A DNA stretch of 57,991 nt from Acidobacteriota bacterium (GCA_046732795.1 JBKPNV010000113.1:1-57991); one strand, 5' to 3'; counted from the first letter of the stretch, positions 1 through 57,991 are shown. Notes: generated by a model not told the origin, from the sequence alone. Numbers and translations: made by a program.

Positions 1-268
1 CGCGCGTAGAGATGCTGCCCGACACCAGACGCGTGAGTGCGTCATGCACCTTGAGCAGCTGGGTTCCCTGGTTGAGACTGATCGCGTGTGTGACGGACCA
101 GCTCGCCGCGGCCGCGAGCACAAGCGCACCGAGGAGAAGGCCTGCGACGAAGGCGCTCGTGACCTGCTTGAGGGCGTAAAGACCGATCGCCCACACGGCG
201 AGCAGACCTGCGGCGAGCATTCCGAGCAGGCCGCCATACCACAGCACGATCGGCAGAACGTTGCTCAT
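1..268 (-). CDS. membrane protein, N-terminal part (gene runs off the left edge)
   Basis: Absent from the ORF track because it has no in-window stop. The reverse frame starts at ATG 268-266 and reads MSNVLPIVLWYGGLLGMLAAGLLAVWAIGLYALKQVTSAFVAGLLLGALVLAAAASWSVTH... open to position 2. It has two clear hydrophobic helices and normal composition, unlike the Arg-rich 42..275 ORF. Confidence 0.45.
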   Translation of the reverse strand, partial: MSNVLPIVLWYGGLLGMLAAGLLAVWAIGLYALKQVTSAFVAGLLLGALVLAAAASWSVTHAISLNQGTQLLKVHDALTRLVSGSISTR

Positions 269-270
269 AA

Positions 271-321
271 GACACCGGGTGTAAATTCCATATGTATCAC
301 GAGGAAATTACACCCGGTGTC
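271..321. repeat. inverted repeat gacaccgggtgtaa / ttacacccggtgtc (14-bp arms) between two minus-strand cistrons
   Basis: Arms at 271-284 and 308-321 are exact reverse complements. A near-identical element lies at 38126-38176. Confidence 0.7.
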
Positions 322-1314
322 CTACCCCGCAAACGATGGCAGCCGGACATCTCTCATCGTCCGCAGGCCGGGGGTGGCGGAGAGGATCGCCGGAATCGAG
401 TTCACGGCGATCGACGCGGTCGCGATATCGCCGTGCACGCCGCCATCGATTTTCGAGTAGATGCGGGGTGAGCCGTCGATGAGGACCGAGTCATACGATT
501 CTGGCGCACCCAAGTACGCCTCGAGCCGCAGCGTGATGCGGGGATCTCCCTTCACGAATCCGACTCCGTCCTGAATGATTCCACATACCTGGCCCGCGGC
601 TACCGACAGCCACTCGCTCGTAACCGCCTTCTCGGCGATTTTCGACGAGACCTCGTCGGTGATCTCGTCGAGCTTCCATCCAATCGCGTCACCAATCATC
701 TGAATCGACTCGGTGAAGCCGACGTGACGCACGCTTCCGCTTTCCACTTTCCGCTGAAACTCCTCGGGCGTGAGACCGGCGCCGATCTTCTGCTGGAACG
801 GCAGTCGCCGTGTGCCTGCGTCCTGAATCCGGCGCACTTCGACGCGGTCGACACGCTCGCACACTGCGGTCAGGGCGATCGGCAACGTATCCATGATGAA
901 ACCGGGATTGACCCCGGTTCCAAGTACGGCAACCCTGGCCTTCTTCGCGGCCTCGTCGATGCGCTTGGCGAGAGCCCGATTCGCTCTGTGAGGATAAGCC
1001 GCTTCCTCCGTCGTCGTCACGATCGGCACGCGATGCTTCAGCACCTCGAGCAGCTCAGGGAGCACTCCCTTGAGAGATGAACTCGTGCACAGCACGGCGA
1101 CATCGGGTTCCGAGGCTTTGATGGTTTTGCCGATATCGACACCGACCTTCACGCGCAGCTTGCGCCCTGCATCGATGACGGCGCCGACATCCTGGCCGAC
1201 CTTGAGAGCGTCGATGTCGATAGCACCGACGATCCGAAAGCCCTTGCGCGCGACGATCTGCCTGGCCACCGCCGCACCGATTGGTCCGAGACCGACGTGG
1301 AGGACGCGGATCAT
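322..1314 (-). CDS. NAD(P)-binding DapB-like dehydrogenase (dihydrodipicolinate reductase / 2,4-diaminopentanoate dehydrogenase-like family)
   Basis: Start taken at MIRVLHVGLGPIGAAVARQIV (Rossmann GxGxxG), CAT at 1312-1314. The upstream 133 codons of ORF 322..1713 are Arg/Pro-rich and overlap the next gene's leader. Length and the C-terminal GGVHGD region fit the DapB-like amine dehydrogenase family. Confidence 0.75.
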   Translation of the reverse strand: MIRVLHVGLGPIGAAVARQIVARKGFRIVGAIDIDALKVGQDVGAVIDAGRKLRVKVGVDIGKTIKASEPDVAVLCTSSSLKGVLPELLEVLKHRVPIVTTTEEAAYPHRANRALAKRIDEAAKKARVAVLGTGVNPGFIMDTLPIALTAVCERVDRVEVRRIQDAGTRRLPFQQKIGAGLTPEEFQRKVESGSVRHVGFTESIQMIGDAIGWKLDEITDEVSSKIAEKAVTSEWLSVAAGQVCGIIQDGVGFVKGDPRITLRLEAYLGAPESYDSVLIDGSPRIYSKIDGGVHGDIATASIAVNSIPAILSATPGLRTMRDVRLPSFAG

Positions 1315-1443
1315 CGGCAAATTATAGATATCAACGGTGCGAGGGTGCGACGGTGCGAGGGGGCGACGGTGCGAAGGGCGAAGGTCAGGGATCCGAGGTC
1401 GGAAGGTCTGAGTGCGGCGTGCGAAGATACTAGTCGGACAGCA

Positions 1444-3435
1444 ATGCACACTCTGCGGCGCTTCGCAGCCGCCTTCCTCTTGTGTGGCGCGATCGTTGTC
1501 GCACCGTTTGCGCGGCAGCAGGCACCTGCCGAACAGCCACGCGCGGCCGAGCCTCCCGCAGCCACTGAGGCCGCGGCCGACGCCCGATCGCCGCGCAATG
1601 CCAACTACGAGATCGACGCCCGGCTCGATGACGATGCGAAATCGATCCGGGGGCGCGAGACGATCCGGTGGCGCAACATCACCGATCAGGGAACGTCGGA
1701 GTTGCAGTTTCACCTCTACTGGAACGCGTGGCGCGATCAGGAGTCCACCTGGATGCGCGAGCGGCGGATGGCCGGCCTCTTCAGCCCGCCGCCAGCCGAC
1801 GCGTGGAGTTCCATGGAGGTCACCACGCTGCGGCTGCGCGATCCCTCGGGCGAGATGCGCGACATCACCAGGGGCATGCGGTTCATTGCTCCTGACGATG
1901 GGAACACGCAGGATCGAACCGTGATGTCGATGCCGCTCGGTCGCACAGTCGGGCCAAATCAGGAGGTCGAGATCGAGCTGGAATGGACGGCGACGATTCC
2001 GCGTCCCTTCGCGCGAACCGGCTGGGTCGGCGACTACTACTTCATCGCGCAGTGGTTTCCCAAGCTCGGTGTTCTCGAATCACAGGGATGGAACACTCAC
2101 CAGTTTCATGCGGCGACCGAGTTCTTCTCGGACTTCGGCGTCTACGACGTCCGGCTCACACTGCCCCGTGGCTTCGTCGTCGGCGCCTCGGGCCGGCAAA
2201 CGGCACGCACCGACAACCCAGACGGGACGACGACGCATCGGTATCAGGGGGAGGACATCCACGACTTCGCGTGGACCGCGAGCCCGTCTTTCATCGATTT
2301 ATCGCAGCGGTTCGAGCATCCAACGCTGCCGCCCGTCGTCGTTCGGCTTCTGCTGCAACGCGAGCGACATGACCAGGCCGATCGCTATTTCGCGATCATC
2401 AACGCGACGTTGAAACGATACGGCGAGTGGTTCGGCGCATATCCATATCCGAATCTGACCGTGGTCGATCCCGCGTTTCAAAGCGACAGCGACGGCATGG
2501 AGTACCCGACGCTGGTGACCGGACGATCGCGCTGGCTGACGCCCCGTAGCAGCCAGACGCCCGAGGGCACGACCGCGCATGAAGTCGGACACCAGTGGTG
2601 GTATGCCATGGTCGCCACCAACGAATTCGAGCACGCGTGGATGGATGAAGGGTTCAATACTTATGCAACGGCGCGAGTCCTCGCTGAGGCGGTGAATCCC
2701 AATCGCGTCGAGTTGCGCTACTTCGGCACGTTCATCCCCTGGTCGTTTCGCGAGATCCCGTTCACACGCCTCGACAACGATCGCCTCGCAGGCTACCGGT
2801 TGAACAGCGAAGCCGACGCGCCGTGGACGCCAACGTTCCGGTACTGGCCGTCGACGGCGGCGATCATCAGCTACAACAAGACCGCGCTGTGGCTGCACAC
2901 GCTCGAACAGCGGCTCGGATGGCCGACGATGCAGAAGATTTTCAGCACGTACTTCGAGCGCTGGAAGTTCAAGCACCCGAAGCCGGCGGACTTCTTCGAC
3001 GTGGTGCGCGAGGTGACCGGCCAGGCTCACTACTGGTTTTTCGACGAGGTATATCGCAGCTCGAACACGTTCGACTACGGCATCCAGGAGTTCCGCACTG
3101 AACGACGCGACGACAAGACGTTCACCACGACGGTGGTCGTGCGGCGGTATGGAGAGGCGACCTTCCCCGTGGATGTGGTGACGACGTTCGAAGACGGACA
3201 GCGGGCGAAAGAGAAATGGAACGGTCAGGAGCGCCGCGCGGTGTATGTGTACGAGGGACCGGCGAAAGCGGTGACCGCGCAGGTAGATCCGGATCGCGTG
3301 CTTTTACTCGACATCGCCTATACGAACAACAGCCGCTCGCTCAATCCGCGTGGCGGCGATGCCAGCCTGAAGTGGAGCCTGAAATGGCTGGTGTGGCTCC
3401 AGGACCTGATGTTGACGTATGGGTTCTTCGTCTAG
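1444..3435 (+). CDS. M1 family zinc metallopeptidase (aminopeptidase N-like), secreted
   Basis: Gluzincin motif HEVGHQWWY...18 aa...WMDEGF. ATG at 1444 gives the signal-like N-terminus MHTLRRFAAAFLLCGAIVVAPFA. Confidence 0.9.
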   Translation: MHTLRRFAAAFLLCGAIVVAPFARQQAPAEQPRAAEPPAATEAAADARSPRNANYEIDARLDDDAKSIRGRETIRWRNITDQGTSELQFHLYWNAWRDQESTWMRERRMAGLFSPPPADAWSSMEVTTLRLRDPSGEMRDITRGMRFIAPDDGNTQDRTVMSMPLGRTVGPNQEVEIELEWTATIPRPFARTGWVGDYYFIAQWFPKLGVLESQGWNTHQFHAATEFFSDFGVYDVRLTLPRGFVVGASGRQTARTDNPDGTTTHRYQGEDIHDFAWTASPSFIDLSQRFEHPTLPPVVVRLLLQRERHDQADRYFAIINATLKRYGEWFGAYPYPNLTVVDPAFQSDSDGMEYPTLVTGRSRWLTPRSSQTPEGTTAHEVGHQWWYAMVATNEFEHAWMDEGFNTYATARVLAEAVNPNRVELRYFGTFIPWSFREIPFTRLDNDRLAGYRLNSEADAPWTPTFRYWPSTAAIISYNKTALWLHTLEQRLGWPTMQKIFSTYFERWKFKHPKPADFFDVVREVTGQAHYWFFDEVYRSSNTFDYGIQEFRTERRDDKTFTTTVVVRRYGEATFPVDVVTTFEDGQRAKEKWNGQERRAVYVYEGPAKAVTAQVDPDRVLLLDIAYTNNSRSLNPRGGDASLKWSLKWLVWLQDLMLTYGFFV

Positions 3436-4459
3436 TCAGTCGCCGGTCTCCGGCCTCGGGTCGGCACGCCGCGCCTGGCAGGATGGGTGGCGGCGTGTGC
3501 TCGATGCGCCGGCCGTTGCGGCTGGTGTGTTCGCTATGACGCTCCTGCTGGTGCTGCCGCTCGCGATCATGCTGCGAGAGGCGCTTGCGTCACATCTCGG
3601 TAACAGCCTCGCAGCCGAGACCGCAGCGAGCGGGGTCAACTACGACTGGTGGCAGGAGTTCACCGCGCAGGCAACGGGCCTGGGGACAACGTTCTCGCCA
3701 AGCGTCATCGGCTTTGCCGCCGTGCTCGACAACGTGAGTGGCGTGCTCGACGGGCGGACGCCTATCGCTCCCATTGCCATCGCGCTCGCGCTTTACATGA
3801 CGGGCTGGGCGTTCCTGTCTGGCGGCATCATCGATCGATACGCGCGGCAACGGCCGATTCGCACGCACGGATTCTTTGCCGCATCAGGTGTGTACTTTTT
3901 CCGCTTCCTCCGTCTTGCGGCGTTTGCGGGCCTCGTCTACTGGTGGCTCTTTGCCTGCGTCCACCCGTGGCTGTTCGACGAGCAGTTCGCGAATCTGACA
4001 CGCAACCTGAGCGTGGAACGTACGGCGGCGATGATTCGCGGCGTCTTTTACCTCGTGTTCGCGGCTCTGGTGGTCGCCACGAATCTGGTGGCCGACTACG
4101 CCAAGGTTCGCATCGTCGTCGAGGACAGACGCAGCGCTTTCGGCGCTCTGAGCGCGTCCGTTCGATTCATCCGCCACCACCGCAGGCATGTGCTCGCGCT
4201 GTATGCCCTGAACACGTTGACGTTCCTTGCAGCGCTTGCGGTATGGGCCCTGATCGCGCCGGGCGCCGGCGGCACAGGTGTCTCGATGTGGGCCGGCTTC
4301 CTGCTCGCTCAACTCTTCATCATCGCGCGGCTGATGATGAAGTTGCAGTTCATTGGCTCGCAAACCGCGCTTTTCCAGGCGAACCTGGCACACGCCACGT
4401 ATACAGCGGGCCCGATACCTGCCTGGCCCGAATCACCTGCTGCCGAAGCGATCCGCTGA
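3419..4459 (+). CDS. multi-pass membrane protein, unknown function
   Basis: 346-aa ORF with several hydrophobic helices. It overlaps the peptidase stop by 17 nt. No recognised family. Confidence 0.6.
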   Translation: MGSSSSQSPVSGLGSARRAWQDGWRRVLDAPAVAAGVFAMTLLLVLPLAIMLREALASHLGNSLAAETAASGVNYDWWQEFTAQATGLGTTFSPSVIGFAAVLDNVSGVLDGRTPIAPIAIALALYMTGWAFLSGGIIDRYARQRPIRTHGFFAASGVYFFRFLRLAAFAGLVYWWLFACVHPWLFDEQFANLTRNLSVERTAAMIRGVFYLVFAALVVATNLVADYAKVRIVVEDRRSAFGALSASVRFIRHHRRHVLALYALNTLTFLAALAVWALIAPGAGGTGVSMWAGFLLAQLFIIARLMMKLQFIGSQTALFQANLAHATYTAGPIPAWPESPAAEAIR

Positions 4460-4519
4460 GGCCTAGAGGGTAGGCTCATGTCTCAGCCGTAAACCACATT
4501 CCGCTTCGATCAGTATTCG

Positions 4520-4903
4520 GTGGTAGCGTTAGTCAGAGGCCAAGGCATGGGGATTCGAATTTCGTCCTGGTTATCACGGCCGCTGAGCCTGCGGGCCCTC
4601 GTCGGTCAAGCTCGCCTCGCCATCAGGCTCTTCCGCGAGCCGCGTGTGCCGACGCTGCTGAAAGTCGTGCCGGTGGTCGCCCTTCTCTATGTGCTATCGC
4701 CCATCGATCTCGTTCCCGACTTCATTCCCGGACTCGGGCAGCTCGACGATCTCGGCATCATTCTGGCCGCGCTCGAGCTCTTCGTCCGCCTGTGTCCCAC
4801 TGGGGCGCAAATCTGTCATCGAGAAGCCGTCGCTCAGCGCCGTCCTTACGCGCCGATGGCATCGACAGACGACGTCATCGAAGCAGAGTGGCGTCACGGA
4901 TAA
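4520..4903 (+). CDS. DUF1232 (YkvA-like) membrane protein
   Basis: LYVLSPIDLVPDFIPGLGQLDDLGI is the characteristic DUF1232 core. Confidence 0.75.
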   Translation: MVALVRGQGMGIRISSWLSRPLSLRALVGQARLAIRLFREPRVPTLLKVVPVVALLYVLSPIDLVPDFIPGLGQLDDLGIILAALELFVRLCPTGAQICHREAVAQRRPYAPMASTDDVIEAEWRHG

Positions 4904-4916
4904 TAAGGAGGTAGCC

Positions 4917-5291
4917 ATGCATGTGCGATTCATTCCGGCGCTCATTTTCGCCGCGTTGGCGGTTTGCGTGGTTCCGATTGCCGCGCATCACGGGTGGGCC
5001 GGCAATGCTGAAGAAGAGTTCGAGCTGACCGGCACCGTTGAAAAACCCGTGAGCCTGGCGGGCCCGCACGCGACGATGAAGCTCAAGTCGTCCGAAGGAC
5101 AGGTGTGGGATATCACATTGGCCCCTGGCGCGCGCACGGCGGATGCCGGCCTCAAGGAAGGGGTGATCCCGGTCGGCGCGCAGGTCACCGTCCATGGTCA
5201 TCGCAACAAGGACCCGAAGAAGTTCGAGATCAAAACCGAGCGCGTGACGTGGAACGGCAAGACCTTCGACGTCTACCCCGATCGTAAGTAG
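4917..5291 (+). CDS. small secreted protein (DUF6152-like), mature N-terminus HHGW
   Basis: ATG 4917 is preceded by aaggagg (4904-4910). Signal peptide MHVRFIPALIFAALAVCVVPIAA is followed by HHGWAGN. The rest looks like a beta-rich OB-like domain. Confidence 0.65.
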   Translation: MHVRFIPALIFAALAVCVVPIAAHHGWAGNAEEEFELTGTVEKPVSLAGPHATMKLKSSEGQVWDITLAPGARTADAGLKEGVIPVGAQVTVHGHRNKDPKKFEIKTERVTWNGKTFDVYPDRK

Positions 5292-5305
5292 CAGCCTGAC
5301 GCGAC

Positions 5306-5791
5306 GTGGCCGATTTGCTGGTGTGGCTCGAGGGTTCGGCCCTGGGCCACGCCATGCGTAATGCCGGTGTCTGGACTTACGGCATCGTCAACCTCATACA
5401 CATCCTCGGCGTCTCATCGCTGTTCGGCGCGGTGCTCGTCCTCGATCTGCGGCTCATCGGGTGCTGGCGCCGCGTCCCGCTTGGCGCGATCGCTCGACCG
5501 ACGGTGCCGATTGCGACGGGAGGTTTCATCGTCGCTGTGACGAGCGGTGTCTGCCTGATTACGACCAACGGCAGCGAGTATGTGGGCAATCCGTTCCTGC
5601 TGATCAAATTTCCAGCGATTTTCCTCGGCATCGTCAACGTCGCCATCCTGAGCCGGCTGCCGGCGTGGAAGGCACGCGAAACCAGAGACGCCACCGAATC
5701 CGAACGGCGCGCCCTGTCGGTCTTCGGGGCGATCTCGCTCCTGTCCTGGCTGACGGCGATTGGTGCTGGCCGTCTCATCGGGTACTGGTAG
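5306..5791 (+). CDS. 4-TM membrane protein, unknown function
   Basis: GTG start and four hydrophobic segments. It lies immediately downstream of the secreted HHGW protein. Confidence 0.6.
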   Translation: MADLLVWLEGSALGHAMRNAGVWTYGIVNLIHILGVSSLFGAVLVLDLRLIGCWRRVPLGAIARPTVPIATGGFIVAVTSGVCLITTNGSEYVGNPFLLIKFPAIFLGIVNVAILSRLPAWKARETRDATESERRALSVFGAISLLSWLTAIGAGRLIGYW

Positions 5792-5853
5792 TCTTCACGC
5801 GCTCGCATCAAGTCTCATTCCGGGCCGCACAAACGGCTCCTGGAGGGCCCACC

Positions 5854-6330
5854 ATGAAGAAGGTGATGTTCGGTGTCCTGATGCTCGGCTGGGTTCCCAC
5901 GCTGGCCTTGGTCGCAGGCGTCAAATGGAGCGACGCGCTGTTCGCACAAGGGCGCACGCCGATCAAGTTCACGCGGATCTATACGGGGCCTGACGGCAAG
6001 ACGAAGGTCGAGGAATCCACGATCCCGCTGAAGCCCCGCGATAGCGGAAGCGAAATATCCGCGACGGTTCCAGTGACCAGCCTGCAGTTCCGGCATACCA
6101 CGCCAGCCTACGATCTCGACTGGCATCCGGCGCCGCGGCGGCAACTCGTCGTGACGCTGAGCGGTGAGAGCGAGATCGAGCTCGAAGGCGGACGCACGAT
6201 GCGATTCGGTCCCGGTCACATCCTGCTGGCCGAGGACACGACGGGACAGGGACACAAGTCACGCGCTGTGCCGGGAACGGATCGTGTCGCGATCGACATC
6301 GCGCTCGCTGAGGGAGCCTTGACGAAGTAG
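5854..6330 (+). CDS. secreted cupin-domain protein
   Basis: ATG 5854 gives the signal-like MKKVMFGVLMLGWVPTLALVAG. The C-terminal LVVTLSGESEIELEGGRTMRFGPGHILLAEDTTGQGH is cupin-like. Confidence 0.6.
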   Translation: MKKVMFGVLMLGWVPTLALVAGVKWSDALFAQGRTPIKFTRIYTGPDGKTKVEESTIPLKPRDSGSEISATVPVTSLQFRHTTPAYDLDWHPAPRRQLVVTLSGESEIELEGGRTMRFGPGHILLAEDTTGQGHKSRAVPGTDRVAIDIALAEGALTK

Positions 6331-6367
6331 GGCTCTCGAACTCCGGCGCTCGGCTCCGGGTGGGTGT

Positions 6368-6556
6368 CTAATCCCAGTACCAGACGAAGATGGCGCCCTT
6401 AGCGCCGAAACCGAACGTGTCTGATCCTCCGGCCGCTGACACCGAAATGTTGATCAGGCGCTCGCGTCCGATCGATGTTGCGAACGTCGCGGCCTCTTCG
6501 ACGAGGGCGTCCCACGACTTGGTCGTGCTTTCAAATCGCCTGCACTGAGCTCTCAT
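6368..6556 (-). CDS. small hypothetical protein (62 aa)
   Basis: Internal ATG of ORF 6368..6652. The composition is not Arg-rich (SWDALVEEAATFATSIGRERLINISV...). No family recognised. Confidence 0.3.
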   Translation of the reverse strand: MRAQCRRFESTTKSWDALVEEAATFATSIGRERLINISVSAAGGSDTFGFGAKGAIFVWYWD

Positions 6557-6696
6557 CAATCCTCCCACGCGCGCGTCAGCGTGGCCCGAGCGCGACGGCG
6601 CCAGTCTACTCGCTGTTAACCATTCACGTTTCGGGGGCGTTATTGCTGGCATAGAAGCTGATAGTCCGGCTACAGCCGGGCACTACGGAAACCGCC

Positions 6697-9129
6697 ATGA
6701 GCCCGTACGAAGACATTCGATTCGCTGCGCGGGTACTCGTGAAACGCCGCTGGATGACGAGTGCGGCCGTGGCGGCACTGGCCCTCGGAATCGCTGCCAA
6801 CAGCGCCGTCTTCACATTCGTGAACGCCATCATCGTTCGCGGCGTCCCGTTTCCCGACCCGGATCGCATCGTGACGCTGGGCACGCGAGATGCGCGCAAT
6901 GGCCAGATGGGCGTGTCGTACTACGACTTCCTCGATTGGCGCGAAGCCGCGACGAGCTTCTCGGACATGTCGCTCATGGCGCAGCCGTCGTTCAATGTCA
7001 GCGAGCCCGGAACGGCCCCGGAGCGCTACAACGGCGCGTACATCTCGACCAACACGTTTCACGTGATCGGCACCAGGGCCGTGCTGGGCCGCGGCTTCAT
7101 CGCAGAAGACGATCTTGACGGCGCACGACCGGTCGTGGTCCTCGGCTACAGCATCTGGCAATCTCGCTACGCCGGCGATCCCGACGTGCTGGGGAAAACC
7201 ATCAAAGTCAACGACCTGCTGGCGACGGTCGTGGGCGTGATGCCACCGGGCATGCAGTTCCCGCCGAACACCGATCTCTGGCTGCCTTTCGGGCAAGCAA
7301 CGATCAATCGCGGGCAGAGTCGTCAGGTGCGCAACTACGAGGTCATCGCACGACTGGCTGAGGGTGTCACCATCGCGCAGGCACGAAGCGAGATGACTAC
7401 GATCGCTGCGAGGCTCGCGCGCGATTTTCCGCGGACGAATCAGGGCATCGAGCCGACGATCGTCAACTACAACGAGCGCGCGACCCCGAACCAGATCAGG
7501 CTGGTGTTCTTTTCACTGATGGGCGCCGTCGGCTTCGTCCTGCTGATCGCCTGCAGCAATGTGGCGAATCTTCTGTTGGCGAGATCGGCCGAGCGTGCCA
7601 AGGAAGTAGGCGTTCGCCTGTCGCTCGGGGCGAGCCGCGGGAGGGTGATAGGTCAACTGCTCGTCGAAAGCGTGATGCTCTCCCTGCTCGGTGGAATCGC
7701 CGGCATCCCGCTCGCCTACGCCGGCATTCGCATCTTCGACTCCCTCACGCAGAACGTCGGCAAACCATACTGGATGGAGTTCTCGATCGACCCTATCGTT
7801 CTCGCGTTCTTCTTCACGATCTGTTTCGTGACCGGTGTTCTGTTCGGACTCGCACCCGCGCTGCACGTATCGAAGACCAGCCTCAGCGACGTGCTGAAAG
7901 AAGGCGGACGTTCCGGGTCGAGCGGGATCCGGGCGCATCGCTGGACCAGCGGACTGTTGGTCGTGCAGGTCGCCCTGACGCTGGTACTGCTCGCGGGCGC
8001 CGGGTTCATGATGCGGAGCTTCTTCGTGCTCTATCGTCTCGATCTTGGCTTCGAGACTGCGCGTCTGCTCACCATGCAGATCAGCCTCAACGATCGGAAG
8101 TACCCGACGGCGGTGGAACGAAACGCCTTCGCTCGCCGGCTCACAGAACGGCTAGCCGGGATCGGAGCGCTCGACGCGGTGACAACCGCGAGTAACTTTC
8201 CGTTGACGGGAGGATGGGGCCTCGAGCTGACGATTGACGGACGCACGGATCCGAATGCCCGGCGCCCGCTTGTGACGCTGGTGAGCGTGGGAGCGAATTA
8301 CTTCGACACAGTCGGGATTCGTCTGCTGCGTGGTCGCGACTTCACAGCGTCAGACGAGACTCCCGGGCGCGGCGGAGTGATCGTGAATCAGCGCTTCGCC
8401 GACATGTATTTCAAGGGCGAGGACCCTCTCGGCCGCCAGATCAGCGTGACCGAACAGACACCGAACGGCATCGATCTGCGATCGCAGACCATCATAGGCG
8501 TCTCCACGATCGTGCGTCAGCGCGACATCCAGAACATCGAGCCCGATGCGGTTGTCTATGTCCCGTACTTCTCCGGCGCAAATCAGGGGCGCAATGTCGC
8601 CGTCATCGTTCGCACCTCGGGTGCCATGACAGCTGCCGTTCCGCTGATTCGGCAGGCCGTGCTCGAACTCGACGCCGACATCCCGGTATTCAACGTGCGG
8701 ACAATGGACGAACTGCTGGCGCAACGGCGGTGGCAGTATCGCATCTTCGGCGGCATGTTCGCGGTCTTCGCGGGAATCGCGCTGTTGCTGGCCGCGGTCG
8801 GACTTTACGCCGTGATGGCGTATTCAGTGACACAACGCACACAGGAAATTGGCGTGCGCATGGTGCTCGGCGCGCCGCCACGCGAGGTCGTCTGGCTGTT
8901 TCTGCGTCGCGGCTTCGTGCTGGTGGCAATCGGTTGGACGATCGGGATGAGCGGGGCATTCGGGGTCGGGCGTTTGCTGCAAAGCATACTCGTGCAATCC
9001 ACCGGCCGGGACGTGCCGGTGCTGCTAGCGATCTCGTTGCTCATGATCGTCGTGGCCGCGGCGGCGTGCGTGTGGCCCGCCCGGCGCGCCACCCGACTCA
9101 ATCCAGTCGCGGCCCTGCGCTACGAATAG
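6697..9129 (+). CDS. ADOP-family duplicated permease (MacB-like, two FtsX domains)
   Basis: 810 aa. The N-terminus DIRFAARVLVKRRWMTSAAVAALALGIAANSAVF is typical of the family. There are two MacB periplasmic plus FtsX 4-TM halves and it ends ...RRATRLNPVAALRYE. Confidence 0.9.
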   Translation: MSPYEDIRFAARVLVKRRWMTSAAVAALALGIAANSAVFTFVNAIIVRGVPFPDPDRIVTLGTRDARNGQMGVSYYDFLDWREAATSFSDMSLMAQPSFNVSEPGTAPERYNGAYISTNTFHVIGTRAVLGRGFIAEDDLDGARPVVVLGYSIWQSRYAGDPDVLGKTIKVNDLLATVVGVMPPGMQFPPNTDLWLPFGQATINRGQSRQVRNYEVIARLAEGVTIAQARSEMTTIAARLARDFPRTNQGIEPTIVNYNERATPNQIRLVFFSLMGAVGFVLLIACSNVANLLLARSAERAKEVGVRLSLGASRGRVIGQLLVESVMLSLLGGIAGIPLAYAGIRIFDSLTQNVGKPYWMEFSIDPIVLAFFFTICFVTGVLFGLAPALHVSKTSLSDVLKEGGRSGSSGIRAHRWTSGLLVVQVALTLVLLAGAGFMMRSFFVLYRLDLGFETARLLTMQISLNDRKYPTAVERNAFARRLTERLAGIGALDAVTTASNFPLTGGWGLELTIDGRTDPNARRPLVTLVSVGANYFDTVGIRLLRGRDFTASDETPGRGGVIVNQRFADMYFKGEDPLGRQISVTEQTPNGIDLRSQTIIGVSTIVRQRDIQNIEPDAVVYVPYFSGANQGRNVAVIVRTSGAMTAAVPLIRQAVLELDADIPVFNVRTMDELLAQRRWQYRIFGGMFAVFAGIALLLAAVGLYAVMAYSVTQRTQEIGVRMVLGAPPREVVWLFLRRGFVLVAIGWTIGMSGAFGVGRLLQSILVQSTGRDVPVLLAISLLMIVVAAAACVWPARRATRLNPVAALRYE

Positions 9130-9261
9130 CCCGGCCTCGCAAGACGCGCGTACTTTGCCGCGTTCAACCCATCGCTCGTTTTGCCAAGTCCCGGTCGGTC
9201 ACTGCTGATCTCTTGGGAAATCCGCGCGGCAGGGATCTCGCAACGACGATGCTAAGATGCC

Positions 9262-9834
9262 ATGGGACGCCGAACAGAAATGCCCGAGGGTACTCACTTG
9301 GTTACTGCCGAGGAATTCGAACGATTCCCGCACGACCCTCCATACAATCGCTTCGAGCTCGTGGAAGGCCGGGTCATCCCCTTGAGCCCGGTCAGTTTCG
9401 AACACGGTAGGGTTGTGATGCGACTAGGTTTGCTCCTGGGGCGCCATTTGGAGCAGCACCCCGTAGGCACGATCGGTGCTGACGTCGGCTTCAAGCTCGC
9501 ATCCAATCCGGACACGGTGCGAGGACCCGACATCGCCTTCCTACGGAAAGAGCGAGTGCCGACGGCGCGGGGGCGCGGGTTCTACACCGGACCGCCCGAT
9601 CTGGCCATCGAGGTCTTGTCGCCCGACGATCGGCCGGGGGAAGTACGAGCCAAGACAGAGGAATACCTGGCCACGGGTGTACCCGTCGTAGTCATCGTCG
9701 ATCCTGAGGAGAGGACGGCGACGACGTTTCGACCAGGCTTCGCACCGGTTGCGTTGGCTGCGCCAAACGACGTCCTCGATTTGAGCGACGCCATCACCGG
9801 CTTCCGCTGTCCCCTCCACGAAATCTTCCGATAG
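9262..9834 (+). CDS. Uma2 family (DUF820) PD-(D/E)xK endonuclease
   Basis: FELVEGRVIPLSP...GPDIAF...PPDLAIEVLSP...K..EY...GV pattern. Confidence 0.85.
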   Translation: MGRRTEMPEGTHLVTAEEFERFPHDPPYNRFELVEGRVIPLSPVSFEHGRVVMRLGLLLGRHLEQHPVGTIGADVGFKLASNPDTVRGPDIAFLRKERVPTARGRGFYTGPPDLAIEVLSPDDRPGEVRAKTEEYLATGVPVVVIVDPEERTATTFRPGFAPVALAAPNDVLDLSDAITGFRCPLHEIFR

Positions 9835-9883
9835 TCGCGCTGGCCGTTCTCACCGCGCGCACAACTGGAACACAATCGCAGTC

Positions 9884-10783
9884 GTGAGCCCGTCGTTCCC
9901 TGAGTGGGTCGTCCCCATGGCGGCGACCCTGACCGACAAACGCTTCGCCGGCCCGGAATGGATCTTCGAGCGCAAGCTCGATGGTATCCGCCTGCTCGCA
10001 TTCAAGAAGGGCCGCAAGGTCGAGTTGTTCTCGCGCAACCGGCTGCCGCAGCACAATCCCTCGATTGCCGCGGCCATCGCTGACCTCCCGGCGCGTGAGC
10101 TGATCCTCGACGGTGAGGTCACCGGTGTCTGGGGACCGGCCTCTACGCGCGAGGCTGACAGACCGCGCGGGTTCGCCTATCACGTGTTCGACATCATGTG
10201 GATTGACGGGCGCGATGTGATGACGCTTCCGCTCGACGAGCGTCGCGATCTGTTGAAGTCACTGCCGCTTCGCGCTCCGCTGCGCCGCGTCGCGGCGCTG
10301 GACGAGGAGAAGCCATGGGAGCGCGCGTGCGAGGAAGGGTGGGAAGGCGTCATCGCCAAGCGCCGTGACTCCGTCTACGAACATCGACGATCGCCGCATT
10401 GGCTCAAGATGAAGTGCGAAGCCAGCCAGGAGCTGGTTGTCGGCGGATTCACGGACCCGCAAGGCGGGCGTGTCGGGTTGGGTGCATTGCTGGTTGGTTA
10501 CTTCGAAAGAGATGATTTCGTATTTGCCGGCAAGGTCGGAACAGGCTTCGACACGAAGCTGCTGCTCGACCTGCGCGCCAAACTCGATCGTCTCGAGATC
10601 GAGAAGCCTCCATTCACCAGAGCGACGGGCTTGCCGCGGCTGCGAGCGCATTGGGTGCGTCCCCAGATCGTCGTGCAGGTCGCGTTCACGGAATGGACGG
10701 TGCACGACAAGCTTCGCCATCCGCATCTCCTGGGTGTGCGCACCGACAAGACGGCCCGCGAAGTGGTGAGGGAGCGGCCGTGA
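9884..10783 (+). CDS. ligD: ATP-dependent DNA ligase, LigD ligase domain
   Basis: Adenylation motif I ERKLDGIR, EGVIAKR and HWLKMK motifs, and an OB-fold C-terminus. Confidence 0.9.
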   Translation: MSPSFPEWVVPMAATLTDKRFAGPEWIFERKLDGIRLLAFKKGRKVELFSRNRLPQHNPSIAAAIADLPARELILDGEVTGVWGPASTREADRPRGFAYHVFDIMWIDGRDVMTLPLDERRDLLKSLPLRAPLRRVAALDEEKPWERACEEGWEGVIAKRRDSVYEHRRSPHWLKMKCEASQELVVGGFTDPQGGRVGLGALLVGYFERDDFVFAGKVGTGFDTKLLLDLRAKLDRLEIEKPPFTRATGLPRLRAHWVRPQIVVQVAFTEWTVHDKLRHPHLLGVRTDKTAREVVRERP

Positions 10784-11655
10784 TCACACATCCAGACAAA
10801 GTGCTCTTCCCCGATGATGGCATCACGAAAGGTGCGCTGGCGGCGTACTACCAGGCAATCGCGTCGATCATGCTGCCGCACATCCGCGGCCGTCCTGTCA
10901 CCATGGAGCGCTACCCTTCCGGGATCGGACGGAAGGGGTTCATTCAGAAGGATGTGTCCAAGGGATTTCCTGCCTGGCTCGAGCGCGTCGAGGTGCCGAA
11001 AAAGGACGGGACGGTTCACCACCCGCTCGCTGAAGACGCCCGTTCGCTGTTGTGGCTCGCCAATCAGAATTGCATCACGCCACACGTGTGGACCTCGCGC
11101 GCACCCGATCTCTATCACCCGGATATCTGTGTGTTCGATCTCGACCCGTCCCGGGATGATCCGGATGCCCTTCGTAGCGCTGCCCTCGCGCTGCGCGACC
11201 TGCTCGACGAGCTCGGCCTTCAAAGCTGGGTCAAGACGTCCGGCTCGAAAGGCTTTCATATCGTCGTCCCACTCGACACCAAGGCCGACTTCGGCGCGGT
11301 CCATCGATTCGCACACACCGTCGGCACCGTGCTCGTCTCGCGCCATCCGACACGCCTGACGCAGGAGTTCAGCAAATCCGATCGCGGCGGGCGCATCCTC
11401 GTCGACACGGGCCGCAACGGTTACAGTGCGACATTCGCGGCTCCCTACGCCGTCCGCGCCAAAGCGGGTGCGCCGATATCTGCGCCGTGCACATGGGCGG
11501 AAGTGGAGGAGGGAAAGGTCCATCCTCAGACGTTCACGATGCGGACGATCGCGGATCGCATCGACGCTGTCGGTGACCTGTGGTCGGATATGCGCAAGCG
11601 CCGATATTCGATTGTCAGCAGGACAGCGAAACTCACTGCTTCCAAATCACGGTAG
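10780..11655 (+). CDS. ligD: LigD polymerase/primase (AEP) domain protein
   Basis: The GTG at 10780 overlaps the ligase stop (GTGA). Supporting motifs are ITHPDKVLFP, VFDLDPS and WVKTSGSKGFHIVVPL. Confidence 0.9.
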   Translation: MITHPDKVLFPDDGITKGALAAYYQAIASIMLPHIRGRPVTMERYPSGIGRKGFIQKDVSKGFPAWLERVEVPKKDGTVHHPLAEDARSLLWLANQNCITPHVWTSRAPDLYHPDICVFDLDPSRDDPDALRSAALALRDLLDELGLQSWVKTSGSKGFHIVVPLDTKADFGAVHRFAHTVGTVLVSRHPTRLTQEFSKSDRGGRILVDTGRNGYSATFAAPYAVRAKAGAPISAPCTWAEVEEGKVHPQTFTMRTIADRIDAVGDLWSDMRKRRYSIVSRTAKLTASKSR

Positions 11656-11696
11656 TTGTGAAAAACTGGAAAGGGGTCTGACCCCACTTCAGGAGC

Positions 11697-12332
11697 GTGG
11701 ATATGCCGTCGTTCAATCACCTCGTGACCAACGAGCAGGATCTTCGAGCGGTCATTGGCGTCCCGAGCCCTCGCTCGGTGTTGAAGGAGCGCCGTGCGCT
11801 CGACGAGCACACACGTGCGTTCATCGCGCGCTCGCCGTTTCTTCTGATGGCCACATCAGATGCGAACGGACGATGTGATGTGTCGCCCAAGGGCGACGGC
11901 CCGGGTTTCGTTCAGGTGCTCGACGACCAGCGAATCGTGATTCCCGAGCGCCCAGGCAACAAGCGCCTCGACGGCATGCTCAACATCCTGGTGAATCCGC
12001 ATGTCGGCCTGATCTTCCTGGTGCCCGGCCGGCAGGAGACACTCCGGGCCAATGGCAGGGCGTGGATTACGCGCGATCCTCAATTGCTCGAACCCTGTGT
12101 CGCGCACGGGAAAGTTCCGCTGGTCGCCATCGCGGTCGAAATCGAGCAGTGCTTCCTGCATTGCCCGAAAGCGTTCGTTCGTTCACGTCTCTGGCACACG
12201 GACGCCTGGCCTGCCGCTGATTCGCTGCCGTCGATGGCATGCGTGCTGTTCGATCAGATCAAACCAGCCGACGCGACGCTCGAGGACTACGAGCGCTCGG
12301 TCGAGGAAGGCATCACCAAGGGCCTGTACTAG
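11697..12332 (+). CDS. pyridoxamine 5-phosphate oxidase (PPOX) family FMN-binding protein, MSMEG_1061-like
   Basis: FLLMATSDANGRCDVSPKGDGPGFV...ERPGNKRLDGMLNIL.NP.VGLIFLVPG..ETLR.NG. Confidence 0.85.
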   Translation: MDMPSFNHLVTNEQDLRAVIGVPSPRSVLKERRALDEHTRAFIARSPFLLMATSDANGRCDVSPKGDGPGFVQVLDDQRIVIPERPGNKRLDGMLNILVNPHVGLIFLVPGRQETLRANGRAWITRDPQLLEPCVAHGKVPLVAIAVEIEQCFLHCPKAFVRSRLWHTDAWPAADSLPSMACVLFDQIKPADATLEDYERSVEEGITKGLY

Positions 12333-13759
12333 TGAGAGGTCTTCTTGCTGCTCTGCTGCTGTTCACCGCGGCGGCATGCGCGGCGCGCGTACCGCCGCCA
12401 GCGCCATCGCTGCCGCCAGCCCTCGAATTCGACGCCGGTGTCGATGGCCTGATTCGACGTGGCTGCTATCGATGCCTGGAGAAGGCGTTCGAGCAGGCGC
12501 AACAGTCGGGCGCTCGAGGGCAGGCATTCGAAGCGGCTGCACTCCTCACGCTCCGGTCCAAAGAACTGGGCCTGCCGAGCGATCGCTGGCTCGATCGGAC
12601 GCGCGCGCTCGCCGGCGCAGACGCGTCGCTCACCGCATATGTGGACATGGTCGATGTGGTTCCACCGGATCGCCTCAGCGAAAACCGCGACGCGCTCTTC
12701 GACATCGGCCGCCGCAATCGCGCGAAAGGCTCGATCGAAGCCTGGCGTGAGCGCCTTCGCGACGGCCCCGGCTCCGACGCGTTTCGCAGTTATCTCGACG
12801 TCTCGCTCATCTGTGCATTCGGAACACTCAAGGAAACGCCCGAGAGCTTCTCGGGCCCGGTCGCTCCGGCCGCCACCACTCCGCTCTTTCAGTATGCGCT
12901 CGGCGCCTGTGACGTGACTCACCGCGCTCGACTGATCGCGCTGCGCGCGTCAGAGCCGGACTTCGCCGACGCTGACTATCCGTTGGGCCGCTACGCCCTC
13001 GAAGATCCCGTGAATCCCGATGCCGAGGAGAGCCTGCGGCGATTCGAGTCCGCATCGCACGCGTTTCCCCGATCGCCCGCGATCGCAACGCGCATCGGCA
13101 ACGTGTATCGAATCTGGGAGGATTGGCAACCGGCGCTCGCCGCCTACGACGCGGCACTTGGCGTCGCGCCGCATCATCCCGAGGCGACCATCGGCCGCGC
13201 CATCAGCCTCTCGCATCTCGAGCGATCCGACGAAGCGATCGAGACCACGACACGCTTGATCGATGGAGGGCAATGGCTGCTCGGCGAAGCGTACTACTGG
13301 CGCGGCTGGAACCAGCTGCGGCTGAACAACTTTCAGCTGGCGCGAGCAGACGTCGATCGAGCGCGGACGCTGATGTCGAATGCCGCTGTCATGGTCCTGT
13401 CCGGTGCGATCGAGTGGCGGCTCGGTCGCCTCGACAGCGCCGAGAAGGATTTCGAAGGCGCGCTGGCCATCGATCTCGGTGAGTGCGAGGCCGCCTTCGA
13501 TCTCGGGGTCGTCCGCGATCAACTGGGGAAGCTCGTCGAAGCGCTCGCGGCCTTCAAGCAGGCGGGGCAATGCTACGACCTCTCGATCACCCTACGACGC
13601 GAGGCAATCGGCAAGATTCGAAGCGGTAACGGCAGCGAAAGTCTGAAAGCGCGCGACGCGGCGCGTCACGAGCGGACCCTCGTCGATCTGGTCGAACGCC
13701 GTCGCGAGGTCACACGCGTCATCGACGCAATCGAAAAGGCTGGACCGTCATTTCAGTGA
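12332..13759 (+). CDS. TPR-repeat lipoprotein
   Basis: The GTG at 12332 overlaps the PPOX stop. The lipobox-like N-terminus is VRGLLAALLLFTAAAC. TPR-like helical repeats are present (AYDAALGVAPHHPEATIGRAISL..., GEAYYWRGWN...). Confidence 0.7.
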   Translation: MRGLLAALLLFTAAACAARVPPPAPSLPPALEFDAGVDGLIRRGCYRCLEKAFEQAQQSGARGQAFEAAALLTLRSKELGLPSDRWLDRTRALAGADASLTAYVDMVDVVPPDRLSENRDALFDIGRRNRAKGSIEAWRERLRDGPGSDAFRSYLDVSLICAFGTLKETPESFSGPVAPAATTPLFQYALGACDVTHRARLIALRASEPDFADADYPLGRYALEDPVNPDAEESLRRFESASHAFPRSPAIATRIGNVYRIWEDWQPALAAYDAALGVAPHHPEATIGRAISLSHLERSDEAIETTTRLIDGGQWLLGEAYYWRGWNQLRLNNFQLARADVDRARTLMSNAAVMVLSGAIEWRLGRLDSAEKDFEGALAIDLGECEAAFDLGVVRDQLGKLVEALAAFKQAGQCYDLSITLRREAIGKIRSGNGSESLKARDAARHERTLVDLVERRREVTRVIDAIEKAGPSFQ

Positions 13760-15931
13760 CCCGGCGCGCGCGTCGAGGCGGGATCCGATGTCGCGAACGA
13801 TGCGATAGCGAACGACGCCGCGAACGATGGTGGCAACGGATTGAACGACCGCGGCCAGCATCGCCGCGACGATCCATCCGCGGGCGCCGAGTATCGCGCC
13901 CGTGACGGCAGCCGCGGTCCACGCGAATCCGGCAGCCGTCCACGAAATCTGAAACCGCATCACCGGATCGGCCCAGCTCCGCTCGTGTCCAGCGTGCCGG
14001 ACGGCTCGCCACAGCCGGCCGATTGCCTGTCCTCCCAGCAGCAGGCTCAATCCCGGAACGGCGGCTCGGCACAGCAGCCACATGCGTGACTCGAGGTCCA
14101 CGATCCGCAAACGACGAGCGTTGCGGTGCGCGCTCCCCAACCAGAGAAGGAATGCACACCACGCCGGAACAGATGCGCCAACCAGCGCGATCGTGAGTCC
14201 AAAGGGTGCAGAGGGATCCGTGTCTTCCGGGGAGAGCGCGATCGCGAACGCGATGATTCCGAACAGGGCGGCGGCTGCGACTTGCACGATCGCCAGCACG
14301 GTCGCGGTCGCACGCAGAGCCGGCGCCCGGCGGTAGCCACCCTCCTGGCCGGCAACGCCATGCAGCCGCGCAAACAGCGCCTCATCGACCAGCACCGCTG
14401 TTCCGCTGCCGCTGCCCGGGTTCGTCCGTCGCGAAGTAAATGCGGTGCGCGCACGTTCAGAGCGTAATCCTGCAGTACTGACCGAGCCGTCGATCCAGTG
14501 AAGTGAGCGTATGTAATGCCCTAGCGCGGTTCCGGTCGGCGGTGCTTCCATGACGAACGGCAGGACCGGTGCCGCGCCAGCCAGCGCACATCGGACGAGC
14601 TCGGTGATTGGCGCTGAAGAATGACTCGCTCTCGAGACAACGACGAGGACCGCGTCGAAACCGGCCAGCTGGTGTGCGGAGAGCGTAGTGCCCGGTGTTG
14701 GAATGAGCGTCCAACAGCGGCATCGGAGATCCTCGAGCGCCTTTGCGACATTCCGTGCGATTGCTTCGTCTGCCGCGGCGGAGATGACGAGAACCTCCGA
14801 GTCGATGGCGGTCGTTGCCGCCCTAACAGGCTGGACGCTCGAGCCGGCGGAAGACGATGACGGTTCCGGTGCGCGGCGCGTGCGTCTCCGGACGCGATCG
14901 ATCAGTTGCGAGAGAACCACATACGTCAGAACGGCTGACACGATCTGACTCACGTCGAGCAGCACGCTCAGCACGACGATGACGCCCACGCTTTGCGAGA
15001 CCACCGCGATCAACCCGTCACGAAGGCCACCGATCGAATAGGCGCACAGAAAGGCCACCGCCCAATAGCGCGCGAGCATCCACCTCCGCGGCTCGATCGC
15101 GGCACCTGAATCGCTGTCATCCCGCAAGCCGCTCGCCATCTGGGCCAACCAGAATGCATTCGCAAACGGGACGAGGGGCCGCCACGCGATCTCGCTGCTG
15201 GTCGTCCTCACATGCGCAAAGACCGACAGCAGGTTGAGCCGCGCTCGGCGCAACATCAGGATGGCGCTGGCGGCGACGGTCCAGAGTCCGAACGCGGACG
15301 CATACCTCATCGCGCCGAAGTAATCTTCGGCCGTCGCCGCGGAGCTCGGTTCTCCCAGGAGCCACGCCATCACATAGCTTCCATCGCGATACAGGGCATA
15401 CGCATTGAGGCCGGCCGAGATCGCCATCAGGACTGCCACACCGCGCTGCACACCTCCGGGGTCGCGATATGTTGCTCGCGAGTAGCGGGAAGGAGTGGAG
15501 ACCCCTCTTTTGGGCGCGGGCGTGGACTCGGTCAACGCCCGCCGCGCCGCGTCAACCAGGATGTGAATCATCCGTTGACGGTCTTCGACGGACCACGCCG
15601 CGATCGGCGGAATGGCCTCGGTGAAATACGCGATCGAAGGAGACGGGCTCACGTCCTCGATGGCGTAGGTAATGATGGGAATGCCCCGGCCGGCCGCGCG
15701 TTCGAGCTCACGGACGACGTCAGGTGCGGTGTTGGCCGCGGTAGACAGCACGAACACAAGCGTGCGGCTGTTCTCGAGCGCTGAGAGCGTTTCAGCGACC
15801 GGCCGCTCCGAGACGCCCGAAAAACAACTGACGCCTGCCGCGATCAACGCCTGGGCCAGCTCCGTAGCGGCCGCTGAATTCTCGCGCGCCGCGGAGAGAT
15901 AGACGTCCACCACAGCGGTCTCGCGAGTCAT
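13748..15931 (-). CDS. membrane protein with two TIR-like domains, each followed by a 4-5 TM (DUF4328-like) block
   Basis: aa 7-110 and aa 378-480 align colinearly with the TIR of the upstream gene ((V/F)IS.A..D..IA...A.E...CW...PG...LV.S..S..S....E..RA...P..PF). Hydrophobic blocks lie at about 165-350 and 545-715. Confidence 0.8.
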   Translation of the reverse strand: MTRETAVVDVYLSAARENSAAATELAQALIAAGVSCFSGVSERPVAETLSALENSRTLVFVLSTAANTAPDVVRELERAAGRGIPIITYAIEDVSPSPSIAYFTEAIPPIAAWSVEDRQRMIHILVDAARRALTESTPAPKRGVSTPSRYSRATYRDPGGVQRGVAVLMAISAGLNAYALYRDGSYVMAWLLGEPSSAATAEDYFGAMRYASAFGLWTVAASAILMLRRARLNLLSVFAHVRTTSSEIAWRPLVPFANAFWLAQMASGLRDDSDSGAAIEPRRWMLARYWAVAFLCAYSIGGLRDGLIAVVSQSVGVIVVLSVLLDVSQIVSAVLTYVVLSQLIDRVRRRTRRAPEPSSSSAGSSVQPVRAATTAIDSEVLVISAAADEAIARNVAKALEDLRCRCWTLIPTPGTTLSAHQLAGFDAVLVVVSRASHSSAPITELVRCALAGAAPVLPFVMEAPPTGTALGHYIRSLHWIDGSVSTAGLRSERARTAFTSRRTNPGSGSGTAVLVDEALFARLHGVAGQEGGYRRAPALRATATVLAIVQVAAAALFGIIAFAIALSPEDTDPSAPFGLTIALVGASVPAWCAFLLWLGSAHRNARRLRIVDLESRMWLLCRAAVPGLSLLLGGQAIGRLWRAVRHAGHERSWADPVMRFQISWTAAGFAWTAAAVTGAILGARGWIVAAMLAAVVQSVATIVRGVVRYRIVRDIGSRLDARAGSLK

Positions 15932-17052
15932 ACCCTGCTGGCGCGGGCCGGCACGCGTCGAGTTCCAGCCACGAGCTCAGCCTCGCGGCGTCGCATGCGC
16001 TTCTCGAGCACGCGGACTGAGCACAGGCAGAGCACGCCGGCCAGCATCCACAAGACGTCAGTCACCAGCGCCAACGCTACGATCGCGTCGTCCGTCCATT
16101 TCTCGGCATCTCCCACTCTCGCCGTCACGATCGAGACCGGTATGAGCGCCACCGGCAGGAGCCACAGCAACATGAGCCATCGCGGAGCCACGGCCCTGGA
16201 GTTCGACGCCGGTTGCGATCCGAGCCGGGCGCTACCCTCCCACAGCGCCCCCACAACGGCGGCGCCTCCCGTGAATCGCAGGCCAGGCCACATGAACCGG
16301 GCAGCGACGCGACCCGCGCTGAATCGAACACCCTCGACGCCGGCGGCCTCGAGAGTCAGAAACGACGTCATCAGCCAGATCAGCCACACGAACGCCGATG
16401 GGACCAGCAGGATTAGCTGAAGCGCCGCCAACGCGAGCACACGCTCGGCCACATCCTGTTCCGCGAAGAGCGATCGCATGTAGACCGCATTCGCGTAGGC
16501 ATCGACATTCGCCACCAGATCGAAGAAGGCCATGACCAGCGAAATCCAGAGAAGGACAGTCATCCACGTCGCTGTCACGCGCCTGACGACAGCGGGCGAG
16601 CCGAGCCAGACCTGCTCTGCCCTTGGAATCGCGCGCGGCTCATCACCGCCGCCTTCCATGCGCGATTGAACGATCTCCGCCAGTATCCCAACCTGGGTTG
16701 GGAGATCGACAGACGAGGACGCCAGCCAGTCCAGCGTCCCGACGTTGAACAACAGGCCGCCGGCAGGGACGGTGTCATCTATGCGAAACGGAATGATGGG
16801 ATCGCCATCGCGCGCGGCACGTTCGACCTCGCGTCTCACCTGTGGCGATCGATTCGAGTGCTCCGAGAACACGAGCACGAGCGAGGTGCATTCCCCGATC
16901 GCGTCATACAACGCTTGAGCGTAGTCCTTGCCGGGTGTGATGTCGCGTGGAGCAATCCAACAGGGGACACCGCGGCCCTCAATCGCCTCGCATACCGCCT
17001 GGGCAATGTCGCGGTCCTCGCTTGCATGACTGATGAAAACGCGCCCTGCCAT
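15928..17052 (-). CDS. TIR domain protein with C-terminal 4-TM (DUF4328-like) domain
   Basis: RVFISHASEDRDIAQAVCEAIEGRGVPCWIAPRDITPGKDYAQALYDAI...LVLVFSEHSNRSPQVRREVERA...PIIPFRID matches the bacterial TIR_2 pattern, including the conserved Glu. Four TM helices follow. Its stop overlaps the next start (ATGA at 15928-15931). Confidence 0.85.
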   Translation of the reverse strand: MAGRVFISHASEDRDIAQAVCEAIEGRGVPCWIAPRDITPGKDYAQALYDAIGECTSLVLVFSEHSNRSPQVRREVERAARDGDPIIPFRIDDTVPAGGLLFNVGTLDWLASSSVDLPTQVGILAEIVQSRMEGGGDEPRAIPRAEQVWLGSPAVVRRVTATWMTVLLWISLVMAFFDLVANVDAYANAVYMRSLFAEQDVAERVLALAALQLILLVPSAFVWLIWLMTSFLTLEAAGVEGVRFSAGRVAARFMWPGLRFTGGAAVVGALWEGSARLGSQPASNSRAVAPRWLMLLWLLPVALIPVSIVTARVGDAEKWTDDAIVALALVTDVLWMLAGVLCLCSVRVLEKRMRRREAELVAGTRRVPARASRV

Positions 17053-17067
17053 CGACTTTTCCCGCCA

Positions 17068-17090
17068 GTAGGAGGAGGGTCTTCAGACCC
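17068..17090. repeat. REP-like hairpin, variant B (gtag-N-GGGTC ttca GACCC)
   Basis: Stem 17077-17081 pairs with 17086-17090. The same word occurs at 55071-55092. Confidence 0.6.
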
Positions 17091-17137
17091 GCCTTGAACC
17101 CGTTGCTGCCGGTAGGAGCATAGCCTGCCCTATTGAA

Positions 17138-17953
17138 TTAACGACAGAAGCCCCACACACCGACAGCGACGATGATTCCCAGGAGAGAGTCGACCAGATA
17201 GTGGTAACGGCCCAGGACGGTGGCTGCGACGATGGCCGCGGCGATGACGAGGAAGGCGACACCTGCCTGCGGCATGACCTCGACGACGGCCAGTGCCGTC
17301 GCAACGGCGCCGGCGGCATGACCACTCGGGATGGTGTTTGCCTGAATGCTGCCGCGATCGAGGATCGATGCGTTGACTCGCCGAAGAGCCGAGTGCGGGT
17401 GCCGCATGCCTGCGGCATCCTCGATCACTCGCGGGGGACGCGTCTGCAGCCAGGGCATCGCCCCATAAGCGATGAACTCCGAGAGCAGCACAACCACCCA
17501 GAAGCGCGGCAACGCGCTCGCGTGTCCGCCGATGACCAGGGCCGCGACGGCGGCGGGAATGACCGGGTACACAAGGACGTACGCCATCTCCAACCCCTCG
17601 CGCACAAATCGCGGGCTCGCTTCGTAAGCGGCAAAGATCCCGGGTTGTCGCAGCAGTTGCCGGTCCACACTCATCAGCCATGCTTCGACCTCGCGCATGG
17701 GGCGCACGAAGAACAAGCCTGACAGCCAGTACCCGACGAGCAGCATGAGAAGTGGAACGAGAATCGCGAACGCGAGTGCATTGACAGTCAGCCAGGGCCA
17801 CGCAAAAACCTGAACCCCCAGCACGACGCCGGAGGCCGCCGTGGCAGCAAGCGCGGGAACGCGCGCCCGGACGAAACGCGCGTCACAAAGCGCGACAATT
17901 AGCAGGTACGCGCAGTAGGCGCACGCGATCCATTCCCATCGCAGTGCGATCAC
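17138..17953 (-). CDS. PAP2 superfamily phosphatase (integral membrane)
   Basis: PSGH (IPSGHAAGAV) and RYHYLVD (SRx5Hx3D-type) motifs in a multi-TM protein. Confidence 0.8.
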   Translation of the reverse strand: MIALRWEWIACAYCAYLLIVALCDARFVRARVPALAATAASGVVLGVQVFAWPWLTVNALAFAILVPLLMLLVGYWLSGLFFVRPMREVEAWLMSVDRQLLRQPGIFAAYEASPRFVREGLEMAYVLVYPVIPAAVAALVIGGHASALPRFWVVVLLSEFIAYGAMPWLQTRPPRVIEDAAGMRHPHSALRRVNASILDRGSIQANTIPSGHAAGAVATALAVVEVMPQAGVAFLVIAAAIVAATVLGRYHYLVDSLLGIIVAVGVWGFCR

Positions 17954-18136
17954 GACAGTCGCGTCCCCTGAGACATAGACGAGGCTTCCAAGGATTTCGT
18001 CAGAGCGGTGCCATCGAGGAAGGTGTCAGATGGAAGGAAACCAGCTCAGCGCCTCATTTCCTCGCAATTTCGACAGCGTCGCGTGATCGGGTGTGGGCCA
18101 GCGCACAATAGAGGAAGCCGTGATCCGCCCGCGATT

Positions 18137-18160
18137 CGTAGTGTCCGGCTTTGGCCGGAC
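18137..18160. repeat. REP-like hairpin, variant A, reverse orientation (cgtagtGTCCGGCtttgGCCGGAC)
   Basis: 7-bp stem 18143-18149 / 18154-18160. Related copies lie at 18904, 19798 and 27608. Confidence 0.65.
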
Positions 18161-18236
18161 CGTGATCGATAGTGACCAACCAGCGGAAACGCCGTCGGTG
18201 CCGCGCCCTTCGATCAGTGGTTGGGTATACGTCGCG

Positions 18237-18902
18237 ATGGCCGTTCTCCTGCCGTTCGTCGTCGTCGCTCAGTCGGCCGTAGCCATTCCGAACGAACTTC
18301 CCGCCGTAGCGATCACACAGCTGACCAGAAGTCTGGCCGAGGCCAGGGCCTATCCGCGAAATCCGTGGCGCGACACGCCGCCAATCAATGCCGACGGGAC
18401 AGTCAACGGATACGTCGAGATCTCACGCGGCGATCGACGGAAATGGGAGTTCAGCATGGCGGCAAACGCGCGCGCCATCGATCGAATGATTCCCGAGCAG
18501 ATCGGCGGATACCCGGTCAACTACGGGTTCGTACCGCAGACGATTTCGTACGACGGCGATCCGTTCGACGTGCTCGTGCTCGGCCCTCCGATTGCGGGCG
18601 GCCGCACGGTGCGCGGTGTCATTGTCGGGTTGATGCTCATGGAAGACGAAAAGGGGCACGATGCCAAGGTCGTGATATCGCCGGTGACCAAGGGCCGTCC
18701 CGCCTATCCACTGACGGAGTCCGATCGAACGACAATTGGGGACTATTTCCGTCGATACAAGCTGTTCGAGACAGACAAGTTCTCCACCGTGCCCGGGTGG
18801 GGATCGAGCGCCGACGGTCTGGCCTACGTGAACGTCACGCATGCCTTCTTTCAAGAGTGCCAGCAGGTCTCCGGACCGACCTGCCGAGTGGCGCTGCCAT
18901 GA
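18237..18902 (+). CDS. ppa: family I inorganic pyrophosphatase with hydrophobic N-terminal extension
   Basis: YVEISRGDRRKWEF...GGYPVNYGFVPQT...DGDPFDVLVL...MEDEKGHDAKV. I prefer the ATG at 18237 because the longer ORF (18093) would translate a REP hairpin. Confidence 0.85.
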   Translation: MAVLLPFVVVAQSAVAIPNELPAVAITQLTRSLAEARAYPRNPWRDTPPINADGTVNGYVEISRGDRRKWEFSMAANARAIDRMIPEQIGGYPVNYGFVPQTISYDGDPFDVLVLGPPIAGGRTVRGVIVGLMLMEDEKGHDAKVVISPVTKGRPAYPLTESDRTTIGDYFRRYKLFETDKFSTVPGWGSSADGLAYVNVTHAFFQECQQVSGPTCRVALP

Positions 18903-18903
18903 C

Positions 18904-18931
18904 GTCCGGCTGAAGCCGGACACTACGTCAC
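18904..18931. repeat. REP-like hairpin, variant A (GTCCGGCtgaaGCCGGACactacgtcac)
   Basis: 28 nt identical to 27608-27635. It lies between convergent genes, so it is a likely bidirectional terminator. Confidence 0.75.
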
Positions 18932-19791
18932 GCCTTGGCACGCCGGTAGCGTGCCTCCTCGTCGTAGTAGGCAGGGAAACCGACGGCTTTCTTCAACTCT
19001 TCGAAGTCCATCGCCGCCGTCGGACGCTCAGATCGCCGAAGGCTGACGAGAGCGGTCCGCATCGCCTGGATTGAGACGTTGAGCAGCGTCAGCGGGTAGA
19101 CGGCGATCTTGTAGCCGATCGCCTCGAGTTGCTGCGGCGACAGAAGCGGGGTCTTGCCCCCTTCGATCAGGTTCGCCATCTTCGGTCCGTCGACTTCGGC
19201 ACAATATCGACGCATTTCCTGTTCGTCGAGCGGCGCTTCGAGGAAGGTGATATCAGCGCCGATCTCGCGGAACAGCCGGCACCTGAGGATCGCCTCATCC
19301 AGGTCGATACACGCACGCGCGTCCGTGCGCGCCATGATGAGGATGCCGCTTCGGGCGTCGCGCGCATCGACGGCAGCGCGGATGCGTGTCAACGCCTCGT
19401 CGCGGCCGACGACGGATTTCCCCTCTGTGTGGCCGCACCGCTTCGGCGCGACTTGATCCTCGAGCATGATGGCGGCAAATCCCGCGCGCTCGTATCCCTG
19501 TACCGTGCGCTTGATGTTCTGCGCGCTGCCGAATCCCGTGTCGCCGTCACCGATCATTGGGATGGAAACCGCGCGGCAGATGTTCTGCCCCTGATCGGCG
19601 AGCTCGCCGTAGGAGATGAGACCAGTGTCCGGCATCCCCAGGCGCGCGGCCGAGACCCCGAACCCGCTCATGAAGCCAAGCTCGAAGCCCGCTTCTTCGA
19701 TGAGCCGGGCCGACATCGCGTCATGACAGCCCGGCATGACCAGGATGCCGGGACGATCGAGGAGCACACGCAGGCGTTGCGCAAGAGTCAT
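18928..19791 (-). CDS. isocitrate lyase / PEP mutase family enzyme (methylisocitrate lyase / carboxyvinyl-carboxyphosphonate phosphorylmutase-like)
   Basis: GCHDAMSARL..AGF...SG...PD.G......IPMIGDGDTGFG...IMLEDQV.PKRCGH motifs. Confidence 0.85.
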   Translation of the reverse strand: MTLAQRLRVLLDRPGILVMPGCHDAMSARLIEEAGFELGFMSGFGVSAARLGMPDTGLISYGELADQGQNICRAVSIPMIGDGDTGFGSAQNIKRTVQGYERAGFAAIMLEDQVAPKRCGHTEGKSVVGRDEALTRIRAAVDARDARSGILIMARTDARACIDLDEAILRCRLFREIGADITFLEAPLDEQEMRRYCAEVDGPKMANLIEGGKTPLLSPQQLEAIGYKIAVYPLTLLNVSIQAMRTALVSLRRSERPTAAMDFEELKKAVGFPAYYDEEARYRRAKA

Positions 19792-19797
19792 CTCAGT

Positions 19798-19842
19798 CGT
19801 AGTGGCCGGCTTTAGCCGGACCGATACACCGGCGTCAGCCGG
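19798..19842. repeat. REP-like hairpin variant A plus a second CCGGC gtca GCCGG hairpin
   Basis: cgtagtgGCCGGCtttaGCCGGac differs from the 18137 copy at 2 positions. Confidence 0.6.
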
Positions 19843-19848
19843 ACGGTT

Positions 19849-21009
19849 CTATTTCACGTGGACAGGAATCGTGATCGTCTTCGGATCGGGGCCCTTGTCG
19901 ACCGTGTCGAAGTTGTCGACCTCGAACGCACGGCCGATCTGGTTGCCGGCGAGGTCTTCGAGGATGTCCAGCGCCAGCAGTTGATAGACGCCGGCCGTCC
20001 ATGGCGTCGTGGGCGTGAACGTCCAGCGTGTCTCGGCTTGATCGACGTCGATGGCACCATCGACTTCTTTGCCGTCGCGCGTGACGCCCAGCGCGCGCAT
20101 CAGCAAGCCGTGGTCGAGCGGCTCGGGAAACGTGACGACCATGCCGTCGCGGCTCCCCGCCCCGGGAGACTGAATGCGCCAGCTGGATGTGTCGAGCGGT
20201 TCCAGGTCGGTTGGACCCACGCGAAGCACGCGCCTGAATTCTTCCTTGAGCGGCAGGCCGTTCTCGTCCGGCCATTCGCGTTTGATGACGAGCGTCACCG
20301 ATCGACCCACCTCGAGAGGCCTTCCCATCTGCAGGTTCGGCAGGATGCCCTTCTTGACCCGGCCGGGATCGAAAAAGATGGTGAACCGCTTGTGGTCCGG
20401 ACTCCAGAACTCGTACTCGAGTGGGAGGACAGCGCCCTCAATCTCCTTGTCTTGATGATCCAGCAGCGCGATGTACTCGACGCCACTCTTGCGTCCCATT
20501 GGCGCCGAGAACTCCACGTACATCCTTAACAGGTTCTCGGGCACGGTGTCGCCGCTGGGATACACGCGCGCGACCGTCGTCGACGGAACGGCCGTCGACG
20601 CGGGCCGCCCGACCGTTGTCTCGATGGCACCTCCCGCATCCGCAGCGGCTCCCGGCAAGCGAGCCGGCTCGAACCGCACGCGGTACTGACGTCCCGGATC
20701 CAACGGAAACAATGGCGTGAAGCGGACGACACCATCGATCACGGTGTAGTCACCAAGCATGGCAGGCGCGTCGGTGCTGACGGCGACTCTCAGCACGCTC
20801 GCCCACTGCTCTGACGTGAGATTGGCGTGCTGCAGCGACCTGAGGGCGTTGACGGACAGTCCGGTCAACGCGACGTACGCGGGCGCTCCGTTGCCAGGTG
20901 TGGTCAGCGTGATGGCGGGAGCGGCGCTCGCGTCAGACGAACGGCTGCAGGCCGCGGTACTGGAGAGCACGCTCACCAGCACCACGACCCACAACACTCG
21001 CACGGGCAT
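19849..21009 (-). CDS. hypothetical lipoprotein
   Basis: 386 aa. The signal/lipobox-like N-terminus is MPVRVLWVVVLVSVLSSTAAC. No family recognised. Confidence 0.6.
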   Translation of the reverse strand: MPVRVLWVVVLVSVLSSTAACSRSSDASAAPAITLTTPGNGAPAYVALTGLSVNALRSLQHANLTSEQWASVLRVAVSTDAPAMLGDYTVIDGVVRFTPLFPLDPGRQYRVRFEPARLPGAAADAGGAIETTVGRPASTAVPSTTVARVYPSGDTVPENLLRMYVEFSAPMGRKSGVEYIALLDHQDKEIEGAVLPLEYEFWSPDHKRFTIFFDPGRVKKGILPNLQMGRPLEVGRSVTLVIKREWPDENGLPLKEEFRRVLRVGPTDLEPLDTSSWRIQSPGAGSRDGMVVTFPEPLDHGLLMRALGVTRDGKEVDGAIDVDQAETRWTFTPTTPWTAGVYQLLALDILEDLAGNQIGRAFEVDNFDTVDKGPDPKTITIPVHVK

Positions 21010-21132
21010 GCTAGCGAGGCTCCGCCTCGCTAGGGCAGCGTTTGATTCCCTGCGCTCCGCGCGGGCGTAGACGTCGTGAATCGCGTCTCAAAAACTTGAC
21101 TCGTTCGCAAAGAAATCGACCATTCAAGCCGT

Positions 21133-22233
21133 CTAGGGCAACGGGAGTACCTGCAGATTCACCGACCCTGACGCGGCGCGCGCGAGCACGATCACGTTCT
21201 GATCGTCCAGCTTGTCCATCTGCTCGATGCCCGTCATGGTTGTCACTTTTTCGAACGGCACGCCAGCCGTCTCGGTCTGGACCGGTGTGGTGATTGGAGT
21301 CGCCGCCGCGAAGCTGCTGGTCGGGATCTTCATCACGCCGCGGCTGTTGTTGGTGGACAGCAGGAACTCCTGATTGCCCTTGCGGTAGACAATCATGTCG
21401 AGCACGCGGTTCCCCGCGCCGAACTCGCCGATGGTGGTGCCACGCACCTTGTCGCCCGGCTTCAGGTCGGAGATCGGGAACTTCACCAGCGGCGTGCAGG
21501 TGTAGCCCGCGAGCAAGTATGGCTTGTTGTCGATCGTGTACGGCACGAACGCGTTCACCGGCGATCGCGTTTCGAGCTGCTGGTGATTCCCGTGGTAGAT
21601 CTCCACGCTCGTTCCACGATCGACGGTGCTGAACGGGTACGGAATCGCGCGCAGTTTCGAGGCGAACTCCTCGTTGGAGAGCCCTGCAACCCAGAGGCGG
21701 CCGTCGGCGAAGCCCATGTCCGTGATCACATTGACACGTGGATTCTGCCGTCCGGTCGCATTGGCCGCCGGCGGATTGGGCAACTCGACGCTCTGGAACT
21801 TCAACGAGGATACCTGCACAAGATCGATCTTGCCGGTGCCGTCGATGCGGAAGAGTGTGGGGGACGCGCCCGCACCCTGACCGCGCATGGCCGAGACATA
21901 GGCCTGCCGTGTCTTCGGGTGGACGGCAAGATCGGTAATGGCGATCTCGCGGGCTCCGGTGCCAAGCAAAGCCGCAAGCTTCTCATCGAGCGCGTCGAGT
22001 CCCTTCGCGCCAGGCGCCCCGGACGTCGCTTGTGCGCCGAGATCGAGTGCGAAGATCGCGGCTCCCTGGTTGTCGGCGGCGAAGAGGGTCCCGTCCGGAC
22101 CGAATGTCAGCGGTCCAATCGACGCCATCGTCGGCCCTTGTCCGGTATCGACCGCTCCGCGTGCAGCGGAAGGAGCCCAGGATGTTGCGACGAGCAGCGC
22201 GATCAAGAGCCAGAATTTCGTCTGCGAATGCAT
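21133..22233 (-). CDS. hypothetical secreted protein (beta-rich)
   Basis: 366 aa with signal peptide MHSQTKFWLLIALLVATSWAPSAARG. No family recognised. Confidence 0.6.
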   Translation of the reverse strand: MHSQTKFWLLIALLVATSWAPSAARGAVDTGQGPTMASIGPLTFGPDGTLFAADNQGAAIFALDLGAQATSGAPGAKGLDALDEKLAALLGTGAREIAITDLAVHPKTRQAYVSAMRGQGAGASPTLFRIDGTGKIDLVQVSSLKFQSVELPNPPAANATGRQNPRVNVITDMGFADGRLWVAGLSNEEFASKLRAIPYPFSTVDRGTSVEIYHGNHQQLETRSPVNAFVPYTIDNKPYLLAGYTCTPLVKFPISDLKPGDKVRGTTIGEFGAGNRVLDMIVYRKGNQEFLLSTNNSRGVMKIPTSSFAAATPITTPVQTETAGVPFEKVTTMTGIEQMDKLDDQNVIVLARAASGSVNLQVLPLP

Positions 22234-22502
22234 GAGACGTGCTCCTTTCGGTGCCCTACGGTACGACCACGGACTGCTGGAGTCAACGAAAGAAAGGGCC
22301 GGAAGAAAGGCTTCTCAAGAAGGCCATCGTGACCGAGTGGAGCTCGATCTCGCAGACGAAAGAAATTCCATCTCGCCGCGCGAGTCCAGGACGTGATTCG
22401 CCGTGGCATATCGGCGGCCGAGGCTCGACGACGGGCACACCTCGACACACCGAAGCACCGAGGCACCAACCAACCGGCTCCGACCTCGTCTAAGTCCTCA
22501 GG

Positions 22503-23093
22503 ATGCACGAGAGTGACGAAGCGGCCGTCGCCGGGGCCCAAAACGGCGACCGAGAGGCTTTTCGTACTCTTGTCGAGCGGCATAGCCGCTATCTCTTCCG
22601 CATCGTCTTCCGGCTGACCAGGAACCCTGAGGATGCACAGGACGTGGTTCAGGACACATGGCTCAAAGCGCATGCTCAACTCGGCCGATTCGAAGCCAGG
22701 GCCAACGTGCGGACGTGGCTGACGCGGATCGCCATCAACTGCGCGATCGACCATCTGCGCGTGGCGCGCCGCCGCGAGCCGGCGTACGACCCGGCGACGT
22801 TCGAACAGGAGTCGACGAGCGGCTGCATCGAGACCACGGATGCTGAACCGGATCGTCTGGTGCTGGCGGGCGAAATCGGCGAACGCGTCGATCAGACGCT
22901 GGTCCGCTTGACGACGCTCGAGCGCGCGGCGTTCGTACTCCGGCACATCGAAGGGATGTCGATCGACGAGATCGGCATGGCACTCGGCCTCAATACCAGC
23001 GCGACCAAGCACAGCATCTTCCGCGCCGTGCGGAAAATGCGCGTCGCGCTTGCGCCATTCAAGGAAGGAGTCGGGTGTTGCCGGAGCCGATGA
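22503..23093 (+). CDS. ECF-type RNA polymerase sigma-70 factor
   Basis: Region 2 (FRTLVERHSRYLFRIVFRLTRNPEDAQDVVQDTWLKA) and region 4 (LERAAFVLRHIEGMSIDEIGMALG.. SATKHSIFRAVRKMR). Confidence 0.9.
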   Translation: MHESDEAAVAGAQNGDREAFRTLVERHSRYLFRIVFRLTRNPEDAQDVVQDTWLKAHAQLGRFEARANVRTWLTRIAINCAIDHLRVARRREPAYDPATFEQESTSGCIETTDAEPDRLVLAGEIGERVDQTLVRLTTLERAAFVLRHIEGMSIDEIGMALGLNTSATKHSIFRAVRKMRVALAPFKEGVGCCRSR

Positions 23094-23824
23094 TGCGTCA
23101 CCTGACCGATGAGGAACTGCTCCTCGATTTCTACGACGAGGGCACGCCTGACGACCGCGCACGCGTGCGGACTCACCTCGAGCACTGCGGGCAGTGTCGT
23201 GCTCTCGACGGGGAACTGCGGGCTGTGTTGACGGCAGTGGATGCCGCCCCAATCAGCGAGCCGCCGAGCGGGTTCGAGCGCGAAATGTGGGCGAGGATCG
23301 AGCCCTTGCTGCCCGTGCAGCGGGCGTGGCGCACCCGATGGAACGTCATGATGCCGCGTCTGGCGGTCGCCGCCAGCATCGGCATTCTGATGGTGGCAGC
23401 GTTCGCGGCGGGCCGGGTGTGGGAGCGCCCACCATCCACCCGCCCGGGAGCGGTTGAAGCCGACCAGGCTCTGAACGAACGGCTGCTGCGCGCCGAGGTC
23501 GAGGATCACCTCGAGCGCTCGCAACGCGTCCTCGTGGAGCTGGTGAACGCCGACTACGACATGGGCCGGCCCGTCGCGGGTGACCGGACGCGCGCCGCCG
23601 ATCTGGTGGCCGCCGGCCGTCTGTATCGCCGGTCGGCGGAGCAAATGGGTGATGGCGAAATCGGACGCCTGCTCGAAGACCTGGAGCGCGTGCTGGTCGA
23701 AGTCGCCAACGGACCAACCGACGCTCCGGAGGAGCTGAACCGGCTCCGGCAGCGGATCGACGAGCAGGATCTCGTCTTTCGCGTCCGAGTCGTCGCAAGA
23801 GAGATGAGAGAACGAGCATGGTAA
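23075..23824 (+). CDS. anti-sigma factor (zf-HC2-like, single TM)
   Basis: It overlaps the sigma gene. GTG 23075 lies 5 nt after aaggaaggag. Contains HLEHCGQCRA and one TM (MMPRLAVAASIGILMVAAFAAG). Confidence 0.75.
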   Translation: MLPEPMMRHLTDEELLLDFYDEGTPDDRARVRTHLEHCGQCRALDGELRAVLTAVDAAPISEPPSGFEREMWARIEPLLPVQRAWRTRWNVMMPRLAVAASIGILMVAAFAAGRVWERPPSTRPGAVEADQALNERLLRAEVEDHLERSQRVLVELVNADYDMGRPVAGDRTRAADLVAAGRLYRRSAEQMGDGEIGRLLEDLERVLVEVANGPTDAPEELNRLRQRIDEQDLVFRVRVVAREMRERAW

Positions 23825-25152
23825 TGGAGTCTGTGATGAACAGGGATTGGGTCGCAACGGCCTTGGTGACCATTGCGCTTGTCAGTCCGTCCGTCGCTGC
23901 GGCCGGTCAGGCTGCAGTGCTGCTCGATGCTCGCGGCGATCGGGCTGCCGTCTTTCTCGAGGAGCAGACGCGAACGCGCGAGCAGAGCGAGCGCGAGCGC
24001 GCCGAACGTGATCGCGAGCGCACCGAGCAGTCGCGCGACCGTTTTGACAATCTCTACGAGCAGGGTCAGGAGGCGATCGAGCGCGCGCAGTGGCCACAGG
24101 CGGTCGAGCGCTTCACCGCGTTGGTGTCGGCCAAGGCTCCGCGCGCCGACGCGGCACTCTACTGGCGGGCGTATTCGCTCGACAAGTTGAACCGGCAGGC
24201 CGAGGCGCTGACGTCGGTAGCGGAACTCCTCAAGACGTATCCCTCGAGTCGCTGGGCAGCCGACGCCCGCGCGCTGGAAATTCAGGTGCGGCAACGTGCA
24301 GGTCAACCTGTCTCTCCCGAGGTGCAGGCCGACGAGGAATTGAAGCTGTTCGCCATTCAGGGGCTGCAGCACCAGGACCCGGAGCAGGCGATTCCAATGC
24401 TCGAAAAGCTGCTGCAAGGCACCAGTTCACCCCGGCTCAAGGCGCGCACGCTGTTCGTGCTGGCGCAGAGCAACGCACCTCGCGCACGCCAGGTGATGAC
24501 AACGGTGGCCCGCGGCGGTGCGAATCCTGACCTGCAACTCAAAGCCATTCAGTACATCGGCATGAATGGATCGCCGCCCAATCGTGAGCTGCTTGGCGAG
24601 ATCTACGCTTCGTCGACCGACATCGACGTGAAGCGGCAGATCCTCAGGAGCTACATGATGTCAGGCGCGCGTGAGCGCGTGCTGGCCATCGCCACCAGCG
24701 AGAAGTCGCCCGAGCTGCGCGGAGAGGCGGTGCGACAGCTCGGCATGATGGGTGCGCGCGACGAAGTGTGGCAGCTGTACCAGAAAGAGAGCGACCCCGA
24801 GGTCAAGGAGCGCATCATCCAGGCGCTGTTCATGGGTGGCGACACGACTCATCTGCTCGAAGTCGCCAACAGCGATGCAAACATGGATCTGCGGCGCCGC
24901 GCGATTCAGAGCCTCGGCATGATGGGGCAGCGGGGCAGTGCTGACGCGATTCTGAACATTTACAACCGGCAGACGGATCCGGAACTGAAAGGGGCTGCCA
25001 TCGACGCTCTGTTCATTCAGCAGAATGCCGAGGCACTCGTGGCCCTCGCTAGAAAAGAAACCAACCGCGATCTCAAGGCTCGAATCGTCCAGAAGCTGTC
25101 GTTGATGCGGTCGCCGGCAGCCCGTGACTACATGCTGGAGCTCTTGAAGTGA
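23818..25152 (+). CDS. secreted HEAT-repeat protein
   Basis: Signal-like N-terminus and a charged coiled region. Repeated HEAT units follow (PELRGEAVRQLGMMG, MDLRRRAIQSLGMMG, PELKGAAIDALF). Confidence 0.75.
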   Translation: MVMESVMNRDWVATALVTIALVSPSVAAAGQAAVLLDARGDRAAVFLEEQTRTREQSERERAERDRERTEQSRDRFDNLYEQGQEAIERAQWPQAVERFTALVSAKAPRADAALYWRAYSLDKLNRQAEALTSVAELLKTYPSSRWAADARALEIQVRQRAGQPVSPEVQADEELKLFAIQGLQHQDPEQAIPMLEKLLQGTSSPRLKARTLFVLAQSNAPRARQVMTTVARGGANPDLQLKAIQYIGMNGSPPNRELLGEIYASSTDIDVKRQILRSYMMSGARERVLAIATSEKSPELRGEAVRQLGMMGARDEVWQLYQKESDPEVKERIIQALFMGGDTTHLLEVANSDANMDLRRRAIQSLGMMGQRGSADAILNIYNRQTDPELKGAAIDALFIQQNAEALVALARKETNRDLKARIVQKLSLMRSPAARDYMLELLK

Positions 25153-25991
25153 GCATCTGTTCACGCCTCCCGGTGTGCGGTTCCATCTGCCTGGTCGCGG
25201 GGTGTGTGCTCGCTACGGCGCCGCTGGGCGCGCAGACGCCGACGGTGGTGAACGGCACCCTGGAGGCGCGTGCCGCGACCCAGCCGGTTGCGAAAGAGAT
25301 CGCCACAATCGCGTCGCGTACCTCGGGGCCCGCGTGGATCGGTTATGTGATTCCGCTGAACAGGGCCGACCGCGAAAGCGGGTGCTGGAGTTCCGACGGC
25401 TTCTCGGGGCGCGCGCGCCTCGGCCCCGTCAAACTCGAAGGCTCGGAATCGATCGTCGTCCTGTATCGGATCGCAGACCAAAGCGTGCACAAGATCCGCA
25501 TCGCTTCACCCGAGTGCCCTCTCGACGCCGGAGGGTTGACACTCTACTGGTTGACTGGTGTACGCGCGACGGACAGCGTCGACTGGCTGGAGACGCTGGC
25601 GACCGGAGACACGACGCGCTCGCTTGCCAGCAGTGCCACGATGGCCATTGCCCTGCACGAAGACCGGCACGCGACGGATCGCCTGATCGCGTTGGCCCGC
25701 GACGCCAGGAGCAGCGCAGTGCGGGGCAACGCGCTGTTCTGGGTGGCGCAGCGAGCCGGCGACCGTGCTGTCGGCACGATCACCCAGGCGCTCGACGATC
25801 CGGAAACCGAGATCAGGAAGAAGGCCGTGTTCGCCTTGAGTCAGCTCCCCAAGGACGAAGGCGTACCGAAGCTGATCGAGGTTGCGCGCAGTCACCGCGA
25901 CGCGGCGGTGCGCCAGCAGGCGATGTTCTGGCTGGGACAGTCTCGCGACCCGCGCGCGCTCGCATTCTTCGAACAAGTGCTTCGCAATTGA
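25149..25991 (+). CDS. HEAT-repeat protein with signal peptide
   Basis: The GTG overlaps the previous stop (GTGA). C-terminal HEAT units are SAVRGNALFWVAQ, TEIRKKAVFALSQL and AAVRQQAMFWLGQ. Confidence 0.75.
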   Translation: MSICSRLPVCGSICLVAGCVLATAPLGAQTPTVVNGTLEARAATQPVAKEIATIASRTSGPAWIGYVIPLNRADRESGCWSSDGFSGRARLGPVKLEGSESIVVLYRIADQSVHKIRIASPECPLDAGGLTLYWLTGVRATDSVDWLETLATGDTTRSLASSATMAIALHEDRHATDRLIALARDARSSAVRGNALFWVAQRAGDRAVGTITQALDDPETEIRKKAVFALSQLPKDEGVPKLIEVARSHRDAAVRQQAMFWLGQSRDPRALAFFEQVLRN

Positions 25992-26050
25992 ATGTCGTGA
26001 TGTCGGAACTGCCGGTCTGACGAACAAGCTTCGCGATTAGGTGAACGTGC

Positions 26051-26110
26051 AGGCTGAAGCCGGCGCGCTACGGGGGAGTGCGTAGAGCGGGGGCGTCAGC
26101 CCGCGCGGAC
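26051..26110. repeat. pair of degenerate inverted REP-like elements between convergent genes
   Basis: aggctgaagccggcgcgctacg (26051-26072) faces cgtagagcgggggcgtcagcccgcgcggac (26081-26110). Confidence 0.45.
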
Positions 26111-26115
26111 ACCGG

Positions 26116-26634
26116 TCACTGCGTCGACGATTCGGACGTCGTCTTTTTCTCGATCCGTCCTGACATGATCCCGCCCACTTCGCCGTGCTGCCATGAACCG
26201 GCATACCGATCTCCGTAGAAGAACAGCCGGACAGTAAAGGTGCCGATCCCTGGCAGGCTTGTATCGGTCATCATGATCATCGCCGTATCGCCAACGAAGC
26301 GCATGGGGATGACGATCGGGATCGTGCCGTTGACACCGCAACACTGCATCCCCGCGTTGAATCGCCACAGATCGTCGCCCACTTTCTCGACGCTCTCGAC
26401 GTCGTAGCGATCCTCGCGCGGTGTGCGACCTTCGCGTCCGTCGACGGTGAACGACCCGTGCAGCGTGACGTTGCGCATGCGTTCCGTGAACTGGCGTTCC
26501 TGATCGGTCAACGACGCGGGATCGACGGCCGCATCACCGATGCCAAACCGGCCCGCGACCCACCCGCCGCCAAACACCAGGATCAACACGACCACAGCGG
26601 CCACGAAACCAATAGTGCGTCGGACCACAGCCAT
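26116..26634 (-). CDS. membrane-anchored hypothetical protein
   Basis: ATG 26634 gives MAVVRRTIGFVAAVVVLILVFGGGWVAG (one TM) followed by a soluble beta-rich domain. Confidence 0.55.
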   Translation of the reverse strand: MAVVRRTIGFVAAVVVLILVFGGGWVAGRFGIGDAAVDPASLTDQERQFTERMRNVTLHGSFTVDGREGRTPREDRYDVESVEKVGDDLWRFNAGMQCCGVNGTIPIVIPMRFVGDTAMIMMTDTSLPGIGTFTVRLFFYGDRYAGSWQHGEVGGIMSGRIEKKTTSESSTQ

Positions 26635-26685
26635 GAATACACCTCTCGGGTGCTCCCTATTTATCAGATCTTGCGTGCGATCCAC

Positions 26686-27144
26686 ATGAGAGAATCGCTG
26701 CCCATGATCAGCTCGCTTTCGTCGGTCGTGGCGGACGCCCTTCCGCGCCTGGCGGCCATTTCAGAGCAATCGGCCGCGCAGAAGCCGGCACCCGACAAGT
26801 GGTCCGGCAAGGAGATCCTCGGACATCTGATCGACTCCGCGGCCAACAATCATCAACGTTTCATCCGCCTGCAGCTCGAGCGTGAAATCAGTCTGCCGGG
26901 ATACGAGCAAGATGGCTGGGTTCGCGTCAACGGATACCAGAATCGGCCGTGGACCGAGATCATCGCGCTCTGGGCTGCCTACAATCGACACCTCGCGAGC
27001 ATCATCGAATCTATCGATCCATCCTCGCTGGGTCACGTGTGGCACTCGCCCGAGGGCGACCTGATGTTGGAGTTCATTGCGACCGATTACGTCCGCCACA
27101 TGAAGCACCACTTGAGGCAGATCGGACTTGCCATGCCGGAGTGA
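26686..27144 (+). CDS. DinB superfamily protein
   Basis: KWSGKEILGHLIDSAANNHQRFIRL...YVRHMKHHLRQI (His triad pattern of the DinB four-helix bundle). Confidence 0.8.
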   Translation: MRESLPMISSLSSVVADALPRLAAISEQSAAQKPAPDKWSGKEILGHLIDSAANNHQRFIRLQLEREISLPGYEQDGWVRVNGYQNRPWTEIIALWAAYNRHLASIIESIDPSSLGHVWHSPEGDLMLEFIATDYVRHMKHHLRQIGLAMPE

Positions 27145-27149
27145 ACACC

Positions 27150-27562
27150 ATGAGCAGACTTGCGCGCATGCGCGTCTCCGCGGCTCTCATCGCCGCCACC
27201 CTCATGGAAACGACCGCTGCGACGCAGCGGCAGTTTCCATCTGGCTACATCGATCCCGCGCCCATTCTGGCCGCCGCCGCAGGGCAATCGGCACCGACAA
27301 CCTGACGATGCAGATCCATTACGTGAATCCGCTCGACCACGTCGAAGGAATGTTGATGGCCTATCTGCCGAAAGAGAAGCTCCTTTTCCAGGCGGACCTG
27401 GTCAACACCTTCGAGCCGCTCCCATCGAAAATCGCCGGCGATCAACGCAGCTTCTTCAACGTCGTCCAGAAACTGAAGCTCGATGTCACCCGGCTGGTCC
27501 CGATGCACCGACCGCCGATCCCGTGGACGTCCTTCGCAAACGCCGCTCGCGGCAGCGAATGA
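27150..27562 (+). pseudogene. remnant of an MBL-fold metallo-hydrolase gene (frameshifted and internally deleted)
   Basis: The signal-peptide-like ORF MSRLARMRVSAALIAATL... stops at 27305. In another frame, ...IGTDNLTMQIHYVNPLDHVEGMLMAYLPKEKLLFQADLV...VPMH resembles only the C-terminal third of MBL-fold hydrolases. The HxHxDH motif is absent. Confidence 0.4.
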
Positions 27563-27564
27563 AA

Positions 27565-27602
27565 TTGACAACTAGTCTACGAGTACTATAGTAATAGTAG
27601 AC
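27565..27602 (+). promoter_or_regulatory. sigma-70-like promoter TTGACA-N16-TATAGT with overlapping palindromes (putative BlaI-family operator)
   Basis: TTGACA 27565-27570 and TATAGT 27587-27592. Palindromes are GTCTAC 27575-27580 / GTAGAC 27597-27602 and TACTAT 27584-27589 / ATAGTA 27594-27599. The site is about 40 nt upstream of the blaI-family gene. Confidence 0.45.
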
Positions 27603-27607
27603 AGAAG

Positions 27608-27635
27608 GTCCGGCTGAAGCCGGACACTACGTCAC
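27608..27635. repeat. REP-like hairpin, variant A
   Basis: 28 nt identical to 18904-18931. Confidence 0.75.
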
Positions 27636-27639
27636 CTAT

Positions 27640-28017
27640 ATGGCTCGCCGCGCACTACCCGCGCTCGGAGCACAGGAACTCGCCATCATGAAAGTCGTGT
27701 GGCGGCGCAAGAACGCGTCGGTGCGCGACGTGTACGAGACGCTCCGGCAACGACGGGCCGTCGCCTATACGACCGTGATGACGATGATGAACACGCTGGA
27801 GACGAAGGGGTACTTGAAGAAGCACCTCGACGGCCGTGCATTCCGCTATCAGCCGGCTGTGCCCGAGCAACGCGTCGTCGGAGCGATGGTAAGGGAGTTC
27901 GTCGAGCGGGTCTTCGATGGCGGCTCCGCGGCGCTGCTGGCGCACCTGGTGTCTGACAGCGACCTGACAGACGAGGAACGCGAGGAACTCCGTCGCCTCA
28001 TCGACGAGGCCAAGTGA
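27640..28017 (+). CDS. BlaI/MecI/CopY family transcriptional repressor
   Basis: LGAQELAIMKVVWRRKNASVRDVYETL...AYTTVMTMMNTLETKGYL (winged helix of the Penicillinase_R family). Confidence 0.9.
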   Translation: MARRALPALGAQELAIMKVVWRRKNASVRDVYETLRQRRAVAYTTVMTMMNTLETKGYLKKHLDGRAFRYQPAVPEQRVVGAMVREFVERVFDGGSAALLAHLVSDSDLTDEEREELRRLIDEAK

Positions 28018-29636
28018 TGCAGCCGCTACCGCTCGGCCTCATCGTTTACAGCAGCCAGGTTCTCCTCGTGGTGTGCGCTGCCTCACTGGCGGAGATGCTC
28101 TTTCGTGTATCGGCGCCAACGGCTCGACTCACATACTGGCGTGTCGTCGCCGCACTGTGTTTCGCGCTTCCGTTCATTCCAACGCCGACACCCGATCTGC
28201 CGCCGGTATCCGTGGCGTTTGGCGCCCTGCCGAAGGGGGGAGTTGCCGATGCGGCAGTGACGCAGGTGCTCCCGGCGGCTGGCCCAGGCATCGTCTGGAT
28301 GTGGGCGGCAGGCATGATCCTCGGCGGCATCTGGCTGCTCGCGGGCGCGTGGCGGATCCGGCAACTGCGTCAGCACAGCGCTCCAGCCTTCCTGGAGCCG
28401 GACATCGAAGCGCTCCGTGTGACGTTGGCGCCGCGCGCTGAGTTCCGCTGGTCACGACGCGTGCAACAACCAGTCACCCTTGGCGTCCGCCGGCCGATGA
28501 TCGTGCTTCCTCCGCGGTTCGACGATCTGACGCACGAAGCCAGACGCGCGGTGGCCTGCCACGAATTGCTGCACGTACGGCGAGGAGACTGGTTGTGGGT
28601 CGTGCTGGAAGCGCATGTGCGCATCGTGTTCTGGTTCCATCCCGGCTTCTGGTGGCTGTTCGATCGCATCCAACTGGTGCGCGAGCAAGTCGTCGACGAG
28701 CTGGTCATCGCGCGCACGTCATCGAGGCGCGAGTACATGACAGCGCTGATGATGTTCGCCGACGGTCAACGACCGACGGCATTATCGAGCGCGTTTTTGC
28801 GCCGCCGGCATCTGAAAGCGCGACTTCGCGAGCTCGTGAAGGAGAGTCATATGTCTTTCCCACGTCTCATCTGGACGATGATGGCGTTGACGCTGGTGAT
28901 GGGCGGCGTGACCGCCGCAACTGTGCGAGCATTGCCGCTCGACCTCGGCGCGATTGCGCAGACGAGCGTCCCCAGCCGTATGGAGATTCGCCTTGCCGAG
29001 TCGGGATTTACCCCCGGTCTGCGCGAAGCAGTGATATCCGGCTCCAATCAGCGAATCTACCTCTATCCGAGCACGCTGGCCACCTGGTCGGATGTCACGC
29101 TCGCGCGCGCGATCAACGACGGGAATTCTTTCGGCGTCGCTGTGACGTTCAATAGTGCCGCCGCTGGACGCATGGCGAGTAGCACTGCCCCTCATGTGGG
29201 CAAGCCGATCGCCATCATCCTCGATGGCCGAGTCATCGCGGCGCCGATCGTGAGAGCCCCCGTGAGCGACAGCGCGATGCTCACCGGCCTCACCGCCGCG
29301 GTGGCGCGAGAACTGATCGACGCGAATCTCGCCTGTCAGCAGAACCCGGCGCAGTGCGTCGCCGCGATTCTCCCGGTTCCGACCTATCAGGAAAGACCCC
29401 AGTACACTCAGGCGGCGATGGCCGCGAGGATCGAGGGCAATGTGCTTCTGGAAGTGGTTGTGTCAGCGGACGGCGCGGTTGGCGATGTCACGGTCGTGAA
29501 GTCGCTCGACGCGCAGTACGGCCTCGATCAGCAGGCGGTCGAAGCGCTCAAGCACTGGCAGTGGAAGGCGGGTACCCGAGGCGGTGAACCGTCGTCCGTG
29601 GCCGTGCAGGTCGAGATGAAGTTCACGCTGAAGTAG
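28014..29636 (+). CDS. BlaR1-like M56 peptidase sensor with C-terminal TonB domain
   Basis: It overlaps the repressor stop. The zinc motif HELLHVRRGDW sits in a TM region. The C-terminal AMAARIEGNVLLEVVVSADGAVGDVTVVKSLD..GLDQQAVEALKHWQW is TonB_C-like. Confidence 0.9.
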   Translation: MMQPLPLGLIVYSSQVLLVVCAASLAEMLFRVSAPTARLTYWRVVAALCFALPFIPTPTPDLPPVSVAFGALPKGGVADAAVTQVLPAAGPGIVWMWAAGMILGGIWLLAGAWRIRQLRQHSAPAFLEPDIEALRVTLAPRAEFRWSRRVQQPVTLGVRRPMIVLPPRFDDLTHEARRAVACHELLHVRRGDWLWVVLEAHVRIVFWFHPGFWWLFDRIQLVREQVVDELVIARTSSRREYMTALMMFADGQRPTALSSAFLRRRHLKARLRELVKESHMSFPRLIWTMMALTLVMGGVTAATVRALPLDLGAIAQTSVPSRMEIRLAESGFTPGLREAVISGSNQRIYLYPSTLATWSDVTLARAINDGNSFGVAVTFNSAAAGRMASSTAPHVGKPIAIILDGRVIAAPIVRAPVSDSAMLTGLTAAVARELIDANLACQQNPAQCVAAILPVPTYQERPQYTQAAMAARIEGNVLLEVVVSADGAVGDVTVVKSLDAQYGLDQQAVEALKHWQWKAGTRGGEPSSVAVQVEMKFTLK

Positions 29637-29815
29637 GGCCACGAATCTGCGCGAAGCGCGTCACCGCCATGGCACCCTCCGTTCGTGCTCCGTTTCTCTG
29701 TTGCTCCGTGTCGGTCCGCTGGCTCCGCTCAACGCCGTTGCCGTTCGCCATTTCACGTCGCACGTTGATGTTGCCGTGATTCCAGGCGAAGAAAACGTTG
29801 GGAGTCGACGCAAGG

Positions 29816-31060
29816 TCAATCAATAGTCCACAGCGTCAGCGTGTTCGTGTCCTTGATGAAGATGCGGTTGCCAGAGATCGCTGGCTGCGCCCACGTTGCC
29901 GTGTCCGACACGGTGTAGCGCGCAACCACGTCGAACCGCTCGCGGCTCGCCCGCGCGACGATCAACTCCCCGTCATCGTTGAGAAAGAAGAGCAGGTTGT
30001 CCGTTTTGACGACCGCGGAGTTCATCGCCTCGCGCGGGGGGCCGAGCCACAGCACTTTCCCGTCACGCGCGTCGATCGCATAGAACTGGCCGCTGTTGCG
30101 TGTGGAGAATCCAAACAACGTGTCGCCAATCACCACCGGATTGCTCAAGTACGTCGCAACATCCTTGGTTTCCCAGAGCGTCTGGACCGTCCACGAGTTC
30201 TCGCGATAAGTCGGTCTGATCGCAGTGACGCCAACGCCGGCAACGATGATCGCGGGGCCATGCAGGACAGGCATCGACCCGCCGTTGCCGCCACCGCTCC
30301 ACGGAAACCGCCACAGCAATCGACCGTCGGGTATCGCGACACCGATGACACCGCCCTGCGTGACCGTGACGATCTGACGCGTGCCTTCGAGCGTCGTAAT
30401 GAGCGGAGACATGAAGAAGCCGCCGTCGCCCGTGGTCCACTTGACCATCCCGTCGTTCACGTCGTACGCCGTCAACGCCTCGTAGTTCCCGGGATGAACC
30501 AGCATCAGACCGTGTTCGCCGGCCGGCGACGAGGCCGCGCTGTAGAACGGATGCTCGGCAGGTTCGCGCGTCTGCCATAGCTGCTTGCCGCTCGCCGCGT
30601 CGAAGGCAGACACGATTCCGCTGATGCCCTGGGTGAACAGCTTGCCATCGAGAAAGAGCGGCGTCGCTTTCGGGCCAGCACCATGGACTTTTGTGGGCTG
30701 ACTGGCCGTATAAGGCGCGGGATAGTGCGATTGCCATCGTTGCCAGCCGGTTGCCGCGTCGAGCGCGGTCACCACTTCCTGTTCGTCGCGGCGCGTGAAG
30801 ACGTAGACGACATCGCCAATGACGAGCGGCGTTGCGTACCCGTCACCGACGTCGACCGTCCAGTGATGCTTCAGGGCCGGGGGCCACGCGACAGGCTCGA
30901 CGAAGCCCGACGCGGCGCCATCGCGAGACTGGCCGCGCCACTGCGGGTAATCGAGCGCGTTTTGCGCGAATAGCGAAACACCGGGCGCGCCGATCGTGGC
31001 GCACATCACGAACAACAGCGATGTGCGTCGGTTCACGCGTGCGCGCTCTTCCCACGCCAT
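29816..31060 (-). CDS. PQQ-like beta-propeller repeat protein (BamB/outer-membrane-assembly-like fold)
   Basis: DYPQWRGQSRDG start and repeated W...G..Y.SP.V..G.V. blades. Confidence 0.8.
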   Translation of the reverse strand: MAWEERARVNRRTSLLFVMCATIGAPGVSLFAQNALDYPQWRGQSRDGAASGFVEPVAWPPALKHHWTVDVGDGYATPLVIGDVVYVFTRRDEQEVVTALDAATGWQRWQSHYPAPYTASQPTKVHGAGPKATPLFLDGKLFTQGISGIVSAFDAASGKQLWQTREPAEHPFYSAASSPAGEHGLMLVHPGNYEALTAYDVNDGMVKWTTGDGGFFMSPLITTLEGTRQIVTVTQGGVIGVAIPDGRLLWRFPWSGGGNGGSMPVLHGPAIIVAGVGVTAIRPTYRENSWTVQTLWETKDVATYLSNPVVIGDTLFGFSTRNSGQFYAIDARDGKVLWLGPPREAMNSAVVKTDNLLFFLNDDGELIVARASRERFDVVARYTVSDTATWAQPAISGNRIFIKDTNTLTLWTID

Positions 31061-31911
31061 CGCTCACTCCCGGCAGCGGCGACCACGTAAGCGGCAGGCC
31101 ACATCATCACGAATGACAGCGGCCACCATGGCCTGGGATCGTCGGCAGAGACGACGAAGCCATCGGGACCTGGATCTGGCGGAATCAGGCCACGGCCAAA
31201 GACGACCGAGCTTTCGAGACCTTGTGAAACCAGGAAGCTCGCGCCTGCCAGCAGAAGCACGCCACACACAGTCCGGCCGAGCGGCAGGCCCGGACGCTGG
31301 CTGCCGCGAAGAGCGCCCGACGCCATCGGCAAGATCACGACGAAGGTTCGTACGAGGCGAGGGAACACGACGAGTATCAGGTGGTACTGCAGCGGTGGGT
31401 TCGGCGACCGGTGGACAACGGTTGCGGTTCCCAACGTCCCGGCAAAGACGACGAGCGCGAAGAGCGAGACAGTCAGCCAGAGCGTCCGTCGAGATAGACG
31501 GCCCACCACAAATCCGCTCGTCCACGACCAGCCGGCAAGAGCGCCCCATGCGGCGCCAAGCCACACCGCCGTGCGAATGATGTCATTTCGATAACCTGGA
31601 TACGCAAGATAAGAGAAATCCCAGAGCGTCCAGTAGTTCGCGACGTCAACGCCGGTCGTAATCGCCCACCAGCGAGACGCGTGGCTCAGCAACAGGCCGA
31701 TCGGAATCACGATGCTCCCGATCGCGAGCCAGCTTCGCCAGTCCGCCCACAATGCGACCTGCCGACGGATCACCAATCCTGCCACCTCTCGGAGCGCGCG
31801 CCCTGGCCGCGCGCCGCACTCCGCGAGATCACCGCGTACCACGTCGCGTTCTGGTTGATCGAGCAGCCGCGACAGCGTCTCGACGAGCAGCCAGCAGACT
31901 CGCGTCATCAT
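31033..31911 (-). CDS. membrane protein downstream of PadR
   Basis: ATG 31911 gives MMTRVCWLLVETLSRLLDQPERDVVRGDLAE.... Several TM helices follow. It lies 10 nt after the PadR stop. Confidence 0.6.
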   Translation of the reverse strand: MMTRVCWLLVETLSRLLDQPERDVVRGDLAECGARPGRALREVAGLVIRRQVALWADWRSWLAIGSIVIPIGLLLSHASRWWAITTGVDVANYWTLWDFSYLAYPGYRNDIIRTAVWLGAAWGALAGWSWTSGFVVGRLSRRTLWLTVSLFALVVFAGTLGTATVVHRSPNPPLQYHLILVVFPRLVRTFVVILPMASGALRGSQRPGLPLGRTVCGVLLLAGASFLVSQGLESSVVFGRGLIPPDPGPDGFVVSADDPRPWWPLSFVMMWPAAYVVAAAGSERWRGKSAHA

Positions 31912-31921
31912 CCCCGGCCCC

Positions 31922-32248
31922 TCACCTGGTCGACGCCCAGGCGACACCTCGGCTCACCCGCAACACCGTCTCGTAAAACGCGGATGCCGCCTGTTCGCCC
32001 TGCGCGGTGATTCGAACCATCCGCTTCGGACGGCCGCCGCGCTGCGGGGTGGGATCTCCCATCGATGTCGTGATCAGCCCCTTGATTTCCAGACGGTCGA
32101 TCGTCGTGTAGAGCGCTCCGAGGGAGCACGGGCGGCCGGTCGCCGCCTCGATCTCCTGACGAATGGCGACCCCATAGGCGGCGTCGCCGAGACGGGCAAC
32201 GGCCGTCAACAACAGGTATTCGAATTCGCCGAGCTGCATTACTATCAC
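31922..32248 (-). CDS. PadR family transcriptional regulator
   Basis: GEFEYLLLTAVARLGDAAYGVAIRQEIEAATGRPCSLGALYTTIDRLEIKGLI. Confidence 0.9.
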   Translation of the reverse strand: MIVMQLGEFEYLLLTAVARLGDAAYGVAIRQEIEAATGRPCSLGALYTTIDRLEIKGLITTSMGDPTPQRGGRPKRMVRITAQGEQAASAFYETVLRVSRGVAWASTR

Positions 32249-32335
32249 ATTGTAGTTGTAATTGACCTCTCGTCAAGATCGTTGCAGTCCTCGACGCCGC
32301 TTTCTTCGTCAAATGAGCAAACCGGAGGAAGGTTC

Positions 32336-32749
32336 ATGCGCACGTCCGCCCTCGCGATCGCTGCCCTGTTTGTGCTCATGGGGGCAAGTACCGGGTCAGG
32401 TCAACGGACACCGCAATGTCTCCACGATGAACTCGAGACGCCGGCGAACCGCACCCGCCGTGAACGGGCGATCGAGTGGGCCCATCAGATCAACGCGGCA
32501 GAGGCGAAGATGTTCGGTCCTCGCGGCGGAAGAAATTCCTATGTTCCGCTCGACCGGCTGTTCAACCTGGCGCCCGCTCCCGACGGGTTCAAACTCCAGT
32601 TCCTGGTCGAGCAGGACACCTACGCGTTCTCAATCAAAGACACGCGAGATCCGTGCGCGTACGCAGTATTTTCCGATCAGAGCGGCGACGTATACGAGGC
32701 GACGCCCGCGGCACTCAAGCCGCGTATGAAGCTTCTGTCTCAGCGTTAG
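32336..32749 (+). CDS. hypothetical secreted protein
   Basis: ATG 32336 follows ggagg. The signal peptide is MRTSALAIAALFVLMGASTGSG. No family recognised. Confidence 0.5.
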   Translation: MRTSALAIAALFVLMGASTGSGQRTPQCLHDELETPANRTRRERAIEWAHQINAAEAKMFGPRGGRNSYVPLDRLFNLAPAPDGFKLQFLVEQDTYAFSIKDTRDPCAYAVFSDQSGDVYEATPAALKPRMKLLSQR

Positions 32750-32757
32750 GAGGCACC

Positions 32758-33699
32758 ATGCTGCGGCCGCCAGCACAACTCACCCGGTGGGTGCTCGGTG
32801 CCGTTTGCTGCGCCGGCCTGGCCGTCACGCTTGACGCACAGAATCAGGGACCTGCACCCGATCCGACGCCGCCTGCCGCTGAACCGACGTTCGAAGTGAC
32901 CTCGGTGAAGAAGAGCGGTGCGACGCCTCAGGTGTGGATGATGTTCGGCCTGCGGCCGAACGGCCGATTCGCGATGGACATGCCAGTGGGCGGGCTGATC
33001 ACGCTCGCCTATGGAATTCAACGCTTTCAGTTGATCGGCGGCCCCGCCTGGTTGAACACCGACCGCTTCACGATCAACGCTGTCGAAGAGGATCTTCCGA
33101 TTCCCCCAGCAGTTCCCGGGGCACCAACTCACATGCAACTGCTCGTGCGATCACTGCTCAAACAGCGATTCGCCCTCGTCGTTCACAGCGAGACGCGCGA
33201 GCTGCCGTTGTCGTATCTCGTCATGGCGCGTGAGGATCGCAAACTGGGTGAGCGCCTTCGTCCGTCGACGGTCGACTGCCGCGCGTATTACGCCGAGCGT
33301 GCCAAGGCCGCCAAAGAAGGAGCACCGTCGGCACCACCGGTACCTTCCAAGCCGGGCGAGATACTTCCGTGCACTCTGATGGGCGGATTCGGCCGCATCA
33401 CAGCGGGGTCGACCCAGATGTCCAACCTGGCGATGATGCTTGGCAACATGCTCGGTCGCCCTATCTACGACCGCACCAATCTGACTGGCACTTTCGACAT
33501 CCAACTCGAATACACACCCGATCAGATGCCGCAGCTTCCCCCTGGCGTGACGCTTCCGCCCGGACTCACGCTGCCCTCACCCGACGGTCCGTCGCTCTCA
33601 ACGGCGCTGCAGGAACAACTCGGCCTCAAGCTCGAAAACACGCGCGGTCCTGTTGAGGTGATCGTCATCGACTCGGTGGAGCAACCACAGCCCGATTGA
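32758..33699 (+). CDS. TIGR03435-like soil-associated protein
   Basis: PTFEVTSVKKS......GGLITLAYGIQRFQLIGGPAWLNTDRFTINA and the C-terminal GLKLENTRGPVEVIVIDSVEQP are typical of the family. Confidence 0.8.
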   Translation: MLRPPAQLTRWVLGAVCCAGLAVTLDAQNQGPAPDPTPPAAEPTFEVTSVKKSGATPQVWMMFGLRPNGRFAMDMPVGGLITLAYGIQRFQLIGGPAWLNTDRFTINAVEEDLPIPPAVPGAPTHMQLLVRSLLKQRFALVVHSETRELPLSYLVMAREDRKLGERLRPSTVDCRAYYAERAKAAKEGAPSAPPVPSKPGEILPCTLMGGFGRITAGSTQMSNLAMMLGNMLGRPIYDRTNLTGTFDIQLEYTPDQMPQLPPGVTLPPGLTLPSPDGPSLSTALQEQLGLKLENTRGPVEVIVIDSVEQPQPD

Positions 33700-33860
33700 A
33701 TCCTTGCCAGGAACGGAGATTTTCACCGTTGCTCCGTGGCGACCGTTTCCTCGGTCACCTCCATGACCTCCCCGCAGCATATTGAACCGCAGCGGGATCG
33801 CGCCCATAATCTGCGCATTCGTCCGGCGCGCGCGCCCACGTGCTTCGACAGGAGGCGTCC

Positions 33861-35123
33861 ATGAAGACCGCTCTCGCTTGCGTATTTCTTCTGAGTGTCC
33901 TGACCTTTCCGGCACTGACAGCTTCACCCACCGCCAAGCCGGAGGAAGTAGGGGTTTCGTCGGAGCGCCTCCAGCGCATCAACCAGATGGTCGAGCGGCA
34001 CATCGCCGCTGGCGACATCGCCGGCGCGGTCACGATCGTTGCCCGTAAGGGGAAAGTCGTTCATCACTCCGCGCAAGGCGTGATGGACCTGCAATCGAAG
34101 CAGCCGATGTCGTCGGCCTCGATGTTCCGGATCGCCTCGATGACCAAGCCGGTCGTCGGCGTCGCCATCATGATGCTCGTCGAGGAAGGCAAGCTTCACC
34201 TGAACGATCCGGTCAGCCGCTACATTCCGCAGTTCCGCGAGATGAAGGTGGCGGTGCCACGGCCGGCGCCGAGCGCGGCCGCCGGGCGCGCCGGTGGCGA
34301 GGACAACGCTGGTCCGCGCTTCTACACCGTCCCGGCCGAGCGCGGGATCACGATCAAGGACCTCCTCACTCACGTCTCGGGTCTCGGCAGCGGCCCGATG
34401 GGTAACAGCGACATCGACAAGGTTGCGCGCAAAGATGGCGAAACGCTTGCCGACTACATTCCGCGTCTGGGTTCGACGGCGTTGGAGTTCCAGCCCGGAT
34501 CGCGCTGGACCTACAGCCCGGGTGCGGGCTTCGAGACGCTCGGCCGCATCATCGAGATCGCATCGGGCACTCGACTCGATCAGTTCTTCCGCACGCGCAT
34601 TTTCGACCCGCTCGGGATGAAGGACATCACCTTCTGGCCGACCGATGCGCAGATGCCGCGCGTCGCCACGGTGTACGGACGCGGCCCGAATGGCTTGACG
34701 AAGACGCCGACACCGAATGACACGATGTCGCGAAACGTATACTTCCGCGGTTCGGGCGGACTCTACAGCACGGCCGAAGACTACATTCCGCTGGGAATGA
34801 TGCTCGCCAACGGCGGGGAGCTGAATGGAAAGCGCCTCCTCAGTCGCAAGACTGTGGAGATGATGAGCGCCGCTCACGTGAAGGACACGCTGCCTGGCCG
34901 CCCTGCCGGTGAAGGCTACGGACTCAGCGTGCGAGTCGTCACGGATCACGCCATTCGCGGAACGATGTTGTCCGATGGGACGTTCGGCTGGTCGGGCGCC
35001 CAGGGTACGCACTTCTTCGTCGACCCGAAGGAAGAACTGGTTGGCGTGCTCATGGTGCAGACCTCGATCGGGGAGTTTCAGCGCGAGTTCGAAGACCTGG
35101 TCGCGCAATCGGTCGTTGATTGA
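33861..35123 (+). CDS. serine hydrolase, class C beta-lactamase/PBP family, secreted
   Basis: Signal peptide and SxxK motif FRIASMTKPV. ATG 33861 follows ggagg. Confidence 0.9.
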   Translation: MKTALACVFLLSVLTFPALTASPTAKPEEVGVSSERLQRINQMVERHIAAGDIAGAVTIVARKGKVVHHSAQGVMDLQSKQPMSSASMFRIASMTKPVVGVAIMMLVEEGKLHLNDPVSRYIPQFREMKVAVPRPAPSAAAGRAGGEDNAGPRFYTVPAERGITIKDLLTHVSGLGSGPMGNSDIDKVARKDGETLADYIPRLGSTALEFQPGSRWTYSPGAGFETLGRIIEIASGTRLDQFFRTRIFDPLGMKDITFWPTDAQMPRVATVYGRGPNGLTKTPTPNDTMSRNVYFRGSGGLYSTAEDYIPLGMMLANGGELNGKRLLSRKTVEMMSAAHVKDTLPGRPAGEGYGLSVRVVTDHAIRGTMLSDGTFGWSGAQGTHFFVDPKEELVGVLMVQTSIGEFQREFEDLVAQSVVD

Positions 35124-35202
35124 CAGGCAGGCCTCAAGACCCGCCTTTACTCGCAGCGGCGCGTCTTGAAATCCGCCGTTGCCGCCCAATTCGGGAGCCC
35201 AG

Positions 35203-36444
35203 ATGTTACTCAGAGTGGAAAAGGTTTCGTGTGTTCTTGCCATTGCCAGTGCGGTCGCGCTGACGGTCCTCGCGGCCGCACAACAGGGTCAGCCTCAGAT
35301 CGGGATTGCCCCCATCACGCTGACGGCCGGTCCGTACACCTTCGATACCGCCGAACAGCACAAGATTCGCGTGGTCATCGTCGCGCGCGGGCTGGTGCAT
35401 CCCTTCAGTCTGGCATTCCTGCCCAACGGCGATGCGCTCGTCACTGAGCGCGGCACGAAACTGCGCATCGTACGAAACGCGACCGGGGCTGGCGGCGCGG
35501 AGGCCACACTCGATCCGGAGCCGATCGCGGGTCTGCCTGCATTTCCGCCGTTCAGGACTGGCGGATTGCAGGAAGTGGCGCTGCACCCGAAGTTCGCTAC
35601 CAACCAGCTGGTGTACTTCACCTACAACAAGGCTGGAGCAGTGGGCCAGAACCCGAATCAGCGGCAGAGCGCGGTCACGCTTGCGCGAGGACGATTCGAC
35701 GGCAAGTCGCTCACTAATGTCGAAGAGCTTTTCAGTGGCGACTGGAACAATGGCGCCAGCGGGTCACGCCTCGCGTTCAGCCGCGACGGACTGATCTACA
35801 TGACAACGGGCGCGCCGTTCGACGATAAGGCCCAACGTACCGACACGGTCTATGGCAAGGTTCTCCGCCTGACCGAAGATGGCAAAGCGCCGCGGGACAA
35901 TCCGTTCGTGGGTAAAGCAGGTGCCCGTGCCGAAGTATTCTCGATGGGGCATCGCGATCAGTTGGGTCTGACCATCCACGAGGCGACAGGCACGGTGCTG
36001 GCCGCCGAACACGGTCCAAATGGCGGGGATGAGATCAACGTCATTCAAGCCGGTGGCAACTACGGATGGCCGAAGTTCAGCTTCGGTCGTACGTACGAGG
36101 GTCCACGGATCTCCGAGGTGCCGCTCGGGCCCGGCATTGAACAGCCACTGGTGTTGTGGATTCCCTCGATCGCGCCCACGGGCCTGACGTTCTACACCGC
36201 CGATCGCATTCCAGCCTGGAAAGGCAATCTGTTCGTCGGCAGCGCGCGACGCGGTGAAGTGCCTCGCACAGGCGGACTCGAACGCGTCGTGGTGAACGAC
36301 AAGCTCGAGGAGCTGCGCCGCGAGTCGTTGCTCACCGAGCTGCATCAACGCATTCGTGACGTGCGACAGGGACCGGATGGGTTGCTTTACGTCATTACCG
36401 ACGAAGACGATGGGGCGCTGCTGCGGATCGAGCCAGCGCAGTAG
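35203..36444 (+). CDS. PQQ-dependent sugar dehydrogenase (soluble glucose/sorbosone dehydrogenase family)
   Basis: GLVHPFSLAFLPNGDALVTERGTKLRIV, HPKFATNQLVYFTY, GHRD..GL..H and NYGWP motifs. Confidence 0.85.
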   Translation: MLLRVEKVSCVLAIASAVALTVLAAAQQGQPQIGIAPITLTAGPYTFDTAEQHKIRVVIVARGLVHPFSLAFLPNGDALVTERGTKLRIVRNATGAGGAEATLDPEPIAGLPAFPPFRTGGLQEVALHPKFATNQLVYFTYNKAGAVGQNPNQRQSAVTLARGRFDGKSLTNVEELFSGDWNNGASGSRLAFSRDGLIYMTTGAPFDDKAQRTDTVYGKVLRLTEDGKAPRDNPFVGKAGARAEVFSMGHRDQLGLTIHEATGTVLAAEHGPNGGDEINVIQAGGNYGWPKFSFGRTYEGPRISEVPLGPGIEQPLVLWIPSIAPTGLTFYTADRIPAWKGNLFVGSARRGEVPRTGGLERVVVNDKLEELRRESLLTELHQRIRDVRQGPDGLLYVITDEDDGALLRIEPAQ

Positions 36445-36573
36445 GTTGGTGGTTGCAAGTTTGCTGGGTTGCTAGGTAGGTGGGTTGTTAGGTAGCTGCG
36501 TTACTGGGCAGATCAAGCTATCGAGCTACTCAGATACCCACGGCAGCCAGCTACCCAGCCTCTCAGTTACCTT
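36443..36573. repeat. degenerate 16-nt tandem repeats (reverse orientation of the 46741 family) followed by forward-oriented fragments
   Basis: Units are agtttgctgggttgct / aggtaggtgggttgtt / aggtagctgcgttact (36458-36505). The fragment ccagctacccagcc...cagttacct follows. The reverse complement of the 46741 unit is AGGTAGCTGGGTTACT. Confidence 0.6.
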
Positions 36574-38118
36574 CTAGTGCGCTGCGGCCGCTGGCCCGGC
36601 ACTCCCCTTCGGCTTGCGCATGATCAGGACGAGCGGGATCATGACGATAAAGACCATCCCGAGCAGCCGGAAGATATTGACGAACGAAACCATCGCCGCC
36701 TGCCGCTCGATCATCCCGTAGAGCGCGACATACGCCTGGTTCGTCGCGCTGACCGCATCGGCGCCCCCGGCCATGAAGCCGTTCCGCATCTGCTCGAACA
36801 CGCTCGCTGTCGTGGGATCGAACGCATTGACATGCTCACCGAGCAGCGCCGCGTTCGTTTGCCGCGTGCGCGCCAACATCGTGCCGGTCATTGCGATGCC
36901 GATGCCACCGCCGATGTTCCGCATCAGATTGAACAGGCTGGTTGCGTATCCCATTCGCTGAGGCGGAATGGTGGCCATCGACACCGTGGTCAACGGCACA
37001 AACAGCAGTGCCATCCCCGTGCCTTGAAGCAGTTGCGGCCAGAAGATGTCCCAGTAGCCCGCCTGCAGATTGATCTGCCCGAGCCAGATCATCGTCGCCC
37101 CGCCGATGAACAACCCCAAGGCAAGCAATATGCGCGCATCGACCTTGCTCGTCAGCATGCCCACCGTTGGCATCATGAAGAGCGATCCGATTCCGCGCGG
37201 CGCCATCGCCTTCCCGGCTTCGAGTGACGGATATCCGAAGAGTGACTGCAGCATGATCGGCAGCAGCACCAGGCCGCCGTAGAGCACGAACCCGAGCACC
37301 GTCATGAGAAAGACGCCGACCGAGTAGCTGCGGTCGGTGAACAGGTGCAGATCGAGGATCGGCTCCTTCGCGTGAAGCTGATGGATGACGAGCGCAATCA
37401 ACCCGGCGGCTGAGATGATCGCGAGCGTCGTGATCCTCGTCGAGGCGAACCAATCGTCCTGCTGGCCCTTATCGAGGACGAACTGCAGCGCGCCGATGCC
37501 GACGACGAGCAGCCCCATACCCCAGTAGTCGATGTGATTCGACTCGCGCCGGAGGTACGGCGGATCGAACACGTAGAGCTGCGTCATCAACAGAGACACG
37601 ATCCCGACGGGCAAGTTGATGTAGAAGACCCATCGCCAACTGTAGTTCTCAGTGACCCATCCGCCGAACACCGGTCCGAAGATTGGCGCGACGACGATAC
37701 CGAGCCCCCAGAAGCCCATGGCGCGTCCACGCTCTTCAGGCTTGAACGATTCGAGGAGAACCGCTTGCGAGAGCGGCTGCAGCGCTCCGCCAGTGGCGCC
37801 CTGGATGATGCGGAAGATCACGAGGGATGCAAGATTCGGCGCGGCGCCGCACAGAAATGACGCCAGGGTGAAGCCCGCGGTCGACCACATCAGCAGTCGC
37901 TTGCGGCCGAACGTGCCCGCCAGCCATCCGGTCATCGGCAGAATGATGGCGTTGGCCACGAGGTACGACGTCAGCGCCCACGTCGCCTCATCCGTTGTCG
38001 CTGACAGACTGCTGGCGATATGCGGCAGCGACACGTTGACCACCGTTGTGTCGAGCACCTCCATGAAGGTGGCGAACATCACCGCGAACGCGATGAGCCA
38101 GGGATTCACTTGCTTCAT
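36574..38118 (-). CDS. emrB: MFS transporter, DHA2 (EmrB/QacA) 14-TM drug efflux family
   Basis: N-terminal FMEVLDTTVVNVSLPHIA, G.L...FGRKR and 14 hydrophobic segments. Confidence 0.9.
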   Translation of the reverse strand: MKQVNPWLIAFAVMFATFMEVLDTTVVNVSLPHIASSLSATTDEATWALTSYLVANAIILPMTGWLAGTFGRKRLLMWSTAGFTLASFLCGAAPNLASLVIFRIIQGATGGALQPLSQAVLLESFKPEERGRAMGFWGLGIVVAPIFGPVFGGWVTENYSWRWVFYINLPVGIVSLLMTQLYVFDPPYLRRESNHIDYWGMGLLVVGIGALQFVLDKGQQDDWFASTRITTLAIISAAGLIALVIHQLHAKEPILDLHLFTDRSYSVGVFLMTVLGFVLYGGLVLLPIMLQSLFGYPSLEAGKAMAPRGIGSLFMMPTVGMLTSKVDARILLALGLFIGGATMIWLGQINLQAGYWDIFWPQLLQGTGMALLFVPLTTVSMATIPPQRMGYATSLFNLMRNIGGGIGIAMTGTMLARTRQTNAALLGEHVNAFDPTTASVFEQMRNGFMAGGADAVSATNQAYVALYGMIERQAAMVSFVNIFRLLGMVFIVMIPLVLIMRKPKGSAGPAAAAH

Positions 38119-38125
38119 GTCAAGA

Positions 38126-38176
38126 ACACCGGGTGTGATTGTCGCCGGGCTCCGTAATGAAAATCACACCCGGTGT
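38126..38176. repeat. inverted repeat acaccgggtgtgatt / aatcacacccggtgt (15-bp perfect arms, 21-nt loop)
   Basis: Arms at 38126-38140 and 38162-38176. It lies between the emrA stop (38179) and the emrB start (38118). The core is the same as at 271-321. Confidence 0.75.
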
Positions 38177-38178
38177 CA

Positions 38179-39387
38179 TTACTCCCTCGTATACACCGTC
38201 GGAACCACCGACATGCCCGGTCGCAGCAGGTGTTCGGGATCCTGTCCCTCATCCAGCAGGATTCGCACCGGCACTCGCTGCACGATCTTCACGTAGTTGC
38301 CAGTGGCGTTGTCTGGCGGCAGCAGGCTGAAGCGCGAACCGGTTGCGGCAGCCAGGCTCTCCACCTTTCCACTGAACTCACGGCCGCCGTACGCATCGAC
38401 CTCGATCTTCACGCGCTGTCCCGCACGCATGTTCTCGAGCTGCGTCTCCTTGAAATTGGCTGTCACCCACACGCGGTCGAGCGGAATGATAGTCATCAGC
38501 GGCTGCCCGGGTTGAATCACCTGCCCCACCTCGACGCTTTTGCGGCTGACGATACCCTTGACCGGTGCTTTGACGGTGGTGTATTCGAGATTCAGTTCCG
38601 CCTGTTTCACCATGGCCTTGTTCTGCCGTACTTTCGCATCGGCCGCATCGGCGCGCGCCCGCGAGGCAGTCACCTGCTCGGGCGCCGTTTGTGCGGTCTT
38701 CAATCCCGCCGATGCCTGCCCGCGTCCGACGCCTGCTTGTGACAGACGGCTTTCAGCGACGCGGATGCCGAGCTCGGCCTCCTTGACCTGTGCCTGAACG
38801 GACTCCGTGGCCGCCTTGTTCGCGGCCGCCTCCGCGACAGCGGCATCGAACTGCTGTTGCGCAATTTCATCCTTGGCCAGCAGCGGCTTGAGCCGCTCGA
38901 CATCGCGGCTCGACTTCAATGCATTGGCTGCCGCTTCGCGTTCACGGGCCTGCGCCGTCGACAGCCGCGTGCGCGCCATTTCGACGGCCTGCTGCGCCTC
39001 GAGGTACGAAGCCTCGGCCTGCTCCACGCCGCCCCGTGCCGTCGTCACATTGCTCGACGCTGTTGTCGACGTGATCGGCACACTGGCTCGCGCAGCGACC
39101 GCCGCCGCCTCTGCATCCGCAAGCTCGGCGCGGGCACGCTCGAGCGCGACCTCGTAGTCGCGCTTGTCGATCTCAACGAGAACCGCGCCCGCCTCAACCT
39201 CCTGATTGGGTTCGACGGGCACGTGAAGCACCGTTCCGCCAACACGCGAGGCAATCGGAGTGATATGCGCGTCGACCTGGGCGTCATCGGTCGACTCGTG
39301 TCCCGCCGCGATCCACCACCAGACACCGATCCCGATGGCAACGACAAGCACGACCCCGATGAGAATTCGAACACGCGTATTGGTCAT
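38179..39387 (-). CDS. emrA: HlyD/EmrA-family membrane fusion protein
   Basis: N-terminal TM, TDDAQV...I.PI.S.V.G.V, a long coiled-coil and a C-terminal beta-barrel (...VKIVQRVPVRI). Confidence 0.9.
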   Translation of the reverse strand: MTNTRVRILIGVVLVVAIGIGVWWWIAAGHESTDDAQVDAHITPIASRVGGTVLHVPVEPNQEVEAGAVLVEIDKRDYEVALERARAELADAEAAAVAARASVPITSTTASSNVTTARGGVEQAEASYLEAQQAVEMARTRLSTAQAREREAAANALKSSRDVERLKPLLAKDEIAQQQFDAAVAEAAANKAATESVQAQVKEAELGIRVAESRLSQAGVGRGQASAGLKTAQTAPEQVTASRARADAADAKVRQNKAMVKQAELNLEYTTVKAPVKGIVSRKSVEVGQVIQPGQPLMTIIPLDRVWVTANFKETQLENMRAGQRVKIEVDAYGGREFSGKVESLAAATGSRFSLLPPDNATGNYVKIVQRVPVRILLDEGQDPEHLLRPGMSVVPTVYTRE

Positions 39388-40799
39388 TTCGTTAACGGGC
39401 CTCCGAGGTACTTCGCGACTGCCTCTTCGGCGGTTCCGAGCGATCGAGCCAGCATCGCCTTCGCCAGGTTGAAACCGTACATCGCGGCGATGTACTGTTC
39501 GCTGGCCAGCGCAACGGCCTCCTGCGATTGGACCACCTCGATATTGGACGCCACACCCGCCGCGAAGCGATCCCGTGACTGCGTCAACTGCATGTCGGCC
39601 AGCTCGCGCCCCCGCGTCGCGGTCTGCAGCACTTCCTCGGTCGCTTTCAAGTCGAGGAAGGCCGATTGCACGTCGTAGTAGATCTCCGACCGCGTGTCAT
39701 CGGCTTCGGCACGTCTGGTCCTCAGCTCGGCATCGGCCTGTGCGAGACGACCCTGCACGCGTCCACCCTCGAAGATTGGTACTCTCACTTCGCCGAGGAC
39801 ATTGAAGGTCGGGAGCGCATCGCTCCAATGCAGACCAATGGCTCCGTAGTCCGCCGACAAGCGCAATGAGGGAAGCGCCTCGCCGACGATCGCCTTCCGC
39901 GACGCTTCCGCTGCCTGCACACGTTCCAGTGCAGCAAGGTAATCAGGGCGATCGCGATAGGCGCGCTCGAGCGCCTGGTCGAGCGTCATTTCAGGAACGG
40001 GCACGGACGGAATCTCCTGGCTCAGCGTGAACGTCTGTCCCACCGGCAAGCCGATCACACGCGCAAGCTGGAGCTTCGACTTCTCGAACTCGTTGGTCGC
40101 GGCGGTGACACGCTGGCGCTCGGTGCTCAGCCGCACTTCAGCGCGAACGACGTCGATTCCCGCGACGAGCCCGCCCGCCCTGAGGCTGATCGCCTGCTGA
40201 TGCAGCGTCGTGGCCGTTTCAAGTTGCGCCCGAGCCGTGTCGGCGCGCGCGCTGGCCGCGATGGTCTGCAAATAGGCGTTGGCCGCCACCAGGACGACCA
40301 GATCCCTGGCGCTGCGAAAGGCGTGTCTGATGGCAGTGGCTGAGTGCTCCGATGCTCGAAATTCGTTGAGCGCGCTCATGTCGAGCACCGTCTGCGAGAG
40401 GAAGACTCGCGCATCAAAGACACTGAATGGACCAACAATGCGCGGGAACTCCTCGCGAAGCGGAAAGCCAAACGCTTCCAGGTTCGTCTTGCGACGTGCG
40501 CCAGAGATGTTTCCGCTGACGTGCGGCAGAAGCGCGCTGAGCGCGACGGTGCGAGCTCCTGCTCCGCCATTGGAAGCCTCTTCCGCCAGCAGGACGCCGA
40601 GATTGTGGTCGAGCGCCCGCTTGATCACCTCGGCAATGGACAACGACAAGGTGTCGAGGGTAGCGGCTCCCTGAGGGACCCCGCCTCGGAACGGGCTATC
40701 GGGCGGGAGCGTGTCGCGAATCTGTCCGAACGAGGCGACCGGGAGAACGATGCACACGGCGGCTAACGCTGCCGATCGAAGAGTCTGTCTGGAAGTCAC
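39384..40799 (-). CDS. TolC-family outer membrane efflux protein
   Basis: Two OEP repeats. Its stop overlaps the emrA start. Confidence 0.9.
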   Translation of the reverse strand: MTSRQTLRSAALAAVCIVLPVASFGQIRDTLPPDSPFRGGVPQGAATLDTLSLSIAEVIKRALDHNLGVLLAEEASNGGAGARTVALSALLPHVSGNISGARRKTNLEAFGFPLREEFPRIVGPFSVFDARVFLSQTVLDMSALNEFRASEHSATAIRHAFRSARDLVVLVAANAYLQTIAASARADTARAQLETATTLHQQAISLRAGGLVAGIDVVRAEVRLSTERQRVTAATNEFEKSKLQLARVIGLPVGQTFTLSQEIPSVPVPEMTLDQALERAYRDRPDYLAALERVQAAEASRKAIVGEALPSLRLSADYGAIGLHWSDALPTFNVLGEVRVPIFEGGRVQGRLAQADAELRTRRAEADDTRSEIYYDVQSAFLDLKATEEVLQTATRGRELADMQLTQSRDRFAAGVASNIEVVQSQEAVALASEQYIAAMYGFNLAKAMLARSLGTAEEAVAKYLGGPLTK

Positions 40800-40991
40800 T
40801 CGAGACGTGCCTCAGTGAGACCGCGGATGAGAAGCAACCGGCGGAGATCTGAGTATGGTGCAGAGGCTGTGCCGGGAACAACTGCGGAGGCCCGCGGAAG
40901 TCGGACCACAGAACGAACCAAGGACGAAGAACGAAAGGCCCCGGACCCGCGCGAGCGCAGGCGTCAGGCTGGCGCCCCCGTGCGGTCGAGA

Positions 40992-41465
40992 TCAGGCTGG
41001 TTTGGCTTTGAGCGCGCCGATTTGCACGAGCAAACCGGTAAAGTCGTAAATGCGCCGCTCGCGCACGATCTTGCCGTTTTCGAGCTGGTAGAAAAACACC
41101 GCCGGCATCGTGAAGCGCTTGCCTGTCGGCGGAATTCCCAGGAACTCACCGATATGCGTTCCCTCCAGCTCTAACAGGGTGACTGCGTTGTTCCCGTCCA
41201 CGATGAGGTTGTCGACCTTCGTCGTGAGATCGAGGAACGCATTGAAGATGACTCGAAACGCGCGCTCGGCTGCTCCCGGACCGGTGTGCACACCGGCTGT
41301 CGGGCTTTCGATCACGGCGTTTTCAGCGTAATCGGCGGCAAGGGCGGCAGCATCGAGGTCCTCGTACGCCTCCCAGCGACGCTGGATGAAGTCCTGCATC
41401 TGCTGTCGGGTCATGACGGTCTGGGGATCCCCAGTGCCGGCTACGGTTGGGTGATTTGTCGTCAT
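40992..41465 (-). CDS. SnoaL-like ester cyclase family protein
   Basis: ...GTHIGEFLGIPPTGKRFTMPAVFFYQLENGKIVRERRIYDFTGLL is typical of ester cyclases. Confidence 0.8.
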   Translation of the reverse strand: MTTNHPTVAGTGDPQTVMTRQQMQDFIQRRWEAYEDLDAAALAADYAENAVIESPTAGVHTGPGAAERAFRVIFNAFLDLTTKVDNLIVDGNNAVTLLELEGTHIGEFLGIPPTGKRFTMPAVFFYQLENGKIVRERRIYDFTGLLVQIGALKAKPA

Positions 41466-41609
41466 CCCGTCCCCCCTTTTTTCACGCGCCCCATTGACGC
41501 GAACGGATTATAAAGGAAAGTACATAGTCGGTAGAGCTTCCGAACCGCAGAATTGCGTGCAAATCGTGCAGCTCTGCTGTAAGCGTGTTGCTAAGATCTG
41601 CGAAGTTCG

Positions 41610-42197
41610 ATGACGAATCAAGGGCCTCTGGCACTTACCAGGGAGATCGACGAGTTCCGCCGACAGTTCGAGCAGATTTCCGCCGATGCCGACGCTCTCG
41701 TCGCGCCGCTCGTGGATGACCAGTTCACCTGGAAGCCCGGGCCCACCAAGTGGTCTGTCGCTGAATGCCTCGAGCATCTGAATGCGACCGCGCGCTCGTA
41801 CTTACCCGCCATCGATGAAGGAATTGCCGACGCGATCAGGCACGGCGCATATGCGGAAGGCCCTTTTCACTACAACGTGATCGGTCGCCTGTTCTCGCAT
41901 CTGATGGAGCCACCGGCGCGATTCCGTATGAGCACGTCGACCGATAAGCAACCCGGCCCGCACCGTCCGAAACGCGAAACCCTCGCCGGCTTTCGCGCCT
42001 ATCAGGTCCAGTACGTCGACCGTCTTCGGCAGGCCAATGGGATCGATTTGTCACGCTCGTGCGTGCGATCGCCGCTGGCCTCGTGGATCCGTATACCCTT
42101 GGGCTCAGCGTTCGCGGCGATGGCCGCTCACGAGCGACGGCACTTGTGGCAGGCGCGACGGATCACTCAGATGGATGGCTTCCCGAGTCCCGGCTAG
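41610..42197 (+). CDS. DinB family protein
   Basis: KWSVAECLEHLNAT...AAHERRHLWQARRI. Confidence 0.8.
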   Translation: MTNQGPLALTREIDEFRRQFEQISADADALVAPLVDDQFTWKPGPTKWSVAECLEHLNATARSYLPAIDEGIADAIRHGAYAEGPFHYNVIGRLFSHLMEPPARFRMSTSTDKQPGPHRPKRETLAGFRAYQVQYVDRLRQANGIDLSRSCVRSPLASWIRIPLGSAFAAMAAHERRHLWQARRITQMDGFPSPG

Positions 42198-45109
42198 AAC
42201 TGTTGGCTCGATGTCGAGCCTGATTCGAGCGCAACGGCAGCATGAGAGCGTCGAGGATCGGCGCCCCCTTCTATGAAGCCATGCTCCTCGTCGATGAGAA
42301 CGGCAGACGCAAACCCGTACCGGAACTCGCCCTTGCGGCCAATCTTCTGAAAGCTGTGCCCGCGTGCCTTCAGTTCCTGCACCACTGACCTCGGAAATCG
42401 ATCTTCGATCTCCACACGCGCTCCCCGCCCACTGACGTCAGCGGGATCACGCGTCACCAAAAACCGCGGCGCTTCAATCGCCTGCTGCATCGACATGCCG
42501 CCGTCGATGACGCCGGTGACGATCGAGTACGTGGAGGCCGGGATCCACGCGTTCCCTGCCGACGCTACTGCAAAACGTGGAGTGAGCGTGCCGCCACGCT
42601 CGTTGAACACGATCATCGGTACGTTGGCTGTATTGGATCGCGTGAGCGGCTTCAACTGCCCGTACGTACCGGCGACCGTGCGATTCGATCTGAGGTGGTT
42701 GTTGTAGAGAAATCCAAGCCCGCGCGAGACATAGAACGACCCTCCCCACGTGCTCAATGTTTGCGTGATCGCAATCACATTCCCCTCGACATCGGCCACG
42801 ACAAAACCGCTGGTGCCGCTGCCGATCCGCTCCGGCCCGCCACCGATTTCGTCTGAGTCTTCGGGGAATACCTGCGCGTGCCGAGGATCGATCCGATTGA
42901 ACAGGTTCGCGGCATGGCCGGCTTCGAGATGCTCGTCGAAATCGACCGGCCACTGCGCCGGATCGGCGATGCGCGCGACGCGATCGCGTAGCTTCCACGA
43001 TTCGATGAGATAGTGCCAGTACTCGGCGTCGGTGACGGGCGTGGCGTGCTCCCGCGGCTTGTAATTGGCCAGCACCTGGAACGCCTCCAGCAGCGATACG
43101 CCGGCGCCGACGGGAGGCCCACCGGTTACGAGGACGTGACCGCGATAATGGCCGCTGATCGGCGTGCGTTCGATCGCGCGATACTGCGCCAGATCGTCGT
43201 AGGTGATCAGACCGTCATTCGCCTGCATGTCCGCGGCGATCCGACGCGCCAGCGATCCACGGTAGAACGACTCGGCACCCTCGGACGCAATCGTGCGAAG
43301 CGTCGTCGCGTAGTCGCGATTGACGAAGCGATCGCCCGCCTTCGGCACGCGTCCGTTGGGCAGGTAGATGCGCGCGGCGGCCGTGTACTTCTGGAAGTAC
43401 TGCCGTCCCTCCGCGATGCTCGACGGCAGCGTTTGATCGAGCACGAATCCCTGTTCCGCATACGCGATAGCCGGCGCGATCAGATCGGACCACGCGACCC
43501 GTCCACTGCCGTATCGCGTGTAGAGGTAGTCCATGCCGGCAACGACGCCGGGAATGTTGGCCGACAGCGGTCCATCGCCGACCAGCCGCGCGCCACGAAA
43601 GATCCGCGGGTTGTCGAGCGTGGCGCCGCCCGGGGTCATGTCCTTGAAATCCACCACCGACGGCTCAGGCATGCCGCTCATGAACAACACCGCCTGGCCA
43701 TCACCCCCGATACCCGACGCATCGGGCTCGACGACGCCGAGCACGAACGATACCGCAATCGCCGCATCGACAATGTTGCCGCCACGCGCGAGAATCGCGC
43801 GCCCGGCTTCCGACGCAAGCGGATGCGCGGAGACGACCACCGCCCGTGACGATGTCACCTGTGGTTTCACCAGCGGTTGCCGGACGATCATCTGATCGAT
43901 GACGTCCTCGAACGCACCTTCCGACCGGGCTTGTTCCGCACGCGGTTCAAGCTCGACGCGGAGACGATCCCACGCCCGCGCGCCGTCGCCTGATGAGTAG
44001 TACATGCGCTTGAGCGTGGACCAGACGCTCTCGAACGCTCGCCGGTACGGTGACGGCGTCAGCGATGACGGCGCCGCCACGGCGCGTGTCCCTTCGTCGA
44101 CGGCGCGCGGCGCCGGAACGATCCAGAGCCGGTATGCCCGGCCGTCTCCGAAGAGCGCAGGCGGATCGTCGCGATCGCGTCGTGGGTTCCCGTTGTAACC
44201 GGGATCGGGTTCCGGAATTTCCCCGATGGCAAGCTGGCGTCCGTCAGGCGACCATGTCAGCGTGCCGCCGTGTCTCGAGACGAGCACCGACGGCGAGATC
44301 GGGCGGCCAGGCGAGATGGAATCCGCATCGCCCAGAGGATTGACGCTGGTCACCCATGTCGATCCGACGCCGTCGCGGACCGAGTAATACGCGAGCCGCG
44401 TGCCGTCAGGCGACCACTCCGGAAAACCGTCATAGCCAGGCTGTCGAGCCAGCCGCACCGCTGGTCCGCGCCCGCCACTCGACGCCGGCGCCGTGCGATC
44501 GAACAGGCGCATCATCCAGATGTCGAAGTCGCCATCATCGCTGTTGCGGTTCGAGGTGAACGCGATGCGGCGGCCGTCCGGGGATACCCGCGGCTGCAGT
44601 TCGTCGTCGGGTGACTGCGTCAACCGAAGCGGAATGCGATCCGCCTCGGGGCCGGACGGATCGACAAGGAACAAATCCCACTGCAGTTCATCGGCCGAGC
44701 GATGCGCGAAGACGATTCGACCGTCAGGAGTCCACGACGGCGTGCGCTCGTCGCCCTCGAGGTCGAGTACTTTATCCGGGATGCCGCCGCGCGGGTCGAT
44801 GACATAGAGATCGAAACCGTCACCGCGATCGGCGACGAAGACGATCCGCTTGCCATCGAACGACCAGGCGGGCTCGCGTTCGGACTCGGCGACGCGCGTC
44901 AGCTCACGCGCGTCGCGCCCATCGGGCGCCGTCATCCAAATTCGATCGAGGATCACCACTGCCAGACGTTTACCGTCGGGAGACCAGGCGGGATCGCGCA
45001 TGCCGGTCGGGCCGGTCTGCGCATTCGGCGAGAGCGAGAGCACACAGACGAGAACCGCTGTGGCCAGAAGGCGGCCTGCACTGACACGTTCGCGGGGAGG
45101 TGTGATCAG
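42194..45109 (-). CDS. ggt: fusion of a TolB-like PD40 beta-propeller with gamma-glutamyltranspeptidase; start uncertain
   Basis: PD40 repeats are WSPDGKRLAV, WSFDGKRIVFVADR, WTPDGRIVF, VSPDGRRIAFTSNR, WSPDGTRLAYYS and WSPDGRQLAI. A full GGT follows (AVVVSAHPLASEAGRAIL..GGN.VDAA......EP..SGIGGDG ... GSGTSGFVVAD). The ATG at 45343 would overlap the + strand gene 45145..45636 and add an Arg-rich tail. The signal-like RLLATAVLVCVLSLSPNAQ has only CTG/ATC codons upstream, with AAGGAAGAG 4 nt before CTG 45109. Confidence 0.8.
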   Translation of the reverse strand: MITPPRERVSAGRLLATAVLVCVLSLSPNAQTGPTGMRDPAWSPDGKRLAVVILDRIWMTAPDGRDARELTRVAESEREPAWSFDGKRIVFVADRGDGFDLYVIDPRGGIPDKVLDLEGDERTPSWTPDGRIVFAHRSADELQWDLFLVDPSGPEADRIPLRLTQSPDDELQPRVSPDGRRIAFTSNRNSDDGDFDIWMMRLFDRTAPASSGGRGPAVRLARQPGYDGFPEWSPDGTRLAYYSVRDGVGSTWVTSVNPLGDADSISPGRPISPSVLVSRHGGTLTWSPDGRQLAIGEIPEPDPGYNGNPRRDRDDPPALFGDGRAYRLWIVPAPRAVDEGTRAVAAPSSLTPSPYRRAFESVWSTLKRMYYSSGDGARAWDRLRVELEPRAEQARSEGAFEDVIDQMIVRQPLVKPQVTSSRAVVVSAHPLASEAGRAILARGGNIVDAAIAVSFVLGVVEPDASGIGGDGQAVLFMSGMPEPSVVDFKDMTPGGATLDNPRIFRGARLVGDGPLSANIPGVVAGMDYLYTRYGSGRVAWSDLIAPAIAYAEQGFVLDQTLPSSIAEGRQYFQKYTAAARIYLPNGRVPKAGDRFVNRDYATTLRTIASEGAESFYRGSLARRIAADMQANDGLITYDDLAQYRAIERTPISGHYRGHVLVTGGPPVGAGVSLLEAFQVLANYKPREHATPVTDAEYWHYLIESWKLRDRVARIADPAQWPVDFDEHLEAGHAANLFNRIDPRHAQVFPEDSDEIGGGPERIGSGTSGFVVADVEGNVIAITQTLSTWGGSFYVSRGLGFLYNNHLRSNRTVAGTYGQLKPLTRSNTANVPMIVFNERGGTLTPRFAVASAGNAWIPASTYSIVTGVIDGGMSMQQAIEAPRFLVTRDPADVSGRGARVEIEDRFPRSVVQELKARGHSFQKIGRKGEFRYGFASAVLIDEEHGFIEGGADPRRSHAAVALESGSTSSQQF

Positions 45110-45144
45110 GCCGCTCTTCCTTCTCTGCTCATTATAATGACCGG

Positions 45145-45636
45145 GTGCTCGCGCTGCGGTACGTCTATGTCCTTGCGCTGGCCATATGGCTAGGCGGGAT
45201 GGTCGTACTCGGCGCCGTGGTCGCGCCCACGACCTTTCAGATGCTTCAGGCCATTGAGCCGTCGACCGGCCGGCTGCTGGGCGGTGCCGTCTTTGGCGCG
45301 ATTCTCTCGCGGTTTCACTACGTTGCCTATGGCGCCGGCACATTGGCGCTGCTTGCGCTTGCGGCCATGGCCTTGCTCGGTCCGCGCCCGGTCGCGTTCG
45401 CCGTCCGCTCAGCCATTGTCGCGCTGATGCTCATGATGACCCTGTACTCGGGGGTCGTCGTTCTTCGCGGAGTCGATTCGATCCAGCGGGAAGTTGGCGG
45501 GCTGCCTTCGAGCCTGCCAGGGAGCGACGAGCGCCGCGCGCGGTTTGACCAGCTTCATCAGCTCTCGACGCGGCTGATGATGATCAACATCGTCGGTGCG
45601 CTCACGTTGCTCTATTGGGAAGCGAGAGAGCGCTGA
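45145..45636 (+). CDS. DUF4149-like 4-TM membrane protein
   Basis: GTG start. MLALRYVYVLALAIWLGGMVVLGAVVAP..F plus three further TM segments. Confidence 0.65.
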   Translation: MLALRYVYVLALAIWLGGMVVLGAVVAPTTFQMLQAIEPSTGRLLGGAVFGAILSRFHYVAYGAGTLALLALAAMALLGPRPVAFAVRSAIVALMLMMTLYSGVVVLRGVDSIQREVGGLPSSLPGSDERRARFDQLHQLSTRLMMINIVGALTLLYWEARER

Positions 45637-45684
45637 ACTTCTAACTCCCGATGTCCAACTCCCACGCCTCAGAGGCATTCGACT

Positions 45685-46701
45685 GTGAAGCACACGATCA
45701 CGCTCATCCCAGGTGACGGCATCGGCCCGGAGGTGACGAACGCCGTCGTCAAGGTGATTGAAGCCGCGGGACTCCAGGTTCAGTGGGAGCCTCACGCCGC
45801 CGGCGTCCTCGCCATCGAGCAACACGGCGTGCCGTTGCCGCCTGAACTAATCGAGTCCATCACGCGCACGAAGGTCGCACTGAAGGGGCCGGTCACGACG
45901 CCTGTCGGTGGTGGTTTCACCAGCGTGAACGTCGGATTGCGAAAGGCGCTCGGCCTCTACGCGAACCTCCGCCCGGTGTGGAACATTCCTTCGGTTCCGT
46001 CCCGCTACACGGGTGTCGATCTGGTGATCGTTCGCGAGAACACCGAGGATCTGTATTCGGGCCTGGAGCACGAAGTCGTCCCAGGCGTGGTCGAGAGCCT
46101 GAAGATCATCACCGAGGAAGCTTCGGAACGAATCGCGATCTTTGCCTTCGAGTACGCACGGAAGCATGGCCGGAAGCGCGTGACGGCGATCCACAAAGCC
46201 AACATCATGAAGATGGGTGACGGGCTCTTCCTGAGAAGCGTGCAGAAGATCGCCGCGCGCTATCCCGAGATCACGTGCGACGAGCGCATCGTCGACGCGG
46301 CGTGCATGCATCTGGTGATGAATCCTTCACAGTTCGACGTGCTGCTTCTTCCAAACCTCTACGGCGATATCGTCTCGGATTTATGCGCAGGCCTGGTCGG
46401 GGGGCTCGGTGTCGTGCCCGCGGCCAACCTGGGCGCCGACATCGGCGTCTTCGAGGCGGTCCACGGCAGTGCGCCTGATATTGCAGGAAAAAACTTGGCA
46501 AACCCGACGGCCCTGCTGCTGTCAGGTCTGTTGATGCTGCATCACATCGGCGAAGGTGCCATGGCAAACCGCATCATGACTGCCCTCGGGACGGTCTTGT
46601 CCGAGGGAAGAGTCCGCACCCGCGACCTGGGTGGAACGGCGGGCACGCGGGAGTTCGCGGATGCGATTTGCACACAACTGGGTAGTCAGGTCGCGAAGTA
46701 G
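45685..46701 (+). CDS. NAD-type isocitrate dehydrogenase (isocitrate/isopropylmalate dehydrogenase family)
   Basis: ITLIPGDGIGPEV, LKGP.TTP...GF.S.NV.LRK.L.LYANLRP and NLYGDIVSDLCAGLVGGLG. The 338-aa size fits the IDH3-like subfamily. Confidence 0.85.
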   Translation: MKHTITLIPGDGIGPEVTNAVVKVIEAAGLQVQWEPHAAGVLAIEQHGVPLPPELIESITRTKVALKGPVTTPVGGGFTSVNVGLRKALGLYANLRPVWNIPSVPSRYTGVDLVIVRENTEDLYSGLEHEVVPGVVESLKIITEEASERIAIFAFEYARKHGRKRVTAIHKANIMKMGDGLFLRSVQKIAARYPEITCDERIVDAACMHLVMNPSQFDVLLLPNLYGDIVSDLCAGLVGGLGVVPAANLGADIGVFEAVHGSAPDIAGKNLANPTALLLSGLLMLHHIGEGAMANRIMTALGTVLSEGRVRTRDLGGTAGTREFADAICTQLGSQVAK

Positions 46702-46740
46702 CTGAGTGGCTCGGTCGCCAGGCAGGCAACCGAGTTCCCG

Positions 46741-46810
46741 AGTAACCCAACTACCTAGTCACCCAGCTACCTAGTAACCCAGCTACCTAGTAACCCAGCT
46801 ACCTAGCTGG
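46741..46810. repeat. tandem repeat, 16-nt unit AGTAACCCAGCTACCT x4 plus partial
   Basis: Units are 46741-46756 agtaacccaactacct, 46757-46772 agtcacccagctacct, 46773-46788 and 46789-46804 agtaacccagctacct, then agctgg. Confidence 0.85.
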
Positions 46811-46827
46811 TATAGTGCTCGCAGCCG

Positions 46828-47949
46828 ATGCTCGACGAGATCACACGGGCCGTGCTTTCGCGGGAAGAAGTCGCGCGGTATCTGCAAGGTGGCCACGGGG
46901 AGAGCGGTCGAGCCGCACGCGAGCGGATCGAAGGCTACCTGGACGAGCTCAAGACGACGCAGCGCTACTCCATTTATCGCGCGCTCAAGCACCCGCTGTA
47001 TCCGATTCTGCGCAAGGTGGAGCGCATCGGCGAGCAGTTCGAGGCGGTCAAGGCTGCGACGCGCGGCGGGCGGGTTGTCTACGCGTCGAACCATCGCAGT
47101 CACACCGACTACCTGGTCGAGCCGCTCGTCCTCGACGATAACGGCATCAGACCGCCGATCATCGCCGCCGGCATCAACCTGTTCGGCGGTCCGCTCGGCC
47201 TGATCCATCGCCACGTCACCGGGGCGATTCCGATTCGGCGGAACACCAAGGATCCGATTTACCTCATCACGCTCAAGGCGTACGTGGCAGAACTGCTGCG
47301 GTCGCACGACTTCTTCTTCTACCCGGAGGGCGGCCGGAGCTACAGCGGGGAGCTCAAGATCCCGAAGACCGGTCTCATGCATGCGGCGCTCCAGGCCGAG
47401 CACCCGCATCTCGTCGTTGTGCCGACGGCTGTGTCCTACGATCTCGTGCTCGAGGATCATGTGCTCGCCCGCCAGCGCGTGAAGCGATCGCAGCGTCCGT
47501 TCAGCCACGAACTGGCGGAGATGGTGCGCTACGCGGTGGGTTATCGATCGCGCGCATTCGTCACGTTCGGTGCCCCAATCGATGTCAACGGCGTTGACCC
47601 GGATTCACGACGCGCGATCCTCGATCTCACCCACACGGTCATGCAGACCATCGGCCGCCTCTACAAGGTGCTGCCGACAACGGTCGTCGCGTCGGCGATG
47701 CGCCCCTCGATTACACGGCGTGAACTCGAAGAGCGCGCCGACACGCTGATCGACACGCTCGCGACCTGCGGCGCGAATCTCGGCGTCCTGAGCGGCGCCG
47801 AAGCCGTCGACAGCGCACTCGAGCCGCTCGAGGCGCGCGGAGTCCTCGTGGTCAATCGTGGGCGCGTGCGCGTTCGAAACCGGAACGTGCTGCGTTACTA
47901 CGCCCGCTCGCTCGAGCACCTCCTCAAGTCGCCCTCCCGAACCCACTAG
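46828..47949 (+). CDS. PlsB-like glycerol-3-phosphate/lysophospholipid acyltransferase
   Basis: HX4D motif NHRSHTDYLV and the FFYPEGGRSYSG motif. Confidence 0.8.
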   Translation: MLDEITRAVLSREEVARYLQGGHGESGRAARERIEGYLDELKTTQRYSIYRALKHPLYPILRKVERIGEQFEAVKAATRGGRVVYASNHRSHTDYLVEPLVLDDNGIRPPIIAAGINLFGGPLGLIHRHVTGAIPIRRNTKDPIYLITLKAYVAELLRSHDFFFYPEGGRSYSGELKIPKTGLMHAALQAEHPHLVVVPTAVSYDLVLEDHVLARQRVKRSQRPFSHELAEMVRYAVGYRSRAFVTFGAPIDVNGVDPDSRRAILDLTHTVMQTIGRLYKVLPTTVVASAMRPSITRRELEERADTLIDTLATCGANLGVLSGAEAVDSALEPLEARGVLVVNRGRVRVRNRNVLRYYARSLEHLLKSPSRTH

Positions 47950-47972
47950 CGCGGCGAGACCGCGGCGAGCCG

Positions 47973-48890
47973 ATGTTCACCCTGCTGTCGCGAAGCAACA
48001 CCCTCAAGCGCTTGGCGTCGTCGTACGGGATGGCAACGCCGCGAAGCTTTGCGCGGCGGTTCATCGCCGGCGAGCACGTCGAGGATGCGATCGCGGCGGC
48101 GCGCGCACTGCAGGCGAAAGGATTGCTGCTGACGCTCGATTACCTCGGCGAGAGCGTCACCACGATCGAGCAGGCGACGGCCGCGACCCGCGAGTATACC
48201 CATCTGATGGACGACATCGTTGCCGCCGACATCGAGCGCAACCTGTCGGTGAAACTGACGCAACTGGGGCTGGCTATCGATCGCGCGACCTGCGTCGACA
48301 ACATGCGGCGGATTCTCGAGCCGGCGCGGCAGCACGGGTTCTTCGTCCGGATCGACATGGAGAACTCGCCGTACACGGACGTCACGCTCGAGGTGTTCGA
48401 GACGCTGTGGAACCTGGAGTACCGCAATATCGGCGTCGTGCTGCAGTCATACCTGTTTCGGACTGAACGCGATCTGCGGCGCATGAACGAGCTCGGCGCC
48501 CGCGTACGGCTGGTGAAGGGCGCATACCGGGAACCGGCCTCAGTCGCCTACCAGCAGAAGGCCGACGTGGATGCCGCCTATCTTCGTCAGATGCGGCTGC
48601 TGCTCGATCAGGGCGTGTATCCCGCGTTTGCAACGCATGACGTCGCGCTGCTGAACGGAATCACATCGTATGCGGCAGAACGCGGTGTCGCTCGCGATCG
48701 ATACGAGTTCCAGATGCTGTACGGCGTCAGGCGCGATCTGCAGATCAGGTTTGTCACCGACGGCTACCGGATGCGGATCTACGTGCCGTTCGGGAAGGAG
48801 TGGTTCCCGTATTTCATGCGTCGCCTGGGCGAACGCCCGGCCAACGTGCTCTTCGTGCTGCGTGCGATCCTGGGCGAGAGGACCGCATGA
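47973..48890 (+). CDS. proline dehydrogenase (monofunctional PRODH)
   Basis: FIAGE....A......L...G....LDYLGE, VKLTQLGL, VRIDMENS, VLQSYL.R...D and RLVKGAY.EP patterns. Confidence 0.85.
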   Translation: MFTLLSRSNTLKRLASSYGMATPRSFARRFIAGEHVEDAIAAARALQAKGLLLTLDYLGESVTTIEQATAATREYTHLMDDIVAADIERNLSVKLTQLGLAIDRATCVDNMRRILEPARQHGFFVRIDMENSPYTDVTLEVFETLWNLEYRNIGVVLQSYLFRTERDLRRMNELGARVRLVKGAYREPASVAYQQKADVDAAYLRQMRLLLDQGVYPAFATHDVALLNGITSYAAERGVARDRYEFQMLYGVRRDLQIRFVTDGYRMRIYVPFGKEWFPYFMRRLGERPANVLFVLRAILGERTA

Positions 48891-48960
48891 CCACGACACG
48901 CCGCCGCACCGGGGCGACTTGGCCTGGTCCCGCCGTGCCTCTGCGTCTCGGTCTGCGTAT

Positions 48961-50106
48961 TTACGTGAAGGCTCGCGTAAGTTCGACCAACGCATCCCTG
49001 CACCGGCAAACGTCCTCGATGAGCACGTACTCCTCGGTGCTGTGCAGGCCTGCTCCGCCTGGTCCGAACAGCACCGTCGGGATTCCCGCTGATCCGAGAA
49101 TGGCGGCATCGGTCCAGAACGTCATCCCGACGCGCCGCGGGCTACCGCCCACGTGTGATGCCGCCCTGATCAGCGCATCAGGCAACGGGCTTGTTGGCGC
49201 GATCTCATATCCCTCCCGTCCAAAGACCATGTGGGCATCGGCCTCGAATTCGGCGTCCTCCCGTCGCAGCTCGTCGAGAATCGTCGCGATCTCCGTGAGC
49301 GCGACGTTCGCCGGCTCGCCCGGCAATGTACGGCGTTCGAATTGCAGCGATGCTCTCGCGGGATAGCTGCTCAACTCCTCACCGCCGTCGATAATCGAGG
49401 CGTGAAGCGACGCCGTGCCGAGCAGATCGTGACTGGCGCCATAGCGCAGCTTCTTCTCCAGGCGCTCGAGCCGTGTCAGCACCCGGCCCATGCGCATGAT
49501 GGCGTCGCGTCCATCGCGTGGTCTGCTCCCGTGAGCGGCGCGGCCGCGGGTTTCGACTGCGACCCATTGAAATCCCTTGTGCGCGACCGCCACATCGAGC
49601 CCGGTCGGCTCCGTCACCACGGCCGCGTCCGCGCGCCATCTCTTGATCAACTCGTCGGCGCCGAGGCTCGAGTGCTCCTCGTCTGCGACGGCCGCGATCA
49701 GCAGCCGGCCGCGCTCCAGTCCGCCGCTCTCGACGATTGCGCGCGCAACGCCCACCATCGCGGCGAGGCCTCCCTTCATGTCCTGAGCGCCGCGTCCAAA
49801 CAACTTGCCGTCACGAATGTCCGGAGTGAAAGGCTTCGGCATGCCGGTCACGCCAACCGTGTCGGTGTGACCGCACAGCATCAGCGAGCGTCCCGCGTGT
49901 CGCCCCTCGAGCACACCAACCACATTGGGCCTGCCGGGGGCGGCATCAGCGATCTCGACGGTCAGTCCAAGCGATCGAAGCTCGTCGGCCAGCCGCCGTG
50001 CGATGTCTGCCTCACCGCGCGCCCCGGGTACGAGCGTCGGGTTGACGGAATCAATCGCCACAAGATCTTGGAGTAACACAATGGCCGGATCAGCGAGTTG
50101 AGACAT
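48961..50106 (-). CDS. M20 family metallopeptidase (ArgE/DapE-like deacylase)
   Basis: LCGHTDTVGV, AVADEEHSSLG, the GPGG..LHS.EEYV tail. Confidence 0.85.
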   Translation of the reverse strand: MSQLADPAIVLLQDLVAIDSVNPTLVPGARGEADIARRLADELRSLGLTVEIADAAPGRPNVVGVLEGRHAGRSLMLCGHTDTVGVTGMPKPFTPDIRDGKLFGRGAQDMKGGLAAMVGVARAIVESGGLERGRLLIAAVADEEHSSLGADELIKRWRADAAVVTEPTGLDVAVAHKGFQWVAVETRGRAAHGSRPRDGRDAIMRMGRVLTRLERLEKKLRYGASHDLLGTASLHASIIDGGEELSSYPARASLQFERRTLPGEPANVALTEIATILDELRREDAEFEADAHMVFGREGYEIAPTSPLPDALIRAASHVGGSPRRVGMTFWTDAAILGSAGIPTVLFGPGGAGLHSTEEYVLIEDVCRCRDALVELTRAFT

Positions 50107-50140
50107 CGACCTGAACGACTGCGAGAAACAACAGGTTCGA

Positions 50141-50236
50141 ACTCCGAGTCAGTCCCGAGTCCCGAGTCCCGAATCCCGAGTCCCGAGTCCCGAATCCCGG
50201 GTCCCGAGCCCCCAAGTCCCGAGTCCCGAATCCCGG
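50141..50236. repeat. 8-nt tandem repeat array (GAGTCCCG / GAATCCCG variants, about 12 units) in a divergent promoter region
   Basis: actccgagtcagtcccgagtcccgagtcccgaatcccgagtcccgagtcccgaatcccgggtcccgagcccccaagtcccgagtcccgaatcccgg. Confidence 0.85.
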
Positions 50237-50248
50237 ATAATTTGAGTT

Positions 50249-51703
50249 GTGCACGGTACTACAGCTCCAGCATTCGTCGCAGCGCTCGCTGCCGGCATCC
50301 GTGACGCAGGCGGCCGCGCACTCATTGTCGGCGGCTGGGTGCGTGACCGTCTCATGAACCGGATCCCGGATCCCGAATCCCGAGTCCCGAGTCCCGAGCC
50401 CCGAGGTCCGAGTCCCGAGCCCCGAGCCCCGGACTCCAAGGACATCGACATGGAAGTCTTTGGCATTCCGGTCGAGCAACTTCCCGGTCTGCTCGCATCG
50501 TTCGGGCGTGTGGAGGCGGTCGGCCAGAGCTTCGCGGTCTACAAAGTGGTGGGCGACGACGGCATCGCGATCGATGTCGCCATTCCGAGGCGTGAGTCGA
50601 AGCAGGGCCGCGGCCACAAGGGCTTCGAAGTACGAGGGGATCCGTTCATGTCCATGGAGGACGCCGCGCGCCGGCGCGACTTCACGATCAACGCAATTTC
50701 GTGGGATCCGCTGACCGGCGAGTACGTCGATCCGGTCGATGGACGTAACGATTTGCGACGTCATCTGCTTCGAGCCGTCGACGCACACACATTTGGCGAC
50801 GACAGTCTTCGCGCGCTGCGCGCCGTGCAGTTCGCCGCGCGCTTCGAGTTCGCGCTGGAGGAAAAGACAGCGGAGCTCTGCCGGCGCATCCGGCTCGACG
50901 ATCTGCCGGCCGAACGGATCTGGGGTGAGCTCGAGAAGCTGCTCCTGCAGGCAATGAAGCCGTCAATCGGCTTTCAACTCGCGCGCGACCTCGGGATCAT
51001 CGAACAGGTCCTCCCAGAGATGATGCCGCTCATCGGCTGCGAGCAGGAACCGGAGTGGCATCCCGAAGGCGACGTCTGGATCCACACGCTGATGGTGATC
51101 GATCGCGCACGCGCACTGAACGGCGATCTCGATCGCCCGAGGCTCCTCACCCTGATGCTGGGAGCCGTCTGTCACGACCTCGGGAAGCCGGCCACGACGG
51201 CCTTCATCGACGGACGCATTCGATCGCTGGACCACGAGCAGGCGGGTGTCGAGCCCACGCTCAGCCTCCTCGATCGACTGAACGTGCACACCATCGATGG
51301 CTTCGACGCACGCAGTCAGGTGGTGGGACTGGTGGCGCATCACCTCAAACCCGGCATGCTTCACAAGGCAGGCAACGTCGGAGATGGCGCCTTCCGTCGC
51401 CTGGCACAGAAAGTCGACCTGGAGCTGCTCGCACGTCTCGCGCGCGCAGACTGCCTCGGGCGCACAGGAACGTTCGATTGCTCGGCGATGGAGTGGTTCC
51501 TGGCGCGAGCCCGCGCGCTCGGTGTCGAGCATCGCCCGCCATCCCCACTTCTCCTGGGGCGTCATCTGCTCGAAATGGGTCTCGAGCCGGGACCGCGAGT
51601 CGGACAAGTTCTCAAGCAGGTGTACGAGAAGCAGCTCGATGGTGAGATCACCAGTCTCGAGGAAGGCGTGCAGGAAGCCAGGCGAATTCTCGACCTGAGT
51701 TAA
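50249..51703 (+). CDS. cca: CCA-adding tRNA nucleotidyltransferase / poly(A) polymerase family with C-terminal HD domain
   Basis: ALIVGGWVRDRLM...KDIDMEVFG (class II NTase motif), RRDFTINA, HPEGDVW.HT and VCHDLGKP (HD). Confidence 0.85.
   Translation: MHGTTAPAFVAALAAGIRDAGGRALIVGGWVRDRLMNRIPDPESRVPSPEPRGPSPEPRAPDSKDIDMEVFGIPVEQLPGLLASFGRVEAVGQSFAVYKVVGDDGIAIDVAIPRRESKQGRGHKGFEVRGDPFMSMEDAARRRDFTINAISWDPLTGEYVDPVDGRNDLRRHLLRAVDAHTFGDDSLRALRAVQFAARFEFALEEKTAELCRRIRLDDLPAERIWGELEKLLLQAMKPSIGFQLARDLGIIEQVLPEMMPLIGCEQEPEWHPEGDVWIHTLMVIDRARALNGDLDRPRLLTLMLGAVCHDLGKPATTAFIDGRIRSLDHEQAGVEPTLSLLDRLNVHTIDGFDARSQVVGLVAHHLKPGMLHKAGNVGDGAFRRLAQKVDLELLARLARADCLGRTGTFDCSAMEWFLARARALGVEHRPPSPLLLGRHLLEMGLEPGPRVGQVLKQVYEKQLDGEITSLEEGVQEARRILDLS
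50361..50437. repeat. in-frame copy of the 8-nt repeat array inside the cca-family CDS
   Basis: ggatcccggatcccgaatcccgagtcccgagtcccgagccccgaggtccgagtcccgagccccgagccccggactcc encodes IPDPESRVPSPEPRGPSPEPRAPDS. Confidence 0.85.
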
Positions 51704-51783
51704 TATCCTTTCGCCTCCGCACGACCAAGCTGGTTCTCTTCCTTCGTAGTGTCGTACTACGCGGATTCGCGGGAGACGTCGCG

Positions 51784-54231
51784 ATGAACCCGAAGCTGCG
51801 CAGCGCCTCGCCAGCCCTGGCTTTTCTGATAGTTCTGCTGCTCCCGATGATTGTTCTGCGCGTGGCCACCCCGCAGCCGGCGCCGTCACAACCACTCGAT
51901 CCCGGCTTCCACGCCGGTGCACAAAAATTGAGTCCATCGGCGCGCGCCGGTCGCGAAATCTGGTTCAAGGCCACAGCCGGAAACGCCCGCTTTCACACCT
52001 ACGTGTTTCAACAGCGTCTGGGCGTCATGATTGATTGGTATCGCGTCCTGCGCTCGGAGGCGCGCGGCGACCGCTTCAAGACGTGGGGCATCATCAACGA
52101 TCCGGATTGCTGTACGCCCGGGTCGCCCAACTGCCCGCGAAAGCGCCTCGATGACACATACGGCTTCGACTATTGCCCTGGAGACGACGAACTGCTCTCG
52201 TTCGTCGGCAAATCTGGGTATCGCGATCCCGCCTGCAACTTCGAGGACGCACCCGTCAGCCGCAACGACCCGCACGGTCCGAAGGATCAACGTCAGAGCC
52301 CGTGTGATCTGGCGTTCGGCACATCAACTGGTGTCCTTGGTTTCAGAAAATTCCCCAACCCTCGCTACGATCCGGAACGCTGGCGATCGTTGAACGGCTC
52401 GCTCGCGACGTGGACCGGTTTCACGCGTCCGCTCACAGAGAACGGTCCCGATTCACGGACGAGTCACTTGATCGACGGGTCGATCGAACCGCCGTTTCTC
52501 ATCGGAATGAGTTGCGGCGCGTGCCACATCGCGTTCACTCCGCTCAAACCACCGGCCGACCCGGAGCATCCCGCCTGGGAGAACATCGACGGCCTGGTCG
52601 GCAATCAATACGCCCGCATCTCGGAGATCTTCGTGTCCGGAATGTCGCCGAGCAGCATCGAATGGCAGACGTTTTCGCACGCGCGCCCGGGAACCGTCGA
52701 TACCTCCGGGATCCCGAACGATTCAGTCAGCAACCCAGGGACGATGAACGCAATCATGAATCTGGCCCGGCGCCCGACCTTCTCCGAGGAGGTGATCAAG
52801 TGGCGGCCGGTCACGTCGTGCGCCGCCGGCGTGGATGAGCGCGCCTGCTGGTGCGAGCCTGGGCGCGAACGAAAGTGCTGGGAGAGATCACAGAAGACCG
52901 AACCCGTGCACCACATCCTCAAGGGCGCTGAAGACAGCATCGGCGCCCTCGAAGCCATTCAACGGGTCTACTTCAACATCGGATCATGTTCGGAGCAGTG
53001 CTGGGTCAACCACATCACCGATCTCCGGCAGGCCGACCCCAAGCATCGCGGGTTCGGACAGACGCCATTCGACGTCGGGCAATGCCGCCGCGACTGCGAT
53101 AACTTCCGCGCCATCGAAGATCGCCTGCAGAACATCGCGGATTTCTTCATGACGAGCCGGCCTGTCGACCTCTACCGCGCGCGAGGGCTTGCCTCGCAGG
53201 GGGCGCTCATCGCCCAACTCGATCGCGAATTCGGCGCCAATGCGGTGGCCCGCGGCAAAGCCGTCTTCGCCGAAACATGCGCTCGCTGTCATTCAAGTCA
53301 GCCGCCACCCTGGACCGCGGCAACCGACTTTCACGCCACTGTCGAAGGCCAGCCCGATCTTCGCGTGGATTTCCTCAGCAATGAAAGGCCGGTTCCGGTC
53401 ACCCAGGTTGGGACGTCGAGATCGCGCGCGCTCCACTCGAATCACATGAAAGGGCACGTGTGGGATGAGTACGGCTCCGAGACACTGCGCGCGAGACCGC
53501 CGGTCGACGGAATCCAGGAACCGCACGACGGCGGCCGTGGCTACTATCGCCCAATCTCCCTGCTCAGCGTCTGGGCGTTCGCGCCGTTCATGCACAACAA
53601 CGCGATCGGACCGGAAGTGTGCGGCAAGCCGACCGACCCGCTCGAGCTGTATCGCAGCCCCTACGTCGTGCGTGGCACGTGGATGCGGATGCCGAATCCG
53701 CCGTCATGCGTCACCTTCGATCCGAGCGTCGAGGGACGATACCGGCTGTTCAAGGCGTCCATCGAAGAGCTGCTCAACCCGGCGTCCCGGCTGCCGAAGA
53801 TTACGCTCGTCGACGAGCCCATCGTCATCGACGGCCCGATATTCCCTGGACGAGCCGAGGGTTTCGAGCTGCAGATCCCGGCCGGGATTCCCGCCGCGGT
53901 TCCTGCCAATCTCCGCCACAAAGAGTTCATTGGCGACCTGGTCCTCGTGAAGACGAACGTCGAAGCGCTGCGGACCAAATACGCGGCTCGTGGCGCCGAC
54001 GAAGTGAATCGGATCGTCACCACGCTGCAGGACATCCTGAAACAACTGACCGCTGGCATGGTCACAAGCGCCGACTCACTGGTGTCGGCAATCGGTCGCG
54101 ACCACTTGCCGTTCATCCAACAGATGTACAGCAACAGCACCGTTGAAATCGAGAACGACGGTCATACGTTTGGAAGCTTGCTGTCAGCCGCGGACAAGAA
54201 GGCACTCACGGCCTTCCTCGCAACGTTGTAA
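51784..54231 (+). CDS. large secreted protein with two c-type haem-binding motifs
   Basis: Signal peptide MNPKLRSASPALAFLIVLLLPMIVL. CxxCH motifs at CGACH (about aa 245) and CARCH (about aa 500). 815 aa, and I did not recognise it as a standard di-haem peroxidase. Confidence 0.7.
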   Translation: MNPKLRSASPALAFLIVLLLPMIVLRVATPQPAPSQPLDPGFHAGAQKLSPSARAGREIWFKATAGNARFHTYVFQQRLGVMIDWYRVLRSEARGDRFKTWGIINDPDCCTPGSPNCPRKRLDDTYGFDYCPGDDELLSFVGKSGYRDPACNFEDAPVSRNDPHGPKDQRQSPCDLAFGTSTGVLGFRKFPNPRYDPERWRSLNGSLATWTGFTRPLTENGPDSRTSHLIDGSIEPPFLIGMSCGACHIAFTPLKPPADPEHPAWENIDGLVGNQYARISEIFVSGMSPSSIEWQTFSHARPGTVDTSGIPNDSVSNPGTMNAIMNLARRPTFSEEVIKWRPVTSCAAGVDERACWCEPGRERKCWERSQKTEPVHHILKGAEDSIGALEAIQRVYFNIGSCSEQCWVNHITDLRQADPKHRGFGQTPFDVGQCRRDCDNFRAIEDRLQNIADFFMTSRPVDLYRARGLASQGALIAQLDREFGANAVARGKAVFAETCARCHSSQPPPWTAATDFHATVEGQPDLRVDFLSNERPVPVTQVGTSRSRALHSNHMKGHVWDEYGSETLRARPPVDGIQEPHDGGRGYYRPISLLSVWAFAPFMHNNAIGPEVCGKPTDPLELYRSPYVVRGTWMRMPNPPSCVTFDPSVEGRYRLFKASIEELLNPASRLPKITLVDEPIVIDGPIFPGRAEGFELQIPAGIPAAVPANLRHKEFIGDLVLVKTNVEALRTKYAARGADEVNRIVTTLQDILKQLTAGMVTSADSLVSAIGRDHLPFIQQMYSNSTVEIENDGHTFGSLLSAADKKALTAFLATL

Positions 54232-54242
54232 GGAGGGGCGCC

Positions 54243-55100
54243 GTGAACGCGAAGTTTATCGTTGCCTTCCTTCTCGTCATCGTCGTCGCCGTCGGGATCT
54301 GGTGGTGGAACCGCCCGCAGCGAGTCGACCCGCGGTTCGCCAACGCCGGGACCGACTTCGCGCGGCTGGAGCACGAGTATCCACTGTCGATTGATGAACG
54401 CGAGTCGCTGACGCCGGGACGACTTGCCGGCTTTTCTCAGGAAGAAGTCGACCAGATCTATGGGCGCCTGACGGCTGGCCCTATTCCGGATGGTGTGTAC
54501 GACGGTGATCTATTTTTTCCGCGGGGCACCGACAGCGAGACGCGGCTGGCCGAGATCATCGAGGGGCGCCTGCAGGCGCGCATCGCCAACCTGGGAGTGC
54601 GGAAAACAGAAAGTCTCGGGCGTCTGCTGTGGAAAGGAAAGGTCTTCTATCGTGATCAGCGGCTGCTGCGCAATCGCATCGAAGATTTGTCGGCGCTTGC
54701 GCCGATCACCGGCGGAAACACCGACGGCATTGAAAAGCTGACCGTGAATGGACGTGACACCTTTCTGCTCTTTCCCGCGAGGCTGTATTGTGGTCAAAGC
54801 CTGCTCGATGGCCGGCGCGAGTCCGTGATCATCGACTACGCGTTCACGGACGAGCTCCCCGGTTATCGCGCCGCTCCTGATGACCTCGGCGGGCGAAACG
54901 GATTCCGGATTCGCGATGAGATCCGGATGGTACGACCCGGTTTCTACCTCGGCCGGGCGTACCTGAAGGGTGTGTTTGGATTGAACTTCACCTTGATCAA
55001 CCACGCTGTCGAAGCCGCGGGCCGTGCGGAGTTCCAGGCCGGTCGCGTGACGGAGGACTGCTGGACCGGCGTAGCGGCAGGTCTTCAGACCCGTCGTTGA
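54243..55100 (+). CDS. membrane-anchored hypothetical protein
   Basis: N-terminal TM MNAKFIVAFLLVIVVAVGIWWW followed by a soluble domain (..LYCGQSLLDGRRESVIIDY...IRDEIRMVRPGFYLGRAY). No family assigned. Confidence 0.6.
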   Translation: MNAKFIVAFLLVIVVAVGIWWWNRPQRVDPRFANAGTDFARLEHEYPLSIDERESLTPGRLAGFSQEEVDQIYGRLTAGPIPDGVYDGDLFFPRGTDSETRLAEIIEGRLQARIANLGVRKTESLGRLLWKGKVFYRDQRLLRNRIEDLSALAPITGGNTDGIEKLTVNGRDTFLLFPARLYCGQSLLDGRRESVIIDYAFTDELPGYRAAPDDLGGRNGFRIRDEIRMVRPGFYLGRAYLKGVFGLNFTLINHAVEAAGRAEFQAGRVTEDCWTGVAAGLQTRR

Positions 55101-55144
55101 ATTGCGATCGACTTATCAACGCAGGTCTGAAGAGCCGCCTCTAC
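55071..55144. repeat. two inverted REP-like hairpins, variant B
   Basis: gtagcggcaGGTCttcaGACCc (55071-55092) and ggtctgaagagccgcctctac (55124-55144) flank the 54243/55159 gene junction. Confidence 0.6.
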
Positions 55145-55158
55145 TCGATTGTGGGACT

Positions 55159-56514
55159 GTGTCGCATCAGGAAGCGCTGACGGTCATCGCCAGAATCAAG
55201 CCCGGACAGGTGGAGACCGTCAAGGGCATCCTCGGCACCATCGCCGAGCATCGCGGGCGTTGGGACATCGTGCCGTTCGCGACACTCGCGAACGTGCACT
55301 TCGCCCGGTTCGTCGTGTTCGACGAAACCGCCGATCTCGACGGCAATCCACTCCCGGCGCAGCTCGCGATGATGACGAATGTCGACGCACCACTCGACGC
55401 GCATCTGCGCGACCTCACGACGACGTGCGGTGATGGTCTCGACCACGTGTTCGATCAGTGCGAAGACTATCCGGCAGCGGCAGGACGCACACCGGCCGCG
55501 CGCCTTGCGTTTCTGCGTCGGCACCACAAGCGGGCGAGAGCCTTTTACGTCAACCGGCAGGGACGCACGGTTCAGCAGATCGTTCGCGAAGAACAGTTGC
55601 GCCGGGCCATCAACGACTATCTCGATGCCGCTGACCTGACGAGGCACTCCCCGGAAATGATTCGCGGAGCCATCGTCGCATTCGTTGCAGGACGGAGCGA
55701 TCTCAGATGGGCGCTCTACCCTCCGAAACCGCCATTGACGATGTGGCGCGTCAAAGAAATCGTCAACCTCGTGGTCTATCCGCTCGCGGCCCTCGTGCTC
55801 CTGCCGGTGCTGTTAGTGGTATCACCGGTCCTCGTCCTCCTCCTCCGGGCACATGAGAGGCGCGACATCCCGGATACGTCTCGCGCTCCGGCGGAGACGG
55901 TAAGACGCCTCCGCGCCGATGAGGATTTCTGGATGCAGAACCAGGTGACTGCCGCCGGTCTCTTCAAGCCAGGCTGGTTCCGCTTCCTGTTGGCCACGGC
56001 GATCCTCCAGTTGACCGATTACGCCGTCCGCCACATCTACAATCGCGGCTCGTTATCAGGCCTCAGCTCGATTCACTTCGCGCGATGGGTGCCGCTCGAC
56101 GGCCGGCGCCGGCTGTTCTTCTCGAGCAACTACGACGGCAGCCTCGAGAGCTACATGGACGACTTCATCGACAAGGCGGCGTGGGGCCTCAACGCAATCT
56201 TCAGCAGCGGCCACGGCTTCCCGCGAACCTGCTTCCTGTTTTGTGGAGGGATCACGGACGAAAAGGCCTACAAGCGATTCCTGCCGACGCGGCAAGTCCA
56301 GACGTCCGTCTGGTACAGTGCCTATCCGCACTTGACGACGAAGAACATCGCGAACAACGCGGCAATTCGACAAGGGTTGTCAGGTCACATGAGCGCTGAC
56401 GAGACGAGAACATGGCTGCGCCGTTTCGGCGTCGGGAACCAATTGCCCGAATCGGGCTTCATCGCGCGACTCCTTGATCGGATCCGTTGGGACAGGCTGT
56501 GCCACTGCAAGTAG
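55159..56514 (+). CDS. hypothetical membrane protein with duplicated HFAR(F/W) alpha+beta-like modules
   Basis: I prefer the GTG at 55159 (VSHQEALTVIARIKPG...) because the TTG at 55102 would translate REP DNA. VHFARFVVFD lies in the N-half and IHFARWVPLD in the C-half. A central hydrophobic hairpin is LVVYPLAALVLLPVLLVVSPVLVLLL. Confidence 0.65.
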   Translation: MSHQEALTVIARIKPGQVETVKGILGTIAEHRGRWDIVPFATLANVHFARFVVFDETADLDGNPLPAQLAMMTNVDAPLDAHLRDLTTTCGDGLDHVFDQCEDYPAAAGRTPAARLAFLRRHHKRARAFYVNRQGRTVQQIVREEQLRRAINDYLDAADLTRHSPEMIRGAIVAFVAGRSDLRWALYPPKPPLTMWRVKEIVNLVVYPLAALVLLPVLLVVSPVLVLLLRAHERRDIPDTSRAPAETVRRLRADEDFWMQNQVTAAGLFKPGWFRFLLATAILQLTDYAVRHIYNRGSLSGLSSIHFARWVPLDGRRRLFFSSNYDGSLESYMDDFIDKAAWGLNAIFSSGHGFPRTCFLFCGGITDEKAYKRFLPTRQVQTSVWYSAYPHLTTKNIANNAAIRQGLSGHMSADETRTWLRRFGVGNQLPESGFIARLLDRIRWDRLCHCK

Positions 56515-57938
56515 AGGACATTCAAGGAATCCTCCTCTACGGATATGGCCAACTGCGGCATGCGTGTTTTCTGCTGCTCGGCATCACCGATAGAGAGGCA
56601 GCCCGGAAGTGGCTCGGCACGCTCGATATTCGGAATGCGGACTTCAAACCGGATGATGTCGATCGCTGCCTGAACATCGCGTTCACCGCGACCGGCCTGA
56701 GACAACTGGGCCTGTCCGCGGAGCTGATCGGCGAGTTCTCCACGGAGTTTCGCGAGGGCGTAGCCGGCACCGAACACCGTCAACGCCTCCTCGGTGATAC
56801 CGGCGAGAGCAGTCCGGACAGATGGCGGTGGGGCGGGTTCCGCAATCCCGAACCGCACGTGCTGCTCATGCTTTATGGCCGGGACGAGACCGCACTTTCG
56901 GTGTTGCTGAGCGAACAGCGACTCCGGCTTACGAGCTTCGGCCTTCAGCTGATTGAGCAACTCGACACCACGTGGCTGCCGGAGGACAAGGAGCACTTCG
57001 GGTTTCGCGACGGTGTGAGCCAGACCGGCATCGAAGGCGTGCACACGCGAACCTCTCCGGGGAACACCGTCGCGGCCGGGGAGTTCGTCCTGGGCTATCC
57101 AAACGCGCACGGACAATACACGGATCGCCCGCTCGTGAGCCGTGACCGAGATCCACAGGCACTGTTGCCTCACGCTCCTGACGATCAGCGACTGCACGAT
57201 CTGGGCATGAACGGAAGCTACCTGGTGTTCCGTCAGCTCAGTCAGGACGTGCTCGCCTTCTGGCGGTGCTGCGACGAGAAAACGCGACGCCGTGACGGCG
57301 CGTCAGAGCCGGAGGCCCGGAAGCGGCTCGCGTCGAAGATGGTGGGGCGTTGGCCGAGCGGCACGCCGCTCGTTCGATCGCCGGAGAAAGACGATCCGGC
57401 TTTCAGCCGCGACAACGATTTTCTGTATTACGGATCGGGCGACGCCCACGGGTTGAAGTGTCCGATTGGCGCGCATATTCGGCGGACCAATCCTCGTGAC
57501 TCGCTCGAGCCCGATCCCGGTTCCGACAGATCGATCGAGGTCGGCAAACGCCATCGGATCCTCAGGCGCGGGCGGGTCTACGGCGCCCCGATCGCACGCT
57601 CGATGCAGGCTGACGACATTCTTGCCGCGGGCGATACCGCGGGAGAGCGCGGATTACATTTCCTCTGTTTCAACACGCACATCGGACGGCAGTTCGAGTT
57701 CATTCAGCACAGCTGGGTCAATAATCCAGGCTTCGATGGTCTCTACGATGACGATGATCCGTTGATCGGTGATCGCGGCTGCGGGCATGGCAAGCCGGGA
57801 GGCACCTTCACGATTCAGGCCGACCCGATTCGCACGCGCGTAACAGGACTGCCTCGCTTCGTGCAAGTCAGAGGAGCAGGCTATTTTTTCTTACCGGGCC
57901 TTCGCGCGCTGCGATTCCTGGCAGCCCCAGGCAAATAA
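56487..57938 (+). CDS. DyP-type haem peroxidase
   Basis: DIQGILLYGY N-terminus, GxxDG motif EHFGFRDGVSQ, proximal His region CPIGAHIRRTNPRD, and HFLCFN...FEFIQ..W.N. It overlaps the previous gene by 28 nt. Confidence 0.9.
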   Translation: MGQAVPLQVEDIQGILLYGYGQLRHACFLLLGITDREAARKWLGTLDIRNADFKPDDVDRCLNIAFTATGLRQLGLSAELIGEFSTEFREGVAGTEHRQRLLGDTGESSPDRWRWGGFRNPEPHVLLMLYGRDETALSVLLSEQRLRLTSFGLQLIEQLDTTWLPEDKEHFGFRDGVSQTGIEGVHTRTSPGNTVAAGEFVLGYPNAHGQYTDRPLVSRDRDPQALLPHAPDDQRLHDLGMNGSYLVFRQLSQDVLAFWRCCDEKTRRRDGASEPEARKRLASKMVGRWPSGTPLVRSPEKDDPAFSRDNDFLYYGSGDAHGLKCPIGAHIRRTNPRDSLEPDPGSDRSIEVGKRHRILRRGRVYGAPIARSMQADDILAAGDTAGERGLHFLCFNTHIGRQFEFIQHSWVNNPGFDGLYDDDDPLIGDRGCGHGKPGGTFTIQADPIRTRVTGLPRFVQVRGAGYFFLPGLRALRFLAAPGK

Positions 57939-57991
57939 CGACCTGGATCGTCAGAGCAGCGATCTCGGCGCGATCGACTTCGTTCACGTTT

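Follow-up and report, generated by a model that had tools for sequence, protein, structure and literature searches.

A DyP peroxidase cluster in an Acidobacteriota bacterium is a composite of two separately conserved gene pairs

Introduction

Characterised di-haem proteins of the RoxA and FadCcp kind attack hydrophobic substrates by oxygenating their C=C bonds: RoxA acts on polyisoprene, and PA2077/PA2078, the oleate-diol synthase (FadCcp) of Pseudomonas aeruginosa, act on oleate and its hydroperoxide (PMC4496055). The two haem motifs of these proteins lie far apart (199 residues in RoxA, 235-245 in PA2078/PA2077), their PYFHNGS sequence is termed the 'MauG motif', and H641 of the 662 residues of RoxA is an axial ligand (PMC4496055). 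A different pair of enzymes is described from cyanobacteria, where a linoleate 10S-dioxygenase is accompanied by a catalase-related 10S-hydroperoxide lyase (Brash et al. 2014 J Biol Chem, cited in PMC9579011).

DyP peroxidases adjoin dedicated partner genes in two settings, EfeUOB iron uptake (class A, Tat-exported) and encapsulin cargo loading (class B). We know of no partner protein described for the class C / class V enzymes DrDyP of Deinococcus radiodurans (8re3), DyP2 of Amycolatopsis (4g2c) and AnaPX (5c2i), unlike the related DyP studied here. The authors who give the pocket residues of DrDyP regard its physiological substrate as unknown and suggest that other proteins may govern its activity (PMC10820274).

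Results

Locus layout and gene calls

The window, by which we mean the whole 57,991-nt stretch of acidobacterial DNA that was analysed, ends 53 nt 3' of a DyP gene, and its ORF listing places four plus-strand ORFs (g1, g2, g3 and DyP, or g4) between 51784 and 57938 (Table 1). Only 11 nt separate g1 from g2, and a GGAGG stands 6 nt 5' of the g2 GTG; the g2-g3 gap is 1 or 58 nt by choice of the g3 start, and g3 and DyP overlap by 28 or 16 nt by choice of the DyP start. All the sequence details given in an initial annotation of this DNA are confirmed, the tight, same-strand packing among them. Because the g3 family is 451-452 aa long in all homologues, we take the GTG at 55159 as the true g3 start; for DyP, a GTG at 56499 may serve as an alternative start. 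In a close relative (L001) the gene after DyP is convergent, and the cluster is therefore complete at the window end. Promoter and terminator scans returned no site in any intergenic spacer, the g2-g3 spacer included.

Table 1. Coordinates of genes and sequence features in the cluster, counted from the first letter of the window
Feature	Position	Strand	Description
g1	51784-54231	+	815 aa; exported di-haem cytochrome c, RoxA / FadCcp-like oxygenase branch; module A
g1 haem motif 1, CGACH	52513-52527	+	residues 244-248
g1 haem motif 2, CARCH	53278-53292	+	residues 499-503
g1 WAFAPFMHNN	53572-53601	+	residues 597-606; corresponds to the 'MauG motif' PYFHNGS in RoxA and PA2077/PA2078
g1 Gly793-His794	54160-54165	+	21 residues from the C-terminus; counterpart of the RoxA C-terminal axial His
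g2	54243-55100	+	285 aa; membrane-tethered, modelled calycin/FABP-like beta-barrel; the long, exported type within a large uncharacterised family; module A
g2 uncleaved hydrophobic anchor	54243-54317	+	residues 1-25; single N-terminal helix
g2-g3 spacer	55101-55158		58 nt; holds the right junction of the g1+g2 indel relative to L082
g3, longest ORF	55102-56514	+	470 aa counted from the first TTG
g3	55159-56514	+	451 aa; duplicated, modelled ABM-like protein with a probable central hydrophobic hairpin; module B
g3 HFARF	55297-55311	+	residues 47-51; beta-strand of internal module 1 (model strand 46-54)
g3 hydrophobic segment	55750-55857	+	residues 198-233; 36 residues, ~29 apolar, basic flanks
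g3 HFARW	56074-56088	+	residues 306-310; equivalent beta-strand of internal module 2
DyP (g4)	56487-57938	+	483 aa from TTG; class V (C/D-type); module B
DyP FGFRDG	56997-57014	+	GxxDG fingerprint; distal Asp175
DyP His330	57474-57476	+	proximal haem ligand; aligned to DrDyP H324
DyP Arg360	57564-57566	+	distal Arg; aligned to DrDyP R348

The two haem proteins

As first annotated, g1 is a secreted protein, with an N-terminal hydrophobic leader (residues 5-33) and CxxCH motifs at 244 and 499. The 255-residue spacing had been judged far wider than in di-haem cytochrome c peroxidases; the figure stands, but it is explained by the membership of g1 in the RoxA/FadCcp branch, where wide spacing is normal. 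Among 29 aligned homologues, C244, C247 and H248 of the first motif, the whole of the second motif (on which the cytochrome c Pfam matches are centred) and W597 are invariant, while conservation is at least 90% for A600, P601, N605, N606, G793 and H794. Four points of the family profile align with RoxA (4b2n) in the same order: the first CxxCH (CGACH on RoxA C191xxCH195), the second CxxCH, WAxAP(F/Y)xHN (WAFAPFMHNN on RoxA 497-521) and a C-terminal GH..F...L (Gly793-His794 on RoxA 636-662). g1 itself has weak matches to the NF040606, RoxA, RoxB and RoxC models, all far under cutoffs, and among the 29 aligned members NF040606 is matched by all 29, RoxC by 17, RoxB by 16 and RoxA by 10; family scores of 14-25 bits against curated cutoffs of 900-1000 place g1 outside these equivalog families. 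Its own family has 1254 representatives in the 50% library.

Like PA2077/PA2078 (spacings 245 and 235), g1 is exported, shares the MauG-like motif of PYFHNGS type as well as the C-terminal axial His, and groups with RoxA, not with the classical peroxidases; hydrophobic unsaturated substrates in the periplasm are acted on by, or proposed for, these proteins. Compared by published features, g1 is ~180 residues longer (815 aa against 624-634 aa), and the P. aeruginosa operon, unlike the window, holds two paralogous di-haem enzymes with no calycin, ABM-like or DyP partner. In length g1 is close to the RoxC model (812 aa), whereas its haem spacing differs from the 199 residues of RoxA. To our knowledge, the rubber systems (RoxA/RoxB/RoxC) lack a dedicated membrane-tethered barrel partner, which g1 has.

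F171, G172, F173, D175, His330 and Arg360 of the DyP are invariant in 16 homologues. It aligns over its full length with DrDyP (8re3, E 3e-51), with the GxxDG Asp, proximal His and distal Arg in common, and also matches an ancestral D-type enzyme (7anv, E 7e-39), fungal DyPs, DyP2, AnaPX and TIGR01413 (E 1e-25). The protein begins right at its conserved core and thus carries no leader, in line with the earlier observation that neither a Tat nor a Sec signal is visible. It adjoins dedicated partner genes, as the EfeUOB and encapsulin DyPs do, and differs from both in being a signal-less class V protein; EfeU, EfeO and encapsulin genes were found neither in the window cluster, as first noted, nor in the related loci listed. 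That the cluster places haem proteins on either side of the membrane, as had been proposed, is very probable, since g1 is a c-type cytochrome with a leader, g2 homologues are anchored, and g3 and DyP are signal-less.

Two gene pairs inherited separately

We counted gene neighbourhoods in 80 loci seeded on g3 and, separately, in 80 loci seeded on g1. The four genes had been taken as one unit; instead, the cluster is a composite of two separately conserved pairs, module A (g1 and g2) and module B (g3 and DyP). g2 lies directly downstream of g1 in 74 of the 80 g1-seeded loci, a tight pair of its own that g3 and DyP follow in only 3, one of them the window lineage. Most g1-g2 pairs (~75/80) lie away from g3-DyP; the genes that come next are mostly other di-haem cytochromes, x732 and ~500-aa RoxA-like_Cyt-c proteins.

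Seeding on g3, which the initial annotation had proposed as a check of co-occurrence, gives a divided answer. In 79/80 loci g3 is the same-strand neighbour of DyP, and the loci span at least nine phyla (carriers include Acidobacteriota, Binatia, Rokubacteria, Gammaproteobacteria, Mycobacteria, Cyanobacteria, Streptomyces and other Actinomycetota, Chloroflexota and Dormibacterota), the g3 stop and DyP start codons overlapping in the window, L081, L084 and L087. A g2 homologue is present in 67/80, nearly always immediately 5' of g3, and nine Streptomyces loci have g2 and g3 fused in a single ORF. g1, on the other hand, appears in 3/80, in Acidobacteriota only, plus one partial copy.

The four-gene order is common to the window, L001/L088 and L003, with g3 identity down to 67%. 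In L082, where g3 is 94% identical, g1 and g2 are entirely missing and g3-DyP is intact, and L083 is alike. Aligning both window junctions with the CCA-g3 spacer of L082 defines an indel of ~3.4 kb, with its left junction at ~51750 and its right junction in the g2-g3 spacer. Since g3-DyP, in places followed by DoxX, also stands alone at several loci, module B can do without module A.

Module B partners in other phyla

In most other phyla module B clusters with the two enzyme types of the cyanobacterial 10S pair. A PF03098 protein lies within 10 kb of g3-DyP in 64 of the 80 seeded loci (66/85 of all loci); the one such protein that we checked, from L085, is homologous over its full length to plant fatty-acid alpha-dioxygenases (4kvj, E 3e-120; 4hhr, E 1e-112), which are its closest relatives, unlike the cyanobacterial 10S-dioxygenase. 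A catalase-related haemoprotein of ~300-340 aa accompanies module B in 50/80 seeded loci (52/85 of all), its profile matching coral catalase-related allene oxide synthase (1u5u, E 1e-5) and a mycobacterial catalase-related protein (3e4w, E 5e-4). The window encodes neither enzyme, and the cyanobacterial pair is not known to have a DyP, g3 or g2 partner.

A few divergent loci, in which the PF03098 gene is absent, join g1-g2 to the partners that the alpha-dioxygenase-like gene has elsewhere: g1-g2-x732-g3-DyP-catalase-related (L099), g1-g2-x732-catalase-related-g3-DyP (L164, whose g3 is 37% identical to that of the window) and g1-g2-catalase-related (L137 and L141). This looks like non-orthologous replacement of the oxygenase.

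The separate inheritance could also mean that modules A and B are unrelated operons, juxtaposed in an acidobacterial lineage and sharing neither substrate nor pathway. The low co-occurrence in both seeded sets, the clean loss of g1 and g2 from L082/L083 with g3-DyP left intact, and the tendency of module A to run on into other di-haem cytochromes all speak for such fortuitous neighbours. We nevertheless consider this unlikely, though far from negligible: module A meets module B or a catalase-related gene in at least three arrangements in divergent lineages (window/L003; L099 and L164; L137/L141), where our rough estimate of chance expectation is ~0.03 such cases per 80 loci; the g2 family is common to both modules; the arrangement is kept down to 67% g3 identity; and the 58-nt g2-g3 spacer has no predicted terminator.

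The two middle proteins

Three of the four genes are uncharacterised, in keeping with the first description; of these, neither g2 nor g3 matches any Pfam, NCBIfam or PDB family by sequence. The AlphaFold2 model of g2 (pLDDT 76) is an N-terminal helix, the anchor noted initially, followed by a barrel, for which Foldseek gives 4mve as best match (E 7e-4, target TM-score 0.66) and NanoLuc and CRABP2 next. At this medium model confidence and a Foldseek E of ~1e-3, the predicted fold resembles fatty-acid and retinoid-binding barrels. Of 72 g2 homologues adjoining g1, 58 have a lipobox-like signal, 13 have an anchor that is not cleaved, and the last one also shows a lipobox-like LLPGC; because of these signals we infer that the barrel faces the periplasm. 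The g2 of module B loci in other phyla is short and lacks a signal, so that in most phyla it is predicted to be soluble and cytoplasmic.

The two HFAR(F/W) modules reported for g3 are present, and hhalign pairs its two halves as homologues at 98.4% probability (E 4e-15), motif against motif. Across 21 diverse homologues no variation is seen at H47, A49 or R50, nor in the homologue alignment at H306, A308 or W310; P216, at the centre of the hydrophobic segment, and R230 are likewise invariant. The AlphaFold2 model (pLDDT 70, pTM 0.72) draws residues 194-235 as a single long helix; we think the segment is probably a re-entrant or monotopic anchor with hairpin topology. g3 has no signal peptide. 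Foldseek matches it to the ABM/SchA-like WhiE-ORFI (9lmn, E 8e-4), to the single-chain putative monooxygenases 3mcs and 3f44, and to ABM monooxygenases, TcmI and IsdI, which, for a medium-confidence model and E of ~1e-3, suggests a tandem ABM-like (dimeric alpha+beta barrel) fold.

Some calycin barrels bind haem. Instead of enzymes of a lipid pathway, g2 and g3 might be accessories that handle haem or quinone. In one version g3 is an ABM protein of the IsdG-like kind and binds haem through its conserved HFAR histidines, so as to load, store or degrade it for DyP; or, with DoxX elsewhere, it could pass membrane quinol to DyP, making a quinol peroxidase for peroxide defence. IsdI and ABM monooxygenases among the fold matches, an invariant His at the equivalent place in both halves of g3, partners that elsewhere are all haem proteins, and DoxX after DyP in 13/80 g3-seeded loci (15/85 of all) fit such a role. 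We hold it to be rather improbable, given that g3 has no sequence-level link to IsdG/MhuD or any ABM Pfam model, that the window lineage lacks DoxX, and that a haem chaperone leaves unexplained both an exported g2 beside a c-type cytochrome, to which the maturation system attaches the haem, and the specific link to fatty-acid dioxygenase homologues.

The initial annotation had suggested a trans-membrane redox or peroxide module in which g2 and g3 wire the periplasmic di-haem protein to the cytoplasmic DyP. Predicted haem proteins on both sides of the membrane, two membrane-associated middle proteins and the tight packing are what one would expect of it. An electron link is, however, not what the two membrane proteins look like: g2 is one anchor helix (a lipid anchor in most homologues) and a calycin-type barrel with no cofactor motif, soluble and cytoplasmic in most phyla, and g3 is a tandem ABM-like protein with one hairpin-like segment of ~29 apolar residues and lacks any motif set of the haem b or Fe-S type. 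With the two halves of the proposed chain inherited separately as well, we regard this wiring as very improbable. More doubtful still is a tailoring cassette for aromatic polyketides or quinones, with g3 as an ABM-type oxygenase/cyclase and DyP coupling or decolourising: the best g3 fold matches are polyketide ABM/SchA-like and cyclase proteins (WhiE-ORFI, TcmI, FasU), the family is common in Streptomyces and DyPs act on anthraquinones (PMC10820274), but the neighbourhoods listed hold no PKS, NRPS or other core biosynthetic gene, one compact haem-enzyme set recurs from Acidobacteriota to Cyanobacteria, and the partner dioxygenase is a fatty-acid alpha-dioxygenase homologue.

Discussion

Our preferred reading, tentative and given not quite an even chance, is that modules A and B are two arms of one lipid oxygenation and hydroperoxide-processing pathway with a swappable oxygenase. 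Module A would act outside the cytoplasmic membrane and module B on its cytoplasmic face. g1 would oxygenate a hydrophobic, unsaturated lipid-type substrate, and the g2 barrel, on the outer membrane face, would bind or present the lipid substrate or product. g3, probably held in the membrane by its hydrophobic hairpin and made together with DyP through overlapping stop and start codons, may contact DyP and recruit it to the membrane, where DyP would consume or convert the lipid hydroperoxide itself or one of its products.

Several observations count against this shared pathway. Most g1-g2 pairs are found apart from g3-DyP, and the window has no alpha-dioxygenase-like, catalase-related, DUF4267-like or DoxX gene. 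The exported g2 is placed across the membrane from g3, whereas the short cytoplasmic g2 is the form fused to g3. We also know of no DyP that uses fatty-acid hydroperoxides.

The gene anatomy, the fold classes, both synteny patterns, the export signals, the g2-g3 fusions and the company that module B keeps in other phyla with fatty-acid alpha-dioxygenase-like and catalase-related genes are results of the analysis, whereas the type of substrate, the part played by each protein, the g3-DyP contact and the joint pathway are our interpretation. We found no description of the DyP-g3 partnership in the literature. With a conserved g3 partner and a fatty-acid dioxygenase neighbourhood, the natural role of these DyPs becomes testable.

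Gene layout of the cluster

An ORF listing of the window bears out the four same-strand genes, g1, g2, g3 and g4 (the DyP), that the initial annotation had described. We refer to g1 and g2 as module A and to g3 and the DyP as module B; coordinates of these genes and of features in related loci (L numbers, for fetched genomic or metagenomic loci that carry g3 or g1 homologues) are collected in the table. A GGAGG precedes the g2 start by 6 nt, 11 nt separate that start from the g1 stop, and for g3 we take the GTG start because all homologues are 451-452 aa long. Scans for promoters and terminators found no promoter-like or terminator-like site in the spacers of the cluster. The gene beyond the DyP in a close relative (L001) is convergent and unrelated, and therefore the cluster is not cut off at the window end.

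Two heptanucleotide arrays with the unit AGTCCCG (a rotation of TCCCGAG; ~12 and 9 copies) occur upstream of the cluster, one between the divergent M20-peptidase and CCA-adding-enzyme genes and the other within the CCA ORF, in its 5' part, coding there for PSPEPRG/A-type peptide repeats. Membership of the cluster in a defence system was considered and dropped, since none of its four proteins matched any component model of the known anti-phage defence systems in PADLOC.

Sequencing runs with cluster-like sequence are nearly all soil or rhizosphere DNA metagenomes. A single rhizosphere metatranscriptome run holds short contigs that are 90-99% identical to parts of the cluster, scattered over it and densest on g3 and the DyP; none of the contigs spans a gene junction. 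Low-level transcription of close relatives thus takes place in soil.

Positions of the cluster genes and of related features in the window and in homologous loci
Feature	Sequence	Position	Strand	Remarks
g1	window	51784-54231	+	815 aa
g2	window	54243-55100	+	285 aa, GTG start
g3	window	start GTG 55159 (alternative reading from TTG 55102)	+	58 nt after g2
DyP (g4)	window	TTG 56487 or GTG 56499 to 57938	+	overlaps g3 end by 28 or 16 nt
C-terminal tail of g3	window	56431-56511		residues ~425-451
AGTCCCG arrays	window	50151-50235; 50359-50431		
Metatranscriptome pieces	window	54913-57503		
Junctions of g1+g2 indel	window	~51750; ~55150		
Same indel, other side	L082	9949-10000		
g2-g3 fusion ORF	L019	3549-5297		Streptomyces
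DoxX-family gene	L081	12791-13222		
DoxX-family gene	L084	12853-13233		
DoxX-family gene	L087	12794-13243		
DoxX-family gene	L086	12778-13230		
Reverse transcriptase	L084	8234-9454		RVT_1 + GIIM
Signal or lipobox-like N-terminus of catalase-related partner	L081	8464-8530		
Interrupted g1	L086 (= L003)	6663-9120		called as 115 + 583 aa
Shortened DyP	L086 (= L003)	11729-12781		called as 350-aa piece
Multi-di-haem operon	L100	3979-6177		downstream of g2
Multi-di-haem operon	L098	15273-16778		downstream of g2

A class V DyP and its neighbour g3

By sequence, g4 is a canonical class V (C/D) DyP and a predicted peroxidase. It matches the Deinococcus radiodurans class C/V enzyme 8re3 over its full length (residues 6-479, E 3e-51), followed more weakly by the ancestral D-type 7anv (E 7e-39), fungal D-type DyPs and DyP2 (about 1e-28) and AnaPX; TIGR01413 scores 90.7 bits, just below its cutoff of 100.5, and the Pfam DyP domains also stay below cutoff. 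The FGFRDG (GxxDG) motif with distal D175, the proximal H330 and the distal R360 correspond to D189, H324 and R348 of DrDyP, and these three residues are invariant in 16 homologues. The protein begins at the conserved core and so has no export signal.

The initial annotation had seen neither of two partner sets known for DyPs, and we agree. An EfeUOB-type set would pair the EfeU permease and EfeO with a class A DyP exported by Tat; here the DyP has no signal and there are no such Pfam matches among the partners. An encapsulin set would place a shell gene adjacent to a class B DyP with a C-terminal targeting peptide; here the DyP is class V, with g3 upstream and a convergent unrelated gene downstream.

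The window g3, 21 diverse members and their profile had no match among Pfam, NCBIfam and PDB sequences, even though over 2400 homologues, every one of them named hypothetical, came out of the first search alone (for the Mycobacterium g3 an exact look-up gave no record). The protein carries HFARF at 47-51 and HFARW at 306-310 with one 36-residue hydrophobic stretch between them. That it is a duplicated module, as first proposed, is confirmed by the homology of its two halves (hhalign probability 98.4%, E 4e-15), in which the HFAR motifs align. An AlphaFold2 model (pLDDT 70, pTM 0.72) shows two ferredoxin-like alpha+beta modules linked by one long hydrophobic helix, and the best Foldseek matches of this medium-confidence model include the ABM/SchA-like 9lmn (E 8e-4), the single-chain putative monooxygenases 3mcs and 3f44 (over about 400 aligned columns), single ABM domains (probability 0.8-0.99), TcmI and IsdI; the Pfam ABM models have no g3 match. 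Because the apolar stretch is ~29 residues long with an invariant central P216 and basic residues on both flanks, and because the model aligns with single-chain double-ABM-type proteins, we infer that g3 may be a re-entrant or monotopic membrane protein with both modules in the cytoplasm.

The resemblance of HFAR plus 'SNYDGSLESYMDDF' to the DyP strand-helix 'GLHFLCF...QFEFIQ' raised the idea that g3 is a diverged DyP paralogue, which we rejected: hhalign of g3 against DyP alignments gave nothing, and no DyP is among the best 50 fold matches listed. Some members of the family have an extra ~28-residue C-terminal tail, FGxGNxLPxxG..A..L..I.W..LC..C, mostly ending in cysteine; it is present in Acidobacteriota, Proteobacteria, Mycobacteria and L081, and absent from Actinomycetota and Chloroflexota.

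Conservation of module B and its partners

We examined 80 genomic loci seeded on g3, from Acidobacteriota, Binatia, Rokubacteria, Gammaproteobacteria, Mycobacteria, Cyanobacteria, Streptomyces and other Actinomycetota, Chloroflexota and Dormibacterota. A same-strand DyP follows g3 in 79 of them, the single exception stopping at a contig edge, so that the pair spans at least nine phyla. Of the 80, 67 have a g2 homologue (24-33% identical), nearly always directly upstream of g3, and nine Streptomyces loci (L018, L019, L020, L021, L024, L027, L039, L047 and L060) encode the short g2 and g3 in one ORF of 577-703 aa, a natural fusion which implies that the two proteins work together. L084 has a group II intron-type reverse transcriptase directly upstream of g3, at the usual place of g2.

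Further partners were counted in annotated neighbourhoods and then by tblastn over all loci, first the 80 g3-seeded loci and then 85 in all; tblastn replaced a single-linkage clustering of all ORFs around g3 that had merged into one component through spurious ORFs in high-GC DNA. A PF03098 protein is found in 64 of the 80 (66 of the 85), a protein of ~300-340 aa in 50 (52), a DUF4267-like protein of ~125 aa in 57 (58) and a DoxX protein in 13 (15). The one PF03098 protein tested, from L085, is homologous over its full length to plant fatty-acid alpha-dioxygenases (4kvj, E 3e-120; 4hhr, E 1e-112). The ~300-340-aa protein has profile matches to the coral catalase-related allene oxide synthase 1u5u (E 1e-5) and to the mycobacterial catalase-related 3e4w (E 5e-4). 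In most phyla module B is accompanied by homologues of fatty-acid dioxygenases and by catalase relatives that convert hydroperoxides. An established oxylipin pair of cyanobacteria joins a cyclooxygenase-like dioxygenase to a catalase-related hydroperoxide lyase (Brash et al. 2014, as cited in PMC9579011). None of the PF03098, catalase-related, DUF4267-like and DoxX genes occurs anywhere in the window, which hence does not hold the Nostoc-type pair of PF03098 dioxygenase and catalase-related haemoprotein. The literature searched for DyP gene neighbourhoods with catalase-related, cyclooxygenase or alpha-dioxygenase genes yielded no paper on this cluster.

In Proteobacteria, Rokubacteria, Mycobacteria, Cyanobacteria and one acidobacterial locus, the DyP gene is followed by that of the DoxX-family membrane protein; in Actinomycetota and Chloroflexota the DUF4267-like protein is part of the cluster. 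In L081 and L006 the catalase-related partner begins with a signal or lipobox-like sequence, and in L007 with a weaker hydrophobic one; the alpha-dioxygenase-like partner carries a hydrophobic helix at its N-terminus in two Ktedonobacteria loci (L034, L085). Most other partners of both kinds are without a signal, and therefore their compartments outside the window vary between lineages.

g2 is a predicted calycin-type barrel

The g2 family has thousands of members and no sequence-level family match. A medium-confidence model (pLDDT 76) consists of an N-terminal hydrophobic helix and a beta-barrel, for which Foldseek finds the uncharacterised Tcur_1030 (4mve; E 7e-4, TM-score on target 0.66) and then NanoLuc and the cellular retinoic-acid-binding protein CRABP2 (TM 0.4-0.45). 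With E-values near 1e-3, this suggests a calycin/FABP fold class. The GXWXG/DUF4334 lipocalin-like Pfam families were rejected, as none of 20 diverse members matched them even at E<=1. Most of the family consists of ~146-aa proteins without a signal; the window g2 adds an anchor and two insertions. Among 72 intact g2 proteins paired with g1, 58 have a lipobox-like signal, 13 the uncleaved anchor of the window type and one also a lipobox-like sequence. The predicted barrel would therefore lie outside the cytoplasm, on the same side of the membrane as the c-type cytochrome with which it pairs.

g1 in the RoxA/FadCcp-like oxygenase branch

By the figures of the initial annotation, classical bacterial di-haem cytochrome c peroxidases are about 350 aa long and have closely spaced haem motifs. 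g1 begins with a hydrophobic leader and has its haem motifs, CGACH and CARCH, at residues 244 and 499; we reject it as a member of that class on its 815 aa, its haem spacing of 255 and its NF040606 score of 25.5 bits, far under the cutoff of 150. Cytochrome c models match it at the haem-motif parts only. It is likewise rejected as a member of the Rox equivalogs, since the RoxA, RoxB and RoxC NCBIfam models score 19.2, 17.2 and 14.3 bits, far below curated cutoffs of 1000, 900 and 900.

The relationship emerges from the wider family, which numbers 1254 representatives in an exhaustive search, many of 800-1000 aa. All 29 aligned relatives match NF040606, and 17 match RoxC, 16 RoxB and 10 RoxA, with best Rox E-values from 2e-4 to 1e-7. 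The profile of these 29 coincides with RoxA (4b2n) at four successive points: the two CxxCH motifs, WAxAP(F/Y)xHN, and the C-terminal GH..F...L segment, which in RoxA holds the axial His, 21 residues before the end. In g1 itself the conserved WAFAPFMHNN (597-606) and G793-H794 both align to 4b2n; around the RoxA active-site residues W302 (inter-haem Trp) and F317 (distal Phe) the alignment is patchy.

Work on the oleate-diol synthase of P. aeruginosa sets RoxA, PA2077 and PA2078 apart from classical peroxidases as an oxygenase branch, with haem spacings of 199, 245 and 235, respectively (PMC4496055). The wide spacing in g1 that was pointed out at the outset is therefore real and unlike that of a classical peroxidase, but it is not unusual, being typical of the RoxA/FadCcp branch. 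The marks that we take for this branch are a separation of ~200-250 residues between two CxxCH motifs, a MauG-like motif and an axial His close to the C-terminus (~21 residues before it); at the superfamily level g1 shows all of them. We conclude from sequence that g1 is a new, uncharacterised family inside the RoxA/FadCcp-like oxygenase branch.

Modules A and B are separable

We compared 80 metagenomic loci seeded on g1, using a stricter clustering of ORFs. A long g2 (47-90% identical) directly follows g1 in 74 of them; of the six others, four stop at a contig edge just past g1, and two (L104, L129) have room for a g2 but lack it. Past g1-g2 the usual continuation is a 732-aa two-CxxCH protein without a Pfam match, here x732, and one or two RoxA-like_Cyt-c (PF21419) di-haem proteins of ~500 aa, together a multi-di-haem operon (L089-L167; the table gives positions from two of these loci); neither gene occurs in the window. 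Module B follows g1-g2 in three of the 80 loci: L088, which is of the window's own lineage, L099 (g1-g2-x732-g3-DyP-catalase-related) and L164 (g1-g2-x732-catalase-related-g3-DyP). The g3 of L099 and L164 is only 37% identical to that of the window, and these two loci have no PF03098 gene. In L137 and L141 the order is g1-g2-catalase-related, so that partners of module B are sometimes attached to g1-g2 instead. Conversely, g1 appears among the g3-seeded loci in only two acidobacterial loci and as one partial opposite-strand copy in a Lamprocystis MAG.

The two metagenomic loci L082 and L083, with a g3 94% identical to that of the window, keep the upstream synteny of Pro_dh, M20 peptidase and CCA enzyme, and the CCA gene leads straight to g3. 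Their CCA-g3 spacer matches first the left and then the right junction of the window, which reveals a clean indel of ~3.4 kb that is exactly g1+g2. The four-gene order is kept in L001/L088 (g3 84% identical) and in L003 (67%), and because these more distant relatives keep it, loss of g1+g2 in the L082 lineage is the simpler reading. In L003 (= L086), an acidobacterial MAG, g1 is called in two pieces and the DyP as one short piece; frameshifts or errors of assembly may account for this, in homologues that are intact apart from them.

Discussion

The cluster thus consists of two modules, each conserved in its own right, with one protein family, g2, common to both. From this sharing, from the partners of module B and from the attachment of those partners to g1-g2, we infer a system for lipid oxygenation and hydroperoxide processing whose oxygenase can be swapped. 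For the window this would put g1 and g2 to work on the outer side of the membrane and g3 and the DyP on its inner side, with a membrane-soluble intermediate, not electron transfer, connecting the two pairs. We hold this tentatively, at a little under even chances.

The main rival takes modules A and B as unrelated neighbours, as the rarity of their combination and the g1+g2 indel would suggest; the recurrence of that combination in divergent lineages and the g2 family common to both modules argue against it, and we regard it as unlikely. A role of g2 and g3 in haem or quinone handling fits the data less well than the lipid system and is improbable. The trans-membrane redox chain of the initial annotation also fits less well and seems very improbable, and secondary-metabolite tailoring, a poorer fit too, is at least as hard to credit.

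The lipid-oxygenation reading can be carried further, to a joint proposal that is speculative and, in our judgement, doubtful as a whole. Bacterial class V DyPs would then not be free-standing dye or lignin peroxidases. Together with g3, an obligate, unnamed, membrane-anchored partner built of duplicated ABM-like modules, they would handle the hydroperoxides at the end of a multi-haem lipid-oxygenation (oxylipin-type) system that is widespread, undescribed and interchangeable in its oxygenase. The front-end oxygenase would be either a cytoplasmic fatty-acid alpha-dioxygenase-like enzyme or an exported RoxA/FadCcp-like di-haem cytochrome c, each served by the compartment-suited form of one calycin barrel family.

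These findings bear on the natural substrates and roles of DyPs, above all of the bacterial class C/V. The nearest relative with a solved structure shows no activity with H2O2 at neutral pH, and the authors of that work suggested that unknown partner proteins govern it (PMC10820274). g3 supplies a concrete partner for class V DyPs and g2 a second frequent one, and the biochemical context that comes with them is that of alpha-dioxygenase and catalase-related hydroperoxide-converting homologues, or of RoxA/FadCcp-like di-haem oxygenases. g2 and g3 are both newly defined families of thousands of members each without a Pfam or NCBIfam model, and cultured carriers exist (Mycolicibacterium and Streptomyces species), which opens the hypothesis to genetics, lipidomics and enzyme assays. 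If it holds, bacterial oxylipin-type metabolism would extend to abundant soil phyla such as Acidobacteriota.
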